A program made the translations under genes and the position numbers. Below, in pieces: positions 1 to 33,320 of a stretch of 33,320 nt of DNA; position 1 is the first letter of the stretch, and the number at the start of each line of letters is the position of its first letter. The stretch comes from a bacterium. GTDB lineage: Bacteria; Patescibacteriota; Minisyncoccia; Phycocordibacterales; UBA918. The notes below the pieces were generated by a model. That model ran no database searches. It was not told where the DNA came from and was given only the letters and a program-made list of their open reading frames with translations. The stretch covers positions 1-33,320 of the forward strand of contig PAMC01000006.1 in assembly GCA_002710785.1 (NCBI GenBank), given 5' to 3'.

Positions 1-24
1 GTGGGATCACACCAATTTTTTAAG

Positions 25-59
25 ACAAAAAGCCAACTCATACAGAGTTGACTTTTTGT
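25..59 (-). terminator. Intrinsic terminator downstream of tRNA-Glu (possibly bidirectional)
   Basis: Inverted repeat acaaaaag(c)caactc / gagttg(a)ctttttgt with A and T tracts. Confidence 0.65.
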
Positions 60-71
60 AAAAATATTGTG

Positions 72-143
72 TGACCCCACGGGGAATCGAACCCCGATTT
101 CCAGGATGAAAACCTGGCGTCCTAGCCGTTAGACGATGGGGCC
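72..143 (-). tRNA. tRNA-Glu(TTC), CCA not encoded
   Basis: Reverse complement folds as a cloverleaf: GGCCCCA/TGGGGTC acceptor, CCAGG-TT-TTC-AT-CCTGG anticodon arm, GGTTCGATTCC T-arm. Confidence 0.97.
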
Positions 144-258
144 GGACGATGCTTTCGCATCGTCCGGCCCCCATCATTACGACGAGCTGTGACGCGCGAA
201 AACGTGCGCCAAATCATACCAGATCGCCTAAAAAAATCTAGCCTCGGGCGCACCATAG

Positions 259-289
259 CCAAAAACACCCGCCGAAGCGGGGTTTTTGG
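259..289 (-). terminator. Intrinsic terminator with C(UUCG)G loop
   Basis: Minus strand CCCGC-TTCG-GCGGG followed by TGTTTTT. A T-tract is also present on the plus strand. Confidence 0.75.
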
Positions 290-500
290 TGCCGGAGCAC
301 CGATACTGCTGGGATATGGGCGGAGAACCGCTCGCTGTGGGGTCGTACCACCACCACACCACATCACGGAGCCTCAGACCTCCAAGTGGCAACGTTCGTG
401 CCGTGAGACTCTCGGTACGCACCAGATCGATACCGAACCGTTGGATGCAACCGCCGAAGCGAATTGGACATTCCCACACTCACAAGTAATTGTGAATGTA
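259..500 (-). ncRNA. Candidate structured ncRNA of unknown family (~240 nt)
   Basis: Bounded by a sigma70-like promoter (506-533) and the terminator (259-289). Contains several stems visible by eye and no convincing ORF. Confidence 0.4.
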
Positions 501-505
501 CGTAC

Positions 506-533
506 ATAGTAGCGGACCTACACGACCCGTCAA
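506..533 (-). promoter_or_regulatory. Sigma70-like promoter
   Basis: Minus strand TTGACG (533-528), 16-nt spacer, TACTAT (511-506). Confidence 0.5.
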
Positions 534-629
534 CGCACGATGCCAATCGATGGCTGCAGGTTGACAGATGTAGCTTGAGAAATAGTTGCCGTCTTGTCAA
601 TCGAGTAAAAATGGTGGCCGAGAAGTGAC

Positions 630-697
630 TTTCTCACAGCTTTTTCACCAAAGTTTTGTACGGGGTTATACAACAGTTATACACAGACTTTTACACA
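630..697 (+). promoter_or_regulatory. Cluster of co-oriented DnaA-box-like 9-mers
   Basis: TTATACACA 677-685 and TTTTACACA 689-697 match TTWTNCACA. Degenerate copies start at 630, 641 and 666. Confidence 0.45.
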
Positions 698-723
698 ATG
701 GTGAGAAATAAAACTCGGACGCG

Positions 724-918
724 TCAGAGGCGCGCCCGGAGTTCTCCTGGGGTAAGGTTGGTCTTCGCTAGGAGAATATCCTCATGAAGGCCGACCCAAC
801 GTTCCCACTCAGGCAACGAGAGGCCATCAGCCGCTTTGTTACCTGAGTAAAGTGTTTGATACTGCGCAAAGACCGCTTGGAGAAGCGGGCATGCGCATTT
901 TCCTTCACAATGCACCAT
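724..918 (-). CDS. Small hypothetical protein (64 aa)
   Basis: ATG preceded by a strong SD-like AAGGAG, 20 nt downstream of the glmS stop. Confidence 0.55.
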   Translation of the reverse strand: MVHCEGKCACPLLQAVFAQYQTLYSGNKAADGLSLPEWERWVGLHEDILLAKTNLTPGELRARL

Positions 919-937
919 GACCCGTCTCCTTTCTCTT

Positions 938-2773
938 TTATTCTACCGTAACTGACTTGGCCAGGTTGCGTGGCCTGTCGACATTGAAGCCTTTCTTGGT
1001 ACCAACGTAGTACGCGAAAAGATGGAGCGGTATAACGCTGATAATTGGCTGCAGGAGTGGGTGTACCTTTGGCACCTCAATCACATCGTCGGCCAAACGA
1101 GCCGCCTCAGTGTCGCCCTTATTAACCACGACAATCAGCGGTGCTTTGCGAGCTTTAACCTCTTCGATATTGGAAACCGTTTTTTCGTACACGCTGTCGT
1201 GCGGTGCTAGTGCCAGTACCGGAAAGTTCTCGTCAAGAAGCGCGATCGGGCCGTGCTTAAGCTCCCCGGCCGCGTAGGCTTCGGCATGGATGTAGCTAAT
1301 CTCTTTGAGTTTAAGCGCACCCTCAGCAGCAATTGGTGCGTGGCTGTGTCGACCAATAAACATCATGTGCTCATACTGGGCGTACTTCTCTGCCACCGCT
1401 TTTACCTGCTCGGCAGTTTTAAGTACCGTTTCGATAGCTTTGGGTAGTGCCGTAAGTGCGTCTACGAGCTCGGCACTCTGCACGCGCGAGAGGTGCTTAC
1501 TCTCGCGCCCAACCAACATGGTAATAAGCGCGAGGACCACTAACTGCGAAATAAATGCTTTGGTCGACGCTACCGCCACCTCGGGTCCTGCGTGGTTATA
1601 CACCCCAGCGTCGGTCTCACGCGCAATGGTGGAGCCAACCACGTTAACTACTCCCAGGGTGAGCATGCCGAGCTCTTTGGCTTCGCGTACAGCGGCAAGG
1701 GTATCGGCGGTCTCGCCCGACTGGGTGATGGCCAAGAGTGCGTGATTTTTCTCGGGCCAGTTGGTTTTGTAGCGGTACTCGCTAGCGAGCTCAACCTCCA
1801 CCGGAATACCAGCGTACTCTTCGAGCCAGTAGCGAGCCGTGTGGCCAGCCAAACACGCGGTGCCACAGGCGGCAATCGTCAGACGTTTGAGGCTTGTGAT
1901 CTCAGGTAGGAGCGGCTCGAGTCCACCGAGCTTGGCGTTGTCGCTCAGCAAACGTCCGCGCAGTGTGTCGCGCACGACCTGCGGACCTTCCATAATTTCT
2001 TTGAGCATGAAGTGCTCAAAGCCACCTTTTTGTACCGCTTCGGTGTCGCCCTCGATGGTTTCGGGCGCGAGCTCTCGTGCCGTGCCCTCCAAGGTCGCGA
2101 CGTGGTAGCTGGTGGCCGTGAGGTGCGCCACATCACCATCATCGAGGTAGACCATACGCTTGGTGTACGGCAGGAGGGCTGAAGAGTCTGAGGCGACGTA
2201 GTGTGCATCTTCGGCCACGCCAATGACGATTGGACTACCAAGCCGAGCAACCACAATCTCGTCCGGGTGCGCAGCGTGCATGGCCGCCAGGCCGTACGCA
2301 CCGCGTACCATGGTGAGCGCGCTGCGCACCGCTTTGAGCAGATCGCCCTCGTAATGAGCGCCAATTAGCTTCGCGAGCACTTCGGTGTCGGTGCGAGTAC
2401 TAAACTGCATACCCTGGGCTGAGAGACCTTCTTTGAGACTCTGGTAGTTTTCGATAATGCCGTTGTGCACGATATGAAGCTGCTCGGTCATGTCGGTGTG
2501 TGGGTGTGCGTTCTCGACCGTTGGCTCGCCGTGCGTTGCCCAGCGCGTGTGGGCAATGCCCGAAGGACCAGCAAAGGCTTCGCCTTTGCTGGTCACCTCC
2601 TCCTCTAAGTTAACAATCTCCCCTACGGCCTTAACCAGCCCACCCTCGGGGCCCGCCACAAACATACCGGCTGAGTCGTACCCGCGGTACTCAAGTGCTT
2701 TCAAGCCTGAGAGCAGTACGTCCACCGCTTGTGTACTATTTGTCTCGCCCACTACTCCGATAATTCCGCACAT
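938..2773 (-). CDS. glmS: Glutamine--fructose-6-phosphate aminotransferase (isomerizing)
   Basis: MCGIIG N-terminus (start moved to ATG 2773), EYRGYDSAG, HTRWATHG, SQSGETADT-like motif, C-terminal PRNLAKSVTVE. Confidence 0.99.
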   Translation of the reverse strand: MCGIIGVVGETNSTQAVDVLLSGLKALEYRGYDSAGMFVAGPEGGLVKAVGEIVNLEEEVTSKGEAFAGPSGIAHTRWATHGEPTVENAHPHTDMTEQLHIVHNGIIENYQSLKEGLSAQGMQFSTRTDTEVLAKLIGAHYEGDLLKAVRSALTMVRGAYGLAAMHAAHPDEIVVARLGSPIVIGVAEDAHYVASDSSALLPYTKRMVYLDDGDVAHLTATSYHVATLEGTARELAPETIEGDTEAVQKGGFEHFMLKEIMEGPQVVRDTLRGRLLSDNAKLGGLEPLLPEITSLKRLTIAACGTACLAGHTARYWLEEYAGIPVEVELASEYRYKTNWPEKNHALLAITQSGETADTLAAVREAKELGMLTLGVVNVVGSTIARETDAGVYNHAGPEVAVASTKAFISQLVVLALITMLVGRESKHLSRVQSAELVDALTALPKAIETVLKTAEQVKAVAEKYAQYEHMMFIGRHSHAPIAAEGALKLKEISYIHAEAYAAGELKHGPIALLDENFPVLALAPHDSVYEKTVSNIEEVKARKAPLIVVVNKGDTEAARLADDVIEVPKVHPLLQPIISVIPLHLFAYYVGTKKGFNVDRPRNLAKSVTVE

Positions 2774-2783
2774 ATACAAACAT

Positions 2784-2811
2784 TATTACATAGCGTCTGT
2801 GCTATGTAATA
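2784..2811. promoter_or_regulatory. Perfect 11-bp inverted repeat just upstream of the glmS start (operator or hairpin)
   Basis: tattacatagc-gtctgt-gctatgtaata. Confidence 0.4.
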
Positions 2812-2842
2812 CCTCCAAAGCGGGTAATGGGTTGCGTATGCA

Positions 2843-3166
2843 CTATGCGTGACTACCTCGCTCGCGAGCAATTTGAATATTTTCATCCAAAGTGACGTCA
2901 AAGTAGTCTTTATCAAATTCAGTAAATACTTCCGTCCGCAGACTCAGTTTTCTACACAACAAATCAAATTCGCCAGTCGTTAGAAATTCGCTGTCTTTGT
3001 GGTAGTTAAGAATGTGAGAAGTGTAGTCGAGTTTTAACTGAGGCAGCCGCTCAAAAAATGCTTCGAGCCGATGCTGCAATTCACCCGCGTCAAGGCCCAC
3101 AACGGGGACCAGTCGATACTGTGCGAGTATTCTCTCTTGCGGCGATTGTGGTTTCTCTGGTGTCAT
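2843..3166 (-). CDS. Hypothetical protein (107 aa)
   Basis: ATGA overlap with the stop of the upstream gene, protein-like composition. Confidence 0.7.
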   Translation of the reverse strand: MTPEKPQSPQERILAQYRLVPVVGLDAGELQHRLEAFFERLPQLKLDYTSHILNYHKDSEFLTTGEFDLLCRKLSLRTEVFTEFDKDYFDVTLDENIQIARERGSHA

Positions 3167-4308
3167 TGATACTGAATATACACCGGTTCGGGATGCAATC
3201 GCAAGGCTTCGGCCGGCGTGTAGATGCCGGTACTCGGTGGTTTGAGATCGTTTTTGTAGAAGATCTTGAGTCCCACAAACTGCACCGGCTCTGGCTCAAT
3301 CACCCGAGTGTACGTGCCAAGTTTAAGCTCCTTCGAGCCCCATCCATCCATATGAATCACGACCTGCACCTCTGGTGTCGGCTGAATATCTTGGTAGTTG
3401 GTAACCATATTTTGGGTAAAGCGGTGTACCACAAGCACCTTTGGTGGTAGCTGATGCTCGCGCACAATCTCCGAAAGCCAGTTGATAGCGAAGTTAATAT
3501 CTTTAGCATCATACGTGCCAATCACCGTCGCTGGCGCTCGACCTGATGGCGCCATGGCAAACTCCGGGTCAATCCCGAGATGCACATCGGGGCGGGTAAA
3601 GTACTCTCGAAACTGCGGCAACTCCCGCTGAATGGTGCTTAAGCCCACCTGCAAATCAAGAAACAGAATACCGTCGATCTCCTGCGCCATGTCGTAGGCT
3701 AGCTCAATCTGGTCGGCCGGCATAACCGCGCGGTACATGCCGTCTTCGCCCGCATCAGCTTGCGCCACCATGGCAATGTAGTGTATGGCTGGTACGACTG
3801 GTGTGTCAGGGTCGGCTGCCTCCCAGGCAGCGGTGGTACTCGCCAGGCGATTGAGCACCGTCTGGCGGTCAAACTCACCCAAAATACCCATAAACCGAGA
3901 GTAGAAGTTACCGTAGTACGCTACGATGCGCTCAAATGGCAAAATGGCTCCGCCGTGCGGGTACAGATTCTCTGGTGGCCAGCGTTTCCCCCGCACGGTC
4001 ACGTTGCTGCTACTGGCAAATACTAGGTCGCTCACCAGCGGCGTCGAAGTAGAGGTGGTCGCACGCACGGGTGGCACGTAGTCGACCAAATCAAGCAAAC
4101 GAGCATTGTACTCCTCACGATCGAGCTCAAGCGGCCACACAATTGGTGCCATCTCACCCGTCGTTGTTGAGGTAGCAGCGACGCCATTCTGCACGGCCGC
4201 CAGTTTGTGGTACTCGACACCCGAAAACAGCGCGTGCCCGGCAGCGTAGAGACTGCCCACAATGAGCGTGGTAGTGGCTATCATCACGGCTAAGTAACCT
4301 AACGGCAT
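3163..4308 (-). CDS. Membrane-anchored extracellular hypothetical protein, possibly glycoside-hydrolase-like
   Basis: N-terminal TM helix, Thr-rich linker, conserved-looking YYGN..MGILGE, LDLQVG, GIDPEF, HRFT and MDGWG motifs. The fold is inferred. Confidence 0.8.
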   Translation of the reverse strand: MPLGYLAVMIATTTLIVGSLYAAGHALFSGVEYHKLAAVQNGVAATSTTTGEMAPIVWPLELDREEYNARLLDLVDYVPPVRATTSTSTPLVSDLVFASSSNVTVRGKRWPPENLYPHGGAILPFERIVAYYGNFYSRFMGILGEFDRQTVLNRLASTTAAWEAADPDTPVVPAIHYIAMVAQADAGEDGMYRAVMPADQIELAYDMAQEIDGILFLDLQVGLSTIQRELPQFREYFTRPDVHLGIDPEFAMAPSGRAPATVIGTYDAKDINFAINWLSEIVREHQLPPKVLVVHRFTQNMVTNYQDIQPTPEVQVVIHMDGWGSKELKLGTYTRVIEPEPVQFVGLKIFYKNDLKPPSTGIYTPAEALRLHPEPVYIQYQ

Positions 4309-4346
4309 ACGCAGATAGTACCACGCATTTTATTGTTTTTTTGCGT

Positions 4347-6131
4347 CTACTCCTGCAAGAAGCCGCCGGCTTGGTGTTCCCAGAGGCGTTGGTAGGTGCC
4401 GCCGGCGTGGGCGAGGTCGGTGTGGGTGCCATCTTCCACAATTTGGCCGGCCTCAAGCACCAAGATGCGATCCATTTCTCGCAGGGTTGAAAGCCGGTGC
4501 GCAATGGCGACCACGGTCTTCCCAGCCATCAATTCGTGCAAAGCTTTTTGAATTGCTACTTCGCTTTCGGAGTCGAGGGCTGAGGTGGCCTCGTCGAGTA
4601 CCAAGATTGGCGCGTCTTTGAGCATCGCGCGCGCAATCGCTACCCGTTGTTTTTGCCCACCCGAGAGCTTAACGCCTCGCTCACCCACTAACGTGTCGTA
4701 CCCTTCCGGCAGCTCACTAATAAAGTCGTGTGCTTGGGCTTTTTTGGCTACTTCGATAATTTCCTCCTCGGTGGCATCTGGTTTGCCGTAGGCAATATTT
4801 TCGTGAATGGTGCGGTGGAAGAGGAGTGGCTCCTGCGGCACCACCGCAATATGCTCACGTAGTGAGTCCTGTGTGACCGTGGCGATGTTTTGTCCGTCAA
4901 TTTCAATGACGCCGCTGTCTAAGTCGTGCTGGCGCAGCAAGAGCGAGACAAACGTGGTCTTCCCTGCCCCCGACGGACCAACCAACCCTACCCGCTGCCC
5001 CGGTTCGATGGTGAGGTTGAAGTTATTGAAGACGGCATTCTCACCATACTCGAACGTTGCATCATGCCAGACCACCTTACCGCCTGCACCAACAAGCTCT
5101 GGCGCACCTGGAGCATCAATGATCTCGTGATTTATTAGAGTTTCATCTAGGCCTTCTTGAGCTTGACCGTACATCTTGGCTGTATTACTCAGAATACGCC
5201 CAAGAAAGATGACCATGTGTGAAGTGTAGGTAAGTAGTAGGATGAAACTGAGCAAACGCCCAGAGGTAATCTCTCCCATTAACCAACGGTCTATCATCAC
5301 GGAGAACATTATTACCGCAAAGCCGGTAAAAATAAGTGAGTTGATGACCATCATGTACTCAGAGTAGAGAAATGAGCGTGTGCCTTTACGGTAGACATCA
5401 CTTGTCTGCTCACGTACATTGACTCGCTCTTCCTTGATTTTGGTGTATTGACGTACTGCTTGGATATTCGTAAAAATATCAACGAGATATCCCGTTGTCT
5501 TGGACTGCGACTGAGCGAGCTCCAGTGAAAACCCTCGCTTACGCGGTAGTAAAAGCATGTTGACGATGACACTGAAAATGATCAGTCCAAAGTAGAGTAC
5601 CCCTACGACAAGGTCTGTCGCCAAAAAAATTATCCCTGTCACGACTAGTGGGATTCCGCTCTCGAGATAGCTCCACAAGAACAAGATTGCAAACTCCTCA
5701 TTTGCACGTGCGACATTATTTATCTTGTTACTAATTGAGCCAGCAAAGCGATTAGAAAAATACGCATGGCTGTGTCTATTTACATATTCCGTCAGCACAT
5801 TCACTGACGAACGAGCAACGCCCAGCAGCCAGCGAACACCAGTAACACCGCTCAAGCGCCACACAATCGATAGTCCGAAAAAGACAACTGGATACGCAAA
5901 AACCCACAGCGATACTTCCAAATAATTTTGCGCTTCAATGTTGTTGACGATCACCTCGACCAGGAGCCGCATTGCCACTGAACCTGACGCGGCAATAATC
6001 ACAAATGTCGAAGAGAGCAGGAACCACAGTCGGTACTGCCGTGTCACGTACCACAAAAACCGCAGCGGGGTGTTCGGGATCTAGCCGGTGTACTCAGGTT
6101 TGTTATTTTTTTCTTCTACACGATTCACCAT
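4347..6131 (-). CDS. ABC transporter, fused permease/ATPase (MsbA/MdlB-like). Reading frame from ATG 6131 is interrupted by TAG at 6081-6083
   Basis: GPSGAGKT Walker A, LSGGQKQR signature, [11 protein letters not shown] Walker B and a TM domain. Uninterrupted ORF 4347-6056. Confidence 0.92.
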
Positions 6132-6145
6132 ACAATAATACACAA

Positions 6146-6173
6146 TGCTGGCAGGCCCATGGGCCTGCCAGCA
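6146..6173. repeat. Perfect 28-bp palindrome
   Basis: tgctggcaggccca|tgggcctgccagca. Confidence 0.9.
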
Positions 6174-6212
6174 AAGAACGTACTTACAATAGACGCTTAA
6201 ATTAGGTCTTTC

Positions 6213-6557
6213 TTACTGCATCGATTGCTTTTGACTTTCGAGCTTCTGAGCAAACGCTACTAGAAAAGCCGCCTGATTAGCCTCGGCCACGCCTTCTGGC
6301 ATCAATTTTTTAAGAAACGGTGTATTAATTAAAACTTGTTCTGCTAGCTTCACTTGTTTCTCTGCGTCAGTCATTTCTACCACTCGTACTAAAAAGTCTC
6401 CCTCACCTCCAAGAGCTGCAGCCAGCTGACTTGATAAAACTGCATTTTCGGCCAGACGAGCTACTTCTTCAATTTTCTCAGCTGCACCACCCTCGCCCCG
6501 TGCACGTTCGTACTGCTCTGCCGGATCTAAATATTTATTCTGCGGCATGATTTCCAT
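6213..6557 (-). CDS. Hypothetical protein (114 aa)
   Basis: ATG start, Glu/Ala/Lys-rich helical composition, fills the intergenic gap. Confidence 0.75.
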   Translation of the reverse strand: MEIMPQNKYLDPAEQYERARGEGGAAEKIEEVARLAENAVLSSQLAAALGGEGDFLVRVVEMTDAEKQVKLAEQVLINTPFLKKLMPEGVAEANQAAFLVAFAQKLESQKQSMQ

Positions 6558-6636
6558 ACTTTTTTGATTTTATTTTTTACACACAGATTATATCATTTAC
6601 CGACTTTGTTCGAACTAAAGATGTTAACATGTATAC

Positions 6637-7335
6637 ATGCAATCTAAGTGGTCCTATTTAAAACCAGGGGCGATTAGGTTACGCAAGTTAGGTAAGTCGC
6701 TTCCTTATGTACATAAAAAACTTGGGATACCGAAGTCAACTCTTAGCTATTGGTTTAAAGACATAGAATTAACCAAAAAACAAAAAGAAAGATTGCATCA
6801 AAATTGGAAAAACGCTCTAGTCACCGCCCGCAAAGAGGCCGCTAAGTGGCACCGTGCCCAAAAGGCGCAGAGACTAGAGACAGCACGAACCGAGGCCTTA
6901 CGCACACTCGAGAGACTTAACATCAGCGACAACGACACCTTGGAAATTGCCTTGGCACTCCTCTATCTTGGGGAAGGGTCTAAAAAGAAGGTCGAAACAG
7001 CTCTTGGTAGTTCTGATCCCAAGACATTGCTGTTTTATGTAACAGCGCTCGAGCGCCTCTACGGTGTGCAAAGAGACACCTTGCGCTGTCAGCTTTATCT
7101 GCGAGCTGACCAAGACGCCGACAAGCTAAAACGATACTGGTCCAGAACACTACACATGCCGCTTTCGTGTTTTCGCTACGTACACCACGACACACGCACC
7201 GTCGGACGAAAGACGTATGCAGATTATAACGGCGTGTGTAGTATTGCCGGTGCCCCGGTGGCCATACAGCGAAAATTAGTGTATCTTGCTCACGGTTTTC
7301 TTGATACAATCATCGAAAATCAAATGTCCGGTTAG
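6637..7335 (+). CDS. HTH plus LAGLIDADG-like domain protein, tRNA-associated
   Basis: N-terminal HTH (LRKLGKSL..VHKKLGIPKSTLSYW), ALLYLGEGSK LAGLIDADG-like helix, SSDP, YW and GVC motifs. Stop codon lies inside tRNA-Val. Confidence 0.75.
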   Translation: MQSKWSYLKPGAIRLRKLGKSLPYVHKKLGIPKSTLSYWFKDIELTKKQKERLHQNWKNALVTARKEAAKWHRAQKAQRLETARTEALRTLERLNISDNDTLEIALALLYLGEGSKKKVETALGSSDPKTLLFYVTALERLYGVQRDTLRCQLYLRADQDADKLKRYWSRTLHMPLSCFRYVHHDTRTVGRKTYADYNGVCSIAGAPVAIQRKLVYLAHGFLDTIIENQMSG

Positions 7336-7398
7336 CTCAGATGGTAGAGCGTTTGCTCGACACGCAAAAGGTCACAGGTTCGAGCCCTGTACCGGACA
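7326..7398 (+). tRNA. tRNA-Val(GAC)
   Basis: GTCCGGT/ACCGGAC acceptor, TAGCTCAGATGGTAGAGC D-arm, TTTGC-TC-GAC-AC-GCAAA anticodon arm, GGTTCGAGCCC T-arm. Confidence 0.95.
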
Positions 7399-7410
7399 CC
7401 GTAGTAAACT

Positions 7411-7446
7411 AAAACTCACCGAGTATTACTTGGTGAGTTTTTGGTT
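7411..7446 (+). terminator. Intrinsic terminator after tRNA-Val
   Basis: aaaactcaccgagta / tacttggtgagtttt stem with T tract. Confidence 0.75.
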
Positions 7447-7584
7447 TAGTAAGCAAACTGCTTTGCTTATGGGCTGCGGTGACAGCCGGAGACATGTTTT
7501 TGCGCCTAGCCTAGCGCAAAAACAGTCGAGGCCGGGGAGAAAGTTCTTATGTGCGTAAGCGAATTAGAAACTTGACCCACACAA

Positions 7585-8457
7585 CTATTCCGCCGTTTTG
7601 GCTGCTTTAATGGCAGACTCTTTAGTTCGAGCGATAAACAAATAGCGATCTTTGTGGCAGAAAATTGCGTCCGCAATTCCTGAAACGGCTGCTAGCTCCT
7701 CATCACGCAACCCTGCCCAGGCTTCAGGAAAGCGTACTCGGGTGAGGTACTCAGTCTCACTAACCTGCACACCAACTGCAGACCAACCAGGATTATCATC
7801 GAAACGGGGTACCACTACCATGTTCACTTCTTCGTGTTGAACAAACTCACTACGTGGCACATACTCATCGCTCACTAAAATACTTTGTCCTGCCGAACGC
7901 TCGTATAACTCGGCGGCTTTCTGTTTTAAAACCTCTTTGATTTGTCTACGCTGTATAACTCGTTCTAGGTAGGCTCGGGCAACATCCACTGCCTGTAAAA
8001 ACTGTGTGTCCATGTCTTCGCCCTTCGTTGGTTCTGCACGCCATGTCTGCAGAATGTCATCCCACTCAAGTGGTGGTAAATCAAACTGACCAGGTTGCCA
8101 AATGTTGAGTGCGTTATCACTGGCATCGATTGGCACACAGAGTTTCTCTTCGATCTTGTCTGCTACCGCCTGCGAGCCACAAATTTTTTCACCGAAGTGC
8201 TTCCACACCAACCCAAAAGCGGCGTACGGAATACCATTTTCACGCACTGGTGCACCGGGTTGATGGTGGTCGAAGCGGTTTTGGGCGGCGTCGTAGACGC
8301 CACCCACGTCTACCACATAATCACCAGTGGCAATGACTGCCTCATCGCGCGACCGAATAACTTCAAGGTTTTCTTTCCCTAACAACAGCTGCAGCGTCGC
8401 TACGGCAAATACGTCATCGGCATGAAAGCTGCCACTGTGAGTCACGATTGTTGTCAT
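7585..8457 (-). CDS. MYG1-family (UPF0160) DHH-like exonuclease/hydrolase
   Basis: THSGSFHADDVFA, VVDVGGVYD, RFDHHQ, FPEAWAG and FCHK motifs. Confidence 0.92.
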   Translation of the reverse strand: MTTIVTHSGSFHADDVFAVATLQLLLGKENLEVIRSRDEAVIATGDYVVDVGGVYDAAQNRFDHHQPGAPVRENGIPYAAFGLVWKHFGEKICGSQAVADKIEEKLCVPIDASDNALNIWQPGQFDLPPLEWDDILQTWRAEPTKGEDMDTQFLQAVDVARAYLERVIQRRQIKEVLKQKAAELYERSAGQSILVSDEYVPRSEFVQHEEVNMVVVPRFDDNPGWSAVGVQVSETEYLTRVRFPEAWAGLRDEELAAVSGIADAIFCHKDRYLFIARTKESAIKAAKTAE

Positions 8458-8515
8458 GTCGACATACTACCGTACCTGCTTTATTTTCAAAACTAGTACG
8501 GTATAGTGATGATCT

Positions 8516-8647
8516 GAGAAGTGGCGGAATAGGTAGACGCGCGAATAAGGGTTTGTAGTAGTGGTACGCGCAGAGTAACCCCGAAAAACCCGGTAACCAG
8601 TCCAGCTCATAAGCGTACTGTTGTGAGGTGCAAATCCTCACCTTCTC
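8516..8647 (+). ncRNA. Non-canonical tRNA-like RNA with 82-nt internal domain, in the tsaD leader
   Basis: GAGAAG/CTTCTC acceptor-like stem, Leu-type D-arm TGGCGGAATAGGTAGACGC, T-arm GTGAGG-TGCAAAT-CCTCAC, and a -10 TATAGT at 8502-8507. Confidence 0.7.
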
Positions 8648-8658
8648 GTAATTTGTGT

Positions 8659-9837
8659 ATGCGAATTCTCTCCATTGAAACATCGTGTGACGAGACCGCT
8701 GTGAGCGTCGTGAGCGTTGGTGGCAAGTTTCCGCACGCTACGTATGCAGTAGCTGGCAACGGCCTGTACTCACAGAGTGACATTCACGCCGAGTTTGGTG
8801 GCGTCTATCCCACGGTCGCCAAGCGCGAGCACGCCAAGGCGCTGGTGCCGATGATGTACAAGGCGCTCGAGGAAGCCGAGCTGGTTAGCGAAGAGCCGAG
8901 CGAACTCAGCAAAGCACAAATGGGCGAGCTGGCGGAAATTATCATCCGTGAGCCAGAGCTCTACACGCAGCTCACACAGTGGGTCGAGCGCTTCGCTAGG
9001 CCCGACATCGACGTCATTGCCGTCACCACCGGCCCAGGCCTGGCACCAGCACTCTGGGTAGGGGTAAATTTTGCCAAAGCGTTAGCAAAAGTATGGGACA
9101 TCCCGGTCGTGCCGGTTAACCACATGGAAGGTCACGTGCTGGCGAGTATTTTTGACGTCGACCAAGACGATATGCTCTCTGACATTACCTTCCCCGCCCT
9201 CTCGCTTTTAATATCTGGTGGACACACTGAGCTGGTGCTGATGCAGAAGTGGGGTCAGTACGAAAAAATTGGCCAAACCCGCGACGACGCCGTCGGTGAA
9301 GCGTTTGATAAAGTAGCGCGCCTCATGGGCTTACCCTACCCCGGTGGCCCGCAAATAAGCAAACTGGCGCAAAAAGCGCGGGTAAAAGAACTGCCACCGT
9401 ACAAAGACGACTTGCCCCGTCCGATGCTCAATAGTGGCGACCTCGACTTCTCTTTCTCGGGCCTTAAAACGTCTGTCCGGTATGCACTTGAGGGCAAGGA
9501 GCTCTCTGAGACCGAACAAATGGCCCTCGCCCGCGACTTCGAAGACTGTGTAGCTGAAACCCTGATTGGTAAAACCAAGCAAGCCCTTGAGCAGACCGGT
9601 GCGCAAACCCTAATTGTTGGCGGTGGCGTCTCAGCCAACCAGTACCTGCGGACTCAGTTTGAACTAGAGCTCACAACCGAGTACCCCGAGCTTACCGTCT
9701 ACTTCCCAATGCCAGGGCTCTCGACTGACAACTCGGTGATGATTGCGCTCGCTGGCCACGCCAAACTCGACGGTAAGCTCGCGCCGCAAGCCGCCGTGGA
9801 GCTCCTTAAAGCCGACGGAAATAAGTCGTTGTCGTAA
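8659..9837 (+). CDS. tsaD: tRNA N6-threonylcarbamoyltransferase TsaD
   Basis: MRILSIETSCDETA, GPGL, VNHMEGH metal motif, SGGHT, DDAVGEAFDK, FSFSGLKT, GGGVSAN, TDNSVMIA. Start set at ATG 8659. Confidence 0.97.
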   Translation: MRILSIETSCDETAVSVVSVGGKFPHATYAVAGNGLYSQSDIHAEFGGVYPTVAKREHAKALVPMMYKALEEAELVSEEPSELSKAQMGELAEIIIREPELYTQLTQWVERFARPDIDVIAVTTGPGLAPALWVGVNFAKALAKVWDIPVVPVNHMEGHVLASIFDVDQDDMLSDITFPALSLLISGGHTELVLMQKWGQYEKIGQTRDDAVGEAFDKVARLMGLPYPGGPQISKLAQKARVKELPPYKDDLPRPMLNSGDLDFSFSGLKTSVRYALEGKELSETEQMALARDFEDCVAETLIGKTKQALEQTGAQTLIVGGGVSANQYLRTQFELELTTEYPELTVYFPMPGLSTDNSVMIALAGHAKLDGKLAPQAAVELLKADGNKSLS

Positions 9838-9881
9838 AAAACTTGCTTTTTAGGTTTGAAAGCGATATAAAGGCGTCAGGG

Positions 9882-9906
9882 AAAGGGCCTTCTTCGGGCC
9901 TTTTTG
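9882..9906 (+). terminator. Intrinsic terminator after tsaD
   Basis: aaagggcct-tcttc-gggccttttt. Confidence 0.65.
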
Positions 9907-9913
9907 TTATGTC

Positions 9914-9987
9914 TTACCGCCTATAGACCAGCGTACTACAGTCTCATACGAGGCTCTTTCCCTAGTACGCTGGTCTATCGGCAGTAA
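9914..9987. repeat. Long intergenic hairpin with a 16-bp perfect core
   Basis: atagaccagcgtacta (9923-9938) / tagtacgctggtctat (9963-9978), with inner and outer stems. Confidence 0.8.
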
Positions 9988-10086
9988 ATGTGGTCGAATG
10001 GTGTGTTTCGCTGTTCGCCCAGTATTATACACGTATTGACAAAAAGCTTGTCCCCTTGTGTAACAGCTCAAAATATTGACTTTTTC

Positions 10087-10114
10087 TTGACAATTTTTAT
10101 AGGAGGAATACCAT
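10087..10114 (+). promoter_or_regulatory. Sigma70-like promoter candidate
   Basis: TTGACA 10087-10092, 16-nt spacer, TACCAT 10109-10114. Confidence 0.4.
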
Positions 10115-10450
10115 GGGTATACAATTACTTGGATGGGGAAGCTGGGTAATCGGGCGTGTGTATGTTTTGGTTCCCTAGAAAAATTGCATACCCTACCACT
10201 TTTCATACTAATTTTTGTCTTGCGCTGTACCTCGGTACAGGTTTTTTATTTCCCTCGAGCAACTAGTGTCACCAACACATGGTGTTCACGTATGAGCTGA
10301 GAAATCCTACCTGGTTGCACTGACCGCAAAACCGCCCGACTTCCCCACTCGTACGTGGACGTGATGCACATCCGTCCACACTAACGTTGTGTTCGTAGAG
10401 GTGGGAACTCGAACAAAACGTTACCTTTACTACGTTAAGCTCTACAACTT

Positions 10451-11209
10451 ATGTCACGAACATATGCTCGTGTGGGTACTACAGTAGTGGCGGCAATCGC
10501 CGTTATCGCAGCACTCGCACTGTACGCGACACCAGCCGAAGCTCATCACCGTGGTGGTGGCGACGACACTCGGGTTCACGTATCTAACGGCGCCCAAGTC
10601 GACAACGACGTACGCGTCCGCGCTAACACTGGCGGCAACGACGCTACTGGCGGTCGCAGTGGCGCAGGTGGCGCTGGCGGTGACGCCCGTGGTCATCGCG
10701 GTGCTGGCGGCGACGGAGGTAACTCTGGTCGCGGAGGTAACGGTGGTTCTATCAACACTGGCGAAGCCATTGCAGTTGGAACAATCCGTAACGACGTCAA
10801 CCATAACAACCTTCGCGTTGAAGGTGGTGACGATGATGACTTCTTCCCGTTCCCTCGTTTCTTCCGTGGAAGCGATGATGACACTACGGTTACTGTACGT
10901 AACCGGGCCAGCGTAATGAACGACCTAGCAGTACGTGCCAACACCGGCGGCAACGTAGCCAACGGTGGCTCTACCGGCAGCGGTGGTGAAGGCGGTGACG
11001 CCGCTCGCTCATGGCAGCGTTGGTGGTGGTGGTGGAATAACGGAGGCGAAGGTGGTAACGGTGGCACCAGCGGAGGCGCTGGTACTGGCGGAACCATCCG
11101 CACTGGCGCAGCTGGTGCTGACGGCCTCGTTGTAAACACCGTCAACCGAAACGTTGTACGCGTTGAAGGTGGTGACGATGATGACAATGGAGTTCCAATG
11201 AACATCTAG
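10451..11209 (+). CDS. Secreted Gly/Asn-rich protein with two ANTGGN..TG(E/A)A repeats
   Basis: Signal peptide ending A-E-A, two internal repeats each ending RVEGGDDDD, and an exact 27-bp DNA repeat at 10814-10840 and 11159-11185. Confidence 0.88.
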   Translation: MSRTYARVGTTVVAAIAVIAALALYATPAEAHHRGGGDDTRVHVSNGAQVDNDVRVRANTGGNDATGGRSGAGGAGGDARGHRGAGGDGGNSGRGGNGGSINTGEAIAVGTIRNDVNHNNLRVEGGDDDDFFPFPRFFRGSDDDTTVTVRNRASVMNDLAVRANTGGNVANGGSTGSGGEGGDAARSWQRWWWWWNNGGEGGNGGTSGGAGTGGTIRTGAAGADGLVVNTVNRNVVRVEGGDDDDNGVPMNI

Positions 11210-11228
11210 TCACGTCCTAACACACACC

Positions 11229-11259
11229 GAGAGGTTTGGGACTTCGGTCCCACCCTCTC
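11229..11259 (+). terminator. Intercistronic C(UUCG)G hairpin (stabiliser or weak terminator)
   Basis: gagagg..tgggac-ttcg-gtccca..cctctc, with no strong U tract. Confidence 0.5.
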
Positions 11260-11299
11260 ATAAGGCTTTGGTGTAAACGAAGTCTTAGTGAGGGTAGGT

Positions 11300-11641
11300 A
11301 TGAAAAAGCTTTTAAAAACATTCGTTGGAGTGATGGGCGTCTGCGTGCTCACGGCACCATTGCTCACACTTGCGTATACGTCGGTTAGTAACTCGGTGTC
11401 GGTTTCCGCCAGCGGCGGCGAGTCTTCGGCGAGCGTGACCACAATCATCAATGGCGACGTGGTCGAGTCGTTTGAAAAGACCACGACCGACGGCGAACCA
11501 ATCGAGTACCAACACACCGTCACCGCCACCTCCAACCAGTCAGTAACGACTATCGAAACGAATACAGTAACTCACGATCGGGCGGCCCTCATGCAACAAT
11601 TACGAGCTCTACTTCTTGCGTATGTTTTACGTTTTCAATAA
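11300..11641 (+). CDS. Small secreted Ser/Thr-rich protein (113 aa)
   Basis: MKK signal peptide, SVSNSVSVSASGG segment resembling the first half of the operon repeat. Overlaps the start of the next gene. Confidence 0.8.
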   Translation: MKKLLKTFVGVMGVCVLTAPLLTLAYTSVSNSVSVSASGGESSASVTTIINGDVVESFEKTTTDGEPIEYQHTVTATSNQSVTTIETNTVTHDRAALMQQLRALLLAYVLRFQ

Positions 11642-14447
11642 GCACAATACTGCCTTTCGCGTACTTGCGGCGCTGATGATCTTTGTGTACGCAGCGTGGC
11701 TCACACCAGGTGTAGTGGCCGCCAACGAGCCACCGATTGAAGAACCTGAACCGGTGGTGGCGGAGATTCTTGAGACTGAAACCGCTGAGCCGTCGAAAAC
11801 AGAGACTGGTGGCGGTGGAGACATTGAAACCGGCGACGCAGTCAGTGAGACAACACTCGAATCAAACCTCAACTACACCGAGACCGAAACAGCAACCAGC
11901 AGCGCGGGGGGATCGAGCGATGCCGAAGTAGAAGATGCGTCTGTCGAAACCACCGAACCGTCTGCTTCCACAACAGAAACTATCGCCACAGAGAATGGTT
12001 CAAGTACGGCGTCTACTACCCCTGCCCACGGCACAACCACAATCGCAATTGAAAACGCGGCCACCTCTACCACCAACGCCACAACAACCGCTAACAGTGG
12101 CGGCAACACGGCGGTGGGTGCAGACGGCAGCATCACCACCGGTGACGCAGTCGCCTACGTAGATGTTGTGAATGTGGTAAACACCAACATCACCGACTCC
12201 ACCGGGCTGATGGACTTTATCCATAACACCCTGGGACACCAAAACATTGACCTGCGAAACGACTTCGTCAGTACATTCGTTGACACCAACACGGCTGAGA
12301 GTACTTCTCCGTGCGGCGTGACTGTGTGTGGCGACACCGCAGTGCACGCCACAAACACCGCGGTCATCACCAACGACATTGTAGTCACCGCCAATAGTGG
12401 CGGTAACCAGGTGGGTGCAGACGGCAGCATCACCACTGGTGACGCGTACGCGAGCGCGAACATCATTAACGTTGCCAACACTAACATCACCGATTCTAAC
12501 TACCTGCTCTTGGTGTTTAATAACTTTAATGATCTCTCAGGCGATATTGTGCTGCCGAGCAGCTCCTTCTTTGCTGATATATTTGCTGGCCCACACGGTG
12601 GCACTCAAGCTGTAACCACTAGCAACGACGCAACGGTCACTAACGACGTAGCGGTTGGTGCGCATACCGGCGACAACAGTACTGAGAGTGGCACCGTGGT
12701 GACCGGCAGTAGTATCGCTACCGCAAACGTACTCAACCAGCTCAATACTAACCTTGTTAACACCAGCTCATTCTCAATGCTCATCCGGGTCCACGGCGAG
12801 TGGAGCGGCGACATTTACGGCCTCCCCGAAGGTATGAGCTGGGAGCAAACGAGCGACGGTGTCCGCGTCTACAGCACTAGTGGTGGAAGTGGTAGTGGTG
12901 GTGGTTCACACAGCTACACCAACCAAGCAACCATTAGCAACGACGTTGAGGTGTACGCACTCACCGGCGACAACCGCGCCGGCAACAACGGGAGCATTAC
13001 GACCGGTGACGCGGTGGCCGATGCCAACATCATCAATATCGCTAACACCAATGTGGTAAGTAGCAACTGGTCAAATCTTATCTTCTCTATCTACGGAGAT
13101 TGGAATGGCAATCTAAGCTTTGGTGCTACCGACTTGTGGCTCGGTGTACAAGCCGAGTCTGCGCGAACGCCACTCATGCCGGGTGATGAGGTGCGCTACA
13201 CCTACACCGTCTTCAACATGGGTGATGTGACTGCCCGCGACGTAATGCTCAACATCCAAACCGAGCTCGACAGCTTGCAGTTCACCTCTGGCACTGCACT
13301 AACCGGGGCAACCAGTACGTACACCCGCCAGTGGAACGTGCCTGACTTAGCTCCTGGCGAAACGTACGAGTTTACCGCGCCAGCAAGCATTCACGCCGGA
13401 CTGCCAAGTGACGTGCAGTCAGCGGTACCACTCTACGCCCACGTCTACTCAAGCGGTGTCGATGCCGACCCAGGCAACAATAGCGACGATATTATCGTCT
13501 ACGTTGGAGAAACGCGCAGCAATGACGCCAACTATAGCCCGCGCTTCCCTGCTAAGCTCACAGTGACGAAAACAGCCACAGCAGCTACTGCGCAGATCGG
13601 CGACACAATCGACTACACCATCACCATCCATAACCGCGGCGGCCAACTCTTTGAGGCGCTCTTAGTTGATACGCTCCGCGATAGTGCTGGTACCATTCTC
13701 AACGAGCAGGTATGGCCACTGGACACTATCCGCAACGACGACACCATTACCGTGGAGTACAGCATTGTTCTTGACGGTACTACCAACAACACTGAACTCA
13801 CAAACGAGGCACAGGTGGTCGGCTTTCATGGCAGCACAGTGCGCAAGTACCAGGTCGCGTACGAATCTGAAATTGCGTCACACACCCTTACTGTGGGTGA
13901 ACCGGAGGCCCGCGTGCTTGGCGCTAGTACCACCTGCACGCCGTACCTCACCACCTACCTGCGCTATGGTGCCGCCAACGACGCTACTGACACTGAGCGA
14001 CTTAACGCCTTCTTACAAGTGTATACCGACGAGCAGCTTGAAGTTACTGATCAATTTACGGCTGCAACCGAACGAGCTGTGCGCCAATTCCAAGCCGAGC
14101 AGGCTGCGGAGGTGCTGGCTCCGTGGGGAATTGCCGGGCCAACTGGCTACGTCTACTACACCACGCAAAAGCGAATCAACGAGATTATGTGTGAGGGTAC
14201 GGTCGCTTTCCCGCTCAGCAGTGTGCAGCTACAAGAAATTGCCTGGTACCGCAACCAGCGCCCAACTATCGCGAGCAACACTGGCGGCAACCCAACACCC
14301 GAAGCGTCAGTAGCACAAACTAACGTACGCGACGAAAACCAAACCCAGTGGCCGCTAGCACTGCCAAGCAGCAGCCTCCTTGGCGTTTGGCAAAACCGGG
14401 TGGAATCACTGGCCAAGCGAGTGCGCGACAGCCTTTCAATCCGCTAG
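11622..14447 (+). CDS. Large secreted protein: four ANSGGN..ITTGDA repeats, two DUF11/Ig-like domains and a peptidoglycan-binding-like domain
   Basis: Signal peptide, repeats (27-bp exact DNA repeat at 12113-12139 and 12410-12436), PGDEVRYTYTVFN and LTVTKT..GDTIDYTITIHN, VLGASTTC..YLRYG..ATERAVRQFQ. Confidence 0.88.
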   Translation: MFYVFNKHNTAFRVLAALMIFVYAAWLTPGVVAANEPPIEEPEPVVAEILETETAEPSKTETGGGGDIETGDAVSETTLESNLNYTETETATSSAGGSSDAEVEDASVETTEPSASTTETIATENGSSTASTTPAHGTTTIAIENAATSTTNATTTANSGGNTAVGADGSITTGDAVAYVDVVNVVNTNITDSTGLMDFIHNTLGHQNIDLRNDFVSTFVDTNTAESTSPCGVTVCGDTAVHATNTAVITNDIVVTANSGGNQVGADGSITTGDAYASANIINVANTNITDSNYLLLVFNNFNDLSGDIVLPSSSFFADIFAGPHGGTQAVTTSNDATVTNDVAVGAHTGDNSTESGTVVTGSSIATANVLNQLNTNLVNTSSFSMLIRVHGEWSGDIYGLPEGMSWEQTSDGVRVYSTSGGSGSGGGSHSYTNQATISNDVEVYALTGDNRAGNNGSITTGDAVADANIINIANTNVVSSNWSNLIFSIYGDWNGNLSFGATDLWLGVQAESARTPLMPGDEVRYTYTVFNMGDVTARDVMLNIQTELDSLQFTSGTALTGATSTYTRQWNVPDLAPGETYEFTAPASIHAGLPSDVQSAVPLYAHVYSSGVDADPGNNSDDIIVYVGETRSNDANYSPRFPAKLTVTKTATAATAQIGDTIDYTITIHNRGGQLFEALLVDTLRDSAGTILNEQVWPLDTIRNDDTITVEYSIVLDGTTNNTELTNEAQVVGFHGSTVRKYQVAYESEIASHTLTVGEPEARVLGASTTCTPYLTTYLRYGAANDATDTERLNAFLQVYTDEQLEVTDQFTAATERAVRQFQAEQAAEVLAPWGIAGPTGYVYYTTQKRINEIMCEGTVAFPLSSVQLQEIAWYRNQRPTIASNTGGNPTPEASVAQTNVRDENQTQWPLALPSSSLLGVWQNRVESLAKRVRDSLSIR

Positions 14448-14516
14448 TAGTAATTGCCTCGCGAAGAACGCAGCAAACCTTTAAATGGCTACGCAGTCGT
14501 GCTACGATGGCACTCT

Positions 14517-16754
14517 ATGAGCGAGGAGCAAAAACAACCAGAAAAACAGGATATTCCTGAAGTTTTTCTGAGTCCGTACAACCCCAAAGAACACGAAGAT
14601 GCGCTCTACCACATGTGGGAAGAGAGTGGCTATTTTAACCCCGACGTGTGTATCGAAAAAGGTGTCACTGCACCCGACGCGGAGCCGTTTTCGATGGTGC
14701 TCCCGCCCCCAAACGTAACCGGCACGCTCCACATGGGTCATGCCGCAATGCTGGCTGTAGAAGACATCCTTACCCGGTACAACCGTATGCTCGGGAAGCG
14801 CACGCTGTGGATCCCCGGGACCGACTCTGCCGCCATGGCTACGCAGAGTAAGGTTGAAGGTCTCATCTACAAAGAAGAGAAGAAGCGTCGCGACGAGATT
14901 GGTCGTGAGGAACTTTTAAAACGTATTAATGCTTTTGCTGAAGAGAGCAAAGACACCATCATTGGCCAGACCAAGAAAATGGGCTCGAGTCTCGATTGGA
15001 GCCGCTATGCCTTTACGCTTGATGAAACCCGCTACAACGCGGTCATGGAGGCCTTTGTTCGTATGTACAATGACGGACTTATTTACCGCGGTGCCCGCAG
15101 CGTGAACTGGGACCCAGCCATGCAGACAACGGTGTCTGACGACGAGGTCGTCTACGAAGAAAAGAACAGTCCCTTCTACTATTTTAAGTACGGCCCGTTC
15201 ACGATTGGCACGGTGCGCCCGGAGACTAAGTTTGGCGACAAGTACGTGGTGATGCACCCCGACGACAAGCGCTACGCCGAGTACGAACATGGCCAGCAAA
15301 TTGATGTTGAGTGGATCAACGGTCCGATTACCGCCACCATTATTAAAGACGAAGCAGCCGACCCGGAGATGGGCTCGGGCGTCATGACTATCACCCCGTG
15401 GCACAGTGCTGTCGACTTCGAGATCGCGCAGCGGCACAACCTCGATATAGAGCAAGTTATTGATGAGCGGGGGTGCCTGATGGAAATTGCTGGTGAGTTT
15501 GCCGGCATGCACATCAAAAAAGCCCGGCCGGCCATTATTGAGAAAATGCAAGCCAAGGGACTCATCGAGAAAGTTGATGAGAGCTACACACACAACGTCG
15601 CCACCAACGAACGCGGCGGTGGCATGATCGAGCCGCAAATTAAAGAGCAATGGTTTATTGCGGTCAATAAAGAGTTTGCCATGGGGCACTCAGAGGTTCC
15701 GGGCGTGGCTGAAGGTGACACGGTAACCTTAAAAGAACTCATGATTAAAACCGTCGAATCTGGCGGTACCGAGATCTTCCCTGAGCGCTTCAAACGGGTG
15801 TACTACAACTGGATTAATAACCTGCACGATTGGTGTATCTCGAGGCAGATTTGGTACGGGCACCGCATTCCAGCTTGGTTTAAAAACAGCGAAGTGAAAG
15901 TGCAGGTAGAGAGCCCTGGCGCTGGCTGGGAGCAAGACCCAGACACACTCGACACCTGGTTCTCGAGTGGGTTATGGACGATGTCGACTCTCGGCTGGCC
16001 AGCGGCAACCGACGATTTTGCCACCTACCACCCAACGACAGTCCTCGAGACTGGTTACGACATTATCTTCTTTTGGGTGGCGCGCATGATTCTCATGACC
16101 ACCTACTTAACCGGCCAGGTACCTTTTAAAAACGTCTACCTCCACGGCCTCGTTCGAGACAAAAGCGGCAAAAAGATGAGCAAGAGCCTCGGCAACGTTA
16201 TTAACCCGCTCGACATGATTGAACAGTTCGGTGCCGATGCTACCCGCCTCTCGCTGATTGTTGGTGCGGCACCCGGCAACGATATGCCGCTCGGCGAAGA
16301 CAAGGTGCGGGCGTACAAAAAGTTTGCTAACAAAATTTGGAACATCAGCCGTTTTATCTTGACCAGCGTCGCTGACGCCGAGCAAAGCGCCACACCAGTC
16401 CTGAGTGAGCGCGATCAGGAAATCTTGGCCGGACTGGCTCGCACTGTGACTGAAGTAAGTGCTGAGATTGATAGGTTTAACCTCTACATCGCCGCAGAGA
16501 AGTCCTACCACTATGTCTGGCACGAGCTGGCTGATGTAATTCTCGAAGAATCGAAAGATATTATTAACGGTGACGACGCAGCAGCCAAAGCGGCGCGACA
16601 ATACGTACTCACTCGTTGTCTCATCGACTCACTCAAGCTGCTCCACCCGTTTATGCCTTTCATTACCGAAGCCGTTTGGCAAGAACTGCCTGAGGAAATG
16701 CGTGACGCTGAACAGCTGATGGTTGCACCGTGGCCAGTTGCGAAAGCTGAGTAG
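14517..16754 (+). CDS. valS: Valine--tRNA ligase (short form)
   Basis: PPPNVTGTLHMGH, DWCISRQIWYGHRIP, DTLDTWFSS, KMSKS, LLHPFMPFITE. Start set at ATG 14517. Confidence 0.98.
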   Translation: MSEEQKQPEKQDIPEVFLSPYNPKEHEDALYHMWEESGYFNPDVCIEKGVTAPDAEPFSMVLPPPNVTGTLHMGHAAMLAVEDILTRYNRMLGKRTLWIPGTDSAAMATQSKVEGLIYKEEKKRRDEIGREELLKRINAFAEESKDTIIGQTKKMGSSLDWSRYAFTLDETRYNAVMEAFVRMYNDGLIYRGARSVNWDPAMQTTVSDDEVVYEEKNSPFYYFKYGPFTIGTVRPETKFGDKYVVMHPDDKRYAEYEHGQQIDVEWINGPITATIIKDEAADPEMGSGVMTITPWHSAVDFEIAQRHNLDIEQVIDERGCLMEIAGEFAGMHIKKARPAIIEKMQAKGLIEKVDESYTHNVATNERGGGMIEPQIKEQWFIAVNKEFAMGHSEVPGVAEGDTVTLKELMIKTVESGGTEIFPERFKRVYYNWINNLHDWCISRQIWYGHRIPAWFKNSEVKVQVESPGAGWEQDPDTLDTWFSSGLWTMSTLGWPAATDDFATYHPTTVLETGYDIIFFWVARMILMTTYLTGQVPFKNVYLHGLVRDKSGKKMSKSLGNVINPLDMIEQFGADATRLSLIVGAAPGNDMPLGEDKVRAYKKFANKIWNISRFILTSVADAEQSATPVLSERDQEILAGLARTVTEVSAEIDRFNLYIAAEKSYHYVWHELADVILEESKDIINGDDAAAKAARQYVLTRCLIDSLKLLHPFMPFITEAVWQELPEEMRDAEQLMVAPWPVAKAE

Positions 16755-16797
16755 TTTGGTAAGTTGGGGTTAGGCGAGAAACATCAAGGTAAGACTG

Positions 16798-17022
16798 ATG
16801 GAAATTAAACAATTCAACGTTTGCCCCACAACTCTGGCTGTAAGATGTGTTGTAGGTACTAAGACGCTCGAAGGAACTCTCCGAAAGCGTCAACCAGCAC
16901 CAGACGGTTATATTCTGGTAATTGACCTGGGAAAAGAGTCGCCAAACCTAGTCCTGCATGAACCAGTTTGTCAAAAGGGTCGAGGGCACGTCACACATCA
17001 ACCGAATTTGGGCGCTCAGTAG
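16798..17022 (+). CDS. Possible small hypothetical protein (74 aa)
   Basis: ATG ORF after valS that ends in a hairpin plus T tract (17010-17038). Confidence 0.4.
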   Translation: MEIKQFNVCPTTLAVRCVVGTKTLEGTLRKRQPAPDGYILVIDLGKESPNLVLHEPVCQKGRGHVTHQPNLGAQ

Positions 17023-17224
17023 CGCGCCTTTTTCTTTTGCCCGGAGGCAGCCAACGGCCGTCTCCGGGCCTGGTAAAATAAAACGTAAATGGATCCCACC
17101 ACTACTTTGTTGCAGTGGGCACCATAGCACATATGAAACGTAGCATCTGGTCGAAACAAATTACCAATACTGGCGTAACGGCGCGCGCGTCAGCTTTGCT
17201 GGCAGCGACAAAGTAAGGGTCGGG

Positions 17225-17932
17225 ATGGAATCGACGAACTTTGCCATTGCTTTTGTGGCTGGACTGGTGCCGACGTTGTTCTGGCTCTGGTTTTGGTTGC
17301 GTGAAGATCGTGAGCGTCCCGAGCCGTGGGGGCTGATCATCCTGGCATTCTTAGCTGGTATGGCGGTGGTACCGATTGCGCTACCGCTGCAGCGTGTCGC
17401 ACTCGACCTCTACAGCGGCAACAACCTGGTGTTGGCATGGGTGGTCATTGAAGAGGTTCTTAAATACGTCGCAGCTTTAGCGGTTATTTTTTGGCATAAG
17501 GCAGTTAATGAGCCAATTGATCTCATTATTTACCTGATTGTCATTGCCCTTGGCTTCTCTGCGCTTGAGAACGCGCTCTTCATCTTTAATCCGCTCATGG
17601 CTGGGGAGATACAAGAAATGCTCTTAACCAGCAAGTTTCGCTTCTTAGGTGCAACTCTGCTCCACGTCTTGGCGTCAGCGAGCATTGGTGTGTGTTTAGC
17701 TTTAGTATACTACCGATCAAATATCATCAAGCTGGTAGCTGGTACCATGGGTACGGGCATCGCGATTGTGTTACACGCGCTCTTTAATTTTTTTGTCATG
17801 GACGCCAATGGCGAGAGCATCTTGGCAGTATTCTTGTTCGTTTGGTTTGGTATAATCGTCCTCTTTTTGTTGTTTGAGCGCATCAAAATCTTAGAAGCAC
17901 GGCACTACGCCGCTCCTCCACACCGGTACTAA
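17225..17932 (+). CDS. PrsW-family intramembrane metalloprotease
   Basis: D..RPEP, IEEVLK, GFSALEN, LLH and LHALFN motifs with multiple TM helices. Confidence 0.92.
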   Translation: MESTNFAIAFVAGLVPTLFWLWFWLREDRERPEPWGLIILAFLAGMAVVPIALPLQRVALDLYSGNNLVLAWVVIEEVLKYVAALAVIFWHKAVNEPIDLIIYLIVIALGFSALENALFIFNPLMAGEIQEMLLTSKFRFLGATLLHVLASASIGVCLALVYYRSNIIKLVAGTMGTGIAIVLHALFNFFVMDANGESILAVFLFVWFGIIVLFLLFERIKILEARHYAAPPHRY

Positions 17933-17993
17933 CTACTCATAGTTATTCGCATAAAATGGTCAGCTGATTGGCCACAAGTGGTATACTGCAAGT

Positions 17994-18509
17994 ATGAAAA
18001 AACCGACGTTTTTAGAGCGTTTAACTGGTTCGGTTAACGTTGACGCCTACGACGAGGTGCTCGATAGCGACGAGTACCACGAGGAGACGCCGCATGAAGA
18101 GAGCACTGAGGACTTTGCCGAAGATTCCGAATGGCACGGCAACCAAGGGCCAGACGACGGAGACCCTCAAGAGGGTGAGCTGCCGGTCGATATGTACCAA
18201 ACAGGTGACGATGTTGTCATTCGTGCCCTTATCGCCGGTGTGTCTCCTGAAGATTTGGATATTTCAATTACCCGCGACATGGTAACCATTAAAGGCGCAC
18301 GGGAAGAAATGCAAGAAGCAGCCGACAACGATTACTACCACCGGGAGCTTTTCTGGGGATCGTTCGCCCGCACGCTGCTGCTGCCCGAAGAAGTGCTGAT
18401 TGACGAAGCTGAAGCGCAAGAAAAACACGGCCTGCTCGAAATCCGCTTACCGAAAGTCGACAAGAACCGCAGTACTAAACTGGCGGTGAAAAGCCACGCC
18501 CACAAATAA
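17994..18509 (+). CDS. Hsp20/alpha-crystallin small heat shock protein
   Basis: LPVDMYQ, AGVSPEDLDISIT, ELFWGSFARTLLLP, HGLLEIRLPK, with an acidic N-terminus. Confidence 0.94.
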   Translation: MKKPTFLERLTGSVNVDAYDEVLDSDEYHEETPHEESTEDFAEDSEWHGNQGPDDGDPQEGELPVDMYQTGDDVVIRALIAGVSPEDLDISITRDMVTIKGAREEMQEAADNDYYHRELFWGSFARTLLLPEEVLIDEAEAQEKHGLLEIRLPKVDKNRSTKLAVKSHAHK

Positions 18510-18525
18510 AAAGTGATACTGCTTT

Positions 18526-19371
18526 CTAGGAGGCATTAAGTAACAGTCTGTACGCCGGCTCCTGCATAACGGCGTGGCCTGCACCGTACACCACAAGAAC
18601 TCGCTGACCCCTGAGCAACTCGTCAGAAATTCGCTTGATGATGTGTCGATCACGAAACGCTAAAGCTGTGCGGGTAATTTCGTTAAACACGGTTTGCTGC
18701 TCCCATCGGTTTGACCACGGAATTGGGTCGGTGTACTCAATTGCGCGATCAGCGTTATATAGATTTGGCTCTTGACTCAACACCGCGGCGGCGGTCTCGA
18801 GTGCTTGGTTGTAGGTAAAGGACACGTCACTCCAACTGGTCGCCTGCTCGAGGTATGAGAGAAACGGCGCTACGTACGCCACAAACGGCATGTTCTCTGC
18901 TCGGCGATGATACTGCCCCAGGAGGCGCAAGACATACCACGCGACGAGGGTCTCCCGGTCGTAGAAATGGAGCACCAGGTGACGCATCAACGCTGCGTCG
19001 CTCGGCTCAGGGCAAAACCACGGCACACCCTGCTCAAGCGCATGCTTAATGGTAAAAATCGATTCACCTCCCCGAGTAATGGCCTCTTGGCGGGTGAGTC
19101 CTGCAATAAAGCGCTCGGTGCCAGCAGCACCACTCATGCTCTGCACACCCTCTACCGCCACAACGTCTGGCTTAAAGCTATCAAAGTGTTCGGGAATAAT
19201 TGAAAACAGCTTGTCGTAAGGATCATTACTGTGCCGAGCACCTACAAACGTCAGAGCGTCTTCACCGCTACCGAGCGTGTAGAGATATGGAGTATCGTGT
19301 CGAGTTCGCGCATACTGCTCGGGAGTAAGTACAGCACTTAAAGCCCGCGCGACTCGCGTTTTCTTTCGCAT
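18526..19371 (-). CDS. Hypothetical protein, possibly TraB/TIKI/ChaN-like fold
   Basis: FVGARH, PDVVAVEG, RDRHI and VLVVYGAGH resemble TraB-superfamily metal-site motifs. Confidence 0.75.
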   Translation of the reverse strand: MRKKTRVARALSAVLTPEQYARTRHDTPYLYTLGSGEDALTFVGARHSNDPYDKLFSIIPEHFDSFKPDVVAVEGVQSMSGAAGTERFIAGLTRQEAITRGGESIFTIKHALEQGVPWFCPEPSDAALMRHLVLHFYDRETLVAWYVLRLLGQYHRRAENMPFVAYVAPFLSYLEQATSWSDVSFTYNQALETAAAVLSQEPNLYNADRAIEYTDPIPWSNRWEQQTVFNEITRTALAFRDRHIIKRISDELLRGQRVLVVYGAGHAVMQEPAYRLLLNAS

Positions 19372-19380
19372 ATAAAAATT

Positions 19381-19422
19381 ATACCCCGCACCTCTTCCCG
19401 TGTTCGAAGAGGTGCGGGGTAT
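19381..19422 (-). terminator. 17-bp perfect inverted repeat, likely a terminator that overlaps the -10 of the next gene
   Basis: ataccccgcacctcttc / gaagaggtgcggggtat. Confidence 0.7.
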
Positions 19423-19431
19423 TTGTGTTGA

Positions 19432-19608
19432 TTAGGCTGGTAATTCGTATACGGTCAGACCGATACGAATAGCCTTTTGTCCCACAAAGACTAAGCTGTC
19501 GACTACGGTACCGCTGGTGAAGTACTCAGCAATTTCATCAACCGTCTTACCTGCTCCGAAGAGCTGGCGAATGATCTCGTGTGGGCACGGGGTTTGTGCA
19601 TCAAACAT
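19432..19608 (-). CDS. Small hypothetical protein (58 aa, MFDAQTPCPH...)
   Basis: GGAG SD-like motif upstream of ATG 19608 and a terminator immediately after the stop. Confidence 0.5.
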   Translation of the reverse strand: MFDAQTPCPHEIIRQLFGAGKTVDEIAEYFTSGTVVDSLVFVGQKAIRIGLTVYELPA

Positions 19609-19643
19609 TTGTGGCACTCCATCAAAGAACAATCTTTCTGAGA

Positions 19644-19676
19644 CAAACAAAACGTCCGCCTCAGAAGGCGGACGTC
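19644..19676 (-). terminator. Intrinsic terminator in the leader of the 58-aa ORF
   Basis: 10-bp stem acgtccgcct/aggcggacgt followed on the minus strand by TTTGTTTG. Confidence 0.65.
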
Positions 19677-19893
19677 TTAGGAGTACACAAAACAACCACC
19701 TTCTAGTGCGGACTCGTGGTTGCGGAGCAGAACATGCTCCAGGTAGCGATGGTTCGCGTGTGTTTCATACTTTTAATGTAGCACAGCTGCTGTATAAAAA
19801 CATGTCTAATCAACACTTAATATTTACCGTGAATATGCTATGATGTCGGTCACTCGCTCAGGTAAGAAAAGTTTGTCGGAGCGATGTTCACCT

Positions 19894-19967
19894 GCTCAGG
19901 TAGCTCAGTTGGTTAGAGCACTGGTCTGAAGAACCAGGTGTCGGCAGTTCGAATCTGCCCCTGAGCA
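19894..19967 (+). tRNA. tRNA-Phe(GAA)
   Basis: GCTCAGG/CCTGAGC acceptor, CTGGT-CT-GAA-GA-ACCAG anticodon arm, GGCAG-TTCGAAT-CTGCC T-arm. Confidence 0.97.
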
Positions 19968-20004
19968 CAACATAAAACGCCCCGTTTGGGGCGTTTTATG
20001 TTGT
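19967..20004. terminator. Bidirectional terminator
   Basis: acaacataaaacgcccc-gttt-ggggcgttttatgttgt between convergent genes. Confidence 0.8.
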
Positions 20005-20008
20005 ACCT

Positions 20009-20314
20009 CTACTCCCCGGTGTGGGCCTTAAAGTTGTCGATAGCGGCGTTAAATTGTTTCCAGCCGGGAATTTCCTGGATACCGGTGCTGAAAACTTCGT
20101 ACGAGGAACCAAGCGCCGCAAAGTATGGCTCGAGGAAGTAAAAGTAAAGCGCAAATGGCAACCCGATTAAGAAGATGTACCAGAACAAGCGCAACCAAAA
20201 GCCAAACAACGCATTGCGGTGTATTTTTCGTAGCAGGCCATTATTTTCTTCGAGAAGTTTGCGATTCTCCTCCATCAGCTCTTTAATCTGGGAATGCTCG
20301 TAACTTGGTGGCAT
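20009..20314 (-). CDS. Small membrane protein (coiled coil plus TM helix)
   Basis: EENRKLLEENN coiled segment and a hydrophobic helix. Start set at ATG 20314 downstream of TACACT. Confidence 0.82.
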   Translation of the reverse strand: MPPSYEHSQIKELMEENRKLLEENNGLLRKIHRNALFGFWLRLFWYIFLIGLPFALYFYFLEPYFAALGSSYEVFSTGIQEIPGWKQFNAAIDNFKAHTGE

Positions 20315-20366
20315 ACGGTAAGTGTAGCACCCAAAATAACCAAATATGCTAGTATTGCCCAACGTT

Positions 20367-20441
20367 GCCCCTGTAGTTCAATGGATAGAACAGCGCACTC
20401 CTAACGCGCCGATCTAGGTTCGACTCCTGGTGGGGGCACCA
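20367..20441 (+). tRNA. tRNA-Arg(CCT), CCA encoded
   Basis: GCCCCTG/TGGGGGC acceptor, loop CT-CCT-AA, GGTTCGACTCC T-arm, ACCA end. Confidence 0.95.
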
Positions 20442-20475
20442 GAATAGAACTTTCGGGTTCTAAACCAACTTTGTT

Positions 20476-20500
20476 ATGGGCGGCGCTACGCGCCGCCCAT
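20476..20500. repeat. GC-rich REP-like hairpin downstream of tRNA-Arg
   Basis: atgggcggcg-ctacg-cgccgcccat. Confidence 0.6.
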
Positions 20501-20592
20501 GCGTCTGTTGGTCAGACTAAAAAATCTACAATCTTGGTGCAGAAATACTGACCTTTGCTCGAACCTATTTCGAGATGCGTTGTATAAAGACA

Positions 20593-20620
20593 CAAAAAAC
20601 CGCCGGTCGGCGGTTTTTTG
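20593..20620. terminator. Bidirectional terminator
   Basis: caaaaaaccgcc-ggtc-ggcggttttttg. Confidence 0.8.
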
Positions 20621-20637
20621 TTTTTGGTTGAAGAGCC

Positions 20638-20874
20638 TTACATGCCCAACAACTCCTTCACTTTCGCTTCGTCGTAGCCAACCACCACATCGTCACCAAT
20701 ACGAATGACGGGCACACCCATTTGGCCGGTCATCTCGATCATCTCTTGGCGCTTCTCGGCGTCGGTTGCAACGTCAATGTCGGTAAAAGCCACGTTATTC
20801 TCGGTAAAGAAGTCTTTGGCAGCGTGGCAGAAGTGGCACGCTGGCGTACTGTAAATCGTTACGGTTTTATCCAT
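20638..20874 (-). CDS. Glutaredoxin-like (NrdH/YruB-type) redoxin
   Basis: YSTPACHFC CxxC motif, TGQMGVPVI, VVGYD. Confidence 0.95.
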   Translation of the reverse strand: MDKTVTIYSTPACHFCHAAKDFFTENNVAFTDIDVATDAEKRQEMIEMTGQMGVPVIRIGDDVVVGYDEAKVKELLGM

Positions 20875-20936
20875 ACAAATATCTATACGTTATAAGCACA
20901 TACTATCATACGTACCGACGAGTGTAAGCTTTCACC

Positions 20937-21311
20937 TTAGCGCCAAAACTGCCACCATGGTGCACGGGCCGGGCTTGTAGTAGCGACGTTATTAGCTGGG
21001 ATAGGTCGCTCATCTTCAGTAATAATGACAACCGACTCCCCCTCGCGAGCAACGTCGAAATGTTTACGAATTTCGGCCTCGAGGCTACGCTCGTCTTTGA
21101 GGTACTCGACGTCTTCTTTGAGTGCGTGATATCGCTCAAGTAGCGCTTGATACTCGGCTTCGACCGCGGCTCGCCGGGATGCCATCTCACGCTCAACCTG
21201 CCAGCGCACAACTACGCTCCACCCAACCAGTACACAAAGCGCCACAATCAATAACAGTAGAGCGCGGTTTTTCCAGAGTTTTATTTGATACTGTCTGTAA
21301 CCTAAGGCCAT
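20937..21311 (-). CDS. Septum formation initiator (FtsB/DivIC-like)
   Basis: Single TM helix, coiled coil, E.EIRK.F.VAREGESVVII motif. Confidence 0.8.
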   Translation of the reverse strand: MALGYRQYQIKLWKNRALLLLIVALCVLVGWSVVVRWQVEREMASRRAAVEAEYQALLERYHALKEDVEYLKDERSLEAEIRKHFDVAREGESVVIITEDERPIPANNVATTSPARAPWWQFWR

Positions 21312-21469
21312 ATGCTATGATGTGTTTCTGTCAAAAGTAGCGTATCTGCACTCGCTTCGTATCTTTGCCTCAGTCACTGTATACAACATACGTTTCTGTC
21401 GGCAAAACTACTACTACGAGCACAGCTCCATCTACTTTGTTTGAAACCAATTGTAACACTTTAAAAGGT

Positions 21470-21586
21470 ATGTCATTTCTCTACGATAAACGAACCAAAA
21501 AAGCGATTAAATGGGTGTGGGCGGTAATTGCAATTTTGATTGCCCTCTCGATGATCTTCGCCTTCTCTGGTGGAATTGGGTACTAA
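21470..21586 (+). CDS. Small single-pass membrane peptide (38 aa)
   Basis: MSFLYDKRTKKAIKWVWAVIAILIALSMIF: basic N-terminus plus TM helix, with AAGG before the ATG. Confidence 0.65.
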   Translation: MSFLYDKRTKKAIKWVWAVIAILIALSMIFAFSGGIGY

Positions 21587-21596
21587 AGTAGTACTC

Positions 21597-21721
21597 AAGA
21601 CGACTAAAATTGCGGCAGATACGAGGAAAAACGGGGTTTACGAGTGGAGGTGTGCTTTGTTACACACTGACTGAGTAAACCGCTGTTTTGACAAAGTAGA
21701 TGACGTTATTTTAGTCGTCTT
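21597..21721. repeat. 125-bp rod-like inverted-repeat element (MITE-like or structured 3' UTR)
   Basis: Terminal 14-bp perfect IR aagacgactaaaat/attttagtcgtctt with nested ggtttac/gtaaacc and gtgt/acac stems. Confidence 0.6.
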
Positions 21722-23498
21722 TTATCATTTTCATAAAGACATCGGGTGGTATATGCACATTGCCCGTACCGCGCGCCAACATCTTCTGCTTCCCTTTCTT
21801 TTGGTTTTCTAAGAGCTTCCGTTTGCGGGTAATGTCGCCACCATAGAGTTTGGCCGTCACATCTTTGCGCATGGCCGAAAGCCTTTTGGTCGCTGTCATT
21901 TTGCCCATTAGTCGAGCTTGGATCTTTGTTGCAAATTGCTGGCGCGGCAGCGTGTTGTAGAGCTTCTCGGTAATAGCTTTGGCGTCGGTTTCTGCCCGGG
22001 CAATACCTACCACACGTGAAAACGCTGGCACCAGCTCTTCGGCAACCAAGATATCGAGCCGTGTGACGGAGGCTGGTCGCAGCTCGGCAATCTCGTAGGA
22101 TAAACTCGCGTAGCCACTACTCGCGTTTTTGAGTTTATCGAAGAACCCGCGCATCAGCTCGCGCAGCGGCATCTCAATTGCCAACAGGGTGCGACCGTCG
22201 CCAAACACCTCAGTGTCGATGACGTTACCCTCGTGCTCATAAAGGAGCGTCATAATATTGCCCATGTACTCGCCGGGCATAATGATCTGACCCAGAATCC
22301 ACGGTTCGCGAATGGTTACCCGCTCGCCATGATCGGGAAATCGCGAGGCTGCGTAGATGTGCTCGACTTTCCCATCAGGCCAGGTCACCTCGTAGGAAAT
22401 CGAGGGGCTGGTGATGATAATTTCAAGATTAAACTCACGGCGCAATCGCTCAGTCACAATCTCCATGTGCAGCATACCCAAAAAACCACAGCGAAAGCCA
22501 CGGCCGAGCACACCAGAAGACTCTTCTTCGTAGGAGAGCGACGAGTCGGAGAGGCGTAGCCGATCAAGCGCTTGGCGCAGTAGCGTGAAGTCGTCTTGGC
22601 TCTCAGGAAACACACTGGCCCACACCACTGGGGGTGCTTCTTGGTAGCCAGGCAGCGGATCAGCGGTTGCTTTCTCGGGCATGAGCGTGTCACCGACGTT
22701 AGCAACACCCGGCTCTTTAATGCCCGTCACGATGTAGCCGATCTCACCTGCGCTCAAGCCATCGGCTGGCTGCTCTTGGGGAGTTAAGATGCCAACCTCG
22801 AGCGCCACAAACTGCTTGCCACTATTAGCGAAGCGTAACGCATCGCCTTTCTTAACGCTGCCATCAAATACCCGCTGGTAGACGATAATGCCGCGGTGGT
22901 TGCTGTACTCAAAGTCGAAAATGAGGCCACGGTAGGTATCGTTAGCGGCTACCTGCGGCGCAGGGATGCGGGTGCAGATGGCGTCGAGCAGCTCCGCTAC
23001 GCCCTCTCCGGTTTTACCCGAGGCTGCTAAAATGTCTTCTCGAGCGCAGTCAATGAGCGCCATAATCTCTTCTGCAACTTCGTCCAATCGAGCGTGTGGC
23101 ACATCGATTTTTGTTAAGACAGGGATAATAGTCAGCCCCTGGTCTTTGGCCATCTGGAGCGTTGTGAGCGTTTGCGCTTGCACTCCCTGGGTACTGTCGA
23201 CCAAAAGTAGCACACCCTCCACAGCATTGAGCGCGCGGGACACTTCGTACGAAAAGTCGATGTGACCGGGAGTGTCGATGAGGTTTAAAATGTACGGTGT
23301 ACCGTTGTGGGTGTATGACATTCGTGCGGGCTGCATCTTGATGGTAATGCCCCGTTCGCGCTCGAGCTCCATCGAGTCGAGCACCTGCTCTTTCATCAGA
23401 CGAGCCTCCACCGTCTGGGTCAGCTCAAGCATGCGGTCGGCCAAGGTCGACTTACCGTGATCAATGTGCGCAATGATACTGAAGTTGCGAATTTGCAT
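21711..23498 (-). CDS. lepA: Translation elongation factor 4
   Basis: IRNFSIIAHIDHGKSTLADR, ERERGITIK, GFRCGFLGMLH, RKDVTAKLYGGDITRK. Confidence 0.99.
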   Translation of the reverse strand: MQIRNFSIIAHIDHGKSTLADRMLELTQTVEARLMKEQVLDSMELERERGITIKMQPARMSYTHNGTPYILNLIDTPGHIDFSYEVSRALNAVEGVLLLVDSTQGVQAQTLTTLQMAKDQGLTIIPVLTKIDVPHARLDEVAEEIMALIDCAREDILAASGKTGEGVAELLDAICTRIPAPQVAANDTYRGLIFDFEYSNHRGIIVYQRVFDGSVKKGDALRFANSGKQFVALEVGILTPQEQPADGLSAGEIGYIVTGIKEPGVANVGDTLMPEKATADPLPGYQEAPPVVWASVFPESQDDFTLLRQALDRLRLSDSSLSYEEESSGVLGRGFRCGFLGMLHMEIVTERLRREFNLEIIITSPSISYEVTWPDGKVEHIYAASRFPDHGERVTIREPWILGQIIMPGEYMGNIMTLLYEHEGNVIDTEVFGDGRTLLAIEMPLRELMRGFFDKLKNASSGYASLSYEIAELRPASVTRLDILVAEELVPAFSRVVGIARAETDAKAITEKLYNTLPRQQFATKIQARLMGKMTATKRLSAMRKDVTAKLYGGDITRKRKLLENQKKGKQKMLARGTGNVHIPPDVFMKMIKDD

Positions 23499-23529
23499 AC
23501 GATAGCGAGTACTCTACCCCATCGTCTCG

Positions 23530-25203
23530 TTAAAGTACATGTTTTTGTGTCGCCACAATGTCTGTCTTGAAAATACGTCGCGAGAGTGACGCAGTCGTCT
23601 CGCTAAGCTCAGCCGAACCAAGCAGCGCGTAGGTACCAACCACACCAGCACAGCCTAACAAGCCCGCCAGAAGCCCTTGCAGGAAGATGCCGAGGAAAGT
23701 ATCGACGTTGAGCCCAGCAACAAAAAAGTTAAGTGCGAGGTACGCCACGAGCGCGCCCACAAAGCCAGCCAAAAGTGCGTGGGCGGTTACCCGCAGTGGC
23801 TCACGCCACGCAATAGCGTAGCGGTAGTGTGCGACGAGCGCAAAACAAGCCAGCTGCAGCCAAATGCCAGCAGTGTACGCAACTGCCAAGACAACTACTT
23901 CGGTGCCTGCCACGTCGCTTACCCGCAGCGCGTCGGCCACCAACGTCTGAAAGGCGCTGTGCGCAAGGTATACCGAGTGAATCCACAGTGCCAAGGCTAC
24001 CGTAGCCAGGGTGGTGCCCAAACTCACCAAAAACGGCGTCTTTGTGTCCCCGCCAGCGTAGAGAGCTCGCAAGAGGAGTAAGTTTATGCCGTGAGCGACG
24101 AGCGAGATAATGAGGAGCGCGAATACGGCGGCGGTGAGCCGCGTGTCCTCCCAGTTAAAGGCGCCAGCACCCAAAATAACCCGAACCAGCTGAGCACGAA
24201 GTACAATACACAACGCAATAATCGGCACCAACCAGAAAATTATGTGCCGCAACGCAGTCACAATGTGCTGCTGAAACTGCTCGAGCTCATTGCCGGCGTA
24301 TAGTTTGGCTAGCGTCGGAAACGCCGCAACCGAGTAGCTCACACCAATGATCGCCAACGGTACCGACTGCAGGTTAAAAGCAAATTGAAAGACGGCTACT
24401 GAGCCTACTGCCATAGCACTGGCGAGACTAACCAGCACCAACAGCGTCACCTGATTAAGCGAAAGTGTAATCGCACGCGGTACCGAGGTGGTGAGCACGT
24501 CGTAGAGCTCCGACCAGTTAAAGTACCGCTGTGGGCGAAACGAGAGCGTGCTCCCCCGAATGAGCGGCCACTGCACCGCAACGTGCCCAAGCGCACCGAG
24601 CACAACACCAAACGCAACTCCCGACAAGCCCAAAAGCGGGTACAGTGCCACAATGCCAAAAATGATACCGATGTTATAGACCAGCGGGCTAATTGCGTGG
24701 AGCACAAACCGGTTGTGGTACTGGGTAACAACACCGCAGAGGCTTGAGAGACCGAGAAATACAGGCTGCAGCAGCAAGATGCGCATCACGGTGACGAGAA
24801 GCGATTGGTCAACAATGTGCGGAAAGAGCATCTGCATGAGCCACGGCGCGGCGAGCGCCACGACGGCAGCAAGGACAGTGTACGACGCCAGAAAAAGGGT
24901 CATAATTTGCCCTAAGAGTGCTCGAGCGCGGTTTGCGTCGGCGGTTGCTTGGTGGCGCGTTACAAACGGTAGGAGAACGTACACCGAGAGTGAGGATGCA
25001 AAGAGGACAAAGAGAAGGTCGGGCACACGAAACGCTGCGTAGTAGATGTCGAGCGTGGCACCCGCCCCAAACTCACTCGCCAAGATACGGTCGCGAATGA
25101 GTGCCAGGAGCTGCGAACCAACGGCAAATATAGCCAGCACGTACGCCGCTTGGTGCAACCCTGCAACTTCCTTATACACCAAGCCCAGTACGCGTCGTAC
25201 CAT
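23530..25203 (-). CDS. murJ: Lipid II flippase MurJ/MviN
   Basis: RDRILASEFGAG..LDIYYAAFRVPD, PLVYNIG, P.AIIGVS..VAAFP, YAGGDTKTP, many TM helices. Confidence 0.92.
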   Translation of the reverse strand: MVRRVLGLVYKEVAGLHQAAYVLAIFAVGSQLLALIRDRILASEFGAGATLDIYYAAFRVPDLLFVLFASSLSVYVLLPFVTRHQATADANRARALLGQIMTLFLASYTVLAAVVALAAPWLMQMLFPHIVDQSLLVTVMRILLLQPVFLGLSSLCGVVTQYHNRFVLHAISPLVYNIGIIFGIVALYPLLGLSGVAFGVVLGALGHVAVQWPLIRGSTLSFRPQRYFNWSELYDVLTTSVPRAITLSLNQVTLLVLVSLASAMAVGSVAVFQFAFNLQSVPLAIIGVSYSVAAFPTLAKLYAGNELEQFQQHIVTALRHIIFWLVPIIALCIVLRAQLVRVILGAGAFNWEDTRLTAAVFALLIISLVAHGINLLLLRALYAGGDTKTPFLVSLGTTLATVALALWIHSVYLAHSAFQTLVADALRVSDVAGTEVVVLAVAYTAGIWLQLACFALVAHYRYAIAWREPLRVTAHALLAGFVGALVAYLALNFFVAGLNVDTFLGIFLQGLLAGLLGCAGVVGTYALLGSAELSETTASLSRRIFKTDIVATQKHVL

Positions 25204-25206
25204 AGC

Positions 25207-27657
25207 TTACTCTTCAGTTGTTACGGCCTCGGGGGTGTTGGTAGTGGTGGTTACCAAGTCGGTCTCGGCAGCCGCCTCAGAGACGCTCTCGGGTGTTCGG
25301 TCGAGCTCTGCCTCATCGAACGGTTCCAGCGCATCAGGAGTAGAGGTTGCCGCTGCAGCAACGTCGAGCTGGCTTAGCTGCGCCGTCACCACTTCGTTAC
25401 CTGGATTAAGCTCTTGGACGCGCATGAGGTCAGCCCGGGCAGCATCGAGCTCACCAAGGGCAGCTAGCGCTAAACCACGTACGTAGCGGGCGTTAGCGTA
25501 ATCTGGGTCAAGTCGCACCGCTTCGCTAAGGGCAGCGACAGCTCGCTCAAGATCATTGTTGGCTTGGTAGAGCACACCGAGCTGGTACCAGCGAGCTGGG
25601 TTACTCGGCTCAAACGAGAGCACCGACTCAGTGACGGTGATAGCGTCGGTGACGTTACCGTCGTTGATTTCAATCTGGGCGAGCAGCAAGAGAGCTGGCG
25701 TGTAGTCACGCTTTTTCTGAATCGCTGCACTAGCTGCCTCACGAGCTGTTGCCGCGTCACCCGCAATAAGCGCCAGCTCTGCCTGGATGTAGTCTGGCTG
25801 CGGGCTCTTTGGGTCGCGCGAGCGCACCTCCTCAGCCGCTGCTTGCGCGAGCTCTAGCGCCCCCTCGACCTCTGCCTGTGCGAGCAGTGAGTACGCCTGC
25901 ACGCGAGTGTACCAGTTAGCTGGCTCAGTGGGATCGAGCTGAGTTGCGGTGTCACTCGAACGTACTGCAGCCACAGCAGAGCGTTGGAAGGCTTGCTGCT
26001 GCTCAGCGGTTGGTTCGGTTACACCAAGGAGCTGTCGCACCCGGGCAGTATGCAAAAGCGCATCGGTACGAGCGGTAGCGTCGTCTTGGTAGAGTGCAAA
26101 CGCTTCAGCAAGTTGCTGACTGATTTCTTCAACAGTACCGCCAGCTGTTAGCGCCTGGTTCTGCTTAGCTATCGCCATCAGCTGCTCAGTCATCTGCTGT
26201 AGCACCCAGATTACAGCGATCATAATAAGCACCAAGCTCGCAACCACCACAAAGCTGAGGCGTTGATTGTTAATGAGTGAGAGTGAAAAGAGCTGGCGTG
26301 GTCGGATCGAGAAGCTGAGCCCAATGTAGAGGCCAGTGAGCGCACAGCCGAGCACAAATATGGTGACACTTGGGTTTGCAAAGAACGTGCTCACCCACAT
26401 GAACATCGCGAGTACGTAGCTCGTTTGGGCTAAGCGGTAGCGGACATCTTTGTGGACGGTTTCGGTGAGTAGGAACGTGCGCACTCCCGAAATGACCAAC
26501 AGTGCCATAAAGAGCAACCACGCGGCCACACCCAAGATGCCGTTCTCGGCGGCTTGGGTCAGCGTAAAACTGTGCCCACTACTGAAGTTGGTGTCCCAGA
26601 AGATGGTCTGGTTGATAGTGTCCGATTTGTGGACACGCCAGGCATCAGCGTAGCGCCCCGGACCAACGCCAGTTAACGCATCCTCGCCCCAGACACCACG
26701 TACCACATCGAGCGACGCACGCACTGACGGACGAACCTCTACGTACGAGCTGTCAGTTGCGTTAGCGAGCCAGGTTTGCAATGTGTTACCACCTAAAAAC
26801 ACGACCATTGCGCCAAAGAAAACAACACCGGCAAACACCAGAAGCCAGCTAACACCGAATTTTGTTTCAGCTAAAAATGCCGGGGTGGGCTCGCTCTGTC
26901 GGCGCGTAATTGCCATCACCACCACCGAGAGTGAGATAATACCCAAGAGTACCCATAGCGCAGTGTTATTAATCACCAGAAGGACAAATACCGCTGCCAC
27001 AAGCGCTACGAGCATCGCCCACCGCTGCCAGCGCCTGCCGCCAGCGTGCGTGATGCTAAGCAAGAGCGCTAACACGAGGCCCGCTGCCAAAATGGCAACG
27101 TCACTCCAGCTACCGAGCGGGCTCGACGCCTGAGCTGGAAACAGGCCAAACGACAGGTCAAAACCAAGGAGGAGACGAAGCGTATGCCAAAACATCAGCA
27201 CTGCACTCGTAACCAAGAGTAACGTTGCTACCCACACTGCGGTAGCAGTGTGACGAGCAGTAATAGCCATCACCGTCAGCGTAAATATGCCGACGCCAAT
27301 TACTCCAGCCGTGTACGTACCACCAAGTATTGAGCTAAGACTGTCGCTCACGTCACCCGAGAGACCGGCGGTAACAAGCGCCGCCAAAAACACCAGCCAG
27401 CCAGCTGCCAGCGTGGCTGATGTTGGTACTTCGAGGGTACCCAGTCGCAACACCAAGAGTGCACTGACTACCAGCGCCACACAAAGAAGCACCGCCACAA
27501 TGTAGAGCTTTCCGTCCAGGAGCGGGACCGAGGTAACAGGAATAAACATAATTGGCGCAAAGCTCACCGCGCCAATCAAGCTCAGACGTGCAACCCAGGT
27601 TAAGATGCGAGCAACCGCGTCGTGTTCACTCGTCGCTTGTGGTGTAAACATCCCCAT
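25207..27657 (-). CDS. O-antigen-ligase-like polytopic membrane protein with C-terminal TPR repeats
   Basis: About 12 TM segments, GVGPG..H..AENGILG Wzy_C-like loop and TPR motifs. Start moved to ATG 27657 because the upstream extension overlaps rnpB. Confidence 0.85.
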   Translation of the reverse strand: MGMFTPQATSEHDAVARILTWVARLSLIGAVSFAPIMFIPVTSVPLLDGKLYIVAVLLCVALVVSALLVLRLGTLEVPTSATLAAGWLVFLAALVTAGLSGDVSDSLSSILGGTYTAGVIGVGIFTLTVMAITARHTATAVWVATLLLVTSAVLMFWHTLRLLLGFDLSFGLFPAQASSPLGSWSDVAILAAGLVLALLLSITHAGGRRWQRWAMLVALVAAVFVLLVINNTALWVLLGIISLSVVVMAITRRQSEPTPAFLAETKFGVSWLLVFAGVVFFGAMVVFLGGNTLQTWLANATDSSYVEVRPSVRASLDVVRGVWGEDALTGVGPGRYADAWRVHKSDTINQTIFWDTNFSSGHSFTLTQAAENGILGVAAWLLFMALLVISGVRTFLLTETVHKDVRYRLAQTSYVLAMFMWVSTFFANPSVTIFVLGCALTGLYIGLSFSIRPRQLFSLSLINNQRLSFVVVASLVLIMIAVIWVLQQMTEQLMAIAKQNQALTAGGTVEEISQQLAEAFALYQDDATARTDALLHTARVRQLLGVTEPTAEQQQAFQRSAVAAVRSSDTATQLDPTEPANWYTRVQAYSLLAQAEVEGALELAQAAAEEVRSRDPKSPQPDYIQAELALIAGDAATAREAASAAIQKKRDYTPALLLLAQIEINDGNVTDAITVTESVLSFEPSNPARWYQLGVLYQANNDLERAVAALSEAVRLDPDYANARYVRGLALAALGELDAARADLMRVQELNPGNEVVTAQLSQLDVAAAATSTPDALEPFDEAELDRTPESVSEAAAETDLVTTTTNTPEAVTTEE

Positions 27658-27702
27658 ACGTTTCTGACTGTTTATCTTGTATCGCTTTAGCATACCACAA
27701 CC

Positions 27703-27726
27703 AAAAACTCCCCCCGAGAGGGAGTT
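27703..27726 (-). terminator. Terminator of rnpB
   Basis: Minus strand AACTCCC..GGGAGTTTTT. Confidence 0.7.
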
Positions 27727-27729
27727 CTG

Positions 27730-28137
27730 GGCACCTATAAGCCGAATTCTGTCGCTTTTCACGAGTGAAAAGCGGATGATCATATACCTGGGGTCGACAT
27801 TGCTGTCGAGCTCCTGCGGCTCTCCTGGCACCACTTATACTTTGAAGCCTTCAAAGTATAAGTGGTGCCGGCACGGCCTTGCACACCGGTAAGGATTTAG
27901 CCGTTTCACTTCGCGTGTTGCCACGCGAGCTACTCCCAGAGGGAGCTCCATTGCTTTCGCGCCGGACGTCTCTGCTCGCACCTCTCTGCCGGTAACCGAC
28001 AGCGACGGGTGTTACCCGCTACCTTGCTACTGGTGCCGGTGGCACCAGTGTGTGTTCGGACTTTCCTCCGTGTCCTGGCGGATGCACTCTAGCGTGACTC
28101 GAGTGCATTCGCCAGGACACGGCGACCATCAGATGCC
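27730..28137 (-). ncRNA. rnpB: RNase P RNA
   Basis: Minus strand GAGGAAAGTCCG and ACAGAATTCGGCTTAT universal motifs, P1 GGCATCT/AGGTGCC, long P3 hairpin, -10 TATAGT at 28143-28148. Confidence 0.96.
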
Positions 28138-28154
28138 TGGATACTATACCACAA

Positions 28155-28658
28155 TTATATTGGTTGTAAATCATCAGGCAGAACGTCCACCGGAATCGAG
28201 GCTTGCTGTCCAACTTGTATTTTGAATGATTCCACGGTAAAAGCTGGTACTTCGAGCACAAACCGGGCTGGTACCGGAGAGCTAAAGGTGGTTGGGTACG
28301 TGTCTGGTGTCACGTTCTCCTCGATATGCACCACGGTGAAGTTTTCGTCGATCCATATCATATCGAGTGCGTAACGCATATCCTTCATCCACATACCGTA
28401 GCGATCAGATGTGTCAAAGACAAAAAGCATACCAGTCTGGTCTACCAGCGGCGCTGTATTCGAGAGACCGCGTCTCCACTCGGCTGGCTCATCGGCGACA
28501 GTAACCGAGAAGAAGACCTCAGAGATAAACATCGTGTACTGCACCCGTACCCCGAGCCAGTCGTAAATCTCTTGGTGGTAGTTAGCGTACACGTACCACA
28601 AGCTGACTAGCAGAACGCCAGCCAGAACTACAAATGAAATGATCGAATTACGTAACAT
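28155..28658 (-). CDS. DUF192-family protein
   Basis: VAD...RRGLS, GMLFVF, MWMKDMRYALDMIWID, FVLEVPA, N-terminal TM helix. Confidence 0.92.
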   Translation of the reverse strand: MLRNSIISFVVLAGVLLVSLWYVYANYHQEIYDWLGVRVQYTMFISEVFFSVTVADEPAEWRRGLSNTAPLVDQTGMLFVFDTSDRYGMWMKDMRYALDMIWIDENFTVVHIEENVTPDTYPTTFSSPVPARFVLEVPAFTVESFKIQVGQQASIPVDVLPDDLQPI

Positions 28659-28664
28659 ATCGAT

Positions 28665-29045
28665 TTACCACGGCCACCACCACACCAGGAGCGCGGCGCT
28701 CAGCAAGAGGACACCATGCCAGAGCAGCTGTCGAGCGGTAGCGCTGCCCGCTACCTGCTTAGCGGCGTATCGCTCGAGCGTTGGCACAGACATAAGGGCA
28801 TACACTAACCCGATTAAGAGCAACATCGAAGTAGTCGTCGTACGCGCTACGTACGCGAGTAGTCCAATTGCTGTGGTTAAAACGAGGTACGGCACAAGCA
28901 AACGTGCCGTCTCAAGACTAAAAAGATCACTACCGATAAGTTGTGGTTGAGTCCATCCAAGCGCATGCCACGCTGTAGAAAGGGCAACCAAAAAGAGTGT
29001 CGTACCGACAATTGCTGGTTCGTTCAGTAATGTTGATAGTTCCAT
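28665..29045 (-). CDS. Hypothetical membrane protein
   Basis: About four hydrophobic segments, tight operon spacing. Confidence 0.78.
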   Translation of the reverse strand: MELSTLLNEPAIVGTTLFLVALSTAWHALGWTQPQLIGSDLFSLETARLLVPYLVLTTAIGLLAYVARTTTTSMLLLIGLVYALMSVPTLERYAAKQVAGSATARQLLWHGVLLLSAALLVWWWPW

Positions 29046-29048
29046 ACG

Positions 29049-29453
29049 CTAGATAAAATTGAGATACACGGCTACACTCAGCGCCGATACGCTGGCGCCC
29101 AAGATCATGCCCCACGCCATGTCGACTATCGTCATAAGAAGTGGCCAGTCCTTGAGCGTAGCCATGTTGGTTAGGTCGTAGGCGGCGTAGATGAAAAATC
29201 CGTACAACCCACCGAGCAGCGCAGCAGTAGCAATCGAGCTGGCCGTAGCCGCTGGGTACACGGCAAAGTACGTTAAGCCAGCCAAGAAGATAAAGTAAAA
29301 CGCCAACGCAGCTGGCCAGTTAATGTCACCTCGCAGGTGGCCTATTTGGTTCGTGTAAAAACTATTGGCAAACACACCAATCCAGAGCAAATCAACCACT
29401 AAGAAGACCGGGAGTGAAATTGCGTAGAGGGCAAAGAATTGCGACCACTGCAT
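29049..29453 (-). CDS. DUF2177-family membrane protein
   Basis: DLLWIG, YDLTNMATLKDWP, VDMAWG. Confidence 0.92.
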   Translation of the reverse strand: MQWSQFFALYAISLPVFLVVDLLWIGVFANSFYTNQIGHLRGDINWPAALAFYFIFLAGLTYFAVYPAATASSIATAALLGGLYGFFIYAAYDLTNMATLKDWPLLMTIVDMAWGMILGASVSALSVAVYLNFI

Positions 29454-29510
29454 ACGCTACTAGTATAACAGACCTGCCCTACGCACCCGCTGGTTGCTAT
29501 ACTAGACGGC

Positions 29511-30524
29511 ATGTGGCAAACCCCGCTCATTAACCTATCGCGACCATGGCGTTTTTTCGTACGTGGTTTATTTGTCGTGCTCGTACTGTTGATGACCGTA
29601 GCGTCGGTTGGTGTCGTTAGCCTACTGCAAAACATTGAGTTTGCCGTACACACGGTGACCGAGCCCGACCGCCCTCCGTTTCCACTCGGTGTCGACCCTG
29701 CTGCAGAAGCAATTATCGAGCAACCAGAGGTAGACTCCTTCCGCGAGGTGTTCGTTGCCCAGAGTCCGCGACAACCAGTTAAAAACAACTGGTTTGACCG
29801 GGTAGTGGGTGTGCTCGCGCAGTCCGCGTGGTTACAAAATCTGGCGCTCAGCAGCAGCCGAGTACTGGTTGTGTACGCGGGCGAGCGGCACGAGGAGGTG
29901 GCAGCCAATTTTGCCGGCATTTTACACTGGGATGCAGCAGAAAAAGCGCAGTTCATTAGCCTCGTGCAAGAGGCGCAACCGGATTTACCCGAGGGCACCT
30001 TCTTACCTGGTAAGTACGTGGTCGCCAAAGATGCCGACCCAAGCACAGTCGCACAAATGCTCATCGACGGCTTTGCCCGCGAGGTCCAACAGCGTTACCC
30101 GAGCAACATCGAAGCCGTGGTGCCACTCAACGAAGCGCTCACGATCGCTTCCCTCTTAGAACGCGAGGCGTACGACTTTACCGACATGCGTGAAATTTCG
30201 GGTGTTATCTGGAACCGCCTCTTCCTCGACATGCCGTTGCAGTTGGACGCTACACTGCAGTACGTGCGGGGCAGCGAGCCAACCGGTCCGTGGTGGCCAA
30301 CTCCCCGTTCGAAAGATAAATGGCTCGACTCGCCATTTAACACGTACCAAAACGAAGGACTCCCACCTCACCCAATTGCCAATCCATCAGTAGAGGCCAT
30401 TTTGGCAGCTCTAAATCCCATCGAAACCGACTGCCTCTTTTACATCCACGCCCCTGGTGGTGCGTTTTACTGCGCTGCCACATACCCAGAGCACCAAGCA
30501 AACATTAATCGCTACCTCCGATAG
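29511..30524 (+). CDS. mltG: Endolytic transglycosylase MltG (YceG family)
   Basis: EGTFLPGKY, ASLLEREA, NRL..MPLQLDAT, SPFNTY..GLPPHPIANP. Confidence 0.92.
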   Translation: MWQTPLINLSRPWRFFVRGLFVVLVLLMTVASVGVVSLLQNIEFAVHTVTEPDRPPFPLGVDPAAEAIIEQPEVDSFREVFVAQSPRQPVKNNWFDRVVGVLAQSAWLQNLALSSSRVLVVYAGERHEEVAANFAGILHWDAAEKAQFISLVQEAQPDLPEGTFLPGKYVVAKDADPSTVAQMLIDGFAREVQQRYPSNIEAVVPLNEALTIASLLEREAYDFTDMREISGVIWNRLFLDMPLQLDATLQYVRGSEPTGPWWPTPRSKDKWLDSPFNTYQNEGLPPHPIANPSVEAILAALNPIETDCLFYIHAPGGAFYCAATYPEHQANINRYLR

Positions 30525-30950
30525 CTATTCTTCGCGCTCGCACTCGGCTACCGCAATCATTCGGTACACGGTACGAATGTTGTAGATATCTTCATCAATC
30601 TCGACGAGGGTAACCTGATCGTTTTCAATGCAAACTTCCATGAGTTCGACAAAGCGTTTGGTGGCCTTTTTAATGGCGTACTCGGTTTGCGCTTCTTCGA
30701 GTGCCCCGAGCAGTAGCTTAAACTCCATCGCTACAATGTCGCGCGTGCGCAGGTAGTCTTCGGTCGCTTTTACGTACTGCTGGCACGCCTCCTCCGTCAT
30801 CTCCCAGTCGCTGTGGAATGGCCCGTATTGTTTATGAAAGTCTCCAGCAATGTCGGTGAGGCAGCGCGTAAAAAAGCGGAGGCGACTCTCAAAACGTTGT
30901 CGCTCGAGGTCGAATCGGTGTAACGAGGTTTGGAGGGTGCTCGTTTCCAT
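30525..30950 (-). CDS. Hypothetical helical protein (141 aa)
   Basis: Open frame convergent on mltG, TATCAT 6 nt upstream of the ATG. Confidence 0.75.
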   Translation of the reverse strand: METSTLQTSLHRFDLERQRFESRLRFFTRCLTDIAGDFHKQYGPFHSDWEMTEEACQQYVKATEDYLRTRDIVAMEFKLLLGALEEAQTEYAIKKATKRFVELMEVCIENDQVTLVEIDEDIYNIRTVYRMIAVAECEREE

Positions 30951-31053
30951 ACCTTCATGATAGGGAGACCCCTCCCGCTTGGCGAGTGCCTGCCGGTGAT
31001 AACTTTTTACTAATCAACCAAGGCTGGTTGACGAGAGCGCTAATCTACGAAAC

Positions 31054-31797
31054 TCAGAAGCGCACGTAACGCACTTCAGCGCCGGCTTCGGTCATCTGCC
31101 CCTGCACCGTCACCTTGGTTGTCTCAGCAAACTGCTCAGGGTTGCAAGTTGTCTCAATTTCGTCTGCACTCACGCAGGTGCTCTCAGCAGAGAAGAAAAG
31201 TGGCACCACGCCAGCTGGCTGGCCAGGGGTGAGAAACACCAGATGCCAGTACTCCGAGTTATAGGGGGCTGGTACGCTCTTTAGGAGTTGGCCCGTTTGC
31301 TCAAAACTAAATTCACGCTCTGGTGCCGACTCCCCCGACTGACACATAATCTCGCTAATTTGCCATTCGCCATCAACCGCGGTGAGCGAAACAACCGCGT
31401 AGTTGGGTGACTTCTCAGGTAAACCGCGGCTCAGCACCTGTACCTGGGCGGAGAAATCTTGCTGAAAGAGCGGCTTAGCACCAACTCGTTCCGGTAGCAC
31501 CGTTTGACAAAGCACGGGTTCAACCTCGCTCTCGCGATTGTCTGCCAAGTATAGTTGAGCAGCTGTCCCCAAAACTGAGCTTTCAGCCAAGCCAGCGTCG
31601 TACGGGTTGGTAGTGGTGCTCAAACGAGCATCGAGCCACGGGTTGTAGAAGTCGAGGACTACATCAATTGGATCGACGGCAGGTGGGGTTTGCTCCCCAG
31701 CCGGCTGTGTTGGTTGTAGCACTTCCCCACCACGACCAAAGACAATGACTAAGATAATTGCCATCAGTAACACCAGGATTATCAGATTTCGTTTCAT
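31054..31797 (-). CDS. Membrane-anchored or secreted hypothetical protein (247 aa)
   Basis: N-terminal signal/TM helix, four Cys, acidic ectodomain. Confidence 0.82.
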   Translation of the reverse strand: MKRNLIILVLLMAIILVIVFGRGGEVLQPTQPAGEQTPPAVDPIDVVLDFYNPWLDARLSTTTNPYDAGLAESSVLGTAAQLYLADNRESEVEPVLCQTVLPERVGAKPLFQQDFSAQVQVLSRGLPEKSPNYAVVSLTAVDGEWQISEIMCQSGESAPEREFSFEQTGQLLKSVPAPYNSEYWHLVFLTPGQPAGVVPLFFSAESTCVSADEIETTCNPEQFAETTKVTVQGQMTEAGAEVRYVRF

Positions 31798-31883
31798 AGA
31801 AAATTACTTAGAGCTTAAGAGTAGCATGGTTTTAGGGGTTGTGCTGATGTTTGGGAGGGGTTGGGGCTGCTATCCCGGTTAAT

Positions 31884-33122
31884 TTAATTTGGAATAAATG
31901 TTAGTGCCATGCCACGCTCGTTGCCACGGCCAGTGCGACCGATGCGGTGCACGTAATCCTCGAAGGTGTTCGGTAGGTCATAGTTGATGACATGTGAGAC
32001 ATTATCGACATGAATGCCACGAGCGGCAACGTCGGTTGCCACCAACACCTTAGCATGACCACTTTTGAACCGTTTGAGTGAGTGCTGTCGCTGGTTATGA
32101 TTCTTGTTGCCATGAATTGATTCAGCTTTAATGCCGCTTTGATTTAGGGCTTTTCCTAGTTTCTCAACAGTATGTTTCATTGCTCCGAAAACGATAACGC
32201 GTGAGAGCTCGTCCCGACCCAGGAGCTCTACCAGCGTTTCGTACTTTTTATCTTTGTCGTGTTGTACGACATCTTGCATGATGCTGTCAGCAACCTCTTT
32301 TTTCTTCACGGAGATAACAACCGGTTCAACCATAAAGTCATGGATTAGGTTCTCGGTCTTTTTGTCCATAGTTGCGGAGAAGAACAGTGTATGTCGCGGC
32401 TCTGGTAATTCAGTCAAAATTGTACGCATGTCGTGAATAAAGCCCATGTCGAGCATACGATCGGCCTCATCCAACACAACTGAGTTGATACGCTCAACTG
32501 GTAATCGCCCCCGTTCCATCAGATCTTTAATGCGTCCTGGCGTACCGATGATGAAATGGTTGGTGCGGCGTAACTGACGAATTTGCGGACCGATGCTGGT
32601 ACCGCCGACACAGACGGTTGAAAAGAAGCGGAAGTTTTTACTGAGCTTACGCAACTCCGTGTCTACCTGAATTGCCAGCTCGCGGGTTGGCGTCAGAATG
32701 AGCGTGATTTTCTTAACATCTCTTTTCTTCAGTTCGATCAGAGGAATTAGAAAGGCAGCCGTTTTGCCGGTGCCAGTTTCTGCCAAACCAACCACGTCTG
32801 TACCTTCAAGGATATGCGGGATGGCCTGATCCTGAATCGGTGACGGAGTGTTGAGACCCATTCCGGCCAAAGCTTTCTTTAGGCGTCCATCAATAGCAAA
32901 ATCGGCAAAAGTGTGTTTAGGAACATACACCTCTTCTGTAGCTTCAATCGGGTTCTTGTTAATGAATTGTGTCGGATCAAAAGTTGGCATGACCCTTGCA
33001 TTCCCTCGGCGGGCCCTCGTTGGCCGCCCTGCACGAGAACGGTTTCCTCTTGGGCGCTCCGAAGAAGAATACGAACGACGGCGTCCACGCAGGCGTGGAC
33101 CACGATTTCTGGTAGTTTGCAT
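31884..33122 (-). CDS. DEAD-box RNA helicase (RhlE-like)
   Basis: Q motif, AETGTGKT, PTRELA, DEAD, SAT, HRIGRTGR, Arg-rich N-terminal tail. Confidence 0.97.
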   Translation of the reverse strand: MQTTRNRGPRLRGRRRSYSSSERPRGNRSRAGRPTRARRGNARVMPTFDPTQFINKNPIEATEEVYVPKHTFADFAIDGRLKKALAGMGLNTPSPIQDQAIPHILEGTDVVGLAETGTGKTAAFLIPLIELKKRDVKKITLILTPTRELAIQVDTELRKLSKNFRFFSTVCVGGTSIGPQIRQLRRTNHFIIGTPGRIKDLMERGRLPVERINSVVLDEADRMLDMGFIHDMRTILTELPEPRHTLFFSATMDKKTENLIHDFMVEPVVISVKKKEVADSIMQDVVQHDKDKKYETLVELLGRDELSRVIVFGAMKHTVEKLGKALNQSGIKAESIHGNKNHNQRQHSLKRFKSGHAKVLVATDVAARGIHVDNVSHVINYDLPNTFEDYVHRIGRTGRGNERGMALTFIPN

Positions 33123-33274
33123 TATGTTGTAGTTAGGAGCAGCAACATGCTGCTCTGGGCGGTGCAGGTAGTAAATGGAGAGACAAGAAGCGGATCTAGC
33201 GTCACCTGCTTAAGAGCCCTACACGAGTTTCTTTAGCTCAACAAAAATAACATATAAAGTTTATATGTCAAATA

Positions 33275-33295
33275 TGCTGGCGGACAGGGATCGAA
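33275..33295 (-). other. Possible tRNA-Gln 3'-end remnant
   Basis: Minus strand TTCGATCCCTGTCCGCCAGCA resembles T-loop plus acceptor 3' strand, but the matching 5' T-stem is absent. Confidence 0.35.
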
Positions 33296-33320
33296 GCTTA
33301 CAGCTTCAGTACAGGTTGTC

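Follow-up and report, generated by a model that had tools for sequence, protein, structure and literature searches.

What is the RNA that separates the tsaD promoter from the tsaD start codon in this Patescibacteria genome, and does it serve tsaD or a function of its own? In the window analysed here, which comprises 33,320 nt of contig PAMC01000006.1, a 133-nt tRNA-shaped RNA is encoded on the plus strand (8516-8648) between a -10 promoter element and the tsaD ATG (Table 1). The limits of this element are those of the blastn homology to two congeners (G001 and G007), and a model built from it (R1) gave full-length matches in 10 of the 128 genomes of the genus, with scores of 106-151 bits. A hexamer TATAGT, TATAAC or TACAGT ended 7-9 nt before the first base of the element in 20 of the 22 scaffolded copies of the lineage. 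A simple sigma-70 scan did not call the TATAGT of the window, because there is no match to a -35 box. The spacer between element and tsaD measured 6-11 nt in 19 of the 22 copies (L117 by eye), and an SD-like tetramer within 20 nt of the tsaD start was found at none of 30 loci of the genus. A preliminary description of the locus had placed the promoter, stem, TG, D-arm and T-arm strings correctly and had rightly noted that CCA is missing. The ATG does follow close behind the element, as it stated, although 10 nt and not 11 nt after G8648.

Table 1. Features of the tsaD leader region (window coordinates)
Feature	Position	Strand	Basis or remark
-10 box TATAGT	8503-8508	+	sequence; 8 nt 5′ of element
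Whole tRNA-scaffolded RNA, 133 nt including discriminator G8648	8516-8648	+	homology ends and model hits
Acceptor-like stem, 5′ strand GAGAAG	8516-8521	+	pairs with 8642-8647
TG linker	8522-8523	+	sequence
D arm, class II Leu type: GCG 8524-8526/CGC 8538-8540, loop GAAUAGGUAGA	8524-8540	+	
Core motif, 82 nt	8541-8622	+	model R2, 91 bits here
P1	8541-8542 with 8561-8562	+	covariation
GAA opposite AGUA	8543-8545/8557-8560	+	part of core
Pseudoknot A, 5 bp, GGGUU/AACCC	8549-8553 with 8577-8581	+	covariation
Helix B	8563-8569 with 8613-8619	+	covariation
Helix C, GAG/CUC	8573-8575 with 8606-8608	+	covariation
Conserved CCGAAAAACCC	8581-8591	+	part of core
Short helix D	8592-8593 with 8602-8603	+	weak in this lineage; length varies elsewhere
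T arm: GUGAGG 8623-8628/CCUCAC 8636-8641, loop UGCAAAU 8629-8635	8623-8641	+	6-bp stem
Acceptor-like stem, 3′ strand CTTCTC	8642-8647	+	covariation
A/U-rich 10-nt spacer lacking a Shine-Dalgarno sequence	8649-8658	+	sequence
tsaD, 392 aa	8659-9837	+	Pfam PF00814 TsaD, 268.2 bits, E 1.2e-79

The outer part of the element is a scaffold in which the acceptor stem and the T arm have 6 bp each and the D arm is of tRNA-Leu type. The folding energy of the element was ordinary (MFE -36.2 kcal/mol, z = -0.07, with 97 of 200 shuffles folding equally well), and its structure is supported by the comparison of homologues, not by folding energy alone. Covariation was analyzed in 23 scaffolded homologues (20 distinct rows) against 500 shuffles. 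Results showed that the three tRNA-like stems had 99.0% of their cells paired, compared to 89.2% in the shuffles, and that 8 of the 15 scaffold pairs had changed on both sides, which none of the 500 shuffles matched. Changes on both sides affected three of the 6 pairs of the acceptor-like stem (99.2% of cells paired) and four of the 6 pairs of the T stem (98.3% paired), and a G-C to A-U swap was present in the D-arm stem in 7 of the 20 distinct rows. The 6+6 tRNA-like stack with the loop UGCAAAU, as drawn in the preliminary description, is thus real.

The traits that the element has in common with canonical tRNAs are the D arm, which carries G18G19 in its loop and along 22-24 nt shares 95-96% identity with tRNA-Leu genes of the same genome, and the discriminator base, which is A in 22 of the 23 copies (the window's own copy has G8648) and in all four tRNA-Leu genes of the genome. 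Acceptor stem and T stem together reach the 12 bp of a tRNA, but as 6+6 instead of the canonical 7+5. The T loop does not read UUCRANY; it has G at the position of tRNA U55, and the same loop was found in most or nearly all copies, including the one on a Pseudomonadota contig (L073), while TTC stands at the corresponding place in all 39 ARAGORN tRNAs of the genome. An anticodon stem-loop is absent: no stem flanks the 82-nt core, and the bases beside the D arm pair within the core to form P1. The element of the window does not encode CCA either (8648-8651 read GTAA). Since CCA is encoded by only 6 of the 39 tRNA genes of the genome, its absence is normal here, and the genome carries both a gene of the CCA-adding-enzyme family and an RNase P RNA. 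The sole proteobacterial scaffolded copy, that of L073, which adjoins a major head protein gene, does encode ACCA. Model R1 also matched genuine class II tRNAs of 80-85 nt in the genus, such as the tRNA-Leu(TAG) at G000:C18:1474-1553.

Neither ARAGORN nor Rfam model RF00005 detected a tRNA at 8516-8648. Five of six ARAGORN settings, including the intron and tmRNA (-m) modes, returned nothing at the locus, and the sixth (threshold lowered to 80%, long intron) proposed a tRNA-Thr interrupted by 48 nt of intron, which is implausible. With nothing credible in intron mode and no anticodon stem around the insert, the idea of an interrupted tRNA was abandoned. Rfam 15 (4227 models, including drum, YrlA, ribozymes and riboswitches) gave a best E value of 2.5 at the window locus, from unrelated families. 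At nine loci with a standard core only ROSE and tRNA reached the gathering score, both elsewhere, and at five loci including permuted cores no match with E <= 1 overlapped the motif. The element therefore matches no RNA family described in Rfam 15. The literature that our search covered yielded no description of the core motif, which supplements may still hold among unnamed candidates.

Analysis showed that the 82-nt insert is an RNA motif in its own right instead of a degenerate anticodon region. Over 41 sequences, 95.9% of the cells of the core stems paired, compared to 73.2% in shuffles, a value equalled by none of 500 shuffles. P1 was paired in all 41 sequences with five pair types (G8561-C8542 and U8562-G8541 here), and about 35 core positions were almost invariant across phyla. 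The 10-bp helix previously drawn between 8560-8569 and 8613-8622 was right in its inner part, which is helix B; the rest has to be redrawn, with A8560 placed in AGUA and G8561 and U8562 in P1. Likewise, GGGUU at 8549-8553 is indeed a pseudoknot strand, but not with AAACCC (8586-8591) as its partner: this pairing was present in 85.4% of cells compared to 84.3% in shuffles and was reached by 29 of 500 shuffles, and the true partner is 8577-8581. The GGG at 8549-8551 is able to pair with either of two C runs. The segment CTCATAA had been taken for an anticodon-loop mimic, a reading that the structure contradicts, given that CUC is paired in helix C and the AUAA lies on one side of an internal loop, not in a hairpin loop. 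Across homologues this segment reads GCUCNUAR, so that the U-A step is kept in every copy. The core contains no open reading frame; conserved UAA and UAG triplets interrupt each of its frames.

The core was present in 12 of the 128 genomes of the genus and was missing from all 149 genomes sampled across the 130 remaining genera of the order. The element is a presence/absence polymorphism within the genus, and this distribution suggests that it was gained in the lineage, possibly from a phage, and is not ancestral. In the lineage, tsaD lies downstream of all 22 scaffolded copies, which bears out the linkage to tsaD; these copies are related by descent and therefore do not represent 22 independent events. 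The upstream neighbour varies, being a MYG1-family gene, the gene of a protein starting ...VVIYH.DC.DGFGAAYAAWKKFGD, or that of a 184-aa membrane protein. Three copies are set apart from tsaD, two of them by 60 nt (same sequence, with a terminator-like hairpin) and one by 261 nt, and in both of the spaced copies that were read the tsaD ATG is immediately preceded by a second -10 box, located after the element and the terminator-like hairpin in G110 and after the 261-nt spacer in G001. The promoter sequence is common to G001 and its sister G018, which lacks the element. A -10 box was also found 4-11 nt before the tsaD ATG in 17 of the 24 element-less congeners examined, and tsaD would therefore be leaderless in those relatives. 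Judging from these promoter positions, tsaD expression does not require the element. In another congener (G114) 4 nt separate the end of a genuine tRNA-Val from the tsaD ATG. A bare core was found in two congeners, G136, where it has its own -10 box and terminator, and G091. SRP RNA was detected neither in G000 (RF00169, RF01854) nor in five relatives (RF00169), and 6S RNA (RF00013) had no match in the genome; that the core is the missing SRP RNA was ruled out by its occurrence in only 12 of 128 congeners, and the core presumably lacks the SRP helix-8 motif.

Bare cores were also detected in prophages of Alphaproteobacteria, Bacteroidota, Fusobacteriota and Armatimonadota, and circularly permuted cores, with the open end at helix B or helix D, inside the tRNA clusters of T4-like, T5-like, Vequintavirinae and jumbo phages. 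All seven permuted copies occur in loci with 4-24 tRNA genes. In the T4-like phage mogra the core fills a 101-nt gap between tRNA-Met and tRNA-Arg, and Proteus phage Stubb and Erwinia phage Hena1 likewise carry it between tRNAs; among the phage records listed, every one leaves it without annotation. Prophage cores were found upstream of a DUF3307 / phrog_2470 membrane protein gene at L070, L071, L079, L090, L093, L094/L095/L110, L096, L100/L104/L108 and L111 (family checked for two loci). The closing stem overlaps the SD or AUG of the next gene in L070, L079, L090, L094, L096, L100 and L111 and is clear of the SD in L071, L093 and L082. Phage copies and prophage cores with no tsaD nearby keep the invariant GCUCNUAR. 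The genes beside the core (tsaD, DUF3307, a 77-aa membrane protein, or none) have no evident common pathway. Blastn found no match in the chromosomes and prophages of 5,426 E. coli genomes, and IMG/VR contained no scaffolded form with either a UGCAAAU-type or a canonical T loop. A conserved DNA site (pac/cos) near terminase genes was ruled out as an explanation of the core, because the stems covary and the permuted copies sit on the tRNA strand.

Taking the data together, we give a probability of about one half to the reading that the element is a small stable RNA gene, in which a phage-type core is carried on a tRNA-Leu-like scaffold, is co-transcribed with tsaD and acts in trans. The acceptor stem would start a few bases into a transcript made from the tsaD promoter. 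The scaffold, in which the core would replace the anticodon and variable arms of a tRNA-Leu-like molecule, would offer a 12-bp acceptor/T stack and a D/T elbow followed by the discriminator A, and would be recognised by the tRNA maturation machinery, that is, RNase P at the 5′ end, the tRNA 3′-end pathway and the CCA-adding enzyme. Processing would free a discrete RNA of about 133 nt and leave a tsaD mRNA with a 6-11-nt SD-less leader, near the leaderless form of related species. The core would be the working part, with a trans-acting role on a strongly conserved partner or ligand in the cell; elsewhere it may be produced by other routes, from its own promoter and terminator or by excision between tRNAs in phage tRNA clusters. 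The preliminary description had listed a novel tRNA-like non-coding RNA processed like a tRNA among its options, and this option fits best, given the covarying stems, the prevalent discriminator A, the ACCA of L073 and the copies uncoupled from tsaD. The 6-bp acceptor stem and the G in place of the universal U55 mean that recognition by tRNA enzymes is not guaranteed. In addition, no RNase Z equivalog was found in the genome (best score 19.7 bits, cut-off 292.95), so that the search gave no enzyme for the endonucleolytic 3′ cut by which a near-leaderless tsaD mRNA would be freed. A bolder version of the model, which we consider unlikely, makes the core a new RNA class, unvaried across CPR bacteria and T4-like, T5-like and jumbo phages, that serves as an aptamer or binds the tRNA or translation machinery, on a scaffold that receives CCA and is maybe leucylated; its tRNA-shaped 5′ module may dock on the ribosome so that translation of the SD-less tsaD mRNA can begin, and a single RNA would be both trans effector and initiation element.

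The 6-11-nt spacing and the constant linkage to one gene would fit a cis-acting role, too, and the closing stem over the RBS or start codon in several prophage copies looks riboswitch-like. A leader in which the core is an aptamer that, once bound to a small molecule or ion, becomes more stable together with the acceptor stem, and thereby alters ribosome access or makes tRNA-like processing conditional, seems to us rather unlikely. It would account for near-invariant core positions across phyla, as in aptamers, for the covarying stems, for a GGG with two alternative C runs as a possible switch, for the position of prophage cores before the DUF3307 / phrog_2470 gene and for the short spacer to tsaD. 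However, the closing stem lies off the SD in three loci (L071, L093 and L082), which speaks against a uniform expression platform, the terminated bare copy of G136 and the permuted inter-tRNA copies have no downstream gene to control, the element is uncoupled from tsaD in G110 and G001, and no evident pathway unites the associated genes. A small self-cleaving or otherwise catalytic core is quite improbable in our view. Natural circular permutation is typical of hammerhead and twister ribozymes, and the opening at helix B or helix D, the conserved unpaired junction nucleotides, the pseudoknot and the phage and tRNA neighbourhoods would suit such an RNA, but no ribozyme family of Rfam 15 matched even at E <= 1-10, no cleavage site is marked in the sequences, and a cut within the core would leave no intact scaffolded RNA. 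Permutation also occurs naturally in processed stable RNAs, tmRNA among them.

Autoregulation of tsaD had also been proposed for the locus: a mimic of an ANN-decoding tRNA would bind TsaD (with TsaB and TsaE) through a CAUAA segment resembling U36-A37-A38 and act in the style of the thrS operator. All 22 copies of the lineage do lie upstream of tsaD despite their differing upstream neighbours, and since GCUCNUAR always keeps its U-A step, some contact with TsaD is possible. This proposal has nevertheless become very improbable, because the same segment is invariant in phage and prophage copies far from tsaD, its CUC is paired and its NUAR belongs to an internal loop where a 7-nt anticodon loop would be needed, 116 of 128 congeners manage with no core at all, and tsaD has a second promoter in G110 and G001. 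We are just as sceptical of a chargeable tRNA-Leu-like acceptor, in which CCA would be added and LeuRS would leucylate the RNA to give an aminoacylated effector, tmRNA-like in concept. LeuRS does not read the anticodon, and A73, the Leu-type D arm with G18G19, the ACCA of L073 and the 12-bp stack are what such an acceptor would show; the 6+6 bp division, the G for U55, the discriminator G of the window copy and the lack of an open reading frame in the core speak against it, and the genome already has an ordinary tmRNA (C15:298-720). As for a decaying tRNA-Leu pseudogene or a chance fold, the missing ARAGORN and Rfam tRNA calls and the ordinary folding energy are what either would produce, but compensatory changes in every stem (20 distinct sequences) indicate selection, and conservation of the core reaches from Patescibacteria as far as phages of Proteobacteria; these findings refute such an origin.

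Several known RNAs resemble the element in part. tmRNA (SsrA), which tRNA enzymes process and which exists in natural permuted forms, also has tRNA-like acceptor and T-arm ends and, where a tRNA has its anticodon arm, a pseudoknotted interior. In contrast to tmRNA (about 420 nt), the 133-nt element has no tag-peptide frame, and it carries G3-C70, not the Ala-identity pair G3-U70. The thrS operator and other tRNA-mimic and T-box leaders likewise place a tRNA-related structure 5′ of the gene of a tRNA-handling enzyme, but what they mimic or bind is the anticodon arm, and each stays with its own gene, whereas the element lacks that arm and its core occurs far from tsaD. Bacterial Y RNA (YrlA) is non-coding, contains a tRNA-like module and occurs in phages as well, and its ends lie in a Ro-binding stem, not in an acceptor stem; the element has no Rfam match to it, and a Ro/TROVE gene was found in none of five core-bearing genomes. 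In engineered tRNA scaffolds an RNA is inserted for the anticodon arm, its ends are set by tRNA enzymes and the fold protects it, and in the tRNA-miRNA units of gammaherpesvirus 68 and the mascRNA of MALAT1 an RNA is attached to a tRNA-like module whose ends tRNA enzymes set. Unlike these engineered, eukaryotic or viral examples, the element would be a natural bacterial case and also the 5′ part of an mRNA.

If the small stable RNA reading is correct, the core would represent a strongly conserved structured RNA family absent from Rfam 15, and the Patescibacteria copy would be the natural counterpart of an engineered tRNA scaffold, so that standard, permuted and scaffolded forms could be compared. 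The start codon of a normally leaderless gene stands here within a few bases of a tRNA-like RNA, or in one relative of a true tRNA, which would make tRNA-processing-coupled expression of leaderless mRNAs in CPR bacteria directly testable. The permuted copies also recall, by annotation, the species 1 and 2 RNAs of T4 (rnaC and rnaD), small stable RNAs inside a phage tRNA gene cluster. An unfiltered search of 8 kb of the T4 tRNA region with model R2 gave a best score of 6.9 bits (E 1.9), with no sequence or structure match to rnaC or rnaD. The core of mogra occupies the corresponding place in the genome, and the tRNA clusters that carry the core include those of laboratory-tractable phages, namely T4-like Mosigvirus (E. 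coli K-12), T5-like phages and Vequintavirinae.

A spacer of 201 nt separates the divergent MYG1-family gene from the tsaD ATG and holds a 133-nt tRNA-like RNA, hereafter the element. As the preliminary description had reported, the TATAGT box, an acceptor-like stem (GAGAAG/CUUCUC) followed by U-G, a D arm (GCG-GAAUAGGUAGA-CGC) and a T arm with a UGCAAAU loop (GUGAGG-UGCAAAU-CCUCAC) are all present in the sequence, and CCA is absent after the discriminator position, G8648 in this copy. ARAGORN identified four ordinary tRNAs in the window, none of them at the element, where its intron and tmRNA modes returned nothing bar one implausible call at a lowered threshold. Rfam 15 gave no match there at gathering scores, nor at E ≤ 10. 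The predicted fold of the element shows no unusual stability (z = -0.07).

Features of the locus and of the RNase P RNA gene in the window
Feature	Position (nt)	Strand	Basis
MYG1-family gene	7585-8457	minus	PF03690
-10 box TATAGT	8503-8508	plus	sequence; element starts 8 nt later
tRNA-like 133-nt segment	8516-8648	plus	sequence
tsaD	ATG at 8659	plus	PF00814, 268 bits
RNase P RNA (RF00010)	27722-28141	minus	91.6 bits

Blastn against 41 relatives yielded two full-length homologues, and in both the homology started at the first base of the acceptor stem and stopped at or just past its last. A covariance model of the whole element (R1) matched 10 of 128 genus genomes at 106-151 bits, and a metagenome pattern scan added 12 contigs with scaffolded copies, that is, copies carrying the tRNA-like arms. 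In an alignment of 23 rows (20 distinct), the acceptor, D and T stems were 99.0% paired, with two-sided changes in 8 of 15 pairs; shuffled alignments and slid registers paired far worse. This covariation, which the preliminary description had wished to see examined, rules out its fallback that the element is a decayed tRNA pseudogene.

Weaker R1 matches in two genomes (G136 and G091) held only the central 82 nt, or core, with no tRNA arms, and the bare core of G136 carries its own -10 box and terminator. A covariance model of the core alone (R2) found it as a single copy in 12 of the 128 genus genomes and, across 151 genomes from 131 genera of the order, recovered the window's own core only; the best 30-36 candidates per genome were scored under strict filters, so weak copies may be missed. 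An IUPAC core pattern detected 25 IMG/VR contigs and 20 loci among species-representative genomes, all 20 of which match R2 at 34-99 bits: 11 are congeners, and the other nine belong to Rhizobiales and other Pseudomonadota, Solitalea, an Armatimonadales MAG and a Fusobacteriaceae MAG. Blastn against GenBank phages returned 30 and 45 records. Named hosts include Rhizobium, Erwinia, Proteus, Klebsiella, Pectobacterium and Escherichia; the three records checked were Stubb (Demerecviridae), Hena1 (Vequintavirinae) and mogra (Straboviridae), and RaK2-like jumbo phages also carry the core. Among the matches listed, annotation showed only neighbouring tRNAs and hypothetical proteins and no such RNA gene. 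T4 rnaC and rnaD did not match the core. No description of the motif was found at the level of titles and the starts of abstracts, and supplementary lists of unnamed candidate motifs may include it.

Core structure was read on 41 standard-order sequences. The first two core bases pair with the two that follow a conserved AGUA, forming a two-pair helix, P1, whose outer pair is GC in 20, AU in 7, GU in 7, CG in 4 and UA in 3 sequences (41/41 paired). GAA stands opposite AGUA, and the two might form a loop-E or S-turn module. GGGUU and AACCC form a 5-bp pseudoknot, whose pairs carry GC and CG substitutions in 7-10 sequences. Helix B shows two-sided changes in all seven of its pairs, helix C is GAG/CUC, and helix D is a hairpin whose length varies. 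Overall pairing reached 95.9% versus 73.2% in shuffles (0/500 shuffles reached it). Support for P1 and the pseudoknot is independent of the alignment, because neither was in the model that built it. The pseudoknot partner suggested previously (8586-8591) did no better than chance in these sequences, though it may serve as an alternative pairing.

Classification of 45 pattern-matched loci gave 27 in the standard order (helix B open), plus one (L078) left unclassed by the script and standard by eye, 10 tRNA-scaffolded and seven circularly permuted (helix D open, helix B loop-closed). All seven permuted copies lie within loci of 4-24 tRNA genes, the nearest on the same strand. Permuted copies occupy, for example, the tRNA-Glu/tRNA-Ile interval of Proteus phage Stubb and the tRNA-Gly/tRNA-Glu interval of Erwinia phage Hena1, and one fills a 101-nt tRNA-Met/tRNA-Arg gap in T4-like phage mogra. 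Standard copies occur mostly in prophage-like regions, adjoining genes for terminase small and large subunits, the major head protein and a DUF3307/phrog_2470 membrane protein. In alphaproteobacterial prophages the core is found just upstream of the DUF3307 gene beside the terminase genes (L070, L071, L079, L090, L093-L096, L100, L104, L108, L110, L111), and in other copies (L082, L089, L091, L102, L109) a gene for a 77-aa membrane protein (phrog_2421) directly precedes or follows it.

Linkage to tsaD, another point raised by the preliminary description, was complete: each of the 22 scaffolded copies in the lineage precedes tsaD in the same orientation, and the gene on the other side differs. 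The -10 hexamer ends 7-9 nt 5′ of the acceptor stem in 20/22 copies, and the discriminator lies 6-11 nt from the tsaD start in 19/22, across A/U-rich sequence with no SD. Two copies of identical sequence have a 60-nt spacer with a terminator-like hairpin, and one has a 261-nt spacer; a second -10 box directly precedes the tsaD ATG in both long-spacer copies read (G110 and G001). In G110 (L026/L120) the 60 nt separating the scaffolded RNA from tsaD contain first a terminator-like hairpin with its run of U and then the second -10 box, and by this layout the scaffolded RNA of that species is a predicted separate transcription unit.

Where congeners lack the element, a TATAGT-like box ends 4-11 nt 5′ of the tsaD ATG in 17/24 cases, and no SD-like tetramer was present 5′ of tsaD at any of 30 genus loci (L124-L153). 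From its sequence, tsaD looks leaderless across the genus, with the TATAGT box about 6 nt from the ATG; the element thus occupies precisely the interval that links promoter and start codon in a leaderless gene. The sisters G018, without the element, and G001, with it, share the same promoter sequence. In a 44-row TsaD tree, element-bearers cluster yet are patchy, with eight changes, at least five of them forced by well-supported branches (shuffled mean 13.8). This distribution suggests that the element was repeatedly lost or transferred. A genuine tRNA-Val ends 4 nt 5′ of the tsaD ATG in another congener (G114), so that a tRNA joined to tsaD is a natural occurrence in the genus.

What fits these sequence comparisons best is a small RNA gene: the RNA would be transcribed from the tsaD promoter, its ends would be defined by the tRNA-like scaffold, and the phage-type core would be its functional part. 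Given how little the core varies between phyla, it would more probably bind a universal partner or a small ligand than a protein specific to phages. A cis-regulatory, riboswitch-like role, with which the fixed spacing to tsaD and the platforms seen in some prophage copies would agree, seems to us less likely. The earlier proposal that a CAUAA segment mimics an anticodon for TsaD fails, because this segment belongs to GCUCNUAR, an invariant part of the core in every setting, and its CUC is base-paired.

We also considered whether tRNA enzymes could recognize the scaffold. Counted in favour were the 12 bp of the acceptor and T stems together, the GG retained in the D loop and the C56 in the T loop; counted against were the 6+6 split of the stem and the G at T-loop position 55. 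Also in favour, 22/23 copies have A as the discriminator, a base shared by the four tRNA-Leu genes of the genome, and ACCA is encoded by the one scaffolded copy from outside the lineage (L073, Pseudomonadota, beside the gene for a major head protein). Only 6 of the 39 tRNA genes of the source genome encode CCA, and the genome has both a CCA-adding-enzyme family gene and an RNase P RNA, which counts in favour too. The RNase P RNA was unlisted by the window-wide Rfam scan because its score falls below the gathering score of 100. Against recognition, no RNase Z equivalog was detected in the genome; the only weak match (G000:C18:67896-68183, minus strand, 19.7 bits) lies within a frame of 651 aa that may encode another RNase of the metallo-beta-lactamase fold. 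SRP RNA was found neither in the source genome by RF00169 or RF01854 nor by RF00169 in five congeners (G007, G136, G091, G068, G080), one a single-contig genome, and would be either very divergent or missing in the genus. The source genome also carries two odd tRNA-like genes: one of 87 nt (G000:C12:76416-76502, minus strand) with a Leu-type D arm, a long variable arm, anticodon GCC and a mismatched acceptor stem, and one of 92 nt (G000:C14:18113-18204, minus strand) with CCA encoded, for which ARAGORN gives two readings, one with a 4-base anticodon and one as a tRNA-Leu(UAA) interrupted by a 15-nt intron.
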